This document shows positions 1-64,000 of a DNA stretch of 64,000 bases, piece by piece. The stretch's first letter is position 1; the number at the start of each line of letters is the position of its first letter. The stretch lies in assembly GCA_019057385.1 (NCBI GenBank), contig JAHQJS010000004.1, forward strand, positions 916,727 to 980,726, read 5' to 3'. This DNA comes from Candidatus Borrarchaeum weybense (GTDB lineage Archaea; Asgardarchaeota; Sifarchaeia; Borrarchaeales; Borrarchaeaceae). The notes under the pieces were generated by a model. That model was not told the DNA's origin. It worked only from the letters and a program-made list of their open reading frames with translations, and searched no databases. The position numbers were made by a program, and so were the translations under genes.

Positions 1-741
1 GGTGATGGCGATGCCATGATTAAACTCGTAGATCTCATTACTTTCCGGAAAAATGAAATGGGCAAGCTATTAGGTGAGGGCGTTAAAGTAGCAGGTGATA
101 AATTGGGTTGTCCAGAACTCGCAGTACAAGTCAACAATGCTGTAATCCCTGCACATGACCCAAGAGCATTCTTCTCAATGGCAGTCACATATGCATGCGG
201 TTCACGTGGCCCTTGTCATGTTACTGGTTTCTCTGAAGCTGCTGAACTAGGTGTACCCTTACCAGAATACGAGCTAACAGATGTTCCACTTGACCGTTTC
301 TCAGACAAGCAAAAAGGTCTTGCCGCGTTAGCGTGGATGGACTTCTCAATGTTCGATGACGCTCTAATAGTGTGTCTCTTCTATGATTTCTCAGGATATA
401 CAACTCAAACTAAGGTCGATCTCCTTAAAGCTGTAACTGGTTGGGACGACTATAACACCACAGAGGCGTTAGTTGATCTTGGCGGTAGACTAAATCAGTT
501 GATGAGGATGTTTAATCTTAAACAAGGTCTTATTCCAGAGAAAAATGACGTTCTTCCACCAAGAATGTTCGAACCTCTTGGTGAAGGTGGTGCAGCAGGA
601 GCAGACCTCAGACCAGTGTTTGAAAAAATGAGGACAGAGTACTATAGTGAACGTGGATGGAATGCGAAAGGTATACCAACTCCAGAAACTCTGAAACGAT
701 TTGGATTAGATTTTGCAGTAGCCGATATCGACAATTATTAG
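1..741 (+). CDS. aor: Tungsten-containing aldehyde:ferredoxin oxidoreductase, C-terminal part (5'-truncated by window edge)
   Basis: AOR C-terminal motifs HDPRAF, GSRGPCH, ALIVCLF, YYSERGW..GIPT; frame open from base 1. Confidence 0.9.
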   Translation, partial: GDGDAMIKLVDLITFRKNEMGKLLGEGVKVAGDKLGCPELAVQVNNAVIPAHDPRAFFSMAVTYACGSRGPCHVTGFSEAAELGVPLPEYELTDVPLDRFSDKQKGLAALAWMDFSMFDDALIVCLFYDFSGYTTQTKVDLLKAVTGWDDYNTTEALVDLGGRLNQLMRMFNLKQGLIPEKNDVLPPRMFEPLGEGGAAGADLRPVFEKMRTEYYSERGWNAKGIPTPETLKRFGLDFAVADIDNY

Positions 742-801
742 TAAACAAGGCGTAAAGCCTTCCCTTTTTTCTTTAATTTTCTAAAGGAACGGTGTTCTAC
801 T

Positions 802-969
802 ATGGCAAAGATAACTGTCAAGGAATGGAAAGAAAAATATGGTTATACCTCAAGAAACTACCTGATGGATCTAAAGAATAAGACCGTTCTTAGAGATAAT
901 GACATGATAAATGAAGATATAGAAGAAGGTGTGGACGTAAAAGTCTTTAAAATCTACCCAGGTGGCTAA
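802..969 (+). CDS. 55-aa MoaD/ThiS/ubiquitin-like sulfur carrier ending in Gly-Gly (absent from ORF track)
   Basis: ATG at 802, translation MAKITVKEWKEKYGYTSRNYLMDLKNKTVLRDNDMINEDIEEGVDVKVFKIYPGG*; directly downstream of aor. Confidence 0.7.
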   Translation: MAKITVKEWKEKYGYTSRNYLMDLKNKTVLRDNDMINEDIEEGVDVKVFKIYPGG

Positions 970-989
970 TTTTCTTACATCATTTTTAT

Positions 990-1082
990 CTGATATCAGC
1001 GAGAAGACCCCTTCCGACAGGGAGGGGTAGTTGAATTCAACTTATTTGGCGGGACACCCTTTCTAAAGGCGGGGTAGTTCAC
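990..1082 (+). mobile_element. Miniature non-autonomous IS200/IS605 element (PATE-like)
   Basis: TTTAT at 985-989, then hairpin CCCCTTCC-GACA-GGGAGGGG and a second hairpin ending GGGGTAGTTCAC, the same end style as the TnpB IS at 52357-53732. Confidence 0.75.
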
Positions 1083-1120
1083 AAAAATGGCTTATAGAGT
1101 CAATAAATTGACTAAATTGG

Positions 1121-2146
1121 TTATAATCCAATCCCATCAATTTTTGAATTACATTTATAACATAGATTGTTTTTAATCTCATTTTTTGTATAGTAAAACC
1201 CCCGTCTTTGAATGAGTAGTTCGCCACAATTATAACAGTACGTATTCTCCCCCCGTCCAACATTTCCCATGTACACATATTTTAAACCTGCCTCTTGTCC
1301 AATCTTTTGTGCCCTTTCTAATGTACTTACTGGAGTTGGCGGTTTGTCAGTGAGTTTATATGTTGGACGAAAAGCCGAGACGTGCCAAGGTGTTTCTTCC
1401 CCGACTTCATCACGAATAAATACTGCAATTTGTCTTAATTCATCATCTGAGTCATTCAAATCTGGAATTATTAAGGTAGTTATTTCAACCCATATGCCAA
1501 GCTCTTTATGAAGTCTAATTGAGTCCAATACGGGCTGTAGTTTTGCCCCACAAATTTCTTTATAAAAAAGGTCGGTCATCGCTTTTAGATCAATATTTGC
1601 GGCGTCTAAATATGGAGCAATCTCATGCAACGCTTCTTTTGAAATATATCCGTTTGTTACGAAGATATTTTTGATTCCTTCTTTCGTAGCTAACTTTGCA
1701 ATGTCATAGGCGTATTCAAAAAATATTGTCGGTTCAGTGTAGGTATATGCAATACTTTTACATTTATTTCGTTTTGCATCAGCAACAACTTTCTCTGGAG
1801 GAATATCCATCCCTGTGATACGCTTCTTATCTTTTGGCATTTGAGAAATATCATAATTTTGACAGTGTTTGCATCTAAAATTACATCCTGGAGTAGCGAT
1901 CGAATAAGCAGTGGAGCCGGGATAAAAATGGAATAATGGCTTCTTTTCAATCGGATCCACAGCACGAGAAACAAGTTGCCCATATACCAAAGTATAAAGT
2001 GTCCCTTGGTTATTTTCTCTAACCGTGCATATTCCTCGTTTAGCATCTTTAATCATACAGTAATGATTACAAAGAGTACAACGTACTGTTGAATTATCCA
2101 ATTTTTCGTACATCATAGCTTCTTTCATTTTTTCCGCCAATTTCAA
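1121..2146 (-). CDS. amrS: AmmeMemoRadiSam system radical SAM enzyme
   Basis: N-terminal CTLCNHYC, DPIEKKPLFHF, CNFRCKHCQN, YTYTEPT, C-terminal CYNC/CYKC. Confidence 0.9.
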   Translation of the reverse strand: MKLAEKMKEAMMYEKLDNSTVRCTLCNHYCMIKDAKRGICTVRENNQGTLYTLVYGQLVSRAVDPIEKKPLFHFYPGSTAYSIATPGCNFRCKHCQNYDISQMPKDKKRITGMDIPPEKVVADAKRNKCKSIAYTYTEPTIFFEYAYDIAKLATKEGIKNIFVTNGYISKEALHEIAPYLDAANIDLKAMTDLFYKEICGAKLQPVLDSIRLHKELGIWVEITTLIIPDLNDSDDELRQIAVFIRDEVGEETPWHVSAFRPTYKLTDKPPTPVSTLERAQKIGQEAGLKYVYMGNVGRGENTYCYNCGELLIQRRGFYYTKNEIKNNLCYKCNSKIDGIGL

Positions 2147-2218
2147 ACTTAACTTGATTTAATACTATATTACCATTAGATTTATAACTCAACTGGCAAG
2201 AAGACTCCTCCATGCTTT

Positions 2219-3034
2219 GTGCAGTATAGTTCAGCTGAATATATGTGCACAAATGAGGTGAATAAAATCTTGGATACACAGCTTGTGGACACTCATGCTC
2301 ATTTACAAAATGCTCGTTATAATAATGATCTTGAATCAGTAATTTTTAGAATACAACAAGCTAATATGAAGGTCATTGTTATTGGCTGGGATTTAGAGTC
2401 TAGTCAGAGAGCAATAGAACTAGCCTCTCAATATGAGTTTATTTATGCAACGGTGGGCCTCTCTCATTATAGTGCTAACGAGATGAATGATGATTTATTG
2501 AATAATCTTTCTCAATTGGCACAAAAAGAAGGAGTAGTAGCTATAGGTGAAACTGGACTCGATTATTATCGCATGGCAGCATCGATTACTTCTCAACAAC
2601 GTCTTTTTCGTGCACAAATTCAATTGGCATTATCATTATCATTGCCATTAGTTATTCATGATCGAGATGCCCATAAAGATATAGTAAATATCTTGAAGGA
2701 GGAAGAAGCCCACGAAGGAGTAATTCACTGTTTTAGTGGAGACGAAGATATGCTTAAGGATGTACTTGATATTGATTTTTATATCTCTCTATCTGGCATA
2801 ATCACCTTTTCCAAACCTCTTGCTCAACTTATAAAACAAATACCACTTGATCGGCTTCTTGTTGAGACAGATAGTCCTTATCTAGCACCAGTACCCAAGC
2901 GTGGCAAAAGAAATGAACCTAGTTATCTTAAGTATATTGTTCAAAAGATTTCAGAGATTTTAGACTTGACGTATGAAGAAGTTGTTCAAATAAATGAAAC
3001 GAACGCTAACAATCTATTCAAGCTTAAAGACTAA
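2219..3034 (+). CDS. tatD: TatD family hydrolase/DNase (true start probably slightly downstream)
   Basis: DTHAH, GETGLDY, IHDRDA, HCFSG, ETDSPYLAP motifs. Confidence 0.92.
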   Translation: MQYSSAEYMCTNEVNKILDTQLVDTHAHLQNARYNNDLESVIFRIQQANMKVIVIGWDLESSQRAIELASQYEFIYATVGLSHYSANEMNDDLLNNLSQLAQKEGVVAIGETGLDYYRMAASITSQQRLFRAQIQLALSLSLPLVIHDRDAHKDIVNILKEEEAHEGVIHCFSGDEDMLKDVLDIDFYISLSGIITFSKPLAQLIKQIPLDRLLVETDSPYLAPVPKRGKRNEPSYLKYIVQKISEILDLTYEEVVQINETNANNLFKLKD

Positions 3035-3076
3035 TACACTATTGTTTATGGTATAAAAGAAACCTATAGAAATTTT

Positions 3077-3799
3077 TTAGTCAACCAGGCGGAAATAAAC
3101 TCTACGATTATTTTTTCCTTTATTTTTTGCTTCGATGAATTCTATTTGACCAACTTCTTTTAGATTGCGTACATGTGTGCCGCCATCCGCTTGTTTATCG
3201 ATACCTTCGATTTCAACTATTCGCAACTTAGGAAGGTCTGGTGGAAAGGCACCCGCCATTCTTGAGACAGTTGGAATTTTAATTGCCTCATCATAGTCTA
3301 ATTCGTACCATTTCACTGCGATATCTTGTTCGAAAAGTGCATTAGCTTTCTCTATGTAAGTTAGAAAAACTTCCTTTGAGAATTCTTTAAGATTGAAATC
3401 GAATCTTGTTTTTTCTAGACTAATTTGGTTGCCTGTAATGAGTGTTCCAGTGTCTTCACAGAGAATTGCAGCTAACGTGTGTGCTGCTGTATGGCTTCTC
3501 ATGAATTTATAGCGTCTATCCCAATCGATTTGACATTTTATTTTATCCCCAGGTTGTAATCCTGGCTCACCTACTTCATGAGAAATTTCACCTGAGAATT
3601 TGCCTACATAAACTACTGGAAATACTTCTTCATCTCGAATCATTTTACCTGTGTCATGTGGTTGTCCACCGCCCTTTGGATAAAAGATTGTTTGGTCAAG
3701 AACAACATATTTATCTTCTTTGACACTTACAACGGTGGTCTCACATTCTTGAAGGTAACTGTCCTCTAAATATAATATTTGGGTCACGTTATTCACCAA
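3077..3799 (-). CDS. alaX: Free-standing alanyl-tRNA editing protein (AlaX-M type)
   Basis: LDQTIFYPKGGGQPHD, HTAAH, QADGGTHV, KGKNNRR motifs. Confidence 0.92.
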   Translation of the reverse strand: MVNNVTQILYLEDSYLQECETTVVSVKEDKYVVLDQTIFYPKGGGQPHDTGKMIRDEEVFPVVYVGKFSGEISHEVGEPGLQPGDKIKCQIDWDRRYKFMRSHTAAHTLAAILCEDTGTLITGNQISLEKTRFDFNLKEFSKEVFLTYIEKANALFEQDIAVKWYELDYDEAIKIPTVSRMAGAFPPDLPKLRIVEIEGIDKQADGGTHVRNLKEVGQIEFIEAKNKGKNNRRVYFRLVD

Positions 3800-4665
3800 T
3801 TTGGATTATCTATGTCACTTTATTTAACCTGCATGCAGTGTATTACTAAACTTTTGCGAGATCTTCTCTTGATCAACTGAATTTTATAATTTTGACATTA
3901 TAAATTAACTATTATTAACATGGTCAGCGATAATTAATATTTGATATTCTGGCACAACAGGTTCATTTATTCCAAGATATATAGTTTCAATTATATCAAA
4001 TCCATGTGATTTCAGAATTTTTCCCCATTCTTTTATCCTAAGAAAATTAAGAGGTACATTGATATCTTCGTCTCCAATGACTCGATTGTAAAACCAATCA
4101 AAAAAGCTATTAGTCACCCTTATATCATCTTCCTCAATATAGCCTTCTATAATTACTAAGCGTTTTTTGGTTATTCTTGTTGCTTCCTTCAATAGATGTT
4201 CGGGGTCACTCGCATGATGCAATACAGTATATAAAATGGTAGTACCTACTTCCTCATCTGCTAACGGAATCTTTTCCTCTGGATTATATAAGATCAATGG
4301 TAGGTCTGTATAATTATAATCTACAATATCAACCAGCACGACTTCTTTCTTAAGTTGTTTTTTTATTTCTAACGATAAAAGCCCATCTCCTGCACCAAGA
4401 TCAAGTATTTTCTCTCCTACGATGTAGTCTGCTACTAATTCAAAACTCCTTTTAGCGCGTTTGAATGCATAAGCCTTTCGATCTTTTTCCTTATCGACAT
4501 GTTTTCTGATAAATTTTCGCAGTGTTTCTTCAACTTTAATAAGAGGTATTCCTTTTTTCATGCCTTTAGTTATGGTTCTATTTACATAGAACCAAAAAAT
4601 ATGTCTTTTAAAAAAATTTAAATTGGCATTTTTCATGGTAGATAAAAATAATGACCGGATTTCAT

Positions 4666-5042
4666 TGGATTGCCTCAAGGAGACTCCCGCCCTAAAGAGT
4701 GGAGAGGAATTAAGGTCGGGTTTTGCTCACACAACCCTTTCTGCGAGCACAGGGGTTGGTGTACCCGACCTTGGGCGGTGTTTTAATGATGGGTACTCTC
4801 AAGTCCCATCCCTCCCAACACCAAGGGAGTCGGTCCACTTCGAGGTTGTTGTAAAGGCTTACCCGTCCGTAGCACCGTTCCTACCCCTCAGAACTTTTAA
4901 CCAGCGGACGACAGAGCAAGGGGCTAGTGGAGCACCCCAGGGTGTCATAACCTCAACAACTGCTGCATCTCTCTCGTAAGGAGAGACGCCCTCTAATCAA
5001 CTAATACCCTTCGGGTATACCCTTTAGGGTGGGGTAGTTGAC
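4666..5042 (+). mobile_element. 377-bp non-autonomous IS200/IS605 element of IscB type (omegaRNA only, no ORF)
   Basis: TTCAT target 4661-4665; left-end hairpin CCTCAAGGAGACTCCCGCCCTAAAGAGTGGAGAGGAATT; right end GGGTGGGGTAGTTGAC; GC-rich relative to flanks; clean in-frame empty site. Confidence 0.85.
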
Positions 5043-5062
5043 TCCAATAGTGCTTGTCTTTT
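4787..5062 (-). ncRNA. IscB-type omegaRNA (HEARO-like) with predicted 5' guide from the flank 5062-5043
   Basis: Minus strand begins GTCAACTACCCCACCCTAAAGGG...AGTTGATTAGAGGGC...GACACCCTGGGGTGCTCCACTAGCCCCTTGCTCTGTC...GTTCTGAGGGTAGGAACGGTG...AACAACCTCGAAG, matching the recalled HEARO/omegaRNA layout. Confidence 0.8.
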
Positions 5063-5133
5063 TTATTTTTCTTAGAAAATATTGGATATATGAGACGTTC
5101 CACAACAGTTATATCGTTTTGATTAGCAGGCTT

Positions 5134-5290
5134 GTAAACTACCTCACGCGAAAGCAGTGAGGCTTGTAGCTGTGCGTGATCTCAGCCCTCTAACTATACG
5201 AGCTAGAGTTTAAACGTTATCGCACGCTACCACATGGGCGTGTTTACCGCAGCCAGCCCAATAATCCGCATATAGCATCGGGCTGTATTT
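5134..5290 (-). mobile_element. Right-end remnant of a TnpB-type IS200/IS605 element carrying the omegaRNA (reRNA) scaffold
   Basis: Minus strand GGGCTGGCTGCGGTAAACACGCCCATGTGGTAGCGTGCGAT...CGCACAGCTACAAGCCTCACTGCTTTCGCGTGAGGTAGTTTAC; residual YADY..VVACDNV resembles a TnpB C-terminal tail. Confidence 0.7.
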
Positions 5291-5440
5291 CTTGCACAAC
5301 TTACACGAGACTATTACTATGGTCGTTACACTATTTATAGATGGAGAGACTTTGGTATAAGTAAAAGTAAACATCCTCAAGGATTGGGCTTCCCTGAGAG
5401 GGAACTGTGAAATTTTATTATTTCTTCTTGAACCATTTAT

Positions 5441-5498
5441 AACAACCTCAAAGAAGCTCCTGCCCTTAAGGTAGGGAGGCATTGAGGGAGGGTTTCAC
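5441..5498 (+). mobile_element. Miniature IS200/IS605 derivative (single hairpin)
   Basis: TTTAT|AACAACCTCAAAGAAGCTCCTGCCCTTAAGGTAGGGAG...GGTTTCAC. Confidence 0.6.
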
Positions 5499-5578
5499 TT
5501 TTACTAGGGTCTCTCCACCTTTAAATTCCTTTTTTCTATTAAATCAAAAATCGATGAATTAAAAGAAGGTGTGATAGG

Positions 5579-5806
5579 ATGGTTAAAAGAAATGAAAATA
5601 ACGATTGTGAACGTTGCCTCATATACCCTGTAAAAATTAATGCTATTTCTCGTGAAGAAAATATAGTTATTATTGAAGTTGATTCGCTAGAAGAACTGAC
5701 AATGATTGCAGAAGGATTTAAAAAGCCACTTCTTCATGATGAAACTCATCATCTCGTTATATTTGACAAAGAAATTCATTATAGAACTAAAAATGTTGAT
5801 TTGTGA
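5579..5806 (+). CDS. Small hypothetical protein (75 aa)
   Basis: RBS-like AAGGTGTGA upstream; typical composition; CERC near N-terminus. Confidence 0.6.
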   Translation: MVKRNENNDCERCLIYPVKINAISREENIVIIEVDSLEELTMIAEGFKKPLLHDETHHLVIFDKEIHYRTKNVDL

Positions 5807-5840
5807 AAGAAAGCCTATCAAGTTTTCAATGACATTTAAA

Positions 5841-5972
5841 TTATTCTTCTTTCTTGGATTCGCAGGCTTTTACTAGGCGAGCATATTCAGCGGCGTTTAA
5901 TTCTTTTCTCGCCATTTTAAGGCATTCTTTAATCATATCTTCTTTCTCATCTTCATGAGATTTTTTCGCCAT
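5841..5972 (-). CDS. Small hypothetical protein (43 aa, absent from ORF track)
   Basis: GAGGA RBS, ATG at 5972, MAKKSHEDEKEDMIKECLKMARKELNAAEYARLVKACESKKEE*. Confidence 0.5.
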   Translation of the reverse strand: MAKKSHEDEKEDMIKECLKMARKELNAAEYARLVKACESKKEE

Positions 5973-6120
5973 AACTAATCCTCAATTCATAAAAGATATT
6001 TTATTTCAAAAGATTTTCGCTTGAGGTGAATAGTAAAGGTCTTTAAATGATCAAAAATCGGTGAAAGATGAACTTATCCTATTAAATTTTGAAAAGAGAT
6101 TCCTTAATGACCAGGAATAG

Positions 6121-6516
6121 TCATTCCACATGATAGACCATACCCTGACATGATGCAATCAGTTTATCATTCTCTTGATTCTTAACATTAACTTGATAAA
6201 CTGCAATTCTTTTGCCAAAATGTATTTGTTTTGCTTCTGCTTCGAGCAAATCCCCTAGTTTGGAAGGTCTATGATAATTTATATTCATCTGGATTGCTAC
6301 TGCAGTTATTCCTTGAGAATTGGAAGCTAGTGCGAAGGCTTGGTCTGCTAAAGAAAAAATTGCACCTCCATGGGCAACTCCATGAAAATTCAAATGATTT
6401 TCAGCTATCTGCATTTGAATTTTTGCATATCCTTCCGCAAGTTGATTAATTTGAACATCTAAAAATTTTGAAAACGGATCAAAACGTTTTCTTAAATTGT
6501 CAATATGATCTGACAC
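6121..6516 (-). CDS. paaI: PaaI family hotdog-fold thioesterase
   Basis: HLNFHGVAHGGAIFSLADQAFALASNS signature. Confidence 0.9.
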   Translation of the reverse strand: MSDHIDNLRKRFDPFSKFLDVQINQLAEGYAKIQMQIAENHLNFHGVAHGGAIFSLADQAFALASNSQGITAVAIQMNINYHRPSKLGDLLEAEAKQIHFGKRIAVYQVNVKNQENDKLIASCQGMVYHVE

Positions 6517-6610
6517 AAAACCACCCTTTCAATCATATGAATTATTCATATCTTTGAAAACACATTTCTGGTTTCTTTAGGAAACATAAGAGGTTCTCTT
6601 ATATCTATAG

Positions 6611-6658
6611 GTGAGAACTACCCCCCAACAAGTTGGGGTGTCTTCTTGCGAAGAAATG
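6611..6658 (-). mobile_element. 48-bp PATE: left-end hairpin of the resident TnpB IS fused to a right-end terminus
   Basis: Minus strand TTTAT|CATTTCTTCGCAAGAAGACACCCCAACTTGTTGGGGGGTAGTTCTCAC versus CCGCAAGAAGACCCCCCAACTTGTTGGGGGG in the left end at ~52363-52394. Confidence 0.8.
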
Positions 6659-6744
6659 ATAAAACAATTAAAAGGGAAAAAGGAAGCCTGTTTAAAAAAA
6701 TCAGGCAACATTAATTTTTGAAATAATTCACGGCTTGTTATATA

Positions 6745-7269
6745 TTAATATCTTCGTCGTCGGTTATATCCGCCGCCGCCGCCGCCACCGCTGTAGCCAC
6801 CGCCACCACGGTTATATCCGCCGCCACTACGTGGTCGACCGCCGCCGCGTCTAAATCTAGGAGGTTGCTCAAAAAACCTATCTGAGAGGTTATTATCTGT
6901 ATTTGCTGTGATATCCTCTTCTGTCTCTTCAATAGAACCATATCTACCGATATTAAGCCGTAAACTGTTTTTGAACACATTACAGTAACCATTTGAAATC
7001 TTGAGTGCGCTATCAACGCTTACTCGGTCAATATCATCGTTCCAAAGTGTTAAGAAAATGACTCCTGTGTCGTCACCGACTAAAGCTTCAGTTACTCTAT
7101 TGACTGATCCATCTTTTCTACTTGTTACTTCTCGTGCTTCGTTCAATTCAACAACTTTTACTTTGACGTTGACCTTGCGACTTCGCGGGCCAAGGTCTGA
7201 AACAGACATCATAATTTCTTCTGATTCTTCTGTTTCTTCTCGTTCTTCATCCATGGACATTTTATTCAC
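6745..7269 (-). CDS. ssb: Single-OB-fold ssDNA-binding protein (crenarchaeal SSB/hSSB1 type) with Gly/Arg-rich tail
   Basis: VGDDTG.I.LTLWND, ISNGY..VFKNSLRLNIGRYGSI, NNLS; RGG/YGGG tail. Confidence 0.88.
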   Translation of the reverse strand: MNKMSMDEEREETEESEEIMMSVSDLGPRSRKVNVKVKVVELNEAREVTSRKDGSVNRVTEALVGDDTGVIFLTLWNDDIDRVSVDSALKISNGYCNVFKNSLRLNIGRYGSIEETEEDITANTDNNLSDRFFEQPPRFRRGGGRPRSGGGYNRGGGGYSGGGGGGGYNRRRRY

Positions 7270-7511
7270 CTAAACTATTAAAACTTACAAAAAAAGACAA
7301 ACTTACTTAAAACTCACCAACTAGTCCTGTAAATTCCTTTTTCTGTATTCTTTTCATGGCATCGAATTTTTTCTTTTGCAAAAAAAAGAGTTTCCGATGT
7401 ACATGGTTTTGTAAAATGGCAAGCCTGAGGCTTTTAAGTTTTTCTATTATGAACATAATCTATTTAGACATTTGAAGAATTGTTTTACTTCAATATTTTT
7501 GAACTCTTAAT

Positions 7512-8369
7512 TCAGTGCTCAGTGGAATGATGTTCCCATATCAAATCAAAGAAAAGTTTTAATGCTTGTACCAGATTCGTATTTTCCGAAATAGCAGCCT
7601 CACGCATCCAAAGTGGAATTCCTATTTCTTCTGCGAGAAAGATTGCAGTACCTTCTTTGCTTGGATCGATTAACGCTCCTCTCAGGGGAACCGAATAGGC
7701 GAATCTGATAGTAATTTTATCCTCAAAACTTGAGGAGAGAAGTGTTATTATGCTTTGTTGGATTGCTTGAGATTCATTACTCAGTTTGTTCGGATCTAAT
7801 AGTAAGATTTTTACTTGAACTCCTTTTTCTATCTTTTTTGCTAAATCATCTATAATCTTAGGTAGATATTCTAGCACTTTCGAGATAATATAGATTTCTT
7901 TTTTTGCCCTTCTAATAGCAGAAATAGTTTCTGTTTCTGATGCCAACCCGATTTTGACTATTCGCAACAGTTTCTGTCGTTTTTCAACTAATCCCTTTTC
8001 ATAAATGGGTGTCAAAGTTTTTGTAAATTCTTTTGCTGTCTTTCTCAGTTCTCTCATGTCTTTATCAAATGTTTTCTGCTTGTATTCAAGCAGATTATCC
8101 ATTATTCGCTTAGGTGACAATGCAGTATAGGCGACAGGACGACCTGTTCGTTCTTGGATGATACCCTTAGTAGCAAGTTCATTAAGAGTTTCATAGATTT
8201 TTGTGCTTGGAATTCCAGTAATCTCTTTCATTTGTTTAGCTGTCCCCTCCCCGAGCGGAAGAAGATAACTTAGAAGTATTGCCTGATATTCTGTGAATCC
8301 CAGACTTAATAACCATTTCTTAGCTTTCTCTGTTTCCTCTTCATATTCTTCAAGAGACATCAAAGACAC
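7512..8369 (-). CDS. TrmB family transcriptional regulator
   Basis: LGFTEYQA, TGIPSTKIYETLNELATKG, RPVAY N-terminal wHTH; PLD-like effector domain. Confidence 0.9.
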   Translation of the reverse strand: MSLMSLEEYEEETEKAKKWLLSLGFTEYQAILLSYLLPLGEGTAKQMKEITGIPSTKIYETLNELATKGIIQERTGRPVAYTALSPKRIMDNLLEYKQKTFDKDMRELRKTAKEFTKTLTPIYEKGLVEKRQKLLRIVKIGLASETETISAIRRAKKEIYIISKVLEYLPKIIDDLAKKIEKGVQVKILLLDPNKLSNESQAIQQSIITLLSSSFEDKITIRFAYSVPLRGALIDPSKEGTAIFLAEEIGIPLWMREAAISENTNLVQALKLFFDLIWEHHSTEH

Positions 8370-8510
8370 CTAAAAATTCATAGTTAGAAAATTAATGCCA
8401 TTTTATGCCTTATTTACTTTATTATAGAGTAACTTTTATATTCCAATTGGACTTTAAGAAAAAGTAATAATTTTGCTTATTAGAAAATTAGGCAATTTTA
8501 AGGTGATTTC

Positions 8511-9788
8511 TTGATGGATAAGAAAAGAACAGCGGTGATTGGCATTGACGGAGCCCCTTATAGACTGATGAATGATTTATCCGATAAAGACGTAATGCCA
8601 AACTTCAAAGAGTTGCAGAAAAACGGTAGTTTCTTTAAAATGCAAAGTTCTATTCCAGAACTTTCATCAGTATCTTGGAGTTCTATCATTACTGGAAATA
8701 ATCCTGGAATACATGGGATTTTCGGATTCACTGATTTCATAGAAGGAACATATTCTTTGTGTTTTCCAAATTTTCTGAACCTAAAATCCAAAGCTTTTTG
8801 GCAAAGAGATTCTAGAAAATACATAATTATTAATGTTCCAAGTACATATCCTGCACAGGAAATAAATGGTTTTTTAGTTTCTGGATTTGTTGCATTAGAT
8901 TTAGATAAGGCTGTTTATCCGTCAAGATTTGTTAGCACTTTGAAGAAATTAGGATATAGAATAGATGTTGATGCACAAAAGGGACATGAATCTAAGCCAT
9001 TGTTTCTTAAGGATTTGTTTGAAACACATAAAAACCGTATAAAGACATATCGTTATTTTTGGGATAAAGCAGGAATTGATTGGGATGTATTCATGTTTGT
9101 ATTCACAGGAAGTGATCGACTTGGTCATTTCCTTTGGGATGCGTATGAAGATCCAAATCATGAATATCACTCAGAATTCTTGAGGTATTTTGAACTCATT
9201 GATGAGGAAATTGGTTACATAAAAAGCAAATTGAGAGAAGATGACGCTCTAATCATGCTGTCTGATCATGGGATGGAATCTGTTAAAACAAATGTAAATA
9301 TCAACAGATATCTTACCGAAGAGGGATTTTGCTCATTAGACAAAGATCCGAAAAAAAATTATAACAATGTTAGAGAAGGTACAAAGGCATTTGCTTTGGA
9401 TCCTGCAAGAATCTATTTACACAAAAAAGGTAGATTTCCTAGGGGTCATATTAAGACGAATGAGGAAGTTAAGTTAAAAGAGGAACTGATTGATTCGTTT
9501 TCAAGGCTGAAAATGAATGGGATGCCTGTTATAAAAAAAATATTTGACAAAGAAGAGATTTATCATGGTTCCTATGTAGAAAAAGCCCCTGATCTCATTT
9601 TATTGCCGAATTCTGGCTTTAATCTTAAGGGTAGTGTGTTCAAGAAAGAGATATTTGACAAGGATATTTTCACTGGAAAACACACCCAAGAAGATGCATT
9701 TCTTTATGTTAGAGGCGAAGCAGATCTACCAGATAGTCTAAATGTAGAACATGTTATGAACCTGATTATAGGACGTGATTCAAATTAA
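8511..9788 (+). CDS. Alkaline phosphatase superfamily / type I phosphodiesterase-nucleotide pyrophosphatase
   Basis: IGIDGA, SSVSWSSIITGNNPGIHGIFGF, DRLGH, SDHG, GKH motifs. Confidence 0.88.
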   Translation: MMDKKRTAVIGIDGAPYRLMNDLSDKDVMPNFKELQKNGSFFKMQSSIPELSSVSWSSIITGNNPGIHGIFGFTDFIEGTYSLCFPNFLNLKSKAFWQRDSRKYIIINVPSTYPAQEINGFLVSGFVALDLDKAVYPSRFVSTLKKLGYRIDVDAQKGHESKPLFLKDLFETHKNRIKTYRYFWDKAGIDWDVFMFVFTGSDRLGHFLWDAYEDPNHEYHSEFLRYFELIDEEIGYIKSKLREDDALIMLSDHGMESVKTNVNINRYLTEEGFCSLDKDPKKNYNNVREGTKAFALDPARIYLHKKGRFPRGHIKTNEEVKLKEELIDSFSRLKMNGMPVIKKIFDKEEIYHGSYVEKAPDLILLPNSGFNLKGSVFKKEIFDKDIFTGKHTQEDAFLYVRGEADLPDSLNVEHVMNLIIGRDSN

Positions 9789-11352
9789 AGCATATAATGT
9801 AAATAAAACATGCTGGAATTGCCCTGCGGCAATATTCAAAGGTAATGTTGATTTTAGAGCATGTGGACAATCTATGGAGAAAGTAAAGGAATTAAAAGAT
9901 CCCGAATATGTTATCATGATTGAATGTGCTCGGAGACCTGAATTGGGACATTTTGAACCCACCATAAGTTTTGAACAATGCACAGAATGGGAATATCGGG
10001 AAGAAATAAATTGTTATCTTTTGAAAGATATGCGTGTTATGATTTTAGGAATCGATGGATATTTAGGATGGACATTAGCACTAAGACTAGGAAGATTAGG
10101 ATGCAAAATTAGTGGGATCGATAATTATTTCCGCAGAGATTGTGTAAAAGAAAAAGGTGCGCTTTCGATTGTTCCTATTGCATCAATAGATGAACGTCTC
10201 CAGACTGCCCAAGAAGTACTTGGGATTGACATCACGTTTCGGGAGATTGATATCTTAGATCGTCAAAAACTGGGTGAATTCCTAAAAGAAATGAAACCAG
10301 AAGCGATCGTTCACTACGCAGAATGTCCAAGTGCACCATATAGTATGGTAGATTGTGATCATGCTATTAAGGTTCAATATAATAATGTTATTGGTACGCT
10401 TGGTCTGCTTTTTTTGATGAAGGAGATGGTTCCGGAAACGTCTTTAATCAAACTTGGTACCCTTGGCGAATTTGGTTCACCTTTGACTGGAAGACCGCTC
10501 TTTGAAGGTATCTTCCCTGCAGATGCCGTATTGAATTATGGAGGTAGAGAATGGAGCCTTGGTGGTGAATTGACTCCTCGCGATCCCGTAAGCTTTTATC
10601 ATGTATCTAAAGTCCAAGATACCTTCAATGTTTATGAAGCATGTAAATATTGGTGGCTTCGATCCTATGATGTTATGCAAGGTGTTATATATGGGGTTCA
10701 CACTGATGAAATAGCAGCAGATCAACGACTTCGAACTCGCTTAGACGCTGATGAATGGTTCGGGACAGTGGTGAATCGTTTCGTCATTCAAGGTATACTG
10801 GGACTTCCGTTAACCGTATATGGACAGGGTGAACAAATTCGAGGGTTTATTGCTCTTGATGATGCGATGCAATGTATGGTGCGCTTAATTGCATCACCAC
10901 CAGAACCCGGGCAATATGACGTAGTAAATCAAGTGTCTGGGCTCTATAAAATCAAAAAATTGGCAGACACTGTTGCAAAAGTTGGAAATGAAAGATTTGG
11001 CTTAAATGTAAGGATTCAGAGAGTAGAAAATCCACGTGTAGAAGCAGATTTTCATCCCTTCGAAGTAATTTCTAAAAAACTTCCCAAGACATTTGGCTTT
11101 GCACCAAAACTGAGCCTCGAAGAAGAAATTACAAATATGTTTACTCTTTTAACTCAACCTCACATCAAAAAACGAATTGAAGAGACAGCTCACGTGTTTT
11201 GGCCAGTAACTCGGTGGGATGGCGAAAAACGAGAGTCAGAAGTGATTGAAGTCTATGCACCAGGCACAAAGCAAAATGGGGGTTTCCAACCACAACTTGA
11301 TACAGGGAAAGAACTAGTGGTAAAAGAGACTCAAAAAAGAGTCAAGCAGTAA
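9775..11352 (+). CDS. sqdB: UDP-sulfoquinovose synthase-like extended SDR (SqdB/SQD1/Agl3 family) with N-terminal Cys-rich extension
   Basis: LGIDGYLG, SAPYSM, KLGTLGEFG, SFYHVSK, QGVIYG, ENPRVEA motifs. Confidence 0.8.
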   Translation: MIQIKAYNVNKTCWNCPAAIFKGNVDFRACGQSMEKVKELKDPEYVIMIECARRPELGHFEPTISFEQCTEWEYREEINCYLLKDMRVMILGIDGYLGWTLALRLGRLGCKISGIDNYFRRDCVKEKGALSIVPIASIDERLQTAQEVLGIDITFREIDILDRQKLGEFLKEMKPEAIVHYAECPSAPYSMVDCDHAIKVQYNNVIGTLGLLFLMKEMVPETSLIKLGTLGEFGSPLTGRPLFEGIFPADAVLNYGGREWSLGGELTPRDPVSFYHVSKVQDTFNVYEACKYWWLRSYDVMQGVIYGVHTDEIAADQRLRTRLDADEWFGTVVNRFVIQGILGLPLTVYGQGEQIRGFIALDDAMQCMVRLIASPPEPGQYDVVNQVSGLYKIKKLADTVAKVGNERFGLNVRIQRVENPRVEADFHPFEVISKKLPKTFGFAPKLSLEEEITNMFTLLTQPHIKKRIEETAHVFWPVTRWDGEKRESEVIEVYAPGTKQNGGFQPQLDTGKELVVKETQKRVKQ

Positions 11353-11383
11353 ACTGCGAGTCTAACGGTGGTGCAGAGGATAT

Positions 11384-11695
11384 ATGGAATTTACTGCGAA
11401 GGATTTTGAAAAAGAAGTTCTTAAGTCTGATATTCCCGTTTTAGTGGATTTTTGGGCTAGTTGGTGTCCTCCCTGCAAAGTAGTCGAGCCAATCATAGAA
11501 GAATTAGCTCAGGAATATCTGGGTAAAGCAAAAATCGGCAAACTCAATGTGGACAGAAATCCTGGCCTAGGTGCAAAATATGAGATTACAGGGGTTCCTA
11601 CGTTTATAATTTTTAAAGATGGTAAGATAAAAGATCGAGCTATAGCTGCAAAGTCCAAAGCTGAATTGAAAAAGATGATTGAAAAGTTTTTATAA
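11384..11695 (+). CDS. trxA: Thioredoxin
   Basis: VLVDFWASWCPPCK, GVPT. Confidence 0.95.
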   Translation: MEFTAKDFEKEVLKSDIPVLVDFWASWCPPCKVVEPIIEELAQEYLGKAKIGKLNVDRNPGLGAKYEITGVPTFIIFKDGKIKDRAIAAKSKAELKKMIEKFL

Positions 11696-11828
11696 AACTC
11701 AAGTTAGACTCCTTTTGAAGTTTAGCGACGAATACACACTAAGTTGCAAAAATAAAAAAGTGAAAACTTTCTCACCATTCTAAGAAATAACAGCTTCAAC
11801 ATTTTTCAGATCGGGCAAGGCGAGTTAT

Positions 11829-13802
11829 TTGAATATGTTTAAATTATCTACAGATCTTGAACCAAAAGGAGATCAGCCAAAAGTTATTCAACAACTTGTA
11901 GATGGTATACAAAAAAGAGAACTAAAACATCAGACATTACTAGGAGTAACTGGTTCCGGAAAAACATTCGCTATGGCTCAGATTATCGAAAAGACGCAAA
12001 AACCAACGCTCGTTATCAGCCACAATAAGACATTAGCTGCACAGTTGTATTCTGAATTCAAGGCATTTTTTCCAGAAAATGCAGTGGAATATTTTGTTAG
12101 TTATTATGATTATTATCAGCCAGAAGCCTATATGCCTCAAACTGACACTTATGTAGCAAAAGATGCGTCAATAAACGAACGCATAGAAAAGATGCGCTTA
12201 TCTGCAACGAGTTCTTTACTCGAACGGCAAGATGTCGTAGTCGTAGCCAGCGTCTCATGTATTTATTCTATTGGTGATCCTCAAGACACTACAGGTCTTA
12301 CGCTCTATCTCAAAGCAGGTGAAAAAAGGGATCGTGACAGCGTTTTGAAATCTTTTGTTGACATCCAATATGAACGAAATGATTTGGACTTTGCGAGAGG
12401 CAGATTCAGGGTAAGAGGGGATGTTGTCGAGGTTTTTCCAGCCTATGACGATTCGGCGTTAAGACTCGAATGGTTCGGGGACGAGATTGAGAACATTTCA
12501 GAGATTGACCCGTTGACAGGAAAAACTAAAATGAAAAAACCAGTAGCTGTGATTTACCCGGCAAAACACTTCGTCTTCACTCAATCCCGGATCGATCAGA
12601 CTATTGAATTAATAGAGACAGAACTTGAGGAACGCCTCGCTGAATTGAAAAAAGAAGAAAACCTGTTGTATGCACAAAGGCTTGAACAAAGAACACGTTA
12701 TGATTTGGAAATGATAAAAGAGGTAGGATATTGCTCAGGAATTGAGAACTACTCCCGGTATTTTGACAATCGACAACCTGGTCAAAAACCATATGTATTG
12801 TTGGATTATTTCCCACAAGATTTTCTCATGTTTATAGACGAATCACATGTAACTATACCTCAAGTAAGAGGCATGTATGGCGGAGATTTGTCGAGAAAGA
12901 AAAATCTTGTCAAGTATGGATTCAGATTACCAAGTAGTTTTGACAACAGACCTTTAAGATTTGAAGAATTCGAGCAACATATGGATCGAAGTAGGGTGAT
13001 TTTCGTATCTGCTACACCGGCTACTTATGAACTAAATAATAGTGAACAAATCGCAGAAATGATAGTCCGGCCTACTGGATTGATTGACCCAGAGGTAATT
13101 GTAAAGTCAACCGAAAATCAGATAGATGATCTAATTTCTCTGATAAGACTACAGGCGGAACACAGAGAACGTACATTGGTAACAACATTAACAAAGCGAA
13201 TGGCTGAAGATCTAACTGATTATCTATTGAACGTCGGGCTCAGGGTACGATATCTTCACAGTGACATTGAAACGCTAGAACGCGTGGAAATTTTGAGAGA
13301 TCTGCGTCTAGGGAAGTTTGATACACTTATTGGCATCAACTTACTGCGAGAAGGGTTAGATCTTCCCGAAGTCTCCCTCGTCGCCATTCTCGATGCTGAT
13401 AAAGAGGGTTTCTTACGTTCTGAAACAAGTCTAATTCAAACAATTGGGCGAGCCTCCAGAAACGTGAGTGGGCGCGTTATTCTTTATGCAGACGAGATTA
13501 CTGAATCAATGAGAAGAGCACTCGATGAAACCGAAAGAAGACGCCTTCTACAGCTAAAATATAATGAAGAACATGGAATTACACCCGTAACGATCTCTAA
13601 AGGAATTAGAGCTCCAATATCCGAAACGACTAAAACAGAGATTGAATTAGATTCTATATTGTCTGAATCTCCTGAAGATCTCAAATTTCAACTCTCACAA
13701 CTCGAAACTGAAATGAAAAACGCTGCAGATAACCTCGAATTTGAGAAGGCTGCAGTTATCCGTGACAAAATATTTGAATTGAGAAAGCTTTTAATTCCGT
13801 GA
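11829..13802 (+). CDS. uvrB: Excinuclease ABC subunit UvrB
   Basis: [40 protein letters not shown]-terminal UVR LEFEKAA. Confidence 0.98.
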
Positions 13803-13803
13803 T

Positions 13804-14538
13804 CTAACTCTCAACCTCTATTATCTGGAATATATCTTCTGGGAGCTCTAATCTTTCAATTTCCCCCCATCGATTAACCATCTCAATGCCTAATTTTCTT
13901 GATGTTTCGAGAGCTTCGATCTTATTAACTCGGTAAAAACCAGTTTTGACGTGATCAAAGAATGTCTGATATATCTTTTTCAAATCACTTTTCTTGATCT
14001 CTTGAAGGTCTTCATCTTGAAAAGTAGTAGCAATTAGACTATTTGTCTTATCCAAAAACACAAATTTCTCATATATTGGATCCACATTTCTTAAGTTATG
14101 CAAAATCTTGCTCAAGATAGGATTAACTCTTTTGCTCGCTAAAAACGTAATTAATGTTGAATTCACTCTTTTATTTGCTGGAATATTTCTCGTCTTAAAA
14201 TGGAAGATATATTCGTTAATGAGCTGCTCGTAGAATAGTTTAATGTCCTTTTTCAACTTTAGCTCTTCCACAAAACCCGACTTTTTCCCCTTTGTTTTAA
14301 ATTCTATTGAAATGCCATCCGTAAAAATTACTTTTGAGCCTTCCGTTCCTCTATGGGCAAGATCCTCATCAAAATAAGAAAGTACTGCGTGAATTTCTTT
14401 ATTATCAGCACTCCTATGAAGGAATATTCCGGAATATAGATCGCTACTCTTGCGTAGAAGTTGTTCTTTCCTAAAGCAATATGTAATGTTTTTCTTACAT
14501 ACCTCACAATAATCAATGAATGCATGTTCCTTAGACAT
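13804..14538 (-). CDS. Uncharacterised GTPase-partner protein, copy B (N-terminal CxxC...H...H domain)
   Basis: Paralog of 15372-16052; start overlaps GTPase stop; YCEVC, LYSGIFLH, EIHA..YFD..LA.RG.EG. Confidence 0.75.
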   Translation of the reverse strand: MSKEHAFIDYCEVCKKNITYCFRKEQLLRKSSDLYSGIFLHRSADNKEIHAVLSYFDEDLAHRGTEGSKVIFTDGISIEFKTKGKKSGFVEELKLKKDIKLFYEQLINEYIFHFKTRNIPANKRVNSTLITFLASKRVNPILSKILHNLRNVDPIYEKFVFLDKTNSLIATTFQDEDLQEIKKSDLKKIYQTFFDHVKTGFYRVNKIEALETSRKLGIEMVNRWGEIERLELPEDIFQIIEVES

Positions 14539-15100
14539 TTAGTTGTATCACCCTAGCGTAAAGTAAATCAGAAAGAGCAGCAAAAACGTTCTCTATATTT
14601 TCACCAGTTAGCGAACTTGTTTTAAAAAAAATCTCTGCTGACAATTCATTTTTTTTCAAAAATTCTTTGATTTTTGCATCAGTTACCGCCTCTTTGCCAG
14701 CTTTCCCAAGTTTATCCGCCTTTGTGCCAATCACTAAAACTATTGGATTCCCAGCGGTGTTCTTATAGACTAAATCAAACCAATCACTTAAATTGAGCAA
14801 ACTAGATGATCGTGTAAGATCAAAGGCAAATATGACCGCATGAGCCCCTTGGCAATAACTAGGTAAGATGAACCGAAACCTTTTTTCCCCACCAAAATCC
14901 CATACCTGAAGTTTAATGATGATATCTGCATCTACATCTACTTTATTATGGAAAGAATAAAATCCTGCGCCGATCGTGATTTTTGTATCTTTGGCAAACT
15001 TGTTTGTTGCATATCTATTTATGAAAGTCGTTTTCCCGACACCACCTTCCCCTACAACGATCACCTTGAAGATATAACTTGATTTTGGCGGTTCCATCAC
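14531..15100 (-). CDS. Rab/Ras-like small GTPase, copy B
   Basis: G1 GEGGVGKT, G2 TIG, G3 WDFGGE, G4 TKAD, G5 TSS.TG. Confidence 0.93.
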   Translation of the reverse strand: MMEPPKSSYIFKVIVVGEGGVGKTTFINRYATNKFAKDTKITIGAGFYSFHNKVDVDADIIIKLQVWDFGGEKRFRFILPSYCQGAHAVIFAFDLTRSSSLLNLSDWFDLVYKNTAGNPIVLVIGTKADKLGKAGKEAVTDAKIKEFLKKNELSAEIFFKTSSLTGENIENVFAALSDLLYARVIQLNV

Positions 15101-15371
15101 AAATCGACCATTTTAATACTTAGTAAAATCACTTCACTTTGATACTAGAATATTTGGATAATTTCAAATCTCGTTTTCAACCTTTTTATTAATTCTGGGA
15201 ATTTTTTCAGCAAGTTTGAGAGCATCTTCGAAACTCTCCACTAGCTATTAAAATGATAGAATTAGAGACGTTTTTATTCATGGAAAGCATTTAAGGGCAT
15301 TAATTAAAAAACAAGAATAACAAAAAATAGGATCTCTGGAAGTGTTAGGTGCAAAACCTACAATACTGCAA

Positions 15372-16052
15372 CTAATGAGTAGCTAAGATCTGCAGGACGT
15401 CTTCAGAGAGTCCTAATTTTACAATTTCTCTCCATTGTGTAATGACTTTGAGCCCAGTTTTCCTTGATGCATCAAGAGCATCATTCTCGTTTTCATCCTT
15501 AAAATATTCAATAATCTGCTCAAAGACAGTCTGAAAAGCTTCTTTGAGTTCGTCATAAGTGATTTGACTGATGTCCCTTTTTTGCAAATCGAACGTAATC
15601 TTGTCAGAAACTGTCATAAACGGTTCGTATAATTCAGATTGAGTTTTTAAATCGGCTAAAATTTTATTTAGTGTAGGTTCCACTTTTCTTTTTACTAATA
15701 ACCTCTTATTTTTAAAACTGGAAATATATTCATTAATTAACCATTCGTAAAAGAGTTTGCTTTCTAGTTTATTTACTTCTTCATCTAGATGTTTCTTTTC
15801 GTTCTTTTTCAGATGTTCTAGTGAAACACCATTCGTTAGAATTACTTTTGCCCCCTCTCCTCCTCTATTAGCAAGATTAGTATCGAAGTAAGCAAGCATT
15901 GCATGAATTTCATTATTACTTTTACTTTTGTGAAGAAATACTCCCGAGTATAGACCGCCACCTTTTTGTTCTAGCATTTCCTTTGTAAAATGATGTGTAA
16001 CTGAAGTACCACATTTCTCACAGTACTCAATAAAAGTATAATCGTCAGCCAT
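15372..16052 (-). CDS. Uncharacterised GTPase-partner protein, copy A (N-terminal CxxC...H...H domain)
   Basis: TAATG overlap with GTPase at 16052; YCEKC, LYSGVFLH, EIHA..YFD..LA.RG.EG. Confidence 0.75.
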   Translation of the reverse strand: MADDYTFIEYCEKCGTSVTHHFTKEMLEQKGGGLYSGVFLHKSKSNNEIHAMLAYFDTNLANRGGEGAKVILTNGVSLEHLKKNEKKHLDEEVNKLESKLFYEWLINEYISSFKNKRLLVKRKVEPTLNKILADLKTQSELYEPFMTVSDKITFDLQKRDISQITYDELKEAFQTVFEQIIEYFKDENENDALDASRKTGLKVITQWREIVKLGLSEDVLQILATH

Positions 16053-16612
16053 TATTGTTTCACCTTGTTGTAGAGTAAATTAGACATTTCGGCAAATACG
16101 TCTTTGACATTTTGCCCTGTTTTCGAACTTGTCTTAAAAAACAAATTTGGTGAAACTTCGTATGTTTTCATGAATTCGACAATTTGTTCATCTTTGATTG
16201 CTTCAAAACCGTTGTCTTCGATTTGATCAGCTTTTGTACCAATGAGGATAAATATCGGGCTATTCTCAGTATTCTCAGTAATTAAATCAAACCATTCACT
16301 CAGATTCCATAAAGTAGTTGCTCTAGTAAGATCAAAAGCAAATATGACCCCGTGAGCCCCGTTGCAATAACTAGGCAGAATAAAGCGGAAACGCTTCTCG
16401 CCACCGAAATCCCACACCTGAAGCTTTACGGAAGTATCTCCATTTACATTATTTTCAAAGGAATGAAAAGAGGCACCAATTGTAATTTTCGTATCTTCAG
16501 AAAAACTGTTTGTAGCATATCGGTTAATGAACGTCGTTTTCCCGACGCCACCTTCTCCAACAACGATGCATTTGAATAAATAGCTATAGCTCATCTGATT
16601 CTTAGCCACCAA
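16052..16612 (-). CDS. Rab/Ras-like small GTPase, copy A
   Basis: YLFKCIVVGEGGVGKT, TIG, LQVWDFGGEKRFR, GTKAD, TSSKTG. Confidence 0.93.
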   Translation of the reverse strand: MVAKNQMSYSYLFKCIVVGEGGVGKTTFINRYATNSFSEDTKITIGASFHSFENNVNGDTSVKLQVWDFGGEKRFRFILPSYCNGAHGVIFAFDLTRATTLWNLSEWFDLITENTENSPIFILIGTKADQIEDNGFEAIKDEQIVEFMKTYEVSPNLFFKTSSKTGQNVKDVFAEMSNLLYNKVKQ

Positions 16613-16868
16613 TTTAAATCACCCCATTATGCGCAGTAAACTCGATCGTATAATTTAAAAAACAATACTTTCTGTTCCTTTTAAACCTTCAGGTAAAGTT
16701 CTCCGCAAAATGCTTTATCGTTTTTGTCGAGAAGGAGAGTTCAGTATTCAATAAATTCTCCGCAATGGTTGCTTCTAAAAGGCATTTCGAAGTTGTTCAT
16801 GTCCCAATTTGAAAAGAAGTAATTTTTAACTAAATTACTGAGTAATCTTGAGTTGATTCATAAAACTA

Positions 16869-17807
16869 CTAGTTTAGAATTATTTGATCTGCTTCTTGTA
16901 AAAATTCGTTGGCCTTTTCTTCATCGCCTTGTGCCATATACAGGTCACCAAGTTTTTTTAACGTTTCTTTTTTTCCAGCAGAATCTTTTTTTTCGTCACT
17001 TAAACTAAGAGATTCATTATAATGTTTCAGCGCTTGCTCCCAGTTTTCTTTCTTATGATAAACAAGTCCTATGTATCGAAGCCTAGAAGCTTTTCCTCTC
17101 ATATCATTGAAATTTTCATCCATTTCAAGCGCTTGTTGATAATATTCAAGTGCTTCATCGTATCTTTCATTCTTATAATGAACAACAGCTAAATTATTAA
17201 TCATATTTCTCGCGTCACGTCTACGTCCCATGATATTAAGAAGTTCAACTGATTTTTCAAAAAATTTAATTGTTCTTGGGTCATCTTTTGCTAAATGCTC
17301 ATAACATACACTAGTTAATTTATCTAGAAGTTTTGCAGTATCATCAAAGGGTGCACTTGCCCGTACCATCAAATAGTAAAGCTCTTCAAATGTATTCACA
17401 GCGTCATTATATTTTTTTTGATCACAATAGATATCGCCGATCATTTTCATAATTAAAACTCTAATGCGCATATCTCCTGTCTTTCCTTTCTCATTATCTA
17501 ACTTTAGTGCTTCATTCAAATATTCCAGTGCGCGATCCGTCTCTTTGAGTTCCTGATGAACATTTCCTAAATGTAGCAATGCAACTATTTTTCCCTCTCT
17601 AGTATCTGCATATTTGCTCTCTTCGAAGTCATCTGAAGTCAAAATGCCCTGAATTATTTCATATGCGTTTTGAAAGTGATTTAACGCTTCTTCCAAATCT
17701 TGAGATTTCTGCGCTTTGATACCTTTCTTTAAAAGTTTCTTACTCTCATGTAACTGTTTATCTATTCTTTTTACTATTTTTCTGTCTGGTTTCTTGTCCT
17801 TAGTCAT
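16869..17807 (-). CDS. Tetratricopeptide repeat protein
   Basis: Repeated LG..Y....Y..AL.YY..AL TPR units. Confidence 0.9.
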   Translation of the reverse strand: MTKDKKPDRKIVKRIDKQLHESKKLLKKGIKAQKSQDLEEALNHFQNAYEIIQGILTSDDFEESKYADTREGKIVALLHLGNVHQELKETDRALEYLNEALKLDNEKGKTGDMRIRVLIMKMIGDIYCDQKKYNDAVNTFEELYYLMVRASAPFDDTAKLLDKLTSVCYEHLAKDDPRTIKFFEKSVELLNIMGRRRDARNMINNLAVVHYKNERYDEALEYYQQALEMDENFNDMRGKASRLRYIGLVYHKKENWEQALKHYNESLSLSDEKKDSAGKKETLKKLGDLYMAQGDEEKANEFLQEADQIILN

Positions 17808-17829
17808 GCTTTCAAGAACTCCTATTGTT

Positions 17830-18612
17830 TTAGTCTTCTATTGATACTTCCAGAATCCCAATGCCATCAATTTGAGCAACAAGCCTATCTCCGCTTTTTA
17901 CAGTATCAATTCCAGCAGGTGTTCCAGTGGCAATTATGTCTCCTGGGTAAAGCGTCACGATTTTTGTAATGAAGGAAATTAGTTTGGGTATTTTAAAAAT
18001 CATTGAAGCTGTATTGTCACTCTGCTTTAATTCGCCATTGTGCCATAGTTTGATATCAAGTGCGTGAGGATCAGGTATTTCATCAGTAGTAACGATATAT
18101 GGGCCAAGTGGACCAAACGTATCGAATCCCTTCACCTTAAATAATGCCCTATCTGTTTCTGTGAAATCTCGGGCAGACATATCAAGAATAATAGTATAGC
18201 CAAAAACCTTTGAAAACACTTCGCTTTCATCGACATTTTTTGCCTTTTCCCCGATCACAACAGCTAATTCTGTCTCGTAATCAACCCTATTGACCTCTTT
18301 TGGAATTTTGACTGCTTGGTTTGGTCCAATAATTGTAGAAGGAGGTTTTAACCAGCAAAAAGGTTCAGAAGGCGTTTGTTTCCCCAATTCGGCTATGTGA
18401 GAAGGGTAGTTTAATCCGATTCCTATAATTTTCGAAGGGTTTCTTATTGGTGCATCAAATTTTGCTTCGCTTAGTGAAATAATGTCACCCGAAAAAGATA
18501 ACCGATCAGGAGGATTTTGAATGAACTCTTCGACTAATTGGAAACCTTTCAAAAACCTGATTTGATATCCTTCAATAATGCCGACTTTCCCTTCAACACA
18601 ACAAATCTTCAT
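17830..18612 (-). CDS. Fumarylacetoacetate hydrolase family protein
   Basis: KIIGIGLNY..H, DYETEL, KGFDTFGPLGP, GDIIATGTPAG. Confidence 0.93.
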   Translation of the reverse strand: MKICCVEGKVGIIEGYQIRFLKGFQLVEEFIQNPPDRLSFSGDIISLSEAKFDAPIRNPSKIIGIGLNYPSHIAELGKQTPSEPFCWLKPPSTIIGPNQAVKIPKEVNRVDYETELAVVIGEKAKNVDESEVFSKVFGYTIILDMSARDFTETDRALFKVKGFDTFGPLGPYIVTTDEIPDPHALDIKLWHNGELKQSDNTASMIFKIPKLISFITKIVTLYPGDIIATGTPAGIDTVKSGDRLVAQIDGIGILEVSIED

Positions 18613-18671
18613 GTTTTCACGACCTTTTACGTAAAATAGAAACTCGTAATTATATGTTAGTGTGATTTATA

Positions 18672-19364
18672 TTATTTTCCAATTGCTTTTCTTAGAGCAG
18701 CTCTTGCAAGTAGTCTTGTGGAGTCTAATGTTGGAAGAGGTGATGTTTCTGGGATTACTATCAATGGGATTTCAGTGCATCCAAGTACTACTGCATCGCA
18801 GTCTTCATTTTTTAATTTGCCTATTACCTCTTCAAAATACGCACGAGATTTTTCATAGAACTTTCCGTTTACAAGTTCGATAAAAATAATGTCATTTATT
18901 CGTTCCCTATCCACTTTTTCAGGAATCTTGAAGTTAATTCCCATTTTAGTAAGCGTATCTGAATACACAGGTCCTTCCATGAGATAGCGGGTTCCCAAAA
19001 TTCCGAGACATTTATATTTCTGCCTTTTTACCTCTTTTGCAACTTCCTCTGCTATATGGAGCCATGGAATTGGGGATTTTTCAATAACGATGTTAAAAAC
19101 CTCGTGTATTGTGTTATCAGGACATATGGCAAAGTCTGCCCCAACATCTGCTAATTTATTAACTGATGCTAACATTAAACTTGCTACATCTTCCCAATTA
19201 TCTGCTTCAATATATTTCATATATTCGCTTAAAGGATAGGTGTGCATAGTAACCTCAGGATGGGCATATCTCCCCATAAAATCTGCACCTTCTGTGCAAA
19301 TTGTCCTATAACAGAGAGCGGCCCCTTCCGCACTACATGCAACTATCCCGATGTGTTTTACCAT
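18672..19364 (-). CDS. Aspartate/glutamate racemase family protein
   Basis: CPDNTIH, LGT, VLGCTEIPL motifs. Confidence 0.9.
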   Translation of the reverse strand: MVKHIGIVACSAEGAALCYRTICTEGADFMGRYAHPEVTMHTYPLSEYMKYIEADNWEDVASLMLASVNKLADVGADFAICPDNTIHEVFNIVIEKSPIPWLHIAEEVAKEVKRQKYKCLGILGTRYLMEGPVYSDTLTKMGINFKIPEKVDRERINDIIFIELVNGKFYEKSRAYFEEVIGKLKNEDCDAVVLGCTEIPLIVIPETSPLPTLDSTRLLARAALRKAIGK

Positions 19365-19466
19365 ATTTTTTTCTCCTTTGTTAAATCATTAGCAAGAGTA
19401 TTTCAAGTGAAATCTACTTGTCTTTATAAAAAGATCCTTTAATATGCTAGAGTTAAGACGGAATTA

Positions 19467-20375
19467 GTGCTAATCAAATCAATAGTAGAAAATATGGAGG
19501 CGACCCAATATATGAGAATTATTAAGATTTCTACTGCACAATTCTCTTTAAAACCTATCAAAAGTTTCTCAGAGTTCGAGGATCACGTTATCTCCTGCTT
19601 AAAACAAGCTGAAGGATCTGATTTCGTTGTATTTCCTGAATTATTTACATTTGAATTGTTGACAACCTTCTCTGATGCAAAGAATTTTACAACTATGGAT
19701 AAAAAAAAGACGTCTGAGTTTACCAACCAGTATCTAGATCTTTTCTCAAGACTTGCAAGACAAAACGGTCAATATATTGTTGCAGGATCGCACTTAAAGA
19801 AAGAAGGAATCAATTATTATAATTCATGCTATCTGTTTGGTCCAGATGGGACAGTATTTGAGCATAAAAAGACCCACATCTTTCCAGCGGAGGGAGAATG
19901 GGATACCGCTGAAGGCAATATATTAGAAATCTTAGAGCTAGAAAAAGCAAAGGTGGGTTTATTAATCTGTTATGAGGCGGAAATTCCAGAATGTGCAAGG
20001 ATTCTCGCTTTAAAAGGTGCCGAGATTATTTTCTGTCCTTCATTCACATCAAGCGAAGCTGGGTTTTGGCGAGTAAGACATTGCTGCCAAGCGAGGTGCA
20101 TAGAAAATCAGATTTATATGGTGCACTGTTGCACGGTGGGCGATGCAGGCATATTGGATCTCGCTGGATGGGGGAGAGCCTCAATACTTAGCCCTTGTGA
20201 TACTCCTTGGCCTTCAAACGGAGTAATTGCAGAAGCAAAATCAAACAAGGAAATGGTAATAACCGCTGAAGTTGACCTCGATGAGCTTTACGTCAACAGA
20301 GAAACAGGTGCTGCCACTACCTTCAAAGATCGCACTCGGAGGGCGGAACTTTACAAGTGGTTATATGATCGTTAG
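19467..20375 (+). CDS. Carbon-nitrogen hydrolase (nitrilase/amidase) family protein
   Basis: Catalytic E-K-C in VFPE, KKTH, ICYEAE; QARCIENQ. Confidence 0.92.
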   Translation: MLIKSIVENMEATQYMRIIKISTAQFSLKPIKSFSEFEDHVISCLKQAEGSDFVVFPELFTFELLTTFSDAKNFTTMDKKKTSEFTNQYLDLFSRLARQNGQYIVAGSHLKKEGINYYNSCYLFGPDGTVFEHKKTHIFPAEGEWDTAEGNILEILELEKAKVGLLICYEAEIPECARILALKGAEIIFCPSFTSSEAGFWRVRHCCQARCIENQIYMVHCCTVGDAGILDLAGWGRASILSPCDTPWPSNGVIAEAKSNKEMVITAEVDLDELYVNRETGAATTFKDRTRRAELYKWLYDR

Positions 20376-20530
20376 TTTCAAACCCATCTTTCATCTCATT
20401 TTTTTATAAAATGCGTTAAACTATCTTTAAGTTGTACTAAAGACGCCCTTTAGAAAATACTGCATTTCATCTATAAGAAACCAAAAGACTAAAAGAGATC
20501 TTAATTGACCTGTTTACAAAATTTAATGTC

Positions 20531-21706
20531 GTGAAGCTTGTGCCTTTAAATAGAAAAATCTCCATCATTTTCGGTATCTCCCTATGTGGAATAGTTGGCA
20601 ATAGTGCAATAATACCCGCACTTCCAAAAATAGCTCACGAATTAAATGTATCATTACTGTCAATTGGACTTTTAATAACAGCGTTTACGCTTCCAGGTAT
20701 TTTTCTGGCGCCTGTTATCGGTGTTCTAAGCGACAATTTTGGCAGAAAACAAGTTATAATACCCTGTCTTTTTCTATTCGGTACTGCAGGAGGCTTAAGT
20801 TTTTTTGCAGCAAACTTCACACAATTACTTATCTTGAGATTTATAACGGGTATAGGTGGCTCAGGTTTAACTATTTTAGCTGTAATCCTCATAGGCGATT
20901 TTTACGATGGCAATGCCCGCGTAAAGGCCATGGGAATCAATACTAGTGTAATAAATGTTGGCATGGGGAGTTTTCCACTTGTCGGCGGTGCTCTCGCGCT
21001 AATCGGCGCGACATACCCATTTTTATTGCTTCTTTTAGGAGTAGTTGTGGGTTTTTTAGCTCTTTTCTTACTAGAAAATCCAGAAGGTTCGCAGGCATCC
21101 TCTACTTTTGAATATTTTCACAAATCTATAGAGTACTTGAAGAAACCTGGGAGTATAATTCTCTTCTTGACTGCAATTATTGCGTTTATCGTGATATACG
21201 GGGCAATCCACTACGCTTTAACACTACTATTTGCCGTAAAATTTGGACTGAATTCATTCCAGATAGGTATTTTTTCATCCCTTTTATCATTCACAATAGC
21301 AGCAACTTCTAGTCAAGCTGATAAAATCGAGAGCCGTTTGTCTCCTCGTGCCGTTTTAACACTCGCATTTTGCTTTGAGGGTATTAGCTTGGTGATGATT
21401 CCTATTATTCATCGTATAATACTCATGATTATACCGGTCGTAATTTTTGGCTTCGGCTTTGGTTTAGCTTTACCTTTGTTTCTAACGTCAGCGACAAGAC
21501 TTGGTCCTATGGAACTTCGAGGAGTTTTATCTAGCTTAATTTATTCTGGAATCCGCATAGGACAAACTACAGGTCCAATACTCATGGGACTTGTCGTGCT
21601 ATATTCTTCATTAGAAATTATCTTTTTGTGGAGCGCAATAATATCATTTAGCGTTTCGTTTATTGGGTTCTTTGCATGGAAAATTTTTGAAACGGGATTA
21701 TATTAG
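20531..21706 (+). CDS. MFS transporter
   Basis: About 12 hydrophobic segments; motif A GVLSDNFGRK. Confidence 0.92.
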   Translation: MKLVPLNRKISIIFGISLCGIVGNSAIIPALPKIAHELNVSLLSIGLLITAFTLPGIFLAPVIGVLSDNFGRKQVIIPCLFLFGTAGGLSFFAANFTQLLILRFITGIGGSGLTILAVILIGDFYDGNARVKAMGINTSVINVGMGSFPLVGGALALIGATYPFLLLLLGVVVGFLALFLLENPEGSQASSTFEYFHKSIEYLKKPGSIILFLTAIIAFIVIYGAIHYALTLLFAVKFGLNSFQIGIFSSLLSFTIAATSSQADKIESRLSPRAVLTLAFCFEGISLVMIPIIHRIILMIIPVVIFGFGFGLALPLFLTSATRLGPMELRGVLSSLIYSGIRIGQTTGPILMGLVVLYSSLEIIFLWSAIISFSVSFIGFFAWKIFETGLY

Positions 21707-21983
21707 CGTTAGACTGCTATATATCCATAAGGGAAAAGGGAAGAAAAAGAGTTTTGAAGGAAAGCGCGCCCACCTGCAGACGTCCCTTATCCCTTAAGAT
21801 ACGCTTAGTATCACCAAGGTTTTGACAGCCTAATATATAAGAACCACACTTTTTTTATCAATAGATGTCTCTCGATGGTTAGCACAAAAGTTCTCTTTGA
21901 ACTGCTCGGAAAAAAAATTTTAAATACATTTTAAATTCACGAATAATGTACAAAATCAAAAATTCGAGGCAAAGGAAAACCAA

Positions 21984-23222
21984 ATGTATCCTAAACTTGC
22001 AAATCATGTAGTCCTTCGAGTATTAGAACATCCCGTACTTTATGATTTTGTTAATAATGAACTTTATGAATTAGAAAATGATGAGTATCAATGGATGAGA
22101 TATTTTACCGGCTATTCTTCTCTCAATCTGCTCTTAAGTCAATTTAATGATTCAAGGGATGAGTTTTTAGGATTTCTTAAGGAACTAAAAAATGAGAGGT
22201 TAATCGAACTAAAAGATAAAAAGGCGTCGGAGATCCCATTCTATTCTGTAGATCAATCTACACTCCCTAGTTTGCGAACGTTACTGTTGCATGTTACCAC
22301 GAAATGTAACTTAGCATGTCTTCATTGTTATCTTGATAAAAGTGCTCCAATTGAGTTAGATCTGCAGATTCTACTTGAAATAGTTCGGCAATTCGATCAA
22401 ATGCAAGGATTGAAACTTCTCATATCTGGTGGAGAACCACTTCTTCATTCAAAGATCTTTGAATTCTTAGAAAAGATTAGAGAATACAAAATACGAAAGA
22501 TTCTTTTGTCAAATGGGTTGCTTATTGATAAAGAAACCGCAGAACGCCTAAAAGATCTTGTAAATGAGGTCCAGATCAGTATTGATGGAATTAAAAGCCA
22601 TGATCGTTTTCGAGATATGAAAGGGGCGTTTGAAAGATCGATTGCTGCAATTAAAACGTTACAGTCATTTGGCATTCGGGTAAGCGTAGCAACCATGGTT
22701 CACAAAGAGAATATTGACGAATTACCAGAACTTGAACAAATTCTCAAAGACATGAATATAGAAAGTTGGATGTTAGATGCTCCATCGCCCTCAGGAAATT
22801 TTTTAGAGAATTTAGAACTTCAAGCATCAGTAGAAGACGCCGCAAGGGCTTTGAAGAAATATGGTTGGGGCTATACTTTTGAGGATAGCTCAAATATTTA
22901 TGCATGTGGGGCGCATCTTGCTGCCATAATGAGCAACGGTGACGTTGCAAAATGTGGATTTTTTGAAGATCAACCCGTTGGTAATATTCAGACCAATCCT
23001 CTTCTTTCCTGTTGGGAAAAAATCAAGGACAACTGGATCTGGAGACTCGATGCTCTGAATTGTCGAGAACTAGATTGCCCACATCTATCGGATTGTAAAG
23101 GAGGATGTCGTTATAGAGCCTTTCAGTATAGTAAAAATCTTATGGGGGAAGATCCTGTCAAATGCGGAATATACGGCTTTAAATCGAGTCGATTTTTTCA
23201 GGAAACTGATTCTTTGCTATAA
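21984..23222 (+). CDS. Radical SAM/SPASM protein with N-terminal PqqD/RRE-like extension
   Basis: CNLACLHC, SGGEP, SPASM C..C...CKGGCRYRA..DPVKC. Confidence 0.88.
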   Translation: MYPKLANHVVLRVLEHPVLYDFVNNELYELENDEYQWMRYFTGYSSLNLLLSQFNDSRDEFLGFLKELKNERLIELKDKKASEIPFYSVDQSTLPSLRTLLLHVTTKCNLACLHCYLDKSAPIELDLQILLEIVRQFDQMQGLKLLISGGEPLLHSKIFEFLEKIREYKIRKILLSNGLLIDKETAERLKDLVNEVQISIDGIKSHDRFRDMKGAFERSIAAIKTLQSFGIRVSVATMVHKENIDELPELEQILKDMNIESWMLDAPSPSGNFLENLELQASVEDAARALKKYGWGYTFEDSSNIYACGAHLAAIMSNGDVAKCGFFEDQPVGNIQTNPLLSCWEKIKDNWIWRLDALNCRELDCPHLSDCKGGCRYRAFQYSKNLMGEDPVKCGIYGFKSSRFFQETDSLL

Positions 23223-23301
23223 GTTTGTGTTGCTACGGGTTATTGCTTTAAATGGATGATCACTCTTCTTAAAAAAATAGTTTTCTAAAATTATTTATCA
23301 A

Positions 23302-24492
23302 TTAAACGTTTATGTGATTCTCATATACTATTTCAGTAATTTCATCATCCGATAAATCTGGAAAGCGATTATTAAGGATTTCAACGATTCTACTCATATA
23401 AAATATTTCTAAACCTGCAGGATTTTTTATAGTCTCCTTCAGTCTAAACGGTCTGGATAATAGTGGACCTCCCATTTCCTTTTCAGATGAGATAAATGTG
23501 TTACCCGTAAACAGTGTATTGATAAATTTTCTAATAGTTATCTTTGGTATTTCGTTTGTATCATTAAACAAAATGTCTATCATTTGATGCATTGACATTG
23601 AAAGATTTTTTCTAAAGACTTCAAATAGAATTGTGAAGAGTTTTAAACGTTGAGATGAATCATTAATATACCTTAAATTCTTTTTGAGAAAACTTTTTGC
23701 ATCAGCTTTGAGATCCACAGGCTGTACTTCTGGCAATTCCATTTCGGCAAAATAGATTTTAGGTTGTTGATCTGTCAGATCAATCTTTTCAACAATTTCT
23801 CCTACAAATGATTCAACGAAGTCCTTAAAACTCCGAAATCCCAATCTTTTTTCAGAAAATGAAGGGTCTAATCTCAGTAAATCTTGCTTAAGCTTTGCCA
23901 TCAATACTGGTTCATCATCTGATTTGCTTTTGATATATCTTATCATTAAATCCTTCCCTAAAGAAATATTCATCTCTTCAGTTAAATCTGAAGATAATGA
24001 ATCCTTTTCAGGTGCACCTAGTATTTCATCAATAGATTTAAACTCGGTGCCACTACTTTTAATCAAGGGACCTACACTATGTTCAAATCCTAAAACTATT
24101 ACTTTTTTTCCCCTTGCCAGAATTCGTTGAATAAGAGGGATAAAATCGGTATCTCCTGAGCAAATAATGATGATATTAATTATTTTAAATAACTCTAGAT
24201 TTTCCATTGCATCAATTGCCAATCTGACGTCAGAACCATTTTTACCTTGTGAAGTTGTTGCTGGAAGATGTATCATTTCAAATCCATGTTCCATTAACGA
24301 TCTTTGATATTGAGCAAAAATGTGCTTAGACCAATCCGCATAGGCTCTTTTTATGCAAATATTTCCCTTAGATGTTGCGAAATCAACGAGAGGTCCAAGT
24401 GATAATGGTTTCTCCTTTGAAGGATAAACTTCTTCTGCAGAAAGGGCTAAATTTTCGAAATCCAAATAGATCGCGACATTTTCATCTGACAT
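23302..24492 (-). CDS. NYN (LabA/DUF88) ribonuclease domain + LOTUS/OST-HTH protein
   Basis: IYLDFEN, KNGSDVRLAIDA, SGDTDF; LOTUS-like DPSFSEKRLGFRSFKDF; ATG 24492 preferred. Confidence 0.85.
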   Translation of the reverse strand: MSDENVAIYLDFENLALSAEEVYPSKEKPLSLGPLVDFATSKGNICIKRAYADWSKHIFAQYQRSLMEHGFEMIHLPATTSQGKNGSDVRLAIDAMENLELFKIINIIIICSGDTDFIPLIQRILARGKKVIVLGFEHSVGPLIKSSGTEFKSIDEILGAPEKDSLSSDLTEEMNISLGKDLMIRYIKSKSDDEPVLMAKLKQDLLRLDPSFSEKRLGFRSFKDFVESFVGEIVEKIDLTDQQPKIYFAEMELPEVQPVDLKADAKSFLKKNLRYINDSSQRLKLFTILFEVFRKNLSMSMHQMIDILFNDTNEIPKITIRKFINTLFTGNTFISSEKEMGGPLLSRPFRLKETIKNPAGLEIFYMSRIVEILNNRFPDLSDDEITEIVYENHINV

Positions 24493-24849
24493 TAAAAAAC
24501 CTCTGTTTGTTTCCACAAGTAATTTCAATGGCATTATACAAGCGGATTAAACATCTGAAGAAAGAATTCAAGATATCTGTAACATGCAAGACTGTGAAAT
24601 GTTCAATTAATTTATGCTCAATCATATAAATAAATTTTTACAATTTTATTTTTTCGCACAGTTATTGATCTTCTACTCATTTTCTGCAATAAATTGTTGT
24701 GGACAAATCTAAATTATTAAAATGATTAGAAATGTCCTTTCACACAAAGAAACTATTTACGAATCCAAATAAATTGTGACATATATTTAAAAACTACTCA
24801 AGTAAAGTTGTAAAGAGTTAAAATAGAGTAAGAAGAATCAGTTAAATCG

Positions 24850-24986
24850 TATCTCCCCTCTTCTTCGATCCATTTAGTCACAATCTCTGCCCTACAGCAG
24901 ACGTTTCCGTCCACCCATCAGCATCAATCATTTTTTGCCAGGCAGGCGTCGTTAGAGCGCCACCAATTAGCATTATGTTGTCATCT
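24850..24986 (-). pseudogene. Decayed 3' fragment of a second corrinoid-protein (mtmC-like) gene
   Basis: Aligns at DNA level with 27561-27698; reads DDNIMLIGGALTTPAWQKMIDADGWTETSA then a 1-nt frameshift. Confidence 0.8.
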
Positions 24987-25026
24987 AGTCTTTTTCAGAA
25001 AAGTGATTGATTTAAGGCATTTTCAA

Positions 25027-25071
25027 CTGATTGGGCGAAGGATTCTCTTTCCGACAGGAGGGGGAGTTGAC
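25027..25071 (+). mobile_element. Degenerate PATE related to 990-1041
   Basis: CTGAT..GCGAAGGATTCTCTTTCCGACAGGAGGGGGAGTTGAC shares the TTCCGACAGG core and GTTGAC end. Confidence 0.6.
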
Positions 25072-25208
25072 CTGAAATTGATTCTTATTTTCTTATAGCA
25101 AGATACCTTTTTTCCAACTCATTACTTCTTATATGACTTAGTCATATATGACTTTTAATTCACTTGAAAAAAAAATCATTATCTTATAGAGAATGGGTGA
25201 TTTAAACA

Positions 25209-26375
25209 ATGAGCAGCACTATCGAAAGATGGTATTGGCTTGATTGGCTGAGAGTCATTGCGATGGGCACAATTTTTTTCTATCATAGCGGAAGACCTTT
25301 CATCATTACTCCATGGCATATTATGAATCCCGAACCAGATCCACTATTTACTCTGGTTAATGTCTTCGTAACAGGGTGGATCATGCCGTTGTTTTTTGTA
25401 ATTTCGGGAATGGCGACATATTTTTCTCTGGGTAAACGGAATGCTTTACAATTCGCTAAGACGAGATTCCTGCGACTCATGGTTCCTTTCATTTTTGCTT
25501 TGTTTACAATCCTCTATGTGCATGTTTACTTTACTGCAGTTTTTAATGGCGACTATACAGGATCCTTTTTTGAAGGCTACTTTTGGGACTACTTTCTTTA
25601 CGGTTTTCCTTTAGATTTAGTTCCCAGGTTGACCTATTTTGCTGGAGCAAATCAGGGAATATACCTCTGGTATCTTTTCTGGCTTTTCGTGTTTTCATTG
25701 ATAACAGTACATTTCTTCAAGTATCTGCGAGAAAAAGATAACAAAATTTCAAAACTGGCAACAATTTGTAATAGACGAGGAGGAATCTTCTTACTTGCGA
25801 TCCCCTTGATTATTGTGGATTTAGCTGCGATTCCGCCCTTTTTTGTGTTCCCTTCCGGCTACGGAGGCTGGAAACTGCCCACTTATCTCATTTTTTTCAT
25901 ACTAGCATACGTGGTGGCTTCTAATTCACAATTCATGCAGTCCATAGACAAAAATGGCTTGATTGCGCTTATAGTAGGTATTGTTACTAGCGTGCTTATT
26001 CTTGTTGTTTTTATAGCATTTGGCCTTGACGTTCTTGTCTCACTAAGTGGTTATCTTCTATTCACGCCACTTTGGGCGTTCAATGGCTGGTCTTGGATCA
26101 TAGCTTTACTCTTTCTGGGACGGAAATTCCTGAGTTTCAATCATCGATATTTGCAGTTCTCAAATGAACTTGTCCTACCATTCTATGTCCTTCATGAAAC
26201 TGTAATCGTCGCAGTAGCCTTCTTTGTTGTCAGTTTGAATTTAATTGTGATGGTAAAATATTTCATCATCTTCTCAGTATCATTCGCGATTATAAGCCTC
26301 TTACTAATACCTATCAGACAAATCAACGTGCTTCGGTTCCTATTCGGTATGAGATTAAAGAAAAAAAGCGCATAA
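25209..26375 (+). CDS. Acyltransferase-3 family membrane protein (OpgC/MdoC-like)
   Basis: WLDWLRV, MPLFFVISG, RFLRLMVP, LWYL, YVLH motifs. Confidence 0.88.
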   Translation: MSSTIERWYWLDWLRVIAMGTIFFYHSGRPFIITPWHIMNPEPDPLFTLVNVFVTGWIMPLFFVISGMATYFSLGKRNALQFAKTRFLRLMVPFIFALFTILYVHVYFTAVFNGDYTGSFFEGYFWDYFLYGFPLDLVPRLTYFAGANQGIYLWYLFWLFVFSLITVHFFKYLREKDNKISKLATICNRRGGIFLLAIPLIIVDLAAIPPFFVFPSGYGGWKLPTYLIFFILAYVVASNSQFMQSIDKNGLIALIVGIVTSVLILVVFIAFGLDVLVSLSGYLLFTPLWAFNGWSWIIALLFLGRKFLSFNHRYLQFSNELVLPFYVLHETVIVAVAFFVVSLNLIVMVKYFIIFSVSFAIISLLLIPIRQINVLRFLFGMRLKKKSA

Positions 26376-26577
26376 TTGCAAAACTTTTTTGAAGCTATCC
26401 TCCCTTCTTTTTTTTGCTATGTTCTATATTTCTTATTCCACGCTCGAATTGGCGTTATCTTCCAGAAAAACGCTACATTTTGCTACGATGACAAAAAAAA
26501 TTCTCAGGTAAAAAAATAAGAAAAGGAAAGTTGAGAAAACCGATGCTTTCTACTCCTACTTATCCTATTAATCCCTC

Positions 26578-27402
26578 TTATAACTTGTAAAGGTCAATGT
26601 TGCCGTTTGTATTCGTAATGGTAAGGTCATAGCCACCGTCTCCCATAGTGCCTTCAACGCTGGTAGCCGAGGAAGATTCTAAGTCTAATTGAACATCGTG
26701 AATTGTTATCACCCCATTTGTTGTCGACATCGAAAGATCAGCGTTTAAGTCCTCCGATACATACGCAGTAATCGCTCCATTTGTAGTTTTGATTTCTACA
26801 TTGTTACTAAGAGACGGGATCTCGACTATAATTCTGCCATTGGTTGTTTCTGTCCCACGAACACTTGTGACATCTTCGATTGTAATGCCGCCGTTGGTGG
26901 TCTCTGCATCCACATAGCCGTCAACGTCCTTCACGTTTATATTGCCATTGGTGCTGATCAAAGTTGTGTCTCCAGTAGTTCCCTCCAATGAGATACCTCC
27001 ATTCGTAGTTTCTAGGTGCTCGACGGATACATCTGCCGGGACCTTTATCCAATAATTCACAGTCACCCGAGGAGTTCTAAAAAACCAAAATAGGTTCGTA
27101 TAGGTCGTTTTGACGGTCATTTCATTTCCGGTGGTCACTTCTATACTGACTTTGTCCAGTTCACTTTGCCCATATTGGGTCACTTTTTCGGCATAAACCT
27201 CAACATCATCGTTATTCCATCCTTCAACGATTATGTCTCCGTTTTGATTATCAACCGTCAGCACTGTCCCAGCTTCAACATCATAGGTTTGTTGAAATTC
27301 CTCAGAGGCGAATTGAGCAACAGTGGGCTGTACGCATCCAATAAAGCTCATTGTAAAAAGAATAGAGATCATTACCAATGCGATTCTATATTTTCGCACC
27401 AT
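26578..27402 (-). CDS. Secreted DUF4097-like beta-strand repeat (adhesin-type) protein
   Basis: Signal peptide with Cys; repeated TTNG.I motifs. Confidence 0.82.
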   Translation of the reverse strand: MVRKYRIALVMISILFTMSFIGCVQPTVAQFASEEFQQTYDVEAGTVLTVDNQNGDIIVEGWNNDDVEVYAEKVTQYGQSELDKVSIEVTTGNEMTVKTTYTNLFWFFRTPRVTVNYWIKVPADVSVEHLETTNGGISLEGTTGDTTLISTNGNINVKDVDGYVDAETTNGGITIEDVTSVRGTETTNGRIIVEIPSLSNNVEIKTTNGAITAYVSEDLNADLSMSTTNGVITIHDVQLDLESSSATSVEGTMGDGGYDLTITNTNGNIDLYKL

Positions 27403-27559
27403 ACTGATACCTCGAATTCTTTCTATAAACCTAGAAATAGGTATTAGCTATACGGACTTATATTCTTTCAAAGCAGGTATGGATAAGATGGCTCACAAAA
27501 AATGTCCTACTTGTGTGTGGAATCAAAACAAAGGTCAAATAATAATTTAACATCCAGTT

Positions 27560-28213
27560 CTATTTTCCCTTTTCTTTCATCCATTTAGCCGCAATCTTTG
27601 CTGCTCCGGCAGCTGTTTCTGCCCAAGCATCAGCACCAATCTCCTCTTGCCAGGCAGGCGTTGTTGGAGCGCCCCCAATTAATACTATATAGTCATCTCG
27701 TTTTCCTAAGGCTTCTAACAGCTCAAGAACTTCTTTTTGAGATCCCATCGTGGTCGCCATAAGTGCGGAAAGAGCAATTATATCAGCATTTACTTCCTCA
27801 GCTTTTTCAATGAACTGCATAGAGGGAACTTTATTTCCTAAGTCAAATACTTCAAAACCAGAAACTTCCATCATCACTTTGACAATGTTCTTTCCAATAT
27901 CATGAACGTCCCCAAATACTGTTCCTAATACAACCTTGCCTTTTGTCTTAGGAAGCTCAGTGGATTTCTTAAGTGGTTCTATAAGAATAGAAGTAGCAGC
28001 TTGCATCGCTTCGGCGGCAACCACAAGTTCAGGGAGAAAAATCTCCATTTTATCGAATTTCTCACCTATTTGCTCCATCGTAGGGACTAAAACCTCATCG
28101 ATCGCTTTTAATGGATCAATTTGGGCAATTAAAATTTCTTTTGCCACTTGTTTTGCCTTTTCAGGTTCGTATTTCTCCACAGCATTCTTTAATGCTTCGA
28201 AAAGATTCTCCAT
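27560..28213 (-). CDS. mtmC: Methyltransferase cognate corrinoid protein
   Basis: GDVHDIGKNIV B12-binding motif, SALMATT, IGGAP; ATG 28213 preferred; adjacent to mtmB. Confidence 0.9.
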   Translation of the reverse strand: MENLFEALKNAVEKYEPEKAKQVAKEILIAQIDPLKAIDEVLVPTMEQIGEKFDKMEIFLPELVVAAEAMQAATSILIEPLKKSTELPKTKGKVVLGTVFGDVHDIGKNIVKVMMEVSGFEVFDLGNKVPSMQFIEKAEEVNADIIALSALMATTMGSQKEVLELLEALGKRDDYIVLIGGAPTTPAWQEEIGADAWAETAAGAAKIAAKWMKEKGK

Positions 28214-28238
28214 TTTTAAACACATCCTTAAATTTAAG

Positions 28239-29615
28239 CTAAAATTTGAGTCCAAGATCTTCAAGTTCTTTTTTGACTCGTGTAAAAATGTTAACGTGTT
28301 CTTCAGAGGGCTTAACCGTGTTCAAATCATAGCATTCTTGAAATGTAAGCCCTAGAGGTGGGTTTTTTAAATTTTGTTCATATTTTGACATAATTTTGGT
28401 CACTAGGTCGTTGGCATCAGTTCTTTTCAATCCCGTTGCTGCATGGCCAACTTCGCAGCCCATCTTAGCTTCCATTCCAGTATTTCGATCTGGGTATTGA
28501 CTTTTAGCTGCCGATGCATTATTGATATGACATCCAGAAACAGCACCAGCTATACTCATCGCCGCAACCTCAAGGAAACACATATCTGTACAAGGACCAG
28601 CTGCAGTTATAGCCTCTGAAGCAGTAAGCAGATGAGTATTTCGACTAAGAGCTTGACATACAATGCTGGCAATCCAAATGGTTTCAGGTGCCGTACTACA
28701 AGAATATTTGAGATGCAGAGGCGGAAAGTCCGAATAAGCGACATTATAAGTAAGGACTCCCTGTAAATGATGTGCTAGGGTAACTATGGCGGTTCCTTCA
28801 GGTCCTCCTGCATATCCTCCCATTAACGGCACATACACGCCTCCTATCAAGACAGTATCTTGATCAGAGTAGTATAACGCCTTAGCGAGTTGACTATAAT
28901 CTGTTTTAAGCTCAGCAAGCGTAGCGATGAGCATTCCATCCACAGGTCTAACGCCAAGTTCTGGTTGATTCATGTTGATATACGAGGCCTCTGACAGAGC
29001 GCTTCCTATCAGATTATGAAATCCAATCAAAGGACGACCTGCTCTCTTTGTTCCTTCTTTTGCATAAATGAGATTGTAAGTAGATGCTAAGATTTCAATA
29101 GGAGTGCCTGCTCGTGGCACCATTCCAAATATAGTCTTTAATGGATATCCTCCACTTACTGTATCGGCTAATGGTTCTTGTGCAAGACTCTGAACTACTT
29201 TTGCATAAATATCCTCAGAGATTTCGCAACCACCTGAAGTTAAACATAAAGGTGGTTTTCTATCTTCAATACGTCTATTAGCCATTACTCTTTCATCAGT
29301 TCCAGCTCCGAACGTAATTTGACTTGGTGCTTCATGTAGTGCTAACCTTATCTCATCTTCCTCAAACTTGATTTGTCGATGTGTACTTAAACAATAAGTG
29401 CCTGTTTCTAAATAAAGTTCCAAAGCGGCATTAAACACAGCGTCCGCCAAACTATCGTCGGAAGGAACTAAAACCTCTGGATCATATCTTATATCATAAT
29501 CTTTAATTAATTCTTTGAGTTTTAATCTCATTATACTAAAATCAAAGTCTTTTTCCATACAAATTGGACCATCTTCAGCTCTCTTGATGACGTCTAATAA
29601 TTTTGATGCATGCAT
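28239..29615 (-). CDS. mtmB: Monomethylamine:corrinoid methyltransferase MtmB family protein, without in-frame amber codon
   Basis: 458 aa; RAEDGP.C...DFD, P.DDSLADAVF, GTYCLSTHR.IK, AGRP, GGYAGGPEG, AGPCT.MC, TGMEA, FQECYD match the MtmB pattern. Confidence 0.9.
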   Translation of the reverse strand: MHASKLLDVIKRAEDGPICMEKDFDFSIMRLKLKELIKDYDIRYDPEVLVPSDDSLADAVFNAALELYLETGTYCLSTHRQIKFEEDEIRLALHEAPSQITFGAGTDERVMANRRIEDRKPPLCLTSGGCEISEDIYAKVVQSLAQEPLADTVSGGYPLKTIFGMVPRAGTPIEILASTYNLIYAKEGTKRAGRPLIGFHNLIGSALSEASYINMNQPELGVRPVDGMLIATLAELKTDYSQLAKALYYSDQDTVLIGGVYVPLMGGYAGGPEGTAIVTLAHHLQGVLTYNVAYSDFPPLHLKYSCSTAPETIWIASIVCQALSRNTHLLTASEAITAAGPCTDMCFLEVAAMSIAGAVSGCHINNASAAKSQYPDRNTGMEAKMGCEVGHAATGLKRTDANDLVTKIMSKYEQNLKNPPLGLTFQECYDLNTVKPSEEHVNIFTRVKKELEDLGLKF

Positions 29616-29817
29616 GTACCATATCTTCCTTCATTTCTATTCATATAGCAAGCCTTTCGACTTCTCATCTTATGAACTTAATATTCTTTTTGTTTTGGAT
29701 ATGTATCTAAGGAAAACTAATGCAGTAAACATGTAGTATTATAACAATTTATTCATCATTTTTCCATAAACTATTTGAAATGTAGCTTCCTCTGGATATC
29801 AGGGAAAAAGAGTACAG

Positions 29818-30501
29818 ATGAATGTTCAAGCTAAACAGAAATTTCGCTGGAATGATGTGAGTACACTCCGAATAATCGTTTCAATATTGGGTATCCTTGT
29901 TGGATTCGCCGGTTTCGAACATGGGTTCTTTGAAATTCTTCAAGGGAATGTCATTCCTAATGAATTTGTCATAGATGCCATTGGTCCAGGGCAGAGGTTT
30001 TGGTCTGAGGGAACAGAACCTGCATTCACAATAATTCCAAATTATTTTATTACAGGTATTTTAGCAATGAGTATTGGTCTGTTAATGATTATTTGGGCTG
30101 CTCTATTTATTGAAAGGAAATATGGTGTCCGAATACTATTTCTACTGTCAATTACATTATTTTTGGTAGGAGGAGGGTTTGCACCACTACCGGTCGCATT
30201 ATTAGCTAGTTTTGTTGCAACTAGCATAAATAGTCCCTTAAACTGGTGGCGTACCCATCTCCCTGAGAACATTCAGAACATGCTTGTCAAGCTATGGCCG
30301 TGGAATGTCATCGTAGCTGTATTTTTATTTTTGTTTGCTGTTTTTGTCGCAATATTTGGCTATCCCATAATATGGTTTTTGTCTGCTGAACTTACTGTAT
30401 CATTTAACTTGATTATAGGTTTAATTGACCTTGGTATTATGGTGATTTCTATTCTGTCGGCAATTTCCTATGGTATCCAGAGCTCCCCAGATTCGAATTA
30501 A
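29818..30501 (+). CDS. Hypothetical membrane protein
   Basis: About 6 hydrophobic segments; EHG..EILQG, EPAFTIIPN, VGGG motifs. Confidence 0.7.
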   Translation: MNVQAKQKFRWNDVSTLRIIVSILGILVGFAGFEHGFFEILQGNVIPNEFVIDAIGPGQRFWSEGTEPAFTIIPNYFITGILAMSIGLLMIIWAALFIERKYGVRILFLLSITLFLVGGGFAPLPVALLASFVATSINSPLNWWRTHLPENIQNMLVKLWPWNVIVAVFLFLFAVFVAIFGYPIIWFLSAELTVSFNLIIGLIDLGIMVISILSAISYGIQSSPDSN

Positions 30502-30592
30502 ACTGCTTAATGCAAATGAGTTTTTTGCAATTATTTAGGAATGAAAAGTGTGATTCTAATCAGGATTTGATTGATACTTTTTTAAAGAAATT

Positions 30593-31456
30593 TTATTTTT
30601 TGGGTTTTCTAAAAGCCAGTATAAAGTCGTGAACCCTGGAAATTACCATAGTTGTCGGATATCCTAAAGGACGTGTTGTATAATGAGGATGCTCCCATAT
30701 AATCATGTCTTGATATTCAAAGCCTATCTCTTTGCAGATGTGGATCATATCAATATGTATTGTGATTACTTCTGAACCTCTTCGAGAATCCTGAACTATG
30801 ACCACAAAGTACTTTCCTTTTTTTAAAACCTCAAAAACAAGTCTATAGATTTTCTCAAGTTCAGAAATAAATTTATTGTAGGTCTGAATATTGCCCAAGT
30901 CTCTGGAATCTTCACTATAAATTTTCCATTCTTTTTCAGTTTGTCCTGTATATTTACCGTTTATTCCATGAAGTCCGATCCAATAGGGCGGTGATGTCAA
31001 ACAAAAATCTACAGATTCTTTTTCAACATGAGAAAGAAGGTTTCTTGCATCATCGTAGATTATTTTATGATCATTAGATATTCTCGTTTTTTCATCAGAG
31101 TCGAACCAAGTCTCTATAGGTTTAGGGATTTCTTCCAGTCTTCCCTTAGCAATATTTGACCATTTTTCTGATAATTCTATTCCTAAGGCATCTCTATCTA
31201 AGTTCCTACTTACAACAACGGTTGTTCCAATTCCAACCATTGGGTCAAAAACAAAATCTCCTCTCTTAGTAAACATCCTTATCAAACGTTTTGCAACAAA
31301 ATCAGGAAAGATTGCTGGATGTCCATAATTATTTCTTACTGGTTGTTTAAATCTCCACGCAGATTTTGAGAATTGCACCCATTCTGCCCCAGTAAGGTCA
31401 TTTAGTCTATTCTCTCTCTTTTTAATTTTTTTATTGTTTTGGTTATTTTCATTCAA
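30593..31456 (-). CDS. N4-cytosine/N6-adenine DNA methyltransferase
   Basis: HPAIFP, VFDPMVGIGTT (motif I), TSPPY (motif IV), IIW. Confidence 0.88.
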   Translation of the reverse strand: MNENNQNNKKIKKRENRLNDLTGAEWVQFSKSAWRFKQPVRNNYGHPAIFPDFVAKRLIRMFTKRGDFVFDPMVGIGTTVVVSRNLDRDALGIELSEKWSNIAKGRLEEIPKPIETWFDSDEKTRISNDHKIIYDDARNLLSHVEKESVDFCLTSPPYWIGLHGINGKYTGQTEKEWKIYSEDSRDLGNIQTYNKFISELEKIYRLVFEVLKKGKYFVVIVQDSRRGSEVITIHIDMIHICKEIGFEYQDMIIWEHPHYTTRPLGYPTTMVISRVHDFILAFRKPKK

Positions 31457-31702
31457 TTTAATCCTCTACATCTGTCAAGATCAACGATTTTCTTCTTGGC
31501 TTTAATATAGATCGTTTTTCATACAATTTTTCATTATATAAAAGACAGTTTTATCACAATAGTATGCGTGAATAATTCTATATACCTTAAGGTTCCCAAG
31601 ACGTATTGGGAATCATTATGACGAACATTACTGAAATTAGTTCCAAAGAATGGATTAAAGAACATGAACCTATTGATGATTTTCTCGCAAAATAAATGAA
31701 TA

Positions 31703-33195
31703 GTGAGCAAGGATGACATGACCCTCTATTTGGATAATTTTGAACAGATACAGAAAGGAATTCAATGGCTAAGAGAGTGGGTAATCTTTGATGAGGAGAA
31801 GTTAAAGCGACGGTTAGATCGTTCAATCGAGGCTAAAGAAGAAGATAGCTACAGTATATCTCTCGAAGAACGAATTCACGATCTAGAAATAAAATTAGAT
31901 ATAAAATATACTTCAAGAGATACACTCCCGATTTATGTGTTATCACTCTTCAACGATCCGATTGTTAAGGAATTTAAGAATGCCTCGAACTCCCCCGAGT
32001 TCTGGGAAAGTGAGTTATGCGTGAGACCTGAAGGATATTTATTGCATGAAATGGGGCTCTCATCAAATGTTTTTTTTCAAGAGGATATGACTCTCTTTAA
32101 GAGAAGTCGAAGCGTTGAAGGACGTTTATCTAATGATGATTATCACATTCCATTGTTGAGATTATTAGTAGCCTTAGAGCCAGAAAATTCTATCACAATA
32201 AGTGCCTTAAAATACAGTTTAAGTAATAAACACCATTTACTAGACATTCTTTTTGGATGTAGTTGCATTTTCATTTTAGCATTGATGGAACTTGATTATT
32301 CTAACTACATTGACATAATTGAAGATGGTATCAAACACATTAAAGGTAAACAAAACCAAGATGGATCTTGGGGGAAACACAAGCACTATGACGATATGCA
32401 TTTTGCAATAAAAGCAATATCGAGAATTAATGGAATTTATAATGACTATATAAAGAGAAGTATTGAATTCATAAAAACATCTCAGAATCCTGATGGAAGT
32501 TGGGGTGAAAAAGTCTCAATATTTCCAGAGGAGCCTGAAAAAGAGCCCATTTATGTTCATTCCGTTGATAATACTTCATACGCACTATTAAGCCTACTAG
32601 CAGTTACTCCGCCCCTTTCAATAACTCAAGAGCAATATCAGTTAGAAAAGATCCAGTACGAACAAAAAATAAATCGGAAAAAGTCAGACTTCATTCATAC
32701 GTCACCTCTCTATGACACAAAAGATAAGATACTCCATGTTACGACGTTACATGATAAAATAAGTGAAGTATTGAATAACGCAAAACACACGCTTCTCATA
32801 ATGTCTCCTTACATCGACATGCACTATAAGGAAATTACCAATTTATCAGCACGTAATCCATTACTTGACATACGAATAATCACCCGACCAAAGGATGAGA
32901 TCGGGGCGAGCGAAAGAAGATATCAAAGCATGCCATCAATTTGTTGAAAAAAGCAACCAAAGGAAAGCTAAAACATTTGGATATTATTCATTCAAGACTC
33001 ATAATTGTTGATAATCAAGAAATAATACTTTCCTCCGCTGATTTAACACTGGAAGGATTAGCCGACGAATTTAATGCGGGAATTTATACGAGAGATCCTG
33101 AACTTGTTAAACAGTCCATAGACTATTTTGAGAACACTTGGAACTATGAAGATATTGTTGCTAAGATAAAAAATGAAAAACAGTTAGAATATTGA
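31703..33195 (+). pseudogene. Prenyltransferase/squalene-cyclase QW-repeat domain fused to a C-terminal PLD-like domain, split by a 1-nt frameshift near 32903
   Basis: QNQDGSWG and QNPDGSWG repeats; IMSPYID..IITRP in 31703-32947; HSRLIIVD..SSAD..EFNAG in 32941-33195; one added G joins the two halves. Confidence 0.75.
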
Positions 33196-33228
33196 GGTCT
33201 TATATTTCTTTATTCCTTTTTTTTAGAA

Positions 33229-33426
33229 TTATAGCTTCTCGAACTGCTCAATGATCTCAAAAAATTCTTGTTTTTCCAACATTGACCTGTAGTTCTCCAG
33301 ATCTTTGATGAGTCCCTCCATACTTTCAGATTGTTTTGCTAGTTGAAGTACAAAAGCTAATGTTTTATTAATTGCGGTCTTGGTATCAAGAGATACGACT
33401 ATTTTTTTATTACTGGGAAACAACAT
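33229..33426 (-). CDS. Small hypothetical protein (65 aa)
   Basis: GAGGTGA RBS directly upstream of ATG. Confidence 0.6.
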   Translation of the reverse strand: MLFPSNKKIVVSLDTKTAINKTLAFVLQLAKQSESMEGLIKDLENYRSMLEKQEFFEIIEQFEKL

Positions 33427-33551
33427 CTCACCTCACATTTGTTGATGAATTCCACTATTTTTGTCGTATATCTTAGTATAAATAACTAACGGGAAGAACA
33501 GTCAGTTTAAACGAATATTAGGCGAGGAGAGAGACCCAGGTAAAAATGACC

Positions 33552-33613
33552 CCATCACTTGTTTTAAAAAAACGACAAAATCATGAAAAACATAATATAC
33601 GGGTATACTCATG
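33552..33613 (+). repeat. Direct repeat copy 1 (~62 bp) with internal TCATGA inverted arms
   Basis: CCATCACT..AAAAAAACGACAAAATCATGAAAAACATAATATACGGGTATACTCATG; second copy at 35478-35540. Confidence 0.85.
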
Positions 33614-33647
33614 ATTTATTTTAAATAGAAAATAGGGAGGGACTTCT

Positions 33648-34922
33648 ATGAAGTTAAGCGAATTTTTACTCACCCTAAACAAGAACGAATTAACCAATAT
33701 TGCTCGGAAAAGTGGAGTAAGTGGATACAGTAAACTCAAAAAGGAAGCACTTATTGATTTGATAGTATCCCACATGAGCAATCCTGAAACCTTGGAAGAG
33801 CATCATCTATTCCTTTTAACGCCATCGGCCATAGAACTCTTAAAGATACTCCTAACGGCAGGCGGACGGATGAAAGATGATGGTCTGAGAAAAGAAATGT
33901 TGAAAATACGATCTAGCACAACCTACTATAAAGCTCTCAGGGAAGTCCAAGCGTTATCATTGGTATTCGAGGAGTGGGAAGAGGAAGAGAGAGAAGACTA
34001 TTGGGAAGAGAGCTATTTCTACACAATTCCTGAAGATTTGATCGCCCCACTATCAAAGATAACGGAAACCATTGTTCCAACCACGGTTGATGAGGAGGAA
34101 GAAGGGGATATCGGAGAAATAACATCTTTTGACGACCTTCTTGATACATTCTACACGAAGGACGAATTGAAGGAACTAGTAAGAGAAGCGGGACTCAAAG
34201 TAAGTGGTAAAAAGGCCGAATTAATCGATCGGGTACTTTATGAAAGCGTGTATGACCTCGATGTACTTCTTGATACCCTTTTCAGCAAGTCAATCCTACG
34301 TGAGATATGTTCCTTTCTCGGACTTCCAGTATCTGGGACGAAAATAACGCTCATCCAAAGAATAATCGATAAGGTGCCGCCAAAAAAAGAACGAAAAATG
34401 GCTCCCGTCACTCCAACACCAGAAGTACAGCCAGCCCTTGCGAAACCGTCTGTTGCTGCAGTTGAAACCGCTCCTGAGGTGACTCCTGAACCACTCGTAA
34501 GAATAAAGTCTAAGCAACTTTTTGAGGATCTCTATGAACTGATGAGACAGCTTCCCGTCGAGAGTTTAAAACTTTCTAGGAAAACAGGAGCAAAGGAAAA
34601 AGATATAGAACGATTTGTGTATGGCTCATTACTTACTTGGGGTCAACAAAAGGGAATTAATGTCGACAATCAAGCCGTAGGATTGTTAGGTCCAGATGTC
34701 AGGGTGCCAGATATAAGTATCGGAAATTACGATGTGGCCATTGAGTTGAAATATATTTCCGCTGTTGAGGATGCAAGAGCCGCCTTTGGACAGGCGCATG
34801 AATATGCAGACCGCTGGAAATATGTTATTCTCTATGTATTCGACCCAAATAACAACTTTACCCCGTCATTAGAGAAAGCACTCAAGAATAATCCGCAGAT
34901 CAAAGTCATCATTCGAAGATAG
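33648..34922 (+). CDS. Rho-N/HeH + two SAP domains + C-terminal PD-(D/E)XK nuclease-like protein
   Basis: ELTNIARKSGVSGYSKLKKEALI; TKDELKELVREAGLKVSGKKAELIDR; LREICSFLGLPVSGTKITLIQR; VPDISIG..VAIELKY..GQAHEY. Confidence 0.78.
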   Translation: MKLSEFLLTLNKNELTNIARKSGVSGYSKLKKEALIDLIVSHMSNPETLEEHHLFLLTPSAIELLKILLTAGGRMKDDGLRKEMLKIRSSTTYYKALREVQALSLVFEEWEEEEREDYWEESYFYTIPEDLIAPLSKITETIVPTTVDEEEEGDIGEITSFDDLLDTFYTKDELKELVREAGLKVSGKKAELIDRVLYESVYDLDVLLDTLFSKSILREICSFLGLPVSGTKITLIQRIIDKVPPKKERKMAPVTPTPEVQPALAKPSVAAVETAPEVTPEPLVRIKSKQLFEDLYELMRQLPVESLKLSRKTGAKEKDIERFVYGSLLTWGQQKGINVDNQAVGLLGPDVRVPDISIGNYDVAIELKYISAVEDARAAFGQAHEYADRWKYVILYVFDPNNNFTPSLEKALKNNPQIKVIIRR

Positions 34923-34954
34923 AATTATAAACCTCTTTTTCCTATTTTTTTACC

Positions 34955-35455
34955 ATGTATGTTGTCAGATTCAAGGATAAAAGCCTAGAAAAGCGTGTGT
35001 ATGACTATATCCAAGAAAATTCTGAAGTTGAGATATTTTTAGGCTTAATTGGTTTTTTACGAGGTAGTGGAACAAAAGATATTGAATACATGATTAATGA
35101 TGTTATTCCTTTTCCAAATCTTAGTTTACGACCTCAGGAAACCGTAATAGTCCCGCAAGTATGGTATGAAACCCTCACAATGTATATCCGATTAAAATTT
35201 AGGAAGGCAAACAGTATTCATCGCCCTCTAGGATGTCTTCATTCGCATCCTGGTGAGATCCCCCTACCTACTCCACATGACAAAAACTTCGCCAAGGCTC
35301 TTGCTAAAGATGCAGGAAACGCGCTTATGGTAATCGTGGGAAATAATAACCTCATGTATGCCTATAGAGCAGCAACTGATAACGATATGGAAAAAATACG
35401 TGTCCACTCAAATTATTTTAGGGTCAGAACTCGCCCTAAAAAGAATCGTTTGTGA
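34955..35455 (+). CDS. JAB/MPN+ (JAMM) metalloprotease domain protein
   Basis: N-terminal Glu (EVEI) and HSH-PGEIPLP-T-PH-D JAMM motif. Confidence 0.82.
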   Translation: MYVVRFKDKSLEKRVYDYIQENSEVEIFLGLIGFLRGSGTKDIEYMINDVIPFPNLSLRPQETVIVPQVWYETLTMYIRLKFRKANSIHRPLGCLHSHPGEIPLPTPHDKNFAKALAKDAGNALMVIVGNNNLMYAYRAATDNDMEKIRVHSNYFRVRTRPKKNRL

Positions 35456-35477
35456 AAAAGTATTACTATCTTTGAAA

Positions 35478-35540
35478 CCATCACTAATTAAAAAAAAACG
35501 ACACAAATCATGAAAAATATAATATACACGTATTTTCATG
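35478..35540 (+). repeat. Direct repeat copy 2 (63 bp)
   Basis: CCATCACT..AAAAAAACGACACAAATCATGAAAAATATAATATACACGTATTTTCATG; contains the stop codon of the convergent gene. Confidence 0.85.
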
Positions 35541-36198
35541 CCTTCTCAAATATCTCTTTGGCTAATTTTAAAGTATCAACGGCCTGTTTCTTGTCAGGAA
35601 TGTTTCCTGAATGAACTATATCATTTCTTAAGTCTCTAATATTCTTTATTTCAGTTTCTTTATATACGGGTATTCCCTTTTTCTCAAGCCTTTTTATTTT
35701 ATCAGGAATACCCTCATCTAGCGGAGGACCCTTTATTCCCAGAGTTTTCATTTTTTCAGTAAGTATTATTTCGTTTGAGGTGTCAGCAAGGATTACCATT
35801 ACCATCCTCTCGAATTCATTGTCTGGGTTTAAATTTTCCGCAAACTCAAGGATACATCCAGCCCGTTGCAGCGTTATAGGTCGAGCGTCTATTAATTTTT
35901 TTACACATTCCTGAGCTAGGCGCACTACTTCAGTGGCAATACCCTTGAAATCTTCTAAGGATATGCTCGGAGTACCACTTATGTAAATAGTGTCAGTTGT
36001 GTGTATGCGCACATGCATGTCTTTTTTGTCTTCAAGATTAAGTCTACCATGATAAATAACATATTTACCTTTATCCTCAACTCGATGAGAGTTGAATTTT
36101 CTTTCTAAAGCATATTTAAGCCGATCTATGGCCTCTTTTGAAGAAATTCCAGAAACCGTTGCTTGCCTTTTATGGCTCTTATGCGTGCTCATCTTCAC
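35536..36198 (-). CDS. Hypothetical protein with C-terminal HEPN-like domain
   Basis: Helical C-terminus with R-x4-H motif RNDIVH. Confidence 0.65.
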   Translation of the reverse strand: MKMSTHKSHKRQATVSGISSKEAIDRLKYALERKFNSHRVEDKGKYVIYHGRLNLEDKKDMHVRIHTTDTIYISGTPSISLEDFKGIATEVVRLAQECVKKLIDARPITLQRAGCILEFAENLNPDNEFERMVMVILADTSNEIILTEKMKTLGIKGPPLDEGIPDKIKRLEKKGIPVYKETEIKNIRDLRNDIVHSGNIPDKKQAVDTLKLAKEIFEKA

Positions 36199-36876
36199 AC
36201 ATCTACTTTGTATTACCTATTGTCGACGTAATTAACATAAACTTATGCCATCTATTTAATATACTTTTATTTCGTTGAGTGATAAAATAAGTGACCTAGT
36301 AAAGGAGAAAAAGTTTCACCACACAGTTATCTTCTTTATGGAGTGTGTTGTGATGTTTTCTCTTAACTTTCTATCAAGTCACTTTGGATTCTGTATATAT
36401 AGTATAATAGCGAAGCCACATATCAACCTTATTCTTTATGGAAGCCTAGTGTCCACAAATCCCTCACAGAGTAGCAATGACAAAAAATGCGCTGGCTTTA
36501 TATACTCTTTTTCATTGCAACAGGTGACTGTTTGCCTCGACAGTTGGACCTATGCCTTCAATACCCCAATCACCCACATTAATTTTGTATAAAAGGCGTA
36601 GCAGTCCAACTTCCCCCCTCTCTCAAGTATTACTCAAAACACCTTCATTTATAAAGAAAAGCAGCACCTGGACACAGATCCTGAGTACCAGGACACACTT
36701 GAGTATTATTTTGTGTCTTTTTTCGATATAAAATATCTTTCGAGTACACGCAGATAACACTCGAAGAAAGTCGGCTGTTAAGTGATCAAGTAAATAAAAA
36801 AAGAAAATTATGTAGGGAGTGATTTTTTCGTGGTTTGTAGACATCGTCTGTAAACTATTTTTGGAAGTTACGACAA

Positions 36877-38994
36877 TTATTTAACTTTAGGAAGTAGCAT
36901 ATGAAAGGTACTCCCTTCACCAATTCGACTTTCCGCCCATATTTTACCGCCGTGCATCGTCACATATCTTTTCGTGATAGCTAGTCCTAGTCCTGTGCGT
37001 TCGAACTCGGATGGGAAGTGAACGGATTCAGGAATATCTGCTACGTGAAACGGCTGAAATATCTTTTCAAGATCCTCTTCTGCGATACCTATTCCCGTGT
37101 CTTTCACCGTGACGTGGAGGTTTTCTGCCTCTTCCAGTAATGTGATATCGATTGTACCGCCGTCAAGAGTGTATTTGATGGCATTGGAAAGCAGGTTGCC
37201 AAAAATCCTATGTATTATTTCTTTATCTAGGTAAATAAAAGGCAACATCTTAGGAGTAGTGAGTTTAAGTATATGCCTGTGTTTTAATGCTAGTGGAAAG
37301 ACTTCTTTGACAGTTTGGATAGCAACGGTTTTAAGTGAGCCTAACGCCATCTTCGGTTTTATGGTACCTGCTTCTAGGTGAGAGTAATCAAGGAGGTTGT
37401 TTATAAGCACGGCGAGTCTTTTAGCATTCCGAGAAATAATCCCTATCCTTCTATTAACATCTGCAGGAAGATTCATGTTTTTACTTGTTATTTCAAGAAG
37501 TTCGACATGTGCTTTCAGGGCGCTTAATGGAGTTCGAAGTTCATGGGCAGCTACATTGATGAACTGTGTTTTCATTTGCTCAAGTTCCTGTCGCTCGGTG
37601 ATATCCTTCGCCACTTCCACAATAGCTACAATGCTTCCCTCGGCGTCTCGTACTGGAGAACTTGTGACCAGGATATGACTACGCCTTCCCTCCGGAAGTA
37701 TGTTAACTCGTTCCGAAATAACTGTTTTTCCTTCATTAAACACCGTCTCGAAATAACAGTCAGGACAGCGTTCATCTAAACCCTTATACGCTTCGTAACA
37801 CTTCTTACCGATGACGTCTCCCCAGACGTCCTTCATTGGCTGATTCATCCAGATGATGTCTAAAGCCTTATTTTGGATCGTGATTTGGTCTCCGATTCCA
37901 GCCAACATTGCCTTGAGTTTTTCTTCTGATTCTTTTAAGGCCTTTGTTCGTTCCTCAACGATCTTTTCCAGGTTTTCGGCATAGTCTTTCAGTTTTTTTT
38001 CCAATAGTTTTCGTTCAGTGATATCTTTAAACACTTCCACAACTGCTACAATGTGTCCCTCAGCGTCTCGTACTGGAGAACTTGTGACTAAAACAGGAAT
38101 ACTCCTTCCATCCAGAAGTACGCTAACTCGTTCCGAAACAACCGTTTTTCCTTCATTAAACACCGTCTCGAAATAACAGTCAGGACAGGGCGCATCTAAT
38201 CCCTTATACACTTCGTAACACTTCTTATCGATGACGTCCCCCCAGATGTCCTTTATTGGCTGATTCACCCAGATGATGTCTAAATCCTTATTTTGAATCG
38301 TAATTTGGTCTCCAATTCCGGTCAAAATTGCCTGCAGTTTTCCTTTCGATTCTTTTAAGGCCTTTGTTCGTTCCTCAACGATCTTTTCCAGGTTTTCAGT
38401 ATACTCTTTCAGTTGTTTCTCCAATTCCTTTCTTTTCTCAACGATCTTTTCTAGGTTTTCAGCATACTCTCTTTGTTTTCTCTCCAATAGTTTTCGTTCA
38501 GTGATATCCTTGCCCACATCCACAATAGCTACGATGTTTCCCTCGGCGTCTCGTACTGGAGAACTTGTGACCAAAATAGGAGTCCGCCTTCCATCCGGAA
38601 GTATATCAACTTGTTCCGAAACAACCGTTCTTCCTTCATTAATCATCGTCTCGACATAACAGTCAGGACAGGGCACATCTAACCCCTTATACACTTTATA
38701 GCACTTCTTACCGATGACATCTCCCCAAATATCCTTTACTGGCTGATTCATCCAGATGATGTCTAAAGCCTTATTTTGGATCGTGATTTGGTCTCCGATT
38801 CCGGTCAAAATTGCCTGCAGTTTTCCTTTCGATTCTTTTAAAGCCTTCGTTCGTTCTTCAATGTTCTTTTCGAGATTTGCAATATGTTCTGCTATCTTTT
38901 CCTCAGTCTGCTTGCGATCAGTGATCTCTCTTTTTATCGCATCCTTTACATCTGTTGGAACATCTTCCCTATCTAAATACTCTTGTAAGTCCGT
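36877..38994 (-). CDS. Cytoplasmic sensor histidine kinase with three tandem Cys-containing PAS domains
   Basis: AHELRTPL, NLLSNAIKY, DTGIGI, TGLGL; frame open 62 codons upstream of 38808 to an ACG at 38994 preceded by GGTGAT. Confidence 0.88.
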   Translation of the reverse strand, partial: TDLQEYLDREDVPTDVKDAIKREITDRKQTEEKIAEHIANLEKNIEERTKALKESKGKLQAILTGIGDQITIQNKALDIIWMNQPVKDIWGDVIGKKCYKVYKGLDVPCPDCYVETMINEGRTVVSEQVDILPDGRRTPILVTSSPVRDAEGNIVAIVDVGKDITERKLLERKQREYAENLEKIVEKRKELEKQLKEYTENLEKIVEERTKALKESKGKLQAILTGIGDQITIQNKDLDIIWVNQPIKDIWGDVIDKKCYEVYKGLDAPCPDCYFETVFNEGKTVVSERVSVLLDGRSIPVLVTSSPVRDAEGHIVAVVEVFKDITERKLLEKKLKDYAENLEKIVEERTKALKESEEKLKAMLAGIGDQITIQNKALDIIWMNQPMKDVWGDVIGKKCYEAYKGLDERCPDCYFETVFNEGKTVISERVNILPEGRRSHILVTSSPVRDAEGSIVAIVEVAKDITERQELEQMKTQFINVAAHELRTPLSALKAHVELLEITSKNMNLPADVNRRIGIISRNAKRLAVLINNLLDYSHLEAGTIKPKMALGSLKTVAIQTVKEVFPLALKHRHILKLTTPKMLPFIYLDKEIIHRIFGNLLSNAIKYTLDGGTIDITLLEEAENLHVTVKDTGIGIAEEDLEKIFQPFHVADIPESVHFPSEFERTGLGLAITKRYVTMHGGKIWAESRIGEGSTFHMLLPKVK
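37590..38855 (-). repeat. Three near-identical intragenic PAS-encoding repeats (periods 420 and 483 bp)
   Basis: TACTGGAGAACTTGTGAC recurs at 37651, 38071 and 38554 with long flanking identity. Confidence 0.92.
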
Positions 38995-39286
38995 TTATAT
39001 CACCCATATCACCGATTTACGACTGCTTCTTGCCCCAAAATAATTCTTAGAACCTTTGCGAGAGATAACAATCAAGAAGAAGAAATACTTGTTTAATAAT
39101 TTAAACTGAAATATACAAATATATAAGAGTTCTGAGCACACTCTTCGGTGTTTTAGTTTGCTAGTAAAATGCCTTCATATTCTATATTGAAGGACTAAAA
39201 GGTCTATATATTGTTTTAAAAGGCAAACTTAGACAGAATGAGAACTCTTAGATCCAATTAAAGTAAAAATCTGCGAAGAAGGCATA

Positions 39287-39568
39287 ATGTCTTTTAAACA
39301 TCTGGTTGAACTTACCTTCCTATTCGGCTGTATTGATGATAAAATTAGAGATAAGATAATCTGCTTTGATCGTGAGAGAAACCAAATCGCACATAGACTT
39401 CTAAAAATGGAAATTCCTTCGCAAAAGCTTAAGCAAATATGTTCACGGGGTTTGCAGTTGTTGGACGCATTGGAAACATCTTTTTCACAGATAATTCCAA
39501 AGCCCAAGTTCATAAAAATGAGAGCGTTTAAAATCATATCACTAACCCCTCCTAAATCGGGTACATGA
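39287..39568 (+). CDS. HEPN-like small protein, probably 5'-truncated
   Basis: R-x4-H motif RNQIAH in a helical context. Confidence 0.5.
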   Translation: MSFKHLVELTFLFGCIDDKIRDKIICFDRERNQIAHRLLKMEIPSQKLKQICSRGLQLLDALETSFSQIIPKPKFIKMRAFKIISLTPPKSGT

Positions 39569-39767
39569 AATCCTGTAAATGTTAGTTTTTCACTTATGTT
39601 CTAAGATAAAGTTCTCTTTTTTCGATGTTTTGCGACCGTTATCAAACTATGCCGATCTCAATTCTTAGAGCATTTCAGGATTTTAGTCTAAGTTCCTAGG
39701 ATGAATTTCTAAAAAACTAATTTGTTAGGAATTACTCTTATCAAAATCGTATCTGACAACCTGCTTA

Positions 39768-41150
39768 TCACTTTTCCCTCAATCTAGGCAAAGTAAAGAT
39801 GAAGGTGGCTCCCTTGCCCTCTCCCTCTGAATGAACCCAGATTTTGCCTCCGTGGGCTTCAATTAAGCCCTTGGTAACACTGAGTCCTAAATTCGCGCCT
39901 CTGAAGTAGGTGGGCTTCTTTATGTCGTCAAAAGGCTGGAAAATCCTTTTCAAGTCCTCCTTTCGGATTCCTATCCCCGTATCGGATACCTGTATATGAA
40001 TGACATTATCCTCTACTTCCACGCTAAGGGTTATAGTGCCATCTTCCGGTGTGAACATCGTAGCATTGTGGAGTATGTTCATTATTGCTTGCCTGAGCCT
40101 AATAGGGTCTCCCCGGATCATTAACAGGCCATTGGGAATTTCTAGGTGTAACTTTTGCTTTTTTTCGTTGATGAAGTCTTTAATGTCCTTCATGCAAATG
40201 TCTATTATCTCGGATAAGTTCAGATCCACAAGTTCTAGGTGGAGTTCTCCCGATTCGATTTGTTGGATGTCCAGTAGATCAGTGAGATAGAGAAGCTGGT
40301 CAATATTTCGTTTGACTACCTCCACACTCGTTTTGATTACTCCAGGCAATGATCCCAACTTTCCTGAATTGATGTAGTTAATGTATCCCTTAATGGAGAT
40401 TAGGGGCATTCTAAGTTCGTGGGTGGCTTTATCTATGAACTGGGACCTCACCTGGTCCAGTTTCTTCCGTTCGGTGATATCTCGGGCGATGCCTAACAAC
40501 AAAGATTGCCCTTTGATTTTTGCAGGGTACGTCCTTAATTCCACTAAAACTTGAGTGTTATCTTTTCGACTTACAATAAACTCATCTGGGCCAGTAGATT
40601 CGCCCATAGCATTTTTAACCAGAATGGCAGTCGCTTTTGGGATCTGATCTGGAGGCAATAGATTCAATTTTAAAAAACTCTTATTGATGAACTCTTCCCT
40701 CTTATAACCACTTAGTTTTTCTGAGGCTCTATTACCGTCAATGAAATTGCCTTTTAAATCACTAAAATAATACGCATCTGTTGCAAAGTCAAATAATAAC
40801 TTCAGCTGCTCTTCCGAACTTTTTAGTTCTTCCTCTATCCGATTGAACTCATTTTGTGGTGTTTCTAGTTCAGTAACACGTTGGCGCAATTCCATCAGTT
40901 CTTTTATAAATTGCTTCGCTCCTGAGGAATAATGCACAATGGTTTCCCTTAGGTCTTCTATTGAAAAATGTCCGTTTTCATAGGCTTCTACAGCTATTTG
41001 TAATATCTCAACTTTTGCAATGTTTTCGTCAGTATCACCTTTTTCTTGAACCTCATTCCAATAAAGAGAGAAACAATCCTTAATAGCAGAGAGAGGAGTC
41101 TCTTCTCGTAAAAAATTATTTAATTCGTTACATAATTCCGAATATTGCAT
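39768..41150 (-). CDS. PAS-domain sensor histidine kinase
   Basis: PAS (DGNRASEKLSGY..RDITERK), THELRMPL, DTGIGI, NLGL. Confidence 0.92.
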   Translation of the reverse strand: MQYSELCNELNNFLREETPLSAIKDCFSLYWNEVQEKGDTDENIAKVEILQIAVEAYENGHFSIEDLRETIVHYSSGAKQFIKELMELRQRVTELETPQNEFNRIEEELKSSEEQLKLLFDFATDAYYFSDLKGNFIDGNRASEKLSGYKREEFINKSFLKLNLLPPDQIPKATAILVKNAMGESTGPDEFIVSRKDNTQVLVELRTYPAKIKGQSLLLGIARDITERKKLDQVRSQFIDKATHELRMPLISIKGYINYINSGKLGSLPGVIKTSVEVVKRNIDQLLYLTDLLDIQQIESGELHLELVDLNLSEIIDICMKDIKDFINEKKQKLHLEIPNGLLMIRGDPIRLRQAIMNILHNATMFTPEDGTITLSVEVEDNVIHIQVSDTGIGIRKEDLKRIFQPFDDIKKPTYFRGANLGLSVTKGLIEAHGGKIWVHSEGEGKGATFIFTLPRLREK

Positions 41151-41703
41151 GCCGTTCTCCCATCCTCCTATGTTTCCAGTCTACGAATGCGTAGACCACG
41201 ATCTAGTGCCCTAGCTTCGAGTGCGAATAGCAACTTTCTACCTGTCGACCATTACAACTGCTACCACTAAAAAGTCTTGAAAATATGATAGTTCTTCTTT
41301 GAAAGAGTGTCTTAGCTTCAGAGATTCTGTTTCGTCGTATGAACGATGTATTTACTTATTTATGTAATAGAACACGCTTGTCGGTGTCTTAAATAGTTTG
41401 TAGAAAAATTCTACGCATGTTCTAAGATCGTAAAAGAATAGCAGTCTGAACCTATCACGTGCGGAATAATTCCGGGGAGAAGTCTATTTATTATAACTAA
41501 CATACTCCTATAGGAGTAAATTCAGTATCGTTTCGATATCAATCAACTAAAAATAGTGTATTCGAGCGTTAATGTGGAGTTATAGTGACACTTCCAAGAC
41601 AATTTCAAAAATATCAATTTGAAAATTTTGAAATTGGCTTGTATCCACTTTATTTGGTCGAAAAATTCTTATGGAGCATTTCTATGTAATAGTGGGTATC
41701 TAC

Positions 41704-42549
41704 ATGCCTTGGCCGTATGATCTGGATATAGATTTTCCTGATGAGAATTCAAACGAGTTTTCAGATGAGGCAGTAAAGGAGGATGTTAGGGACTTTTTTA
41801 CAAATCCAGATCATTTTCTTTATCAAAAATGGGGTGAAAAAGCAAACCACAGCAGAATGGAAGATCCTTATCATAAGAAACAAATTCAAGTGCTTTTTGA
41901 AGGAAGAGAATACTGGCACTGGGTTACGGATCGAGCAATAACAGAATTGCTCGAAGAAGGATTCTTAAAAGAAGTAAGAACAGATAATACGATATTTGTT
42001 ATGAGATCTGATGTCAGGTATTACAAACAGAAGATTAAGAAAAGAATGAAGCTGATTCGCAGATATTCAGATCCGTATATTTCTAGAGGATATGGTGTTT
42101 ATGCTGAAGACTTATTTCGTATGACTTTGGAAATCGAAGGATTTCGTACTCTTTCAAAAAATACTAATGAATATGATAACTCAATATGGGAAGAGACAGA
42201 TCACAACCTAGACTTCATTATTGAAAAAGAAGGAATTGTCTACGGCGTAGAAGTCAAAAATACATTGGATTATATTGAACAAGAAGAATTTAATATAAAA
42301 CTTGAGATGTGTGAATATTTTGGTATTATTCCTTTGTGGATTTTGAGAAATGCACCAGGGCTTCAATTTATGGTTATGAAACTACGAGGAGGCTTTATTA
42401 TGCGTTTTGGGACACAATTCTACCCACCTGGATTCAGACGTCTCGTGAGAGATATTTGGAATACCATGCGTCTCCCTGTCAATGTATGGAGATCAATTCC
42501 AGAAAAGATCATAAATGTGTTTTTGAATTTTCACAGTCAGCAAATATAG
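41704..42549 (+). CDS. PD-(D/E)XK restriction-endonuclease-fold protein
   Basis: AEDLF..LDFIIEKEGIVYGVEVKN; ATG 41704 preferred. Confidence 0.72.
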   Translation: MPWPYDLDIDFPDENSNEFSDEAVKEDVRDFFTNPDHFLYQKWGEKANHSRMEDPYHKKQIQVLFEGREYWHWVTDRAITELLEEGFLKEVRTDNTIFVMRSDVRYYKQKIKKRMKLIRRYSDPYISRGYGVYAEDLFRMTLEIEGFRTLSKNTNEYDNSIWEETDHNLDFIIEKEGIVYGVEVKNTLDYIEQEEFNIKLEMCEYFGIIPLWILRNAPGLQFMVMKLRGGFIMRFGTQFYPPGFRRLVRDIWNTMRLPVNVWRSIPEKIINVFLNFHSQQI

Positions 42550-42938
42550 TTGTGGGCTCAAGAAAAAATTAGTACCCCCAATAAACACATACTCGTCAGT
42601 GCACCCTATAATTTTGAAATTGACCGAAGCATTATTTTGAATTTGGTATCCTGGAAACATGAAATTCACGAAAATGAGTTTTTTGGTTTGTGTATAGATC
42701 TCATATTAGTTTTTCAGAAGAACGAAGTATACAACAACGAGGACGTATTTTTTATGGTCTGCTTCGAGATCATCAAAAGATTATAAACTCACTTCTTCTC
42801 GAAGATACTCCCATTAAATGGGACTGAAACATGAATGAAAACAAGAAATGATGAAATAGTAAGGTAATTAATGACAGTTTTCACGTAACTATCGGAATAT
42901 TGATTATACATTTATTGAACAATTTTCGAGGGATAGTT

Positions 42939-43508
42939 ATGATCAATATTGGTATAATAATTTTCGATGGCGCAGAAGAACTGGATTTTGTTGGTCCTTA
43001 TGAGATCTTTTCTATCATGAACACGCTTGATGATCAGAAAAGGATCAATGTCTTCACAATTGCGGAAAAAAAAGAATTAGTGAAATGTGCAAACAATCTA
43101 AAGGTAATGCCTGATTTCTCCTTTGAAGAAGCCCCGGAAATTGATGTGTTACTCATTCCTGGAGGCGATGGAAGAAGAAAGGAGATGCACAACGAAACTC
43201 TAAGAGATTTCGTACTAAAAACTGCTAAAACAGCAAAATATACTACTTCAGTGTGTACAGGAGTATTCATTTTAGCAGAAGCAGGACTTCTTGATGGGAA
43301 AAAGGCTACAACATGGAAAGGTGTCCTTAACGAACTCGATAACTATGAAAAAATAGAAATGGTCAAGGAACGATTTGTAGTTGAGGGAAATGTTATCACT
43401 TCGGCAGGAGTTACTGCGGGCATGGACATGGCACTTTATTTGGTAGAGGTTTTGTTTGGGAGCGATGCTAGAAAATTTGTTGCCGAAGAAATTGAATATA
43501 AATACTGA
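42939..43508 (+). CDS. DJ-1/PfpI family protein
   Basis: EELDFVGPYE, IPGG, SVCTG, TSAGVTAGMD. Confidence 0.93.
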   Translation: MINIGIIIFDGAEELDFVGPYEIFSIMNTLDDQKRINVFTIAEKKELVKCANNLKVMPDFSFEEAPEIDVLLIPGGDGRRKEMHNETLRDFVLKTAKTAKYTTSVCTGVFILAEAGLLDGKKATTWKGVLNELDNYEKIEMVKERFVVEGNVITSAGVTAGMDMALYLVEVLFGSDARKFVAEEIEYKY

Positions 43509-43584
43509 ATTGTTTTCATTGAAAACAATTAAAAGTAAAAGTCTATAGCTTTGAAGACAGAGTTTTGAAGAGCGGAAGCGAATC

Positions 43585-44013
43585 ATGATGAAAGATAACG
43601 AATCAAGCACTGGAGAAATGAATCTTAAGAAATTACTTTATGATATTGCATGCCGACCTCTTTGCAGGTTTTATAAAGAAGGACAAGAAGACGATCCAGA
43701 GGAAACAGAATGTGGTGCTTGGGAAATTTTAAGTAAGCACATTATAGACGGGTCATTAACTGTCGATGAACTACGAAAATTTTCCGAATCTAGTAAAGAT
43801 GAAGTTGATATGACTGGAGAAAAAAAGCCACCCTTTGATACACTTGATCAATCGCTTACTAATAAGATATGCAAACCGCTCTGCGAATTTTATGCGGAAG
43901 GTCAGGAGCACTGGGAGAAAGACTATCAATGCGGGGCCTATAAACTTATAAAGACTCTCATCACATCAGAAAAATTAAGACTTGAAGACCTTAAGATTAA
44001 AAAAGACGATTAA
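43585..44013 (+). CDS. Small protein with duplicated C-x3-C-x-FY...CGA motif
   Basis: IACRPLCRFYKEGQE..ECGAW and KICKPLCEFYAEGQE..QCGAY. Confidence 0.7.
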   Translation: MMKDNESSTGEMNLKKLLYDIACRPLCRFYKEGQEDDPEETECGAWEILSKHIIDGSLTVDELRKFSESSKDEVDMTGEKKPPFDTLDQSLTNKICKPLCEFYAEGQEHWEKDYQCGAYKLIKTLITSEKLRLEDLKIKKDD

Positions 44014-44042
44014 GAAATAATCGATGACGCAAGAGGATTGTA

Positions 44043-44813
44043 ATGGATCCAATTCTGTATGCAATTGCAATAAGCACATTAGCAGGATCAGCAACGGGTT
44101 TGGGTGCTTTAATAGTTCTCGTTTTAGGGAAACGTAGTGATAACATTCTTGGAATGATGCTTGGATTTGCAAGTGGAACAATGATTGCTGTTGCCGCGCT
44201 GATTCTTATAATAGAAAGCGAAGCACTTACTAACGTAATATGGGCGGCACTTGGCTTTGCACTCGGAGCATTTGTAATGTTAATTGTAGATGCACGTTTA
44301 CCTCATTTTCATGTAACATGCGAATATGAGGGTGGTCAAAAAGAATCAACAACACGAGACTTAGCGTCACTCAAATGTGGAATGTTAATTGCAATTGGTA
44401 TCACAATACATAATTTCCCTGAAGGACTATCGGTGGCGACTGGGTTTGCGATCACACCAAGTCTTGGTCTTGTAATTGCATTATCGATTGGATTTCATAA
44501 TATTCCTGAAGGCATAGCTGTAGCTATACCCTTGTATAAAGCTGGCATGAGAAAAGACCAATTGTTTTTGGTTACTCTTCTTTCAGGACTATCGGAACCA
44601 CTTGCCGCGACAATTTCCCTGTTGCTCTTATTACAGGTTTCTATTTTTATTCAGGCTATATTTCTAGCCTTTGCAGGAGGAGCTATGATCTATTTGGTTT
44701 GCGACGAGTTAGCACCGCAGGCACATAGCGAAAAAACACACGAACATATACCAATAATAGGATTAGTTGCAGGTTTTTTGATTATTCTTCTTTTGAAGAG
44801 TCTTATTGCATGA
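44043..44813 (+). CDS. zupT: ZIP family metal transporter (ZupT-like)
   Basis: HNFPEG and HNIPEG motifs, SGLSEP. Confidence 0.92.
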   Translation: MDPILYAIAISTLAGSATGLGALIVLVLGKRSDNILGMMLGFASGTMIAVAALILIIESEALTNVIWAALGFALGAFVMLIVDARLPHFHVTCEYEGGQKESTTRDLASLKCGMLIAIGITIHNFPEGLSVATGFAITPSLGLVIALSIGFHNIPEGIAVAIPLYKAGMRKDQLFLVTLLSGLSEPLAATISLLLLLQVSIFIQAIFLAFAGGAMIYLVCDELAPQAHSEKTHEHIPIIGLVAGFLIILLLKSLIA

Positions 44814-44978
44814 AGTTCGCTAAAATTCAACGCAAAGTAATATTTACTTTAAAGTACAATTATTAAAAACTGGCATTTAAATTAGAGCGACATATACGAC
44901 TAGAAAAGTAGTACATAAGTTTTTATGATAAAATAACACTTTTCCTAATTTACCAATTCTAAGGAGTGATAATTTTAG

Positions 44979-45734
44979 ATGTTTTCTAATCATGATATCG
45001 AACTTATAGCAGAAATTCTCGTCAATTCAAAATACTTAGTTGCTTTTACGGGAGCAGGTGTTTCAACAGAATCTGGACTGCCTGATTATAGAGGTCCTGA
45101 GGGAGTTTGGACACTTCGAGATAAAGGACTCAAACCGAAATTACCAAGGAAACCAATCTCTGAAATCGAGCCAAATTCAGGTCACTATGCATTTGTTGAT
45201 TTATATGAACTGGGTATTTTAAAATATTTAATCTCGCAAAATGTTGACAATCTTCATTTAAAATCTGGAATTCCGCTTGAAATCATTGCTGAACTTCATG
45301 GCAACCATGCACTGACGAAATGTTTGGACTGTGATGCTCGTTTTACTAAACAGGAAATTGGTTGGGATGATCTGATCCATGGAAAGGGTTATCGGACTGA
45401 AAAGCCTAGATCAGATCAACCTAAATGCCCCCATTGCAAATCGCGAATAATTTCGTCAATTGTTAATTTTAATGATCCAATGCCTGAAAAGGAAATTATA
45501 GAATCTGATAACCAATCGAGAAAATGTGATGTAATGTTAGTAGTTGGTTCTTCGCTGAGCGTTTATCCTGCAGCCGAACTTCCGGTCATAGCTAAACGTT
45601 CAGGAGCGATACTTATCATAATTAATAAAGGTCCAACTCAACTTGATAATTTGGCTGATGTTCGTATTGAAGCAAAATCTGGCGAATTCTTGCCTAAAGT
45701 GGTAGAACAAATTAGGCAACTAAAAAACAGTTGA
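44979..45734 (+). CDS. cobB: Sir2 family NAD-dependent deacylase
   Basis: GAGVSTESGLPDYRG, SQNVD, ELHG, CLDC/CPHC, GSSL. Confidence 0.93.
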   Translation: MFSNHDIELIAEILVNSKYLVAFTGAGVSTESGLPDYRGPEGVWTLRDKGLKPKLPRKPISEIEPNSGHYAFVDLYELGILKYLISQNVDNLHLKSGIPLEIIAELHGNHALTKCLDCDARFTKQEIGWDDLIHGKGYRTEKPRSDQPKCPHCKSRIISSIVNFNDPMPEKEIIESDNQSRKCDVMLVVGSSLSVYPAAELPVIAKRSGAILIIINKGPTQLDNLADVRIEAKSGEFLPKVVEQIRQLKNS

Positions 45735-45756
45735 AAATTTGCTTCTTCTTTTTCCT

Positions 45757-46002
45757 TCAAGATTTTGTTTCTTCAAGCCTTTGTTTCTCAGTTAAATTTA
45801 ACAAAAAGGAGCGTGCTAGCTTTGGTGAACTAAATCTCGCAATTGCCCATTCTAGATGAATTGTGAAATTCTTTCCACAAAAAGGGCAACTCTTTTTTCT
45901 CGATTTGACGAATTTTTTGTGAGATTGGTAAATCTGAGGCTTATCACATGATGTACAACGGACGAGATAGTAGAAGTGCTTTGACTTTTGAGAATTTTCC
46001 AT
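45757..46002 (-). CDS. Small zinc-ribbon protein
   Basis: RCTSC and SCPFCG; ATG 46002 preferred. Confidence 0.65.
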   Translation of the reverse strand: MENSQKSKHFYYLVRCTSCDKPQIYQSHKKFVKSRKKSCPFCGKNFTIHLEWAIARFSSPKLARSFLLNLTEKQRLEETKS

Positions 46003-46088
46003 TTCAACCGCTTCAATGAATATTGAATCTAGATGTACCAAGATTTGGTTAGAAAACTATACCTTTCGGTTTTATTTATTATAACGTC

Positions 46089-47663
46089 TTATGAGAAGTG
46101 GTTAATATAAAAATCTGCTGAGTTGTACTCTCTTTTTTTAATGATTTTATTGATCTCGTAATGTACCTGTTTTGATTTTAATTTTCTGAGATGACTGTTC
46201 TCTCGTTCACGTTTCTTAAATTCCAAAATTCCAAGCAAGAAAACATTTTTGTCTATACCCTCGTGATATTTGCTATTCTTACTTATTCTTACGCCTTTAA
46301 TGAAGCCTCCAAATTTTAGAAACTCTATACAAGCACTTATACTTTGATTTTTAAGTCGTAAAATTCCAGACCAGTTCGTTTTTGAACTTATTAAAGTTAG
46401 AATAATGTTAAACTGTTTTGCGATTTGCTGCAGTTGTTTGGATAAAACGGGATGAGTGCATGCGAGCATCAATGAAGGACAAAGGTATTCGTTTTTTATC
46501 CCACGTTTATTGTATTCTCTTGTTTTATAAAATGTCATACTTCCCTCAGTTGACATCCAAATTCTGAAGGCAATTTTCTTCTCAGTCTCAGGCGCACTAA
46601 TTAAATAGTCTAAATGCGGTTGTGGTTCTTTCAAATATTCATCAATAGTTTGTCTGGATGCAGGTGACGTTTTTGTATTTCCAGAATGTTTCGTAATGTC
46701 ATTTACGATTGTTTTTACTATCTTTTGAGTATAAGAAGTACGATACATCTTAGTTTCAGCATTGTATAAGCAATATGATGTGGGTAAAAGGTCGTACTCG
46801 TAATACATGGCATCTACAAAATAATTGTGCAAAATACTATTACGTCCATCAAAATGGATCATGTAATTATATTCATTGGAATTTGGTCGACTTACACAAC
46901 CGTCACTCTGGAGACATGGGATAATAATAGAGCGCTTCAGATCGACTCCCTCTTCATGCCAGAATCTTGCTTCACTTGTGAGCGGGGGGTATATTTTAGG
47001 GACTTTACTGTATTGAAAGAAGGTTGTAAGATAGTTGTATAAGTCTCTTGAGTAGATTCTTTTATCGCGGCTATTAATGTGAAGTGTTACATTTAGTGTG
47101 TCTTTGATTTCAGAAAGAGTCTCCATAGAACATTTGAGTAAAGTCAGAACATTTGGGGCACGAATACTGGCTGTTTGGGGGGAGATATAGGGTATAATAT
47201 CAATAATTTTCTCAAATTTTACTGGTAAGGTGACATTTTTCAGAGAGAGCTTTCCTTGATCAATAAATGAATATATTGTAGACTTTGATACACCAAATGC
47301 TTCAGCGATGTTAATTAGTGAGTGTAATGGTATTCTATTGACATTTTTTTCCCATTGGCTTGCAGTGCTCAAACCGGATTTGAAGATTTTAGCAATATCT
47401 ACCAATCTGAGACGATTTTTCATCCTTATATTCTTAATGAATTGTCCCGCGCCAGCTACACGTAAATTAGGGACTTTAACTAGATCAAAGAACCCTTGTT
47501 CAGTCAATACATCTTCTTTCAGTTCTACGTAGTATTTATAAACTGATGTTTCACGAATGAGTCCTTTAAAGGTTTTGGGTATATATTTTTTGTTATTTGC
47601 TGATTTTTTGTTTATTTGTGGAACTATAGCACCCAAAAACTCACCAATCATCTCATAGCACAT
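46089..47663 (-). CDS. XRE-type HTH + two-motif LAGLIDADG-like domain protein
   Basis: IKNIRMKNRLRLVDIAK..ASQWEKN..IP HTH; IIIPCLQSDGCV and AFRIWMSTEGSM LAGLIDADG-like helices. Confidence 0.65.
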   Translation of the reverse strand: MCYEMIGEFLGAIVPQINKKSANNKKYIPKTFKGLIRETSVYKYYVELKEDVLTEQGFFDLVKVPNLRVAGAGQFIKNIRMKNRLRLVDIAKIFKSGLSTASQWEKNVNRIPLHSLINIAEAFGVSKSTIYSFIDQGKLSLKNVTLPVKFEKIIDIIPYISPQTASIRAPNVLTLLKCSMETLSEIKDTLNVTLHINSRDKRIYSRDLYNYLTTFFQYSKVPKIYPPLTSEARFWHEEGVDLKRSIIIPCLQSDGCVSRPNSNEYNYMIHFDGRNSILHNYFVDAMYYEYDLLPTSYCLYNAETKMYRTSYTQKIVKTIVNDITKHSGNTKTSPASRQTIDEYLKEPQPHLDYLISAPETEKKIAFRIWMSTEGSMTFYKTREYNKRGIKNEYLCPSLMLACTHPVLSKQLQQIAKQFNIILTLISSKTNWSGILRLKNQSISACIEFLKFGGFIKGVRISKNSKYHEGIDKNVFLLGILEFKKRERENSHLRKLKSKQVHYEINKIIKKREYNSADFYINHFS

Positions 47664-47995
47664 TTATCTTAAAAATCTTTGTTGATAAATCATTCTTTTA
47701 AAAGGAATATGTTTTCTTTACTCAAAACATTATGTTAATGATCAAAAATGCATAAAAGTCCTTTTAAACAGCATTAACGCCCCTCATGTTTATTAATAAG
47801 AAGTCGAATTTGATCGGAAAATAAAACATGATTTCGTCCTAACTAAAGGAACAGGTAAAGGCAATGAAAAAATATAAAGAATTCTTAACGTTCATAGGGG
47901 AAAATTTAGGAACCCTTTTGATTTTGCGCCATTTTAAAGAACTCCTTGTGAATTTCCATCAGGGATAATACCATAAGCTTTTACAGGTCATTGTT

Positions 47996-49429
47996 TTAGG
48001 TGTGGTGATTATACGGACAACTTACATCTGGTCCAAGCCAGTCTCCAGAACCTACAAATCCTGTAAATCGGCATCCTCCACAAAGAAAATTAAATTGACA
48101 GTTCCCACAATGTCCCTTTAACTTATTTCTCTTACGTATATGGTTCAGAAGTCGGCTATTTACCCATATATTTTCCAAATCGTCTTTTAGAAGATTTCCA
48201 GTTGTTTGAGGAGCAGGAACACACGGCTGTAAGTCTCCCTGAGCAGTTAACCCAGCGTATGTTATTCCGGCTGTGCAGCCCCCGAAGCCTGAGGCAAATC
48301 GATGTACGATCTTACTGAATTCATTACTAAACTCATCAAATTCAGGCAAATTATCATATCCAGAAAGAGCCTCGCCTACTGTGAAGATTTTACCTTGGGA
48401 ACGTGTATAACTATAACGCCCATAATAAGTCATTCCTCGTGCATAAACTTTAATCCCATTACCCTGTGTTATAGATTTTGAAAGTTTTTCGTACAAGTAT
48501 TTCAACGCTTCAAATTTCTCTTGTGAAGTAACATCATACATGTCAAAAATTCTTGCGCCTCGACCTGCGGGTATTAAACGATTCAGATAAAACCGAGTTG
48601 CCCCTAGTGTCTCTGCAAACTCTATGATTTTTGGAATCTCTTGAACGTTTAATTTGTTAAGAGTTGCAGTAACTGCAATTTCCTGAAAATTACCGTTTTC
48701 AGCACAGATTTTTATGCCCTCTACAGTTTTTTCAAAAGCACCTGGAGTATTTCGAAATCCATCATGAATTTCTGGACGTATTCCATCCAATCCGATTTCA
48801 ATTCTCTGAATTCCGGCTTTTGTCAACTTATCAACAACTTTATGTGTAAGAAGCGTACCATTTGTGGCAACTGTGCAAAGTAGATCATTTGAGCTCGCAT
48901 AATGTGCCAACTCAAAGAGATCTGGTCGTAGCAGGGGTTCTCCTCCAGAAAAAGTTAAAACAGAGATCCCAGCATTAGCCATGTTATCTATTACTTTAAA
49001 TCCCTGCTCGGTGTTTAACTCGTTATAATTATGCGCCATTTCGCCTGAATCTTGATGACAGTGTAAGCAGTTTAAATTGCATTGATTGGTAAAATTCCAA
49101 ACAATTACGACAGGCACGTTTGTAGGTTGAGGTTTCATCACGCCAAAGGTGGATATCCCTTTCACAAGATTAATTATAGTTCTTTGGTAAAGTGGTTTTT
49201 CTAATAATTTCAGTAAACGTTCTTTGGAAATTCTTAAGTGTAGTGACAAAAATTGGATGACGGTATTTATTATATGCCGAGTTATTTTACAACTTGAACA
49301 CAATATCTTTTTTCTGTTTAGTAATTGCGAAAACACGGAACTAATTCTGTCCTTACCACATGTGTCGCATTTCTCTGCAAGATAATCTGAAAGTTTCTTT
49401 GCAAAATAATAAGATGCTTTAATTTCCAA
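47996..49429 (-). CDS. Radical SAM/SPASM protein with N-terminal CxxC...CxxC extension
   Basis: WNFTNQCNLNCLHC, SGGEP, GCTAG, CGNC..LCGGCR. Confidence 0.9.
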   Translation of the reverse strand: MEIKASYYFAKKLSDYLAEKCDTCGKDRISSVFSQLLNRKKILCSSCKITRHIINTVIQFLSLHLRISKERLLKLLEKPLYQRTIINLVKGISTFGVMKPQPTNVPVVIVWNFTNQCNLNCLHCHQDSGEMAHNYNELNTEQGFKVIDNMANAGISVLTFSGGEPLLRPDLFELAHYASSNDLLCTVATNGTLLTHKVVDKLTKAGIQRIEIGLDGIRPEIHDGFRNTPGAFEKTVEGIKICAENGNFQEIAVTATLNKLNVQEIPKIIEFAETLGATRFYLNRLIPAGRGARIFDMYDVTSQEKFEALKYLYEKLSKSITQGNGIKVYARGMTYYGRYSYTRSQGKIFTVGEALSGYDNLPEFDEFSNEFSKIVHRFASGFGGCTAGITYAGLTAQGDLQPCVPAPQTTGNLLKDDLENIWVNSRLLNHIRKRNKLKGHCGNCQFNFLCGGCRFTGFVGSGDWLGPDVSCPYNHHT

Positions 49430-49540
49430 AATCTCCTTTCGTTATTATTTTCTTTTTATTTCGATCCCTGTTGTTCCCTCCATTATTTAAAAATAGTAGA
49501 TGAAAAAAAGGACTAGAATACTGAGATGTAAATTATTGTT

Positions 49541-50092
49541 TTATCGATACTTGTCTTTTAAATACGCTAAGATTTCGATGAGTGTTTTATCAGTAAAATA
49601 GGATTCAACGGCATTCCAAAACTCATTAAAAATTTCCTTTGGGTATCCTGCTTTTTGATATTCGACAGCCTGAAGAAGCATTTCTAATTTATCTATCTGA
49701 TGCAACAACTTTGCTTCTTCTGTTTCATTGTTAATATATTGTTCATAGATTGCGAATAATTGCTTTTGTTTCTTCTCGTCTATTAACTCGAACAATTTCT
49801 TAGTTGCTTCTTTTTCCAACTCTCTTTTATTTTTGTCCCCTCCTAGCAATTCAATCGAAGAAGGAGTTAGATCCCCTATTTTACTTTCACCTATATCGTG
49901 TAAAATGGACATTGTCAAAAGTTTTTGAAGGTTGATATCGTTTCTGTCCATACCTATAATAAGAGCCATGAGCGTAGTTGAAAATGAATGTGCTGCAATA
50001 GATTCAGGATCTTTGATACCTTTTACTACCCATCCTGTTCTTGGAAGTCTTTTCAAAACATTTGTAACTTCAAAAAATTTTACAAAATCCAT
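49541..50092 (-). CDS. HD-domain hydrolase (YfbR/HDDC2-like nucleotidase)
   Basis: LKRLPRTGW, ESIAAHS, LHDIGE..GD, DKLEMLLQA. Confidence 0.9.
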   Translation of the reverse strand: MDFVKFFEVTNVLKRLPRTGWVVKGIKDPESIAAHSFSTTLMALIIGMDRNDINLQKLLTMSILHDIGESKIGDLTPSSIELLGGDKNKRELEKEATKKLFELIDEKKQKQLFAIYEQYINNETEEAKLLHQIDKLEMLLQAVEYQKAGYPKEIFNEFWNAVESYFTDKTLIEILAYLKDKYR

Positions 50093-50187
50093 AGACTCAC
50101 CATAATCTCATTTCTTTAATTCTTTATATAATAACAACTATTACAAAGATATCGTATTTAATTAAAATCAATAAAGAATGGAAACCG

Positions 50188-51000
50188 GTGAGAGAAATGA
50201 GTGCACAGAATTCATGGTTTGAAGTTACTGAAGTCCTGAAAGATGTATTTTTGATATCTGAGCCTGGCCATGCAGAATGGATTAATTCTTATTTGCTTAA
50301 AACAGATCCTCCTGTTTTAATTGATACCGGTATGGGAATAGGAGATATTAGTCTCGTCGTCCGTCAGTTACTAGGAAAAGATGATTTAAAAAATGTCTTA
50401 GTGATAAACACACATTCTCATTATGATCATATTGGAGGTAATCACCTTTTCAACAGAATCGCAATATATTACAGTGAAAGGGAATATCTTTACAAGCCTC
50501 AAAAGAAGGAAATTATTGACTGGATCATAGATAACTCGAATTTTACGAGATCTCCTCCTACAGATTTTGACGAAACGACTTTTCGGATTGTCCCTTCACA
50601 TGCAACAATGCTTCTTCACGATGGTGAGGTTATTAAACTCAAGGATAGACATCTAGAGATAATTCATGCACCTGGTCATTCACCAGGGAGCATTTGTTTG
50701 TTCGACTACGCTACTAAAACCTTATTTTCAGGAGATGTGATCTATAAAGGTCCTTTATATGCACATCTAGAAGAGAGCAATCTAAAAACATATTATAGAA
50801 CAATGCGAAAATTGATGTTAACTTGGCAACACAAAATTAAGAGGGTCCTTCCGGCACATAATGAGGTACCGCTCGTTCCAATGGTAATTGAGAGGATGGA
50901 AAAGGCATTTGAACAAATTCTTAACGGTACTGCAGAATTCACACTGGAAAATGATATTAAAAGATATTCCTTCAAACGGTTCTCAATATTGACAAAATAG
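50188..51000 (+). CDS. Metallo-beta-lactamase fold hydrolase
   Basis: THSHYDHIGG, PGHSPG, SGD, PAH. Confidence 0.92.
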   Translation: MREMSAQNSWFEVTEVLKDVFLISEPGHAEWINSYLLKTDPPVLIDTGMGIGDISLVVRQLLGKDDLKNVLVINTHSHYDHIGGNHLFNRIAIYYSEREYLYKPQKKEIIDWIIDNSNFTRSPPTDFDETTFRIVPSHATMLLHDGEVIKLKDRHLEIIHAPGHSPGSICLFDYATKTLFSGDVIYKGPLYAHLEESNLKTYYRTMRKLMLTWQHKIKRVLPAHNEVPLVPMVIERMEKAFEQILNGTAEFTLENDIKRYSFKRFSILTK

Positions 51001-51053
51001 AAACCCCTTTGTGAAAAAATAAGTAAAGGACGGAAAACCGTTCTATTAGCTTA

Positions 51054-51905
51054 TTATTTTTCCTCCTCTAGCTTTGCTACAATCATTTTTACAGCTTCTT
51101 TGAAGGCCTTTGCTGCAGGGCTATCTGGATGTTCTGCAACGAATGGATTTCCTTTATCAGAATCTTCTGGTATTTTCACATCCAGCGGAATCCGTCCTAG
51201 GAAGGGAAGGCCTAGTTCACCAGCCACTTTCTCACCGCCACCTTTACCGAAAAGGTCAATTTCTGTTACTTTTCCACAATCTGGGCACGTGAATATTAAA
51301 CCGCTCATATTTTCGAGAATACCGAGAACTGGAACATTCATCTTTCCTGCCATGCCTATACTCTTCCGCACATCGAGGAGAGCTACGTCTTGTGGAGTAG
51401 TTACGATTACAACACCATCAAGATCTGGAATAAGTTGACCAACTGACATTGGCTCATCTGCAGTTCCTGGAGGTAAGTCGATAATTAAGAAGTCTAGTTG
51501 ATCCCAATAAACTTCTGCTAGAAATTGACGTATTACAGTAGTTTTGAGTGGGCCTCTCCAAATCACAGGAGTGTCAGGGGTTTGGAGAAGAAATGCGAGA
51601 GACATAACTCGAATACCTGAATGATGCATTACAGGCATCATACCAAATGGACCGGTTTGCTCTATACGGCGTCCCTCCATACCTAGCATTAAGGCTACAT
51701 CAGGTCCAGTAACGTCTGCATCAAGTATACCTGTGCTATACCCCATCATTTTGAACCCCATTGCGAGATTTACTGCGGTCGTTGTTTTCCCGACGCCTCC
51801 TTTACCACTCATTACGGCTATCTTGTACTTTATAAGCGTCATATTATGTTCTAACATTTTCATTTGTTTTTCCATTTCCGCTTTTCGTTTTTGATGGTCT
51901 TCCAT
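51054..51905 (-). CDS. apbC: Mrp/ApbC/Nbp35 Fe-S cluster carrier ATPase
   Basis: [27 protein letters not shown]. Confidence 0.94.
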
Positions 51906-52356
51906 TTAATCCATCTCCTTTTACTTTAAACAATCTATAATCAGTTTCTAAATGTAATAACTCACCTAATATCAAATCTTCAAATTATTTAACAAAAGCA
52001 ACAAGTAATATTTTTGTGCATCTGAACAAAAATATTCAAATGAACGTTTGCGTTGAAACGTATTTAAACTTTCTTACAGAGATAAAAATCATACATAATC
52101 TATTATACTAAATGAAAAAGATTAAATGATTTTGAATAGAATCCTAAAAACAGTTTCATAGATAGACATTTTCAGTTAAGTACTATTCATCTGGCTCTAG
52201 AGTTTTTAAGTAGTTATCTATCCATGTTATCTCAGAATTCCATAAAAATCGAAGTACATCTAGCAATTTAGTGTCTGGATCCAATTCACTCAATTCTTCA
52301 AGTTTTTCTTTTAGTTCTTTTTTGTATAAAATAAACATTCTATCTGGTTTTTTTAT

Positions 52357-53732
52357 AATGTGTCCGCAAGAAGACCCCCCAACTTGTTGGGGGGATAAAT
52401 GAATTGCGTGTGTTTACTGGTTTCACTTTCACGGTGGTGTCCCTCAGTTTAAATAGCAGTTTGTGGATACTAACTATCGGTAGTGATATGGCGCTCAAGG
52501 AAACCGAGGAAGACCTGTGATGAAACGCACGTACCAATTCCGCTTGTATCCCACCACACCACAGGCAACGATTCTCACACAATGGCTTACTACTTGCCGT
52601 CTGTTGTATAACAACTCTCTGGCAGAACGAAAACAGGCCTGGGAAACTCAGCAACACTCAGTCAGCTATTATGAGCAAGCCAACCAGCTAAAAGACGCTA
52701 AAAAGACCACTCCCTCTTTACAAAGCGTTCACTCACAGGTACTGCAAGATGTACTGAGACGCCTGGATAAGACCTTCCAGCACTTTTTTCGGCGCATTAA
52801 CAGGGGCGAAAAGGCCGGATACCCACGATTTAAAGGCAAATACCGCTATGATTCCTTCACCTACCCGCAAAGTGGGTTCGCCCTCGATTACCACCACAAG
52901 AAACTCCGCCTCTCGAAAATCGGAGCTATCACCATTACACTCCACCGCCGGATCCCAGTTGAAGGGGTGATCAAGACCTGTACCATTACTCGCGATGTCG
53001 ACCACTGGTATGCCTGTTTTGCAATAGCACTGCCTAATCCCGATCCTCAGCCTCAGAGAGACATACGGAAGGCCGTAGGTATAGATGTCGGGCTGAAGAG
53101 TCTAATCACGTGTAATAACGGAGACACCATCGCTAACCCACGCTGGTTGAGACACTCGGAGAAGCAGTTAGCCAAAGAACAGCGAAGGAAAGATAGGAAA
53201 CGTAAGGGTTCCCATAATCGTCACAAGCAGAACAGGAAGGTAGCACGGGTACACCGAAAGATACGCAACCAACGGAAGGACTTTCATCACCAGCTTAGTC
53301 GAATACTGGTCGATACCTATGACCTGATTGTGTATGAGAACCTTAGGATCACCAACATGGTGAAGAACCATCATCTTGCCAAATCGATTAGTGACGCCGG
53401 TTGGGGGCAACTCATGTGCTTTACCGAGTACAAAGCGGAGGAGGCTGGTTCTCTGGTAGAATATGTGAGTGCCTATAATAGCACCCAACGGTGTAGTAGG
53501 TGTGGCAAACTGGTACCCAAAACGCTGGCAACCCGCATCCACCGCTGTCCTTACTGTGGACTGGTGTTAGCGAGAGACCATAATTCAGCCATCACGGTGT
53601 TACACCGATCCACGCACTATTTAAAATCATGCTCATCATCAGGGCAGGAACTGTCCGTAGAGCCTGTTTGACATGTCCCGTTGGGGAATGGATGATTCAG
53701 GAAGCCAGTCTACTTGTAGGGTGGTAGTTCAC
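52357..53732 (+). mobile_element. IS200/IS605-family element, TnpB only (IS1341-like)
   Basis: TTTAT target 52352-52356; left hairpin CCCCCCAAC-TT-GTTGGGGGG; right end GGGTGGTAGTTCAC; higher GC than flanks; no tnpA. Confidence 0.9.
52517..53671 (+). CDS. tnpB: RNA-guided endonuclease TnpB
   Basis: YQFRLYPT HTH, GYPRFK, RuvC GIDVG / YENL / RDHN, zinc ribbon CSRC..CPYC. Confidence 0.96.
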   Translation: MMKRTYQFRLYPTTPQATILTQWLTTCRLLYNNSLAERKQAWETQQHSVSYYEQANQLKDAKKTTPSLQSVHSQVLQDVLRRLDKTFQHFFRRINRGEKAGYPRFKGKYRYDSFTYPQSGFALDYHHKKLRLSKIGAITITLHRRIPVEGVIKTCTITRDVDHWYACFAIALPNPDPQPQRDIRKAVGIDVGLKSLITCNNGDTIANPRWLRHSEKQLAKEQRRKDRKRKGSHNRHKQNRKVARVHRKIRNQRKDFHHQLSRILVDTYDLIVYENLRITNMVKNHHLAKSISDAGWGQLMCFTEYKAEEAGSLVEYVSAYNSTQRCSRCGKLVPKTLATRIHRCPYCGLVLARDHNSAITVLHRSTHYLKSCSSSGQELSVEPV

Positions 53733-53752
53733 CATCACCAATCCATAGAGAA
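53600..53752 (+). ncRNA. Predicted TnpB omegaRNA (reRNA); guide 53733-53752 CATCACCAATCCATAGAGAA
   Basis: GGGCAGGAACTGTCC hairpin and CAGGAAGCC..GGTAGTTCAC right end; 5' boundary approximate. Confidence 0.65.
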
Positions 53753-53978
53753 CTTCATATTTTTCTATTATTTTTTCAATCTCATAAGCATAAAGAGGTT
53801 TTTCAACTCTGACATTAATCTTCATAAGTTTAAAACAAATTTTTCATACCACAAAGATACATGAACTTCTGCTAGACAAATTCACAAATTAATTGTGACT
53901 TTGCCGCAAACTCTACCTTTATACCTATGTCATATTAATATGATGTTAAATAATGACAAAAAATTAAAGGTGATAAAA

Positions 53979-54326
53979 ATGGGTGCATATGATTGTGATT
54001 CGTGTGGACTTAAATTTAAAACACGAGAAGAATTCGAAAAACATGCTGAGGAAAAACATGGCATGTCTGGTTTAGTAGACACAGCTATAGAGAAAATGGA
54101 TGAATCTGGAGAATGTCCGACGTGTGGCCTTAGCTACAAGAGCAAAGACGAACTGATGGCTCATATTGAGGGGAAACACGGGATGCCTGGCTATGTTGAC
54201 GTCATAATATCGAAAATGGACGAATCTGGTGAATGCGAGCATTGCGGATTGGAATATAAGAGCAAAGACGATCTAAAAGATCATTACGATGAACACCACG
54301 GCATGCCTGGGACAGGGGCAGTTTAA
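53979..54326 (+). CDS. Acidic protein with three tandem C2H2 zinc fingers
   Basis: Three C-x2-C-x12-H-x4-H units at 40-aa (120-bp) period; GGTGAT RBS before ATG 53979. Confidence 0.85.
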   Translation: MGAYDCDSCGLKFKTREEFEKHAEEKHGMSGLVDTAIEKMDESGECPTCGLSYKSKDELMAHIEGKHGMPGYVDVIISKMDESGECEHCGLEYKSKDDLKDHYDEHHGMPGTGAV

Positions 54327-54387
54327 CTCTAGAAAACAAATATACTAGCTATTTTGACCGAAATGAAAATAAATTTTAAAATCTTTA

Positions 54388-54418
54388 GCCGGAAGAATCT
54401 TTTCTGGCGTCTTTTTTT
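54388..54418 (+). terminator. Hairpin + T-tract terminator
   Basis: GCCGGAAGA-ATC-TTTTCTGGC followed by T7, between convergent genes. Confidence 0.55.
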
Positions 54419-54534
54419 AAGTTAGATTTAATAATTGCTAATTCATTGTCTGTAAGAATACGACATTTTTCGTTCTCTCAGAACATCTCTCTTCGTTATA
54501 AATAATATTATCATAGCTGTTTTTTTCTAAACTT

Positions 54535-55440
54535 TTATGTCCGCAAAAGAGGCAATGAAAGGCAAGTTGGTCCTCCGCTTCGGTTGTGGCAGATATCTTT
54601 TCCTTCAAATTCTAGGATTTCCACGCCATGATCTTCTAGTTTTCGCTTAGATTTATTTCCTTTTACCATGATTCCCTTTCTAGGTTTCAGCATCAATACA
54701 TTATTGCCATGTACCTTCAATTCATCATAGGTCAATTCAATGAGTTCAATACCTCTCTCTTGTAGAAATTCATACATATTAAGTGGCATGAGATCCAGAT
54801 ACGCGACAGCTAAATCTATGTCTAGAGGATGTATTATAGAGAGTAAATGGATAAGATCTTCGGGACCATGGAAGTAAGGTAAAGGAAATTGAAATACCTC
54901 TACTGATAACTCTTCTAAGGCCATTTTTAATTGCAGAAATCCTAATTCATTAGTTCGATGCGTTTTACCAACGATAACTGTTTGAGGGTCGAGCCATAAT
55001 ATATCTCCCCCTTCCAGTAATGCATCTCCATTAATCTTAAAATAAATTGGAATGCCTATTCGCTGCAGTTCTCTTTCGATAACAGGAACTTCCGCTTCTC
55101 TTAGTTTTTTCCCCATCTTACAAAGGATTGCACCGCTATTGGTCACTATTGCGTTATCAAATACAAAAATAGAATCAAGTAGCGTGTTTGAACCCTTTTC
55201 TTCATCTTGGGCTAGGATAACTTCTACACCTTCTCCTCTTAATAAATCAACGAGTTCTTCATGTTCGCGAATTGCTTGCTCCAGATCGGGTTTGTGAAAA
55301 TATCCAAAGTCTCTCCATGCCTCAGTTTCTTCAGGTTGATCTCGGGGCGATTTTAAGAGGATTTTTTTAAGGGGCTTGATCATTGATTGCCCCCCGAACT
55401 TGATAGTCTGCTGCATATCGTTCATATCCCTTAAGAGCAA
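54535..55440 (-). CDS. Amidinotransferase/pentein family (DDAH/arginine deiminase-like)
   Basis: DSIFVFD, LEGGD, HLLS, GGPTCLSLPL. Confidence 0.88.
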   Translation of the reverse strand: MLLRDMNDMQQTIKFGGQSMIKPLKKILLKSPRDQPEETEAWRDFGYFHKPDLEQAIREHEELVDLLRGEGVEVILAQDEEKGSNTLLDSIFVFDNAIVTNSGAILCKMGKKLREAEVPVIERELQRIGIPIYFKINGDALLEGGDILWLDPQTVIVGKTHRTNELGFLQLKMALEELSVEVFQFPLPYFHGPEDLIHLLSIIHPLDIDLAVAYLDLMPLNMYEFLQERGIELIELTYDELKVHGNNVLMLKPRKGIMVKGNKSKRKLEDHGVEILEFEGKDICHNRSGGPTCLSLPLLRT

Positions 55441-55584
55441 TGAGGATGTTCATCATTTAAAGATTGCACATAGTATTGAGAACCAATATCCATAGTCTTT
55501 TATTTATTACTGATGAACCCCATTTTGCCTATATTGTAAATGCATTAAAGTTCATTTTTACAGCATAATTAAGGCGATGCAACG

Positions 55585-57024
55585 ATGAAAAGCGAATTTC
55601 GTCAACTTTTAAAGATTGTGAATCAAGAAAATATTATTTCTGATGAAACAGACCTCTTAGCGTACTCACGTGACTTAACACCATATATCCTTAAGCCAGA
55701 CATAGTTATTTTTCCTGAAACGACTAAAGATGTTTCAGAAGTGCTAAAGTTTGCTAATGAAAAAAAGATTCCAGTCACAATGCGAGGCTCTGGTGCAAGT
55801 TTTACTGGATCCTCGCTTCCTCGAAAGGGGGGAATTGTACTCGATATGAGCGAAATGAATCACATCATTAAGATAATTCCTGAGGATTTTATCTGTGTTG
55901 CTCAACCGGGAGTGAGTCTAGGTGAACTTAACAGCGAACTAATGAAATATGATTGCATTTTTCCGCATGATATCGGCTCGAAGGATGTTAGTTCGCTTGG
56001 AGGAGTAGTTGCATCCGATTCTCACGGGCATCACGGTCTTAAAAATGGAAAGGTTGGCAACTGGATAATTGGTCTTGAAGTTGTCTTAGCCAATGGCAAG
56101 ATCGTAAAACTTGGAACAAATACCTTACGAAACAATTGCGGCTTTAATTTAATACGGCTATTTGCTGGATCTCAAGGCACTCTTTGTGCTATAACTGAAA
56201 TTACGATTTGTATCGCACCACTTCCGAAAACTTCAGCGACAATAGGCATATTTTTTGATGAGATGGAGAATGTGATGTCTGCTGTAAGAGCAATTATATA
56301 TGCAGGCGTCGAGCCAAGTGCAATCGAAATTGTAGATCAGTTTTCTCTAAATGCTGTGAATAAGACACTTCAATTAGGTTTTCCAAAAGCCGAAGCAATG
56401 ATGATTACCGATGTAGAAGCACCAGACGATGACTCACTTGAGAAAAAGGTAAATGTAGTCAAAGAAATGTGTATAGCACATGATGGGCGCGATATACTGT
56501 GGTCTAAAGACCCAAAAGAAATGGATACCTTGTGGTTGCCTAGGACGGGCATAGATATAGCCATTGCAAAAACTCACGCAGGTTATAGAGAAGTGGGCTT
56601 TGCCATTGCAGACCCATGCGTGTCCCTATCTGCAATGATAGACGTGATGATCAAGATGCGGCAAATCTTCGATGAACATGATGTCTTAGCAGCCGTGTTT
56701 GGGCATGTGGGACTCGGAATAATACACCCTGCAGTTTTTGTAAAGGTAGATGATCCCAATGAGTGGAAGGCTGCAAAAAAGGCTGAAAAGGAAATAGTGG
56801 ACCTCATAGCACAGGTTGGAGGGACAATTACAGGAGAACACGGGATAGGTTTGATCAAAAGCCCATTTGTTCCTGCAGAACTGGGAAACAGCTTGGACAT
56901 AATGAGGGCTATTAAGCAATTATTCGATCCTAATGGAATCCTAAATATTGGAAAAATGTGTTTAGATGAATTATCATTTGAAGAGCCTCCTCATTCAGCT
57001 TACTCAAAATATAAGGATGAATAA
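55585..57024 (+). CDS. glcD: FAD-linked oxidase (GlcD/D-2-hydroxyacid dehydrogenase-like)
   Basis: RGSGAS..G, GSQGTL, GH.G.G.IH, TGEHGIG..K, DPNGILN.GK. Confidence 0.88.
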   Translation: MKSEFRQLLKIVNQENIISDETDLLAYSRDLTPYILKPDIVIFPETTKDVSEVLKFANEKKIPVTMRGSGASFTGSSLPRKGGIVLDMSEMNHIIKIIPEDFICVAQPGVSLGELNSELMKYDCIFPHDIGSKDVSSLGGVVASDSHGHHGLKNGKVGNWIIGLEVVLANGKIVKLGTNTLRNNCGFNLIRLFAGSQGTLCAITEITICIAPLPKTSATIGIFFDEMENVMSAVRAIIYAGVEPSAIEIVDQFSLNAVNKTLQLGFPKAEAMMITDVEAPDDDSLEKKVNVVKEMCIAHDGRDILWSKDPKEMDTLWLPRTGIDIAIAKTHAGYREVGFAIADPCVSLSAMIDVMIKMRQIFDEHDVLAAVFGHVGLGIIHPAVFVKVDDPNEWKAAKKAEKEIVDLIAQVGGTITGEHGIGLIKSPFVPAELGNSLDIMRAIKQLFDPNGILNIGKMCLDELSFEEPPHSAYSKYKDE

Positions 57025-57042
57025 CTAAAGGACGATGAGTTT

Positions 57043-57468
57043 ATGAACGAAAGTGCGTCAAACAGTGAAGAATTGGCAAAGCTTAGAGATGAAGTAATAA
57101 TATGTACAAATTGTGGATTGTGTAAAGCGGTATGCCCAATTTTTGAAGAAAACAGACGTGAACCATTCAGCGCAAGGGCTAAGATGATCTTAGCGTATTT
57201 TCTCTTATCAGACCAAATTGAATTAAACGATACGGTAGTATCGAGAATTTATCAATGCACCACATGCAAAAATTGTACATATACTTGCCTGTGTGAATTA
57301 GATGTGGCAAAAATTATCGAGAAATTACGGAAATTATTGGTAGAAAAGGGACATGCAACGGAAGTATCGTCTGAGCTTGTCACAAATATCGAGAAAACGT
57401 ATAATCCATTTGGGGAAGACCCTAAAGTACGTAACAACTTCCTTAAACTTGTCCAAGAAGAAGATTAG
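57043..57468 (+). CDS. 4Fe-4S dicluster protein (GlcF N-half / HdrC-like)
   Basis: CTNCGLCKAVCP and CTTCKNCTYTC. Confidence 0.88.
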   Translation: MNESASNSEELAKLRDEVIICTNCGLCKAVCPIFEENRREPFSARAKMILAYFLLSDQIELNDTVVSRIYQCTTCKNCTYTCLCELDVAKIIEKLRKLLVEKGHATEVSSELVTNIEKTYNPFGEDPKVRNNFLKLVQEED

Positions 57469-57478
57469 GGGTACAAAC

Positions 57479-58213
57479 ATGTTAGTGTATTATGTGGGTT
57501 GCATGGCGACATACAGACTACCCAGTATTGCTAAGAGTACGATTGAAATTTTAAAAGAGAGTGGAATTGATTTTACTGTTCTAGGAGACAAAGAATGGTG
57601 TTGCGGTTCAGTTGCCTTACGAACTGGATATATTGATATTGCAAAAAAACTGGCAGAGCATAATGTAGAGGAGATCAAGAAATTAGGCGCCGATCGAGTT
57701 GTTACGGCGTGTGCAGGTTGCTACAGAACATTCAAAGTTGATTATCCAGAATTACTTGGCACGGATGACTTAGGCTTTGAAGTGCTTCATGTTCCAGAAT
57801 TGCTTCACGAATTAATTGAAACGGGAAAAGTGGAGCTACAACAATTAGATAAAACTGTAACGTTTCACGATCCATGCCACATTGGACGTCATATGGATCT
57901 CTATGAAATACCAAGGGTTGTTTTACAGAAGGTGCCTGGTTTGGAACTAGTTGAAATGGAACGAAATAAAGAAAATGCGCGATGCTGCGGTGCAGGCGGT
58001 GGAGTACGTTCTGCTTTCAGAGACCTTTCAAGAAATCTCGCAAATAGAAGACTAGAAGATGCCGAAGAAACCAAAGCCGAGATCTTAACGACGGCATGCC
58101 CATTTTGCACTTACAATCTAAGAGAAGCCGTGGACCGAAATGGAACTGATATAGAGATGCTTGATCTCCCTGAATTATTTGTGAGACTCATTAAAAAAAA
58201 GAGTCGTGAATAA
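57479..58213 (+). CDS. CCG-domain Fe-S protein (GlcF C-half / HdrD-like)
   Basis: YVGC, WCCG, CAGC, HDPCH, CCGAGGG, CPFC; ATG 57479 preferred. Confidence 0.9.
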   Translation: MLVYYVGCMATYRLPSIAKSTIEILKESGIDFTVLGDKEWCCGSVALRTGYIDIAKKLAEHNVEEIKKLGADRVVTACAGCYRTFKVDYPELLGTDDLGFEVLHVPELLHELIETGKVELQQLDKTVTFHDPCHIGRHMDLYEIPRVVLQKVPGLELVEMERNKENARCCGAGGGVRSAFRDLSRNLANRRLEDAEETKAEILTTACPFCTYNLREAVDRNGTDIEMLDLPELFVRLIKKKSRE

Positions 58214-58248
58214 GCATGTATTAACTATAACGACAAATCTCTATTTTA

Positions 58249-59235
58249 TTAAAAGGAAATCTCTGTTCCTATGTTCTTCTTTTTTGCCGCCAGATATGCA
58301 TGTTTTGCGGCGCTTGCATCCTGAATTGCCATGCCAACCGATTTGAAAAATGTGATTTCGTCTTCTGATGTCCTTCCTGGTTTTTTACCGATAACAAGAT
58401 CGCCTAATTCCGCGTATATATGCTCTTTTGTTATAGCTCCATTCTCTAATGGTATAATAAGGTCTCCTGCTTCACTAAACGATGCTTCAAACGAATCAAC
58501 GACTACCTTAGCCTTTTTTACGGTGGCAACGTCCACTTCTTGCATTTGAGGCGTGTAGCTCCCAATACCGTTAATATGCGTACCTGGTTTAATCCAATCA
58601 CCAGAAAATGTAGGAGTTTTCGACCATGTAGCTGTCAGAATTATATCTGCATCTTCTACAGTTTCTTTGTTGCTTGTTGCTACATTAACAGGAATGTTCA
58701 ATTTTTCACTCATTTGTTTTGCAAAAGCCTCTTGCCTCTCTATTGGGTCTATAGAATAGATTTTTGCCTTTTCTATAGGTCTTACTTCACATACCGCCCA
58801 CAATTGTTTCTCTGCTTGAACTCCTGTGCCGATAAGACCCACTTTTTTCGCCTTTTCTCGTGCTAAGTATTTAGTAGCAACCCCACTAACGCCTCCTGTA
58901 CGCATAGCTGTGAGATAACCTCCATCCATTATGCTAAGAATTTGTCCAGTTTTTGGATCAATTAAGAGAACCGCAGCATGAATTGTTGGGAGATTGTAGA
59001 GTTGTGGATTATTTTTAAATACAGATACAACCTTACAGCTCATAGCCTCCATTTGTTCTAAATATGCTGGCATAAAAAGAACAATACCTTCCTCTTTTTC
59101 GACTTCTATCGGAACTCTTAGGGGGGCCTTCGCGGTTCGCCTAGAAAATTCAGCAAATGCGTGTTCAACTACATTAATAGCATCACTCATTGTTAAAACG
59201 GACTCTAAATCTGAACGAGAAAGGAATAGCACCAT
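58249..59235 (-). CDS. Ornithine cyclodeaminase / mu-crystallin family (archaeal alanine dehydrogenase-like)
   Basis: LTAMRTG, IGTGVQA, HINGIGS, FKSVGMAIQD; ATG 59235 preferred. Confidence 0.92.
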   Translation of the reverse strand: MVLFLSRSDLESVLTMSDAINVVEHAFAEFSRRTAKAPLRVPIEVEKEEGIVLFMPAYLEQMEAMSCKVVSVFKNNPQLYNLPTIHAAVLLIDPKTGQILSIMDGGYLTAMRTGGVSGVATKYLAREKAKKVGLIGTGVQAEKQLWAVCEVRPIEKAKIYSIDPIERQEAFAKQMSEKLNIPVNVATSNKETVEDADIILTATWSKTPTFSGDWIKPGTHINGIGSYTPQMQEVDVATVKKAKVVVDSFEASFSEAGDLIIPLENGAITKEHIYAELGDLVIGKKPGRTSEDEITFFKSVGMAIQDASAAKHAYLAAKKKNIGTEISF

Positions 59236-59467
59236 TTTTCTAACCTCAAATTTTCGTATGTTGGCTATATGTGTGACTTTCACTAATTAAATGATTGTGC
59301 TCTAAATATAGCAGTTTTCTATTTGACTCGTTGAAGGTGTTAAATCGACTCGTCGACAAAATATGATAGATTTCGAAGCAAATTGACAAAAGTACGTTTT
59401 CACTTACACTACTCTCCCACTCTAGGTTTAAATCTATGAGTGACGTATCTGTAGATGATGATATAAA

Positions 59468-59644
59468 ATGTCAGACGAAGAGTTAAAAAACAAGGTAAAG
59501 GAACTCTCTGGCAAATGGAAAGAAAGTAGAGATTATCAATATATTCAAGAGGCACTACGTGCTGCTAAGCAGATTAAAGATGATAAAGTCCAGGTGTTTT
59601 TAGCAATATTACACGATATTGCCGAAGTATGTGCCGAGTGTTGA
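59468..59644 (+). CDS. Small hypothetical protein (58 aa, absent from ORF track), C-terminal CAEC
   Basis: MSDEELKNKVKELSGKWKESRDYQYIQEALRAAKQIKDDKVQVFLAILHDIAEVCAEC*. Confidence 0.5.
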   Translation: MSDEELKNKVKELSGKWKESRDYQYIQEALRAAKQIKDDKVQVFLAILHDIAEVCAEC

Positions 59645-59658
59645 GACAAATTGATTGT

Positions 59659-59686
59659 CATTAACATAAGGTTTATTATGCCCCTC
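59659..59686 (-). other. Candidate dif-like Xer recombination site
   Basis: GAGGGGCATAA-TAAACC-TTATGTTAATG, 11-6-11 layout. Confidence 0.4.
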
Positions 59687-59748
59687 ATAATTGACTTTTC
59701 TTAGGCATATATAATTAAACCTACATCCCTGCTTTAAGGTGATTAATT

Positions 59749-60015
59749 ATGACAAAATTCAGATTGTGCATTGACAATGCTAACGGGAAAGTTTTGGCTG
59801 AGAATGAGGTGATTTTACGCACTAAATTCAATTATCATATAGATAGGGGTTTTAAAAAATTGCTAGAAAAGATTGATTTAGCACCCTATTCTGGCCAATC
59901 ATTATTAGGTCAAGTGAAATATTTCACACCGTATAATGACGTGTTCTTCGTAAGCTCATTTAACATTGAAATATCTGATGACAAAACAGTATCTTCTATT
60001 GAGAGAATCAGCTAA
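59749..60015 (+). CDS. Hypothetical protein (88 aa)
   Basis: AAGGTGAT RBS upstream of ATG. Confidence 0.6.
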   Translation: MTKFRLCIDNANGKVLAENEVILRTKFNYHIDRGFKKLLEKIDLAPYSGQSLLGQVKYFTPYNDVFFVSSFNIEISDDKTVSSIERIS

Positions 60016-60181
60016 CTTATTGTACAAATTTGAAGCTTCTTATTCTAATTGATCAATAGTGTGACATTGGCTCGATGCTTCAACGTGAGGCAGTTTACTC
60101 GCAGACTGTTGCAATTAGTTATTTCGTTTCTGCTTTTCAACTTAAACTTTTTAAAAATGAGATACAATTAAAAAAATCCTT

Positions 60182-61084
60182 TTAAAAGGGCAGAAGTTGT
60201 GAAATCATTGGGATATAGACCGTTAGTATTTGTACCCATAGAGTTGCTGTGTTAAAGGCGCCAGTATTGAATTTAAACCACAGACAGAAGGCATACACTA
60301 AAATTGTTATAGCCAAAAATGCGATTTCTCTTGCATGAATTCCTACATCTTCCATGAACGTACGTTTTTCGGGGGCTCCAAATCCTCGGCTTTCAATTGC
60401 AATCTCTAAATCATTTGCTTGCCGCAGGAGTATGAGCACTAGGGGGGTCGTAATTGGTATGTAAGCACTTATTGCTTTTTTGATGAAATTCATTTTGTCG
60501 ATATTGAATGCTCGAAGTTTTTGCGCTTCTACGATTCGACTCCATGTGGCGTCCACCATCGGTACGAACCGAATCGCAGTGACGAGCATAAATGCAAAGC
60601 TAAAAGGAACTTTAATCTTTGTAAGCCCATCTAATAATTTGGATGGCGAAGTGGTCATTATTAAGAGCGGAAGCGCGCATACAGCGGTAATGACACGAAC
60701 AACAATCATTATTCCGAAGAGGAATCCTTCTAATGTAAAGACGCCTAAGTCAGCACCGCCAGCAATTTGATAACTCCATGGTAATTTGAAGAGTGGAGTC
60801 TGTGATTCTCCTAAGCCTACGCGCGCGTACATGAATCCCTGAATGACGATAATAAAGATACAAACAAATAGGAAAAGTCTGAAAACTTTAGCAAGATATC
60901 TTAACCTGATTTTGCCAAACTGCCATAAAATCAATGTATATACAAGCCAGACCAACAGCATCAGTATATCTGCTGTTCGTGTGACAATTAAGACTAAGGG
61001 GAGTGTGAGTAACACATAAATCAGTTTTGCAATAGGACTCATTCTGTGCATGAGTGAATTTGCTTTTATATATTCGATTGTCAT
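60182..61084 (-). CDS. ecfT: ECF transporter transmembrane component T
   Basis: AIRFVP, AQKLR, AIESRGF coupling-helix motifs. Confidence 0.92.
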   Translation of the reverse strand: MTIEYIKANSLMHRMSPIAKLIYVLLTLPLVLIVTRTADILMLLVWLVYTLILWQFGKIRLRYLAKVFRLFLFVCIFIIVIQGFMYARVGLGESQTPLFKLPWSYQIAGGADLGVFTLEGFLFGIMIVVRVITAVCALPLLIMTTSPSKLLDGLTKIKVPFSFAFMLVTAIRFVPMVDATWSRIVEAQKLRAFNIDKMNFIKKAISAYIPITTPLVLILLRQANDLEIAIESRGFGAPEKRTFMEDVGIHAREIAFLAITILVYAFCLWFKFNTGAFNTATLWVQILTVYIPMISQLLPF

Positions 61085-61102
61085 TGATTCCGTATCTCCC
61101 TT

Positions 61103-62854
61103 CTAGGATAAAATATGAATCATATCTTCAACAGAAAGCACATCTTGAGGAATATTATATTCTTGCAAAGCGAATGCTAATTGTGTCATTTGTGGAGGCT
61201 TCAGAAACGCCCGCTTTAATACATCTTTCTGATAAAAAACATCTCTTGTGGGACCATCGGCAATTATCTCTCCATCTGCCATGACTATTAGTCTCTTAGC
61301 GAATCTCGCCACGAGTTCCATATCGTGTGTAATCATAATTACAGTTTTCAATAAGCCTTTATCAAACAAGTCTTTGGCTAAATCCGCAAGTAAGTATCGT
61401 CCCCAATAATCTTGCGCTGTTGTCGGTTCATCCATAATCAGTATTTCTGGTCTCATTGCTAAGACCGTAGCTACCGCTAACTTGCGCCGATCTCCGAACG
61501 ACAATCGGAATGGAAATGTGTCATATTCTTTATCAAGACCCACAACTCGTAATGCATCTAGAACACGGTCTTCTATCTCGTCATCTGGCACTCCAATATT
61601 TTTTAAACCGAAACGGATTTCCTTGTCTGCCGAAATAGTGAATAATTGATAATCTGGATTCTGAAGTACCATTCCTACTTTTTTTGCTACGTCACTAACA
61701 TCAAGTTTACTAAGATCTTCGCCTCTGAAGAATGCGTTTCCTTCTGTTGCTTGTAAAATACCCACAAAATTCTTAACCAAAGTAGTCTTTCCGCTTCCAT
61801 TTTGACCAATTATGCCTACAAATTCGCCTTCATAGATTTTCAAATTGATGTTTTTTAACGCCTTAATATGTTCATAACCTTTGTAAGAATAGCTTAAATT
61901 TTCAGCAATTAAAATAGATTCTCCTAATTCCTTTTTTCCATCACCAGGTAACGCTTTTTTGACGGAAAGTTTTCTATCTTTAAAAAGGGCTTCCATTTTT
62001 CCTATTCCTTGATAGAGAGAAATTTGAGGTTCTACGTGAAATCTCTCTTGTAATTTTAGGAATAATTGAGAGATATCAGGCGGACGAACACCGTTTTCTT
62101 CGATTATTTTTGTGCGACTGAGGACTTCATCTGTTGGTCCGTAGTCAATACTCTTACCATCTCTTAAAATTAATATTTTGTCTGCAAGATCTATGATTTC
62201 TTCTGTTTTATGAGTAATCATGATTGTCGTGACTTTACCTTCTTTTTTTAACTGTTGAATTGCATCAAGCACTTCGACAGTGCCGAGTGGGTCTAATTGT
62301 GATGTAGGCTCGTCCAAAACCAATAAGCGGGGCTGCATGCACCACGTTGCAGCAAGAGCAACTCTCTGTTTTTGTCCACCAGAAAGTTCTTGAGGTGTTC
62401 TATCTTCAAATCCTGCAAGACCAACGATTTCTAGAGCATTTTTTGTGCGCATAAATATCTCTTCTTTTGGCACACCGAAGTTAGCTGGCCCAAAAGCAAG
62501 TTCCATATCCACCCCTGGCATGAGTAATTGAGTCTCTGGGTCTTGAAGAACAATCCCCACAGTTCTGGCAGTCTCATAAATCGGTTGTACCCAAGGGTCC
62601 TTTCCAAAAATGTTTATTTTACCTTTAATCTTCCCAGCCCATATTCCGGGGCATACTCCAGAAAGTAAAAAACAGAGCGTTGTTTTCCCAGCTCCGTTTG
62701 GTCCCATGACGGCAAGAAATTCGCCTTCAGACAACTCGAAACTGATGTTCTCTAGAGCAGGTCTTTCAGTATCTTCATATTTATACGAAACGTTGTCAAA
62801 GAAAACTGTACTAGTTTGATCCTTGCTTTCCATTGTCTCCGCTTTCCAATTCAT
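61103..62854 (-). CDS. ecfA: ECF transporter fused double ATPase
   Basis: Two ABC domains: GPNGAGKT/LSGGQ/DEPT and GQNGSGKT/LSFGD/DEPT. Confidence 0.93.
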   Translation of the reverse strand: MNWKAETMESKDQTSTVFFDNVSYKYEDTERPALENISFELSEGEFLAVMGPNGAGKTTLCFLLSGVCPGIWAGKIKGKINIFGKDPWVQPIYETARTVGIVLQDPETQLLMPGVDMELAFGPANFGVPKEEIFMRTKNALEIVGLAGFEDRTPQELSGGQKQRVALAATWCMQPRLLVLDEPTSQLDPLGTVEVLDAIQQLKKEGKVTTIMITHKTEEIIDLADKILILRDGKSIDYGPTDEVLSRTKIIEENGVRPPDISQLFLKLQERFHVEPQISLYQGIGKMEALFKDRKLSVKKALPGDGKKELGESILIAENLSYSYKGYEHIKALKNINLKIYEGEFVGIIGQNGSGKTTLVKNFVGILQATEGNAFFRGEDLSKLDVSDVAKKVGMVLQNPDYQLFTISADKEIRFGLKNIGVPDDEIEDRVLDALRVVGLDKEYDTFPFRLSFGDRRKLAVATVLAMRPEILIMDEPTTAQDYWGRYLLADLAKDLFDKGLLKTVIMITHDMELVARFAKRLIVMADGEIIADGPTRDVFYQKDVLKRAFLKPPQMTQLAFALQEYNIPQDVLSVEDMIHILS

Positions 62855-62884
62855 TGTTATAGACTCTCAAAAGCACTTGACACA

Positions 62885-63015
62885 CTAGGTGTCCGCTTCT
62901 TTGAAGCCCCCCAATAATGAGGATCGAAATAATCGTATGGTCTTTGCATATTTCTCTTATATATATTTTAACTTATGCGGCACGAAGTCACATCCGATAG
63001 GGTGAGGTAGTTTAC
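62885..63015 (+). mobile_element. Degenerate IS200/IS605 miniature remnant
   Basis: GTGTCCGC..GAAGCCCCCCAA resembles the left end at 52360; ends GAAGTCACATCCGATAGGGTGAGGTAGTTTAC. Confidence 0.5.
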
Positions 63016-63143
63016 GAAGCAATCAGGCACTAAAAAACGATCTTTCACGATCTAGATTGTTAAACAACGTAACATTATTCTTGTAGTTAAAAAAAGAAAA
63101 AAAAGGTATGGTAATCAAGGCGTTTCCTTAAATACCACTAATT

Positions 63144-63941
63144 CTACCACAAAGCGCCTGGTACTTTCGGTAATCCGCTTCTATGGAGTCCCTCGATGAT
63201 GGGGATCGAAATTATGGTGATAACTACTGAAAAGGCAGGTCCCCACCAACTGTAACCGACGAATACCGCTTGTCCTAAATCTACAGGATACACGAAAAGG
63301 TACCAGAACGGCAGAAAGAATGGTATCAACCATACCATGACGGAGCTCATAATCGCGAGCAGTAGACCGACGAATTTCTTGCCTATACCTTCTATTTCTG
63401 TTTGACGTGCCCATTCTGGTATATATTTCCAACCAAGAGGACTAATCGTGATGATCAGCCAAGGAATCCAGTACCATCCACCAAGTGCAAAGAACAATCC
63501 TGGGTTTGTTGGATTGTCGAAAGTGGGTGGTCCAGGCACGTAGTATGGGAAGACACTTAACCAGATGCCCATAGCTATAGTGACAATGATATTTAGTCCC
63601 CAAATTATGCGCTTATTGCCGTTCGTAGCTAGATATACTAAAACTGCTGGCATCATTCCTACAACGAGCACATCTATTGGTCCTAGAGGAAACGAAGCTG
63701 GTGAAAGGAAGGCACCAATAATTCCACCAATAAGGGCTGCCAAGATACCAGCTGGTCCCAATACCAATGGTGCAATAGCTGAGAAGGCTACAGAAAGCGG
63801 GAGGAAACCTCCACCGCCTACATAGGGGAATAGTGGTACAAACGTCGTCGCACCTATCAAAGCCCCCCAAATCGCGATCCATGCTACAGAAACTCCTGCC
63901 GTACGTCCAGGGCTTTCTCTCCATTCGTCCCATTCTGACAT
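63144..63941 (-). CDS. Probable ECF transporter substrate-binding (S) component
   Basis: Highly hydrophobic, A...P.VLGP.G..A..IGG.IG pattern; upstream of ecfA-ecfT. Confidence 0.75.
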   Translation of the reverse strand: MSEWDEWRESPGRTAGVSVAWIAIWGALIGATTFVPLFPYVGGGGFLPLSVAFSAIAPLVLGPAGILAALIGGIIGAFLSPASFPLGPIDVLVVGMMPAVLVYLATNGNKRIIWGLNIIVTIAMGIWLSVFPYYVPGPPTFDNPTNPGLFFALGGWYWIPWLIITISPLGWKYIPEWARQTEIEGIGKKFVGLLLAIMSSVMVWLIPFFLPFWYLFVYPVDLGQAVFVGYSWWGPAFSVVITIISIPIIEGLHRSGLPKVPGALW

Positions 63942-64000
63942 TTAATATGCCCCAATTTTTTTTGTTATTTTTATAGAGTATGAAAGTGTCTTTAAGTATT

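What the first reader, a model, noticed from the sequence alone, without database searches (positions are those of the whole stretch)
4661..5062. Stand-alone IscB-type omegaRNA element inserted exactly at a guide|ATGAA junction inside a methyltransferase gene
Seen: 377-bp GC-rich element 4666-5042 with no nuclease ORF; its minus strand starts GTCAACTACCCC and has HEARO/omegaRNA-like stems. Excision gives ...CAC TAT TGG A|AT GAA ATC CGG (HYW-N-EIR), restoring the methyltransferase frame. Known: IscB guides lie 5' of the scaffold, derive from the flank, and targets carry 3' TAMs of ATGA/ATAAA type. Inference: guide AAAAGACAAGCACTATTGGA plus TAM ATGAA is exactly the uninterrupted allele, so this is a guide-only element needing IscB/IsrB and TnpA in trans. 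It predicts an Asgard IscB and its TAM.
Basis: partly seen in the sequence, partly recalled or inferred. Interest (0 to 1): 0.75.

Follow-up and report, generated by a model that had tools for sequence, protein, structure and literature searches.

The report
Protein-less IscB guide-RNA transposon in Asgard gene
A 377-base mobile element that carries only the guide-RNA gene of an IscB (Cas9-ancestor) transposon has recently landed inside a methyltransferase gene of an Asgard archaeon; this is a clear natural example of a kind of element that is already known.

Summary
Window 4666-5042 (minus strand) is a 377-bp element with 54% GC. Its first 214 nt match Rfam HEARO, the IscB omegaRNA, end to end at 99.8 bits (cut-off 83). 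It has no nuclease ORF.

A 99%-identical methyltransferase in a related Candidatus Borrarchaeum assembly, and metagenome contigs from two other samples, lack exactly these 377 bp. They read ...TGGA|ATGAA..., so the insertion is precise, recent and polymorphic. Orthologues carry the predicted KKDKHYW|NEIR segment.

The genome holds:
- 36 HEARO hits, of which 16 sit in front of IscB-type ORFs (RRXRR domain; the one scanned also has HNH) and 20 stand alone;
- one Y1 TnpA, in an IS605 whose right end nearly equals this element's right end.

The far end abuts ATGA in 17 of 26 copies with a placed end, GTGA in 3, ATAA in 5 and ATCA in 1.

Expression and cleavage are untested.

Stand-alone omegaRNAs, N|ATGA targets and protein-less IS605 derivatives are all published. 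I file this as a new member of a known kind, of moderate interest. Other first readers of this scan noted the same stretch.

The parts
4666..5042 (-). 377-bp protein-less ISC (IscB-transposon) derivative. On the minus strand the right end and omegaRNA 5' end lie at 5042 and the left end at 4666.
   Evidence: Absent from empty alleles in L041 and in contigs of runs X2 and X4. Five same-architecture copies in the genome align end to end with unrelated flanks.
4829..5042 (-). omegaRNA scaffold core (Rfam HEARO match, model positions 1-211 of 211).
   Evidence: 99.8 bits against a gathering score of 83, E 1.8e-20. It is 82% identical to the omegaRNA of the IscB-carrying element C3:53582.
4788..4815 (-). 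Remnant of the start region of iscB (element positions 228-255; encodes D-L-R-V-P-I in the full-length copies).
   Evidence: blastn gives 90% identity to positions ~260-288 of ten full-length elements. IscB reading frames there open with DLRVPIYV.
4666..4709 (-). Left-end subterminal hairpin (CTCTCCACTC / GGGCGGGAG) plus the terminal ...GAGGCAATCCA.
   Evidence: Conserved, with compensatory changes, across 12 stand-alone copies (pairs at columns 412-435). The same hairpin follows the IscB stop codon in full-length copies.
4661..4665 (-). Target/transposon-adjacent motif: ATGAA on the minus strand, TTCAT on the plus strand.
   Evidence: Of 26 copies with a placed left end, the flank reads ATGA in 17, GTGA in 3, ATAA in 5 and ATCA in 1.
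5043..5062 (-). Guide-encoding flank (AAAAGACAAGCACTATTGGA), immediately 5' of the scaffold. It is part of methyltransferase codons 34-40.
   Evidence: Its last 16 nt are unique in the genome within 1 mismatch.
5134..5406 (-). Second insertion: 273-bp protein-less derivative of a TnpB (IS605B-type) element. It keeps the left end and the omegaRNA-coding 3' end of tnpB plus the right end.
   Evidence: Absent from L041 and from an X4 contig. Its last ~165 nt are 82% identical to the 3' end of a TnpB element at C7:821405. No Rfam hit.
5407..5411 (-). TTCAC motif 5' of the TnpB-type element's left end (TTCAT in the empty alleles).
5114..5133 (-). Predicted guide of the TnpB-type omegaRNA (the flank 3' of its right end).
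   Evidence: Geometry only: TnpB guides lie 3' of the scaffold (Meers et al.). The empty allele reads TTCAT|AAACCTGC....
3905..4665 (-). Methyltransferase gene, 3' piece (from the second base of codon 41 to the stop).
   Evidence: 99% identical to P0001 over 243 aa; Pfam Methyltransf_11/23/25.
5043..5133 (-). Methyltransferase gene, middle piece (codons 11-40 plus 1 nt).
   Evidence: 95.6% identical to L041 3031-3121.
5407..5436 (-). Methyltransferase gene, first 10 codons (MVQEEIIKFH).

Best explanation
Window 4666-5042 is a non-autonomous IS200/IS605-superfamily element of the ISC (IscB) branch. It has lost iscB by internal deletion but keeps both transposon ends and the complete IscB-type omegaRNA gene.

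It inserted, without target duplication, immediately 5' of an ATGAA motif (3' of TTCAT on the transposase's top strand), at codon 40/41 of a class I SAM-methyltransferase gene. It lies in the gene's sense orientation.

Shown: its identity, its borders, the insertion polymorphism, its multicopy status, and the presence in the same genome of IscB genes and of one Y1 transposase whose IS605 has a near-identical right end.

Inferred, from the published mechanism of these elements:
1. Read-through transcription from the methyltransferase promoter yields an RNA whose 5' part (the last ~16-20 nt of the flank) is the guide and whose body is the scaffold.
2. An IscB made elsewhere in the genome loads it.
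3. If TnpA excises the element, or if an empty allele enters the cell, the complex cuts guide-match + ATGA. Repair from a filled copy then restores the element (restorative homing).
4. The filled site is immune, because GTCA replaces ATGA next to the guide match.

The element thus uses both the transposase and the nuclease of its full-length relatives.
For: Identity and borders
- Full-length HEARO match above the gathering score.
- The exact 377-bp gap in L041 and in contigs of two other metagenome samples fixes both borders to the nucleotide and shows there is no target duplication.

Independent mobility
- Five copies of the same 362-386-bp architecture sit at unrelated loci with sharp ends.
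- 20 of 36 HEARO hits lack IscB.
- Copies occur in all four other genomes searched in the genus.

Origin by deletion
- The element keeps 29 nt of the iscB start region and the same left-end hairpin as the 1.5-kb elements.

Target motif
- The left-end flank is ATGA, GTGA, ATAA or ATCA in 26 of 26 copies placed.
- This matches the N|ATGA targets and 5'-GT termini reported for ISC transposons (PMC4810608) and the NTGA TAM of IsrB (PMC9581776).

Trans factors
- The IscB examined has RRXRR and HNH domains with HNH and RuvC-III motifs present, and matches solved IscB chains at E 1e-38 to 1e-46.
- The only Y1 TnpA lies in an IS605 whose right end ...GGGTGGGGTAGTTCAC differs by one base from this element's ...GGGTGGGGTAGTTGAC.

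Guide
- The guide 16-mer has no other match in the genome within 1 mismatch.

Literature
- Stand-alone omegaRNAs work in trans with IscB (PMC10691335; PMC9581776).
- IscB scaffolds derive from the right end and need transcription from outside the element (bioRxiv 10.1101/2023.03.14.532601).
Against: - There is no expression evidence of any kind.
- This copy has the lowest HEARO score of its subfamily (99.8 bits; the other four stand-alone copies score 104.7-129.7 and the IscB-linked copy 116.8). It also has a shortened first internal hairpin, so it could be a poorer scaffold.
- The closest IscB-linked omegaRNA is only 82% identical. Cross-use by that IscB is plausible but untested.
- A single TnpA for about 57 nuclease-type elements and dozens of short derivatives may mean that mobility is now low.
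- In the sample that holds the window's sequence (X1) no empty allele was seen among the contigs, so ongoing excision is not shown.
Confidence: 0.8

Rival explanations
1. A mobile relic whose RNA no longer works. The element is a genuine protein-less ISC derivative that transposed here, but this copy is not transcribed, or not accepted by any resident IscB. It would then be just a gene-disrupting MITE-like insertion.
For: It has the lowest HEARO score in its subfamily and several non-canonical pairs flagged in the model alignment. The first internal hairpin is shortened relative to the four sister copies. It is only 82% identical to the nearest IscB-linked scaffold.
Against: The match spans the whole model above the gathering score. 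Stems in the stand-alone copies vary by compensatory changes: 17 of 56 predicted pairs have a change on both sides. The element lies in the sense orientation inside a gene, which is what guide biogenesis needs. The insertion is recent, since near-identical strains have the empty site, which leaves little time for decay.
Confidence: 0.15
2. In-situ decay. A full-length IscB element inserted here and later lost iscB by deletion at this locus, so the short form never moved on its own.
For: The element does contain a 29-nt remnant of the iscB start region.
Against: Four other loci in this genome, and further loci in four related genomes, carry the same short architecture with the same internal junction and a shared ~80-nt 3' module that is absent from full-length elements. 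The deletion therefore predates these insertions.
Confidence: 0.03
3. A domesticated trans-acting guide. The RNA directs IscB (as a nuclease or a binder) to another locus or to an invader, serving as regulator or defence rather than for transposon maintenance.
For: The biological role of stand-alone omegaRNAs is stated to be unknown (PMC10691335).
Against: The 16-nt guide has no second match in the genome within 1 mismatch, and the single 2-mismatch match is not followed by ATGA. The guide is simply the insertion flank, and the element disrupts a conserved gene.
Confidence: 0.02

Closest known systems
Stand-alone omegaRNAs of OMEGA systems (Altae-Tran et al. 2021, Science; read here only through PMC10691335, PMC9581776 and PMC11610941)
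   Same: An omegaRNA gene with transposon ends but no effector or transposase, in a genome that also holds effector-containing loci. It is evidently mobilised. Such RNAs are reported to work in trans with a compatible IscB.
   Different: The host is an Asgard archaeon (nearest named relative Candidatus Borrarchaeum). Here the empty allele is available, so guide, target and motif can be read directly from nature. Stand-alone copies outnumber IscB-linked ones 20 to 16. Function in trans is untested here.
ISC transposons (Kapitonov, Makarova and Koonin 2016, PMC4810608)
   Same: 5'-GT(CA) terminus, subterminal hairpins, no target duplication, insertion at N|ATGA (or GTGA-type sites), dependence on a Y1 transposase supplied in trans, and termini shared with TnpB-only IS605B elements encoded on the other strand.
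   Different: The ISC elements described there encode IscB. This one is a 377-bp derivative without it.
PATE-like minimal elements of the ISGst families in Geobacillus stearothermophilus (Meers et al., bioRxiv 10.1101/2023.03.14.532601)
   Same: A short IS200/IS605 derivative with family-type left and right ends and no protein gene, coexisting with TnpB/IscB elements and a single candidate TnpA. The TAM abuts the left end, and the IscB scaffold derives from the right end.
   Different: This element retains the entire omegaRNA rather than little more than the ends. The host is archaeal, and nothing here has been tested experimentally.
HEARO RNA, Rfam RF02033 (Weinberg et al. 2009)
   Same: Full-length match to the covariance model above the curated threshold.
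   Different: The RNA continues about 160 nt beyond the model, through an iscB remnant and a 3' module specific to the stand-alone copies, to the left-end hairpin.

Membership tests
IscB-type omegaRNA (HEARO, RF02033) | Match to the family covariance model at or above the gathering score | tested here: met
   99.8 bits against 83, model positions 1-211 of 211, E 1.8e-20.
IscB-type omegaRNA (HEARO, RF02033) | Scaffold begins at the transposon right-end boundary, with the guide encoded by the flank immediately 5' | tested here: met
   The empty-site alignment puts the insertion border at the first G of GTCAAC, which is also model position 1.
IscB-type omegaRNA (HEARO, RF02033) | Lies directly upstream of an iscB/isrB ORF | tested here: not met
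   There is no nuclease ORF in or next to the element. Sixteen other HEARO hits in the genome do meet this. The copy is therefore of the published 'stand-alone' subclass.
IscB-type omegaRNA (HEARO, RF02033) | Transcribed, bound by IscB, and directs TAM-dependent DNA cleavage | not testable with these tools
   Needs RNA data and biochemistry, which these tools do not provide.
IS200/IS605 superfamily non-autonomous element (ISC derivative / PATE-like) | Insertion without target-site duplication and without terminal inverted repeats | tested here: met
   Filled versus empty alleles differ by exactly 377 bp, with only a 1-nt ambiguity.
IS200/IS605 superfamily non-autonomous element (ISC derivative / PATE-like) | Insertion next to a conserved 4-5-nt motif at the left end | tested here: met
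   The left-end flank reads ATGA in 17, GTGA in 3, ATAA in 5 and ATCA in 1 of 26 copies; here it is ATGAA.
IS200/IS605 superfamily non-autonomous element (ISC derivative / PATE-like) | Subterminal imperfect hairpins at both ends | tested here: met
   Consensus fold of 12 copies: a 5' hairpin at columns 11-27 and a 3' hairpin at columns 412-435, both with compensatory changes.
IS200/IS605 superfamily non-autonomous element (ISC derivative / PATE-like) | Several copies with the same ends at unrelated loci | tested here: met
   Five copies of this subfamily and at least 15 short elements in all, plus copies in four related genomes.
IS200/IS605 superfamily non-autonomous element (ISC derivative / PATE-like) | A Y1 (HUH) transposase in the genome able to act on these ends | tested here: inconclusive
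   There is one Y1_Tnp gene (E 2.3e-38), in an IS605 with TnpB. Its right end differs by one base in the last 16 from this element's right end. Its left end was not clearly matched, and activity is untested.

The most novel reading that the evidence does not exclude
In this Asgard genus, guide-only elements may have become the main form of the OMEGA system: protein-less hyperparasites that borrow both TnpA and IscB/TnpB.

They also appear to favour ATG+A of start codons as their target motif. In 10 of 27 copies the element abuts a start codon, so it becomes the 5' leader of a host gene and is transcribed with it.

In the window, a TnpB-type scaffold, a 91-nt gene fragment and an IscB-type scaffold lie in series on one strand. 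A single read-through transcript could then yield two guides that police the two empty sites.
Probability: 0.25. Interest if true: 0.55.

Novelty: new member of a known kind. Interest (0 to 1): 0.35.

Why it matters
It gives a natural, nucleotide-exact trio of guide, target and adjacent motif for a compact (about 400 aa) archaeal IscB. It also gives direct population evidence (filled and empty alleles in different sediment samples) that protein-less omegaRNA elements still move in Asgard archaea.

That makes one question testable with defined substrates: whether stand-alone omegaRNAs are maintained by nucleases supplied in trans. It adds no new principle. Stand-alone omegaRNAs, N|ATGA targeting and PATE-like derivatives are already described.

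Tried and rejected
- RNA evidence: the look-up of sequencing runs listed no RNA holder for window 4400-5600, so expression could not be addressed.
- Rfam on the second element: scanning window 5110-5560 at E up to 10 gave only chance-level hits, with no HEARO or TnpB-RNA family. A single-sequence fold of it was not better than shuffles (z -1.7). Its identity came instead from homology to the 3' end of a TnpB element.
- My first reading of that element was a plus-strand IscB-like omegaRNA, because of its GTAAACTACC terminus. I rejected this once the same terminus was found at the 3' ends of TnpB genes on the opposite strand.
- Short (242-243 aa) methyltransferase 'orthologues' looked as if they might carry the same insertion. 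They are contig-end truncations with an intact TGGAATGAA or TGGAATCAA site.
- Altae-Tran et al. 2021 could not be read, so it is cited only through papers that summarise it.
- The left end of the TnpA-bearing IS605 could not be matched convincingly to this element's left end.
- One paper search failed on term length. One Pfam call failed on wrong coordinates and was repeated.

Full report
**Observation**

The stretch 4666-5042 has a GC content of 0.536, in a window of 0.373. On the minus strand it starts GTCAACTACCCC.

A scan of window 3000-7500 against all Rfam families gave a single hit. HEARO (RF02033) matches 4829-5042 on the minus strand, over model positions 1-211 of 211, at 99.8 bits (gathering score 83) and E 1.8e-20. 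It is also the only family above its gathering score in the whole 64-kb window.

No tRNA lies nearby. The only sizeable ORF overlapping the element (118 aa, plus strand) has no Pfam family.

**Is the methyltransferase really interrupted?**

The ORF downstream on the minus strand (3905-4636 from its first ATG) is a class I SAM-methyltransferase. Its relatives in public data are mostly 285-293 aa, about 50 residues longer at the N-terminus. They read ...FSKKNKKDKHYW-NEIRSLFLS..., with small variations.

The best hit is P0001: 99% identical, 293 aa, named as from Candidatus Borrarchaeum sp. It is encoded on a 24-kb contig of GCA_019058535.1, fetched as L041. L041 has the same neighbours as the window: TatD, AlaX-like, a 75-aa ORF, 4HBT, an OB-fold Ssb-like protein and TrmB.

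The alignment gives three blocks:

| L041 | Window | Identity |
|---|---|---|
| 2551-3029 | 5885-5408 | 99.6% |
| 3031-3121 | 5133-5043 | 95.6% |
| 3121-3287 | 4666-4500 | 98.8% |

The window therefore carries two insertions relative to L041. One is exactly 377 bp (4666-5042, with one ambiguous A). The other is 273 bp (5134-5406).

The empty site for the first reads ...CACAATTGGA|ATGAAATCC.... The window reads ...CACTATTGGA + element + ATGAAATCC.... Removing the element restores the frame.

Independent support comes from laying contigs of four metagenome runs on the stretch:
- One contig of X2 and two contigs of X4 (a different study) skip exactly 4666-5042.
- One X4 contig, with only one or two differences per segment, skips both insertions. 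Its junction is identical to that of L041.
- X1 holds 96% of the sampled words and may be the sample the window was assembled from. It shows the filled form.

The insertion is thus real, precise and polymorphic among close strains.

Two 'short' orthologues (242-243 aa) turned out to be contig-end truncations with an intact TGGAATGAA or TGGAATCAA site.

**The family in the genome**

The window lies in a 4.18-Mb, 8-contig genome. It contains 36 HEARO hits, 28 of them above the gathering score.

Sixteen ORFs with the Pfam RRXRR domain (the IscB/IsrB hallmark) each sit directly 3' of a HEARO hit. Most have open frames of about 401-404 aa. The one I examined has RRXRR plus HNH domains. It matches solved IscB chains (TbaIscB E 1.9e-46; OgeuIscB E 1.7e-38), with the HNH and RuvC-III motifs in place.

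The other 20 HEARO hits have no such ORF. At least 15 of them are bounded elements of 362-415 bp.

The window's copy belongs to a subfamily of five stand-alone copies. They align from the first G of GTCAAC to ...CCTTGAGGYAATCYW and have unrelated flanks on both sides.

Full-length elements (about 1516-1540 bp) end, after the IscB stop codon, in the same hairpin-plus-tail. The short element keeps 29 nt of the iscB start region. So it is an internal-deletion derivative that has itself multiplied.

Twelve stand-alone copies fold into a common structure with compensatory changes in 17 of 56 predicted pairs.

HEARO hits occur in all four other genomes sampled in the genus, and in 13 of 151 Asgard genomes sampled, this genome included. 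Copies of the 377-bp form are present in all four congeners.

**Target motif**

Projecting the left end for 26 copies, the next four bases are as follows:

| Motif | Copies |
|---|---|
| ATGA | 17 |
| GTGA | 3 |
| ATAA | 5 (mostly one subfamily) |
| ATCA | 1 |

At the filled site the guide match is followed by GTCA, the first bases of the scaffold. That differs from ATGA at two positions. This is the same self-avoidance logic described for Geobacillus elements.

**Trans factors**

The genome has one Y1 transposase gene (Pfam Y1_Tnp, E 2.3e-38). It lies just upstream of a TnpB gene, overlapping its start by 23 nt, in an IS605-type unit.

That unit's right end reads ...GGGTGGGGTAGTTCAC, against ...GGGTGGGGTAGTTGAC for the window's element. 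I could not match its left end with confidence.

There are also about 41 TnpB-type matches in the genome.

**The second insertion**

Window 5134-5406 has no Rfam match. Its terminus, GTAAACTACCTCAC on the plus strand, recurs about 30 times in the genome. In many cases it lies just beyond the 3' end of a TnpB gene on the opposite strand.

Read on the minus strand, its last ~165 nt are 82% identical to the end of a TnpB element at C7:821405. That region includes the codons for the C-terminal ...ARNIARRYMRI... motif, followed by the right end.

It is therefore the TnpB-side counterpart of the first element: a left end plus the omegaRNA-coding 3' part, without the protein.

It follows TTCAC on the minus strand; the empty alleles read TTCAT there. 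TTCAY is the reverse complement of RTGAA, the motif seen at the IscB-type element. This is consistent with one transposase serving both families, as Kapitonov et al. proposed for ISC and IS605B elements that share termini.

The two elements have their right ends facing each other across 91 nt of gene. On the minus strand the order is: TnpB-type scaffold, 91-nt fragment, IscB-type scaffold. The start of the fragment would be the TnpB guide and its end the IscB guide.

**Mechanism**

What is shown is anatomy, borders, polymorphism and the parts list.

The rest follows from published work on these families:
- IscB scaffolds derive from the right end.
- The guide is the outside flank, so it needs transcription entering from outside.
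- The TAM abuts the left end and is shared by transposase and nuclease.
- The nuclease cuts the excised donor joint so that recombination restores the element.

These points come from Meers et al..

Stand-alone omegaRNAs are reported to be mobilised and to work in trans with compatible effectors (PMC10691335; PMC9581776).

The sense orientation inside a gene fits the requirement for outside transcription. The guide 16-mer has no other target in this genome, which fits homing rather than regulation of another locus.

**Comparison with what is known**

All defining structural features of an ISC-derived, omegaRNA-bearing non-autonomous element are met. The only unmet feature of the HEARO family (an adjacent nuclease ORF) is what defines the already published 'stand-alone' subclass.

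Already in the literature:
- N|ATGA targets and 5'-GT termini (PMC4810608).
- NTGA TAMs for IsrB.
- PATE-like derivatives.
- IscB-HEARO systems in archaea, noted in surveys.

New here:
- The host lineage.
- The 20:16 excess of stand-alone over IscB-linked copies.
- The natural filled/empty pair.
- The double hit on one gene.

**Verdict**

This is a new member of a known kind, of moderate interest. Other first readers of this scan noted the same stretch, including the multiple hits on the gene and the back-to-back cassette. I reached both points independently before seeing those notes.

Noticed in passing
window 5134-5406 (minus strand is the element's top strand): A second, 273-bp protein-less element interrupts the same methyltransferase gene at codon 10/11. 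It derives from a TnpB element (left end plus tnpB 3' end/omegaRNA region plus right end). It follows TTCAC, and it is absent from L041 and from an X4 contig. No Rfam family matches it.
   Followed up: yes
window 5437-5530 (plus strand), just upstream of the methyltransferase start codon at 5436: A ~95-nt fragment resembling the left end of the short TnpB-type elements (compare C8:29170-29264) abuts the start codon (CCAT on plus, ATGG on minus). It is present in L041 too, so it is an older, partly deleted insertion that now forms the gene's upstream region.
   Followed up: partly
genome-wide; e.g. L006 (C4:319852), L013 (C6:872756), L004 (C7:348633), L005 (C4:1253092): In 9 of 26 HEARO-bearing elements, the ATG or GTG of the adjacent motif opens an ORF of 60 aa or more that looks like a true gene start. 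A tenth copy, C7:348633, abuts ATGC, the start of an AIR-synthase-like gene. The background for random RTGA sites is 16.5% (binomial p about 0.003 to 0.02, depending on the denominator). The elements often sit exactly between a gene's leader and its start codon, in the same orientation.
   Followed up: partly
L008 (G000:C7:413647-413670): A TnpB-type right end and an IscB-type right end face each other across only 22 nt. The same short spacer would therefore serve as the guide region for both RNAs on opposite strands. This is a tighter version of the 91-nt arrangement in the window.
   Followed up: no
element positions ~256-333 (window ~4710-4787, minus) and the same region of 11 other stand-alone copies: The stand-alone elements share a well conserved ~80-nt 3' module with its own hairpin. 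It gave no blastn match in the full-length IscB elements, and it is more conserved across subfamilies than the omegaRNA scaffold itself. Its origin and role are unknown.
   Followed up: partly
window 5043-5133 and 5407 versus L041 3030-3121: The 91-nt gene fragment between the two elements is 95.6% identical to L041, against 98.8-99.6% for the flanking segments. Both empty alleles (L041, X4) differ from the window at the last base of the TTCAC motif and at the third base of the predicted TnpB guide; both differences are synonymous. This could be plain strain divergence or target-site escape.
   Followed up: no
G000:C7:194191-196000 (L042): There is only one Y1 transposase gene in a genome with 16 IscB-type and about 41 TnpB-type matches and dozens of protein-less derivatives. 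The sequence ATAGACTTGG occurs both upstream of its putative left-end hairpin and directly after its right end.
   Followed up: partly
G000:C4:705319-705994: A stand-alone HEARO element (705743-705994) lies in tandem directly upstream of a full-length IscB element (705319-705554 onward), on the same strand.
   Followed up: no

Follow-up and report, generated by a model that had tools for sequence, protein, structure and literature searches.

A putative GTPase-binding partner family encoded directly downstream of Rab-like small GTPases in Asgard archaea

Two small GTPase genes lie in tandem in the window, that is, the whole 64,000-nucleotide stretch of Candidatus Borrarchaeum weybense DNA analysed here, and each of them is directly followed by a second gene. 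The question raised by this locus is what the products of these second genes, here called partners A and B, do for the GTPases that precede them. The features considered are listed in Table 1.

Table 1. Features of the GTPase-partner locus, by position in the window.
Feature	Position	Strand	Evidence or detail
TPR protein, 312 aa	16869-17807	minus	Pfam TPR_12 4.9e-34
Pair A promoter region	16677-16763	minus	two GCGGAGAAYTT copies, TATA-like TTTAAAAGG
GTPase A, Rab-like small GTPase	16052-16612	minus	Pfam Ras 6e-34
Shine-Dalgarno GGTGA of partner A	16060-16064	minus	inside the final K-V codons of GTPase A; spaced 7 nt from the ATG
Partner A, 226 aa	15372-16052	minus	ORF, alignment, AF2 models
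T-rich stretch (TTTTTT ... TTTTTT), likely terminator	15306-15327	minus	45-65 nt past the partner A stop
Pair B promoter region	15181-15241	minus	GTGGAGAGTTT (15241-15231), degenerate second copy GCTGAAAAAATT (15211-15200)
GTPase B, 189 aa	14531-15100	minus	GTG start 15100, alternative ATG 15097
Partner B, 244 aa	13804-14538	minus	same two domains as partner A

[quoted passage not shown] For GTPase A there are two possible starts, a TTG after a GGTGAT Shine-Dalgarno sequence, which gives 186 aa, and the ATG at 16594, which gives 180 aa, the version found in a database cluster. The motifs of GTPase A are G1 GEGGVGKT, G3 WDFGGE, G4 TKAD, and G5 SSK, and WDFGGE and TKAD are found again in GTPase B; GxxxxGKT, the switch I Thr, DxxG, xKxD, and SSK are kept across the GTPase alignment. 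The top PDB matches were Rab14, Rab35, and Rab11, and the closest one to GTPase A, Rab14 (E 1.5e-31), aligned from end to end, the RFR motif of switch II included. In this alignment the Glu of WDFGGE is located at the catalytic Gln70 of Rab14, the Gln of the Rab-type WDTAGQE being absent, and Glu takes the place of this residue in all partner-linked GTPases. By comparison with eukaryotic Rab proteins, GTPases A and B have TKxD for NKxD and Glu for Gln, and they have neither a hypervariable tail nor a Cys for prenylation, since they end in ...NKVKQ and ...RVIQLNV. The initial annotation had pointed out the Glu, the TKAD, and the missing C-terminal Cys; all three are read in the translations, and the Rab14 alignment agrees.

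The same annotation described two translationally coupled GTPase-partner pairs, and its coordinates and overlaps were borne out. In pair A, the stop TAA of the GTPase (16054-16052) and the ATG of the partner (16052-16050) have one base in common, TAATG, while in pair B the partner ATG at 14538 and the GTPase stop ending at 14531 produce an 8-nt overlap. Across pairs A-D and g30, the two genes meet at TAATG, overlap by 8 nt, or stand 10 nt apart, and inside the final codons of the GTPase there is a GGTGA-type Shine-Dalgarno sequence, reading AGGGTGA in pairs B and C. The T-rich stretch past partner A is likely an archaeal terminator, in which case pairs A and B would be separate transcription units. 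Upstream of pair A, the GCGGAGAAYTT copies are found at 16763-16753 and 16706-16696, the second one 10-12 nt upstream of the TATA-like element (16685-16677), and the orthologous promoters of G308 and GCA_048940565.1 have kept this motif. The TATA-like element of pair B is TTAATAAAAAGG (15192-15181). The upstream motif is common to the promoters of both pairs and to other GTPase genes (GCGGAGARTTT element). Rfam detected no RNA family in 13500-18000. Among the sequencing runs listed, the stretch appeared in sediment DNA metagenomes only and in no RNA run.

The module had been described as lying behind a TPR gene. This gene was correctly located, but its adjacency is not conserved in three relatives: in G308, in a JGI contig of 27.5 kb, and in GCA_048940565.1 there are 2 to 4 opposite-strand genes between it and GTPase A. 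In relatives it travels with a FAA-hydrolase gene, and the g30 pair has no adjoining TPR gene. The TPR gene is a mere neighbour of pair A, outside the module. The expectation that Asgard GTPases are usually linked to roadblock or longin genes did not hold in this genome either, where 14 roadblock genes (Pfam model) lie elsewhere and only 2 of the 37 small GTPases have one within 2 kb; in MK-D1 the GTPase genes are also generally not in operons with roadblock or longin genes (Tran et al. 2024, PMC10933270). In line with the remark that no such protein is recognisable at the locus, the partner had no Robl_LC7 or longin match in Pfam at E up to 1, and no roadblock or longin chain was among the matches listed by the fold searches with the partner models. 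The two genes after pair C were considered as longin/wHTH-like and V4R/TRAPP-like, assignments that Pfam and PDB searches did not support.

The partners constitute an undescribed, Asgard-only family of two-domain proteins of about 230 residues. From end to end, partners A and B share 43% identity (E 2e-61), and partner B carries a 13-residue insertion past the FYE helix. In partner A, residues 1-68 form a beta domain (hereafter, the N-domain), residues 69-89 a disordered linker, and residues 91-225 a helical domain, within which the helix FYEWLINEY is conserved. Across 25 aligned family members, C11, C14, H41, H50, R63, and E66 never vary and the pattern is C-x2-C-x26-H-x8-H-x12-R, which upholds the shared N-terminal YCxxC...H domain that had been noticed in the two partners. 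For all four partner types, dN/dS (0.13-0.33) indicates purifying selection. Of 85 genera sampled, only 2 yielded the full-length family, to which metagenomes are to be added, and no eukaryotic counterpart was visible. No family match was obtained in Pfam (E up to 1), NCBIfam, PADLOC, PHROGs, or a PDB sequence search; no match in the PDB profile search was better than E 1.5, and the Atlas feature searches gave no named cluster. Considering that NCBIfam, PADLOC, and PHROGs had no match, an origin in defence systems or phages is not indicated. No GTPase-partner fusion was present among 8000 longer-protein candidates.

The AF2 models of partner A (pLDDT 75.5 for the whole protein and 85.2 for the N-domain) consist of a five-strand beta meander without flanking helices and a separate helical domain. 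With the whole model, Foldseek found nothing in the PDB at E 0.001 or better, the ESM Atlas returned only hypothetical proteins of Promethearchaeota, all with TM < 0.5, and the top Z of the wide VIA-align search, 6.6, fell on the helical domain and is within noise. This C-terminus had been described as not assignable to a family, and so it proved, with no sequence-family or clear structural match. With the N-domain model, Foldseek gave nothing and VIA-align no chain at Z 5 or more; its top row, the zinc beta-sheet of the DNA-binding AtWRKY1 (Z 4.4, rmsd 4.0, 54 residues), is also within noise. C11, C14, and H41 were invariant in 29 diverse N-domain sequences and H50 was kept in most, the His-His spacing differing among subfamilies (2, 4, or 8). 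In the N-domain model these candidate ligands are located at the beta1-beta2 and beta3-beta4 turns, and C11, C14, H41, and H50 probably hold one zinc in a putative site.

In the genome there are four GTPase-partner pairs, and the 4 partner genes all lie directly 3' of a GTPase of the WDFGGE subfamily; in relatives, the same was true of 18 of the 18 partner loci read. Taking into account that this subfamily accounts for only 8 of the 37 small GTPases of the genome, the pairing exceeds chance. A neighbourhood survey of partner homologues in Asgard genomes had been proposed, and the GTPase found directly upstream at all 18 loci of the relatives sustains, together with the lack of any family match, the view of the partner as a dedicated, unassignable companion of one GTPase clade. 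The GTPase and partner trees show a one-to-one correspondence of clades A, B, C, D, and x. Their support is 95-100% each in the partner tree; in the GTPase tree it is 99-100% for A, C, and x, 94/91 for B, and 93/90 for D when G305_D, which is unresolved there, is left out. From these matching clades it follows that GTPase and partner were duplicated as a whole unit, as the co-duplication suggested earlier would have it.

That pairs A and B work as two insulated switches is somewhat doubtful, since their switch regions are nearly identical, their promoters have a motif in common, and in the GCA_048940565.1 lineage GTPase A is intact beside a partner A decayed to a pseudogene, which indicates that the partner is dispensable or replaceable. 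The same observations could be explained if the tandem pairs were redundant recent copies, functionally undifferentiated. We consider this rather unlikely, given that clades A and B are old, both pairs being retained at the loci of G308, the JGI contig, and GCA_048940565.1, and that partner identity has fallen to 43% under purifying selection.

The N-domain belongs to a wider superfamily, which is also Asgard-only and shows almost no variation at R63 and D57. The D-type partner consists of nothing but the N-domain (111 aa), and its coupling to the GTPase is kept in four genomes; a distant N-domain protein, 268 aa long and containing wHTH-like repeats, is encoded upstream of a fifth WDFGGE GTPase, an arrangement kept in another genome; and in Thor-like lineages N-domain proteins adjoin other small GTPases in four genera. 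Because of these three cases the N-domain looks GTPase-linked. The C-terminal parts joined to it differ (helical, ubiquitin-like, wHTH-like, and a 724-aa coiled coil), as would be expected if one docking domain served several outputs. The majority of the superfamily members are away from GTPases, as small stand-alone copies in the genome and as Thor proteins of 270-290 aa. The latter sit after msrA, and profile-profile comparison indicates that they share with the partners only the N-domain, not the helical domain. The ORFs of ~176 aa upstream of the Thor N-domain proteins were taken for GTPases by their size and then rejected, as they are MsrA.

The best reading of the partner is that of a putative stoichiometric binding partner of its cognate GTPase. 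Each pair would be a two-gene operon from which a Rab-like GTPase and the protein dedicated to binding it are made at nearly equal levels; the N-terminal beta domain, with its putative single zinc, would dock on the GTPase, and the family-specific helical domain would relay the GTPase state to some target, so that the partner would act as an effector or adaptor. We lean slightly towards direct binding of the cognate GTPase. As parts of this reading, a role as effector or adaptor is proposed only tentatively, and a role as regulator of the nucleotide cycle more tentatively still. Complex prediction with GTPase A, partner A, GTP, and Mg gave a score of 0.14, with the mark at 0.32, and was counted neither for nor against binding. 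Docking and an effector role have against them the many N-domain proteins away from GTPases, the GCA_048940565.1 lineage with its decayed partner A, the Lokiarchaeial GTPases that bear the same Glu substitution and have no such partner, and the near-invariant R63 and D57, which fit a catalytic role (arginine finger) at least as well. It is conceivable, if doubtful, that the beta domain with CxxC...H...H represents a GTPase-recognition module that is new and specific to Asgard archaea, a prokaryotic equivalent of the ArfGAP finger or of effector domains of the RBD/CRIB type. If this were true, the partners would be the first dedicated regulators or effectors matched by genome layout to individual Asgard Rab-like GTPases, and they would define, together with the common GCGGAGARTTT promoter element, a co-regulated GTPase network.

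The position of most superfamily members away from GTPases could also mean that GTPase and partner act in one pathway without binding each other, the zinc beta domain recognising, for example, nucleic acid or another common target; the weak top structural row, a DNA-binding WRKY sheet (Z 4.4), and the N-domain paralogue with wHTH-like repeats point in the same direction. We judge this improbable, considering that strict gene order, overlap, and matched duplication at 43% partner identity are more typical of interacting proteins, and that the GTPase linkage recurs with independent N-domain subfamilies. Another explanation is a dedicated GAP that supplies residues in trans, such as Arg63, to the Glu-bearing GTPase. 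The change of the switch II Gln to Glu in all partner-linked GTPases would be consistent with it, as would the conservation of Arg63 and Asp57 in the whole superfamily, and MglA-MglB is a precedent for a one-to-one GTPase-GAP operon. The ArfGAP design, a Zn finger followed by an Arg finger, offers a further parallel (cited in PMC10927574). A GAP is unlikely nonetheless: no likeness in sequence or fold to any GAP family was found (Pfam, Foldseek, VIA-align), the distant GTPases beside N-domain proteins retain Gln, the Glu-bearing Loki GTPases have no partner, and translational coupling suggests equimolar rather than catalytic amounts. An exchange factor, an Mss4-like chaperone, or a GDI-like protein that holds the nucleotide-free or GDP form is very unlikely. 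The probable Zn-binding, beta-rich domain does resemble Mss4 (a resemblance only) and equimolar co-expression would suit a chaperone or holder, but there was no Mss4 match in Pfam at E up to 1, neither model had a significant PDB fold match (with the N-domain model, no chain reached Z 5), and the C-x2-C-x26-H-x8-H spacing is unlike that of Mss4, whose ligands are two CxxC knuckles.

As a putative binding partner, the protein is a candidate dedicated companion for archaeal GTPases otherwise without one. Asgard archaea have dozens of small GTPases, no canonical Rab regulators can be detected in these archaea (PMC4915359), and genome layout has been said not to show which regulator belongs to which GTPase (PMC10933270). 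Here the layout does pair a regulator candidate with a GTPase, through a strictly coupled, co-duplicated partner of one clade, and four paralogous pairs in one genome are a ready setting for comparisons of binding, specificity, and nucleotide cycling. Among known systems, MglA-MglB of bacteria and some archaea is likewise an adjacent, co-transcribed prokaryotic pair, in which a small GTPase of the Ras superfamily comes with a small protein dedicated to it. MglB, however, is a roadblock-fold GAP, whereas the partner has no roadblock/LC7 Pfam signature, is modelled as a beta meander plus a helical domain and not as an alpha-beta-alpha sandwich, is encoded after the GTPase gene, and has a GAP role that is only putative. 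Mss4/Dss4, a Zn-binding Rab chaperone or weak GEF, is similar in being small, beta-rich, and tied to a Rab-like GTPase, the partner being probably zinc-binding; the partner differs in its Cys2His2 ligands, their spacing, and the extra helical domain. The Mss4 precedent first invoked found no support in Pfam (E up to 1), the PDB profile search, or the fold searches, the Mss4 fold being absent among the Foldseek and VIA-align rows returned for both partner models. In the ArfGAP zinc finger (CxxC-x16-CxxC-x4-R), too, a metal motif precedes an invariant Arg and the protein is linked to a small GTPase, but the partner pattern is a different one, with no ArfGap Pfam or structural match. Finally, ArvA-ArvB-ArvC / Arco of Haloferax is an archaeal Ras-superfamily GTPase in an operon with small co-working proteins, of which ArvC is a Zn-ribbon type protein, DUF2072 (PMC10927574; bioRxiv 10.64898/2026.07.23.738820). 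The partner matched neither DUF2073 nor DUF2072 (Pfam, E up to 1), and in contrast with that system the GTPase here is Rab-like and not of the ArvA family, the genes are two and not three, and the lineages are Asgard only.

Five minus-strand ORFs were found at the positions given in the initial annotation (see the table). Its two overlaps were also confirmed: in pair A (a pair being a GTPase gene followed by that of its partner) the junction reads caaTAATGgct, stop and start having one base in common, and in pair B the partner ATG lies 8 nt ahead of the end of the GTPase B stop. GGTGA precedes each of these ATGs, within the (K/R)-V codons that close the GTPase ORF; pair C has it in the same place, and pair D and the pair of a second genus in a similar one. 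Pairs A and B seem to be transcribed separately, given the T-rich stretch downstream of partner A and the 271 nt between this gene and GTPase B.

Features of the GTPase-partner module and related sites (C3 to C8, contigs of the same genome; other positions are those of the window)
Feature	Position	Strand	Remark
TPR protein	16869-17807	-	ORF
GTPase A	16052-16612	-	ORF
Partner A	15372-16052	-	ORF
GTPase B	14531-15100	-	ORF
Partner B	13804-14538	-	ORF
Partner C	C7:353077-353796
Partner D	C4:855.6 kb		short type, N-domain alone, 111 aa
GYGGAGARTTT copies	16763-16753, 16706-16696, 15241-15231
GTPase-linked GYGGAGARTTT sites	A, B, C6:851583, C4:647243, C7:726115, C7:727799, C7:185217>188556
C-x2-C ... 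VRRE family members	C4:108132, C4:175876, C8:126125, C7:27354, C7:369177, C5:226671

Partners A and B are 43% identical. No significant matches were found in Pfam, NCBIfam, PADLOC or a PDB sequence search, and the sole PHROGs match, to a family of unknown function, was weak (E 0.0056). When 5.8 billion proteins were searched by word index, 23 clusters were obtained, the source-named ones all with Asgard labels (Sifarchaeia, Hodarchaeales or Promethearchaeota), and only 14 proteins were obtained by profile search of 1.84 billion representatives. The AlphaFold2 model consists of a five-strand beta domain (residues 1-68, pLDDT 85 folded alone; here the N-domain), a disordered linker and a helical domain (residues 91-225). 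With C11 and C14 at the beta1-beta2 turn and H41 and H50 on either side of the beta3-beta4 turn, the placement would suit a single putative metal site. Fold searches with the partner models gave matches all within noise, and no paper describing the family was found in the literature. The partner, which matched no family in the profile tests run, represents a new two-domain family; it is under purifying selection (dN/dS 0.13-0.33, two species of the genus compared).

The genome carries four partner genes (A, B, C and D), each directly downstream of a GTPase with the switch II motif WDFGGE. Only two genera among 400 Asgard genomes had the full-length partner: that of the window, in 3 of its 4 other genomes, and a second one, in 2 of 6. 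A GTPase gene was immediately upstream, on the same strand, at all 18 partner loci with upstream sequence available. In the trees, partner and GTPase clades match one-to-one (A, B, C, D and x, a further clade), so the unit was duplicated whole. In pair C (C7:351610-355296) a GTPase of 182 aa overlaps by TAATG a partner of 239 aa; downstream on the same strand are two conserved genes (207-219 aa and 146-162 aa) that matched nothing in Pfam or PDB, in an order common to three genomes of the genus. Pair D (C4:854170-857421), kept in four genomes of the genus, has a 181-aa GTPase, a 10-nt gap and an N-domain-only partner with a basic tail, 91 aa long from its ATG and 111 aa from an upstream TTG.

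Both GTPases match Pfam Ras and Roc. Their closest solved structure is Rab14 (E 1.5e-31), the catalytic Gln of which aligns with the Glu of WDFGGE; their G4 motif is TKAD and their C-termini lack Cys. WDFGGE is present in 8 of the 37 small GTPase ORFs of the genome (4.18 Mb, 8 contigs); the eight group in a single clade (100% support). Glu in this position characterises a wider Asgard subfamily, including sequences labelled Lokiarchaeota and Hermodarchaeota. One WDFGGE GTPase, of 468 aa (C3:29997-31403), ends in a tail of P-P-E-I-P-E-P type repeats, about 270 residues long. The Lokiarchaeia WDFAGE GTPases (three contigs), members of the Glu subfamily, have a different conserved neighbour, a multi-pass membrane protein of 286-287 aa without Pfam family, encoded upstream on the same strand.

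The TPR gene, noted initially as lying in front of the module, is only a syntenic neighbour, since 2-4 opposite-strand genes separate it from GTPase A in three relatives (G308, a 27.5-kb JGI contig and GCA_048940565.1) and it is absent at the pair of the other genus. In the same three relatives it adjoins an FAA-hydrolase gene. The TPR side joins the module at a variable junction, where GCA_048940565.1 has a TnpB-like gene (Cas12f1-like_TNB; L039:4756-5454) inserted just upstream of GTPase A.

In profile-profile comparisons the N-domain alone matched proteins of 270-290 aa from Thor-like and Loki-like genomes (probability 96.8%) and, by hhalign, small CxxC...DHGDH...VRRE proteins of the same genome (97.2%). 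The Cys2His2 set is retained across these groups with variable His-His spacing, and the domain is found alone or with helical, ubiquitin-like, wHTH-like or long coiled-coil C-terminal parts. An N-domain neighbour is present for 5 of the 8 WDFGGE GTPases; in contrast, a roadblock gene lies within 2 kb of only 2 of the 37 GTPases. A 268-aa member is upstream of a fifth WDFGGE GTPase (C6:731336-733325), also in GCA_048940565.1, and in four Thor-like genera members adjoin a GTPase or have one 7TM gene between. Many others do not adjoin a GTPase.

The C6 protein (region C6:728000-736000), of 265-268 aa and kept in two genomes, joins a CxxC...DHGTH N-domain to two repeats with weak FUR/PadR (winged-helix) matches, 330-650 nt upstream of its WDFGGE GTPase on the same strand. 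A trio of small GTPase, seven-helix membrane protein (231-232 aa, weak HisKA_7TM match) and N-domain protein (281-284 aa) recurs at L026, L030 and L032, its GTPase confirmed only in L026. The VRRE family (C-x2-C ... GGLF.K.LDHGDH ... VRRE), without Pfam family or adjacent GTPases, comprises proteins of 64-150 aa and one coiled-coil protein of 724 aa. In the Thor-like genus g78, the gene consistently upstream of N-domain proteins of 270-285 aa, in the same orientation, is msrA (peptide methionine sulfoxide reductase); a redox link for the Cys/His domain is conceivable.

Strict one-to-one insulation of A and B is unproven, taking into account that switches I and II are nearly identical between the two GTPases, that both promoters have a TATA-like box with GYGGAGARTTT about 12 nt ahead of it, and that GTPase A survives decay of its partner. 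Such decay is seen in GCA_048940565.1 and in the Logan contig that matches it: GTPase A is intact there, while partner A is reduced to a remnant that lacks an internal segment (residues about 23-165) and has frame breaks (L039:6101-6768, L040:752-1407). A 91-aa protein, P0028, lacks nearly the same segment through an in-frame deletion of independent origin between two KDM repeats. This segment may be liable to repeated microhomology deletion. The promoter motif (longer consensus TGCGGAGArTTTTACTA) is kept at the orthologous promoters of G308 and GCA_048940565.1. It has 24 exact matches in the genome, about 8 being expected from base composition; 14 are intergenic, and from 7 of these it is 115-260 nt to a downstream small GTPase gene or to an operon with such a gene at its end. 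Other intergenic copies precede genes for a PAS histidine kinase, a double zinc-ribbon protein, a weakly gelsolin-like protein and a PKD protein of 1580 aa. The motif is a candidate operator for a regulon of GTPase and signalling genes.

In the module, translational coupling goes with an unvarying gene order and joint duplication, and the partner family, of two domains, is new. Direct binding between each GTPase and its cognate partner is the most likely reading, and on balance a probable one; the N-domain would dock on the GTPase and the helical domain would act as the output part. That the partner is an effector or adaptor is a tentative proposal, which we place slightly ahead of a role as regulator of the GTPase, itself tentative. 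If it is a regulator, the Glu substitution in the GTPases and the invariant Arg63 of the partner favour above all a GAP. GTPases of MK-D1 are generally not paired with regulators by operon layout (Tran et al. 2024, PMC10933270). The module resembles MglA-MglB and ArvA-ArvB/C in being a GTPase-partner operon, although its partner matched none of the families tried.
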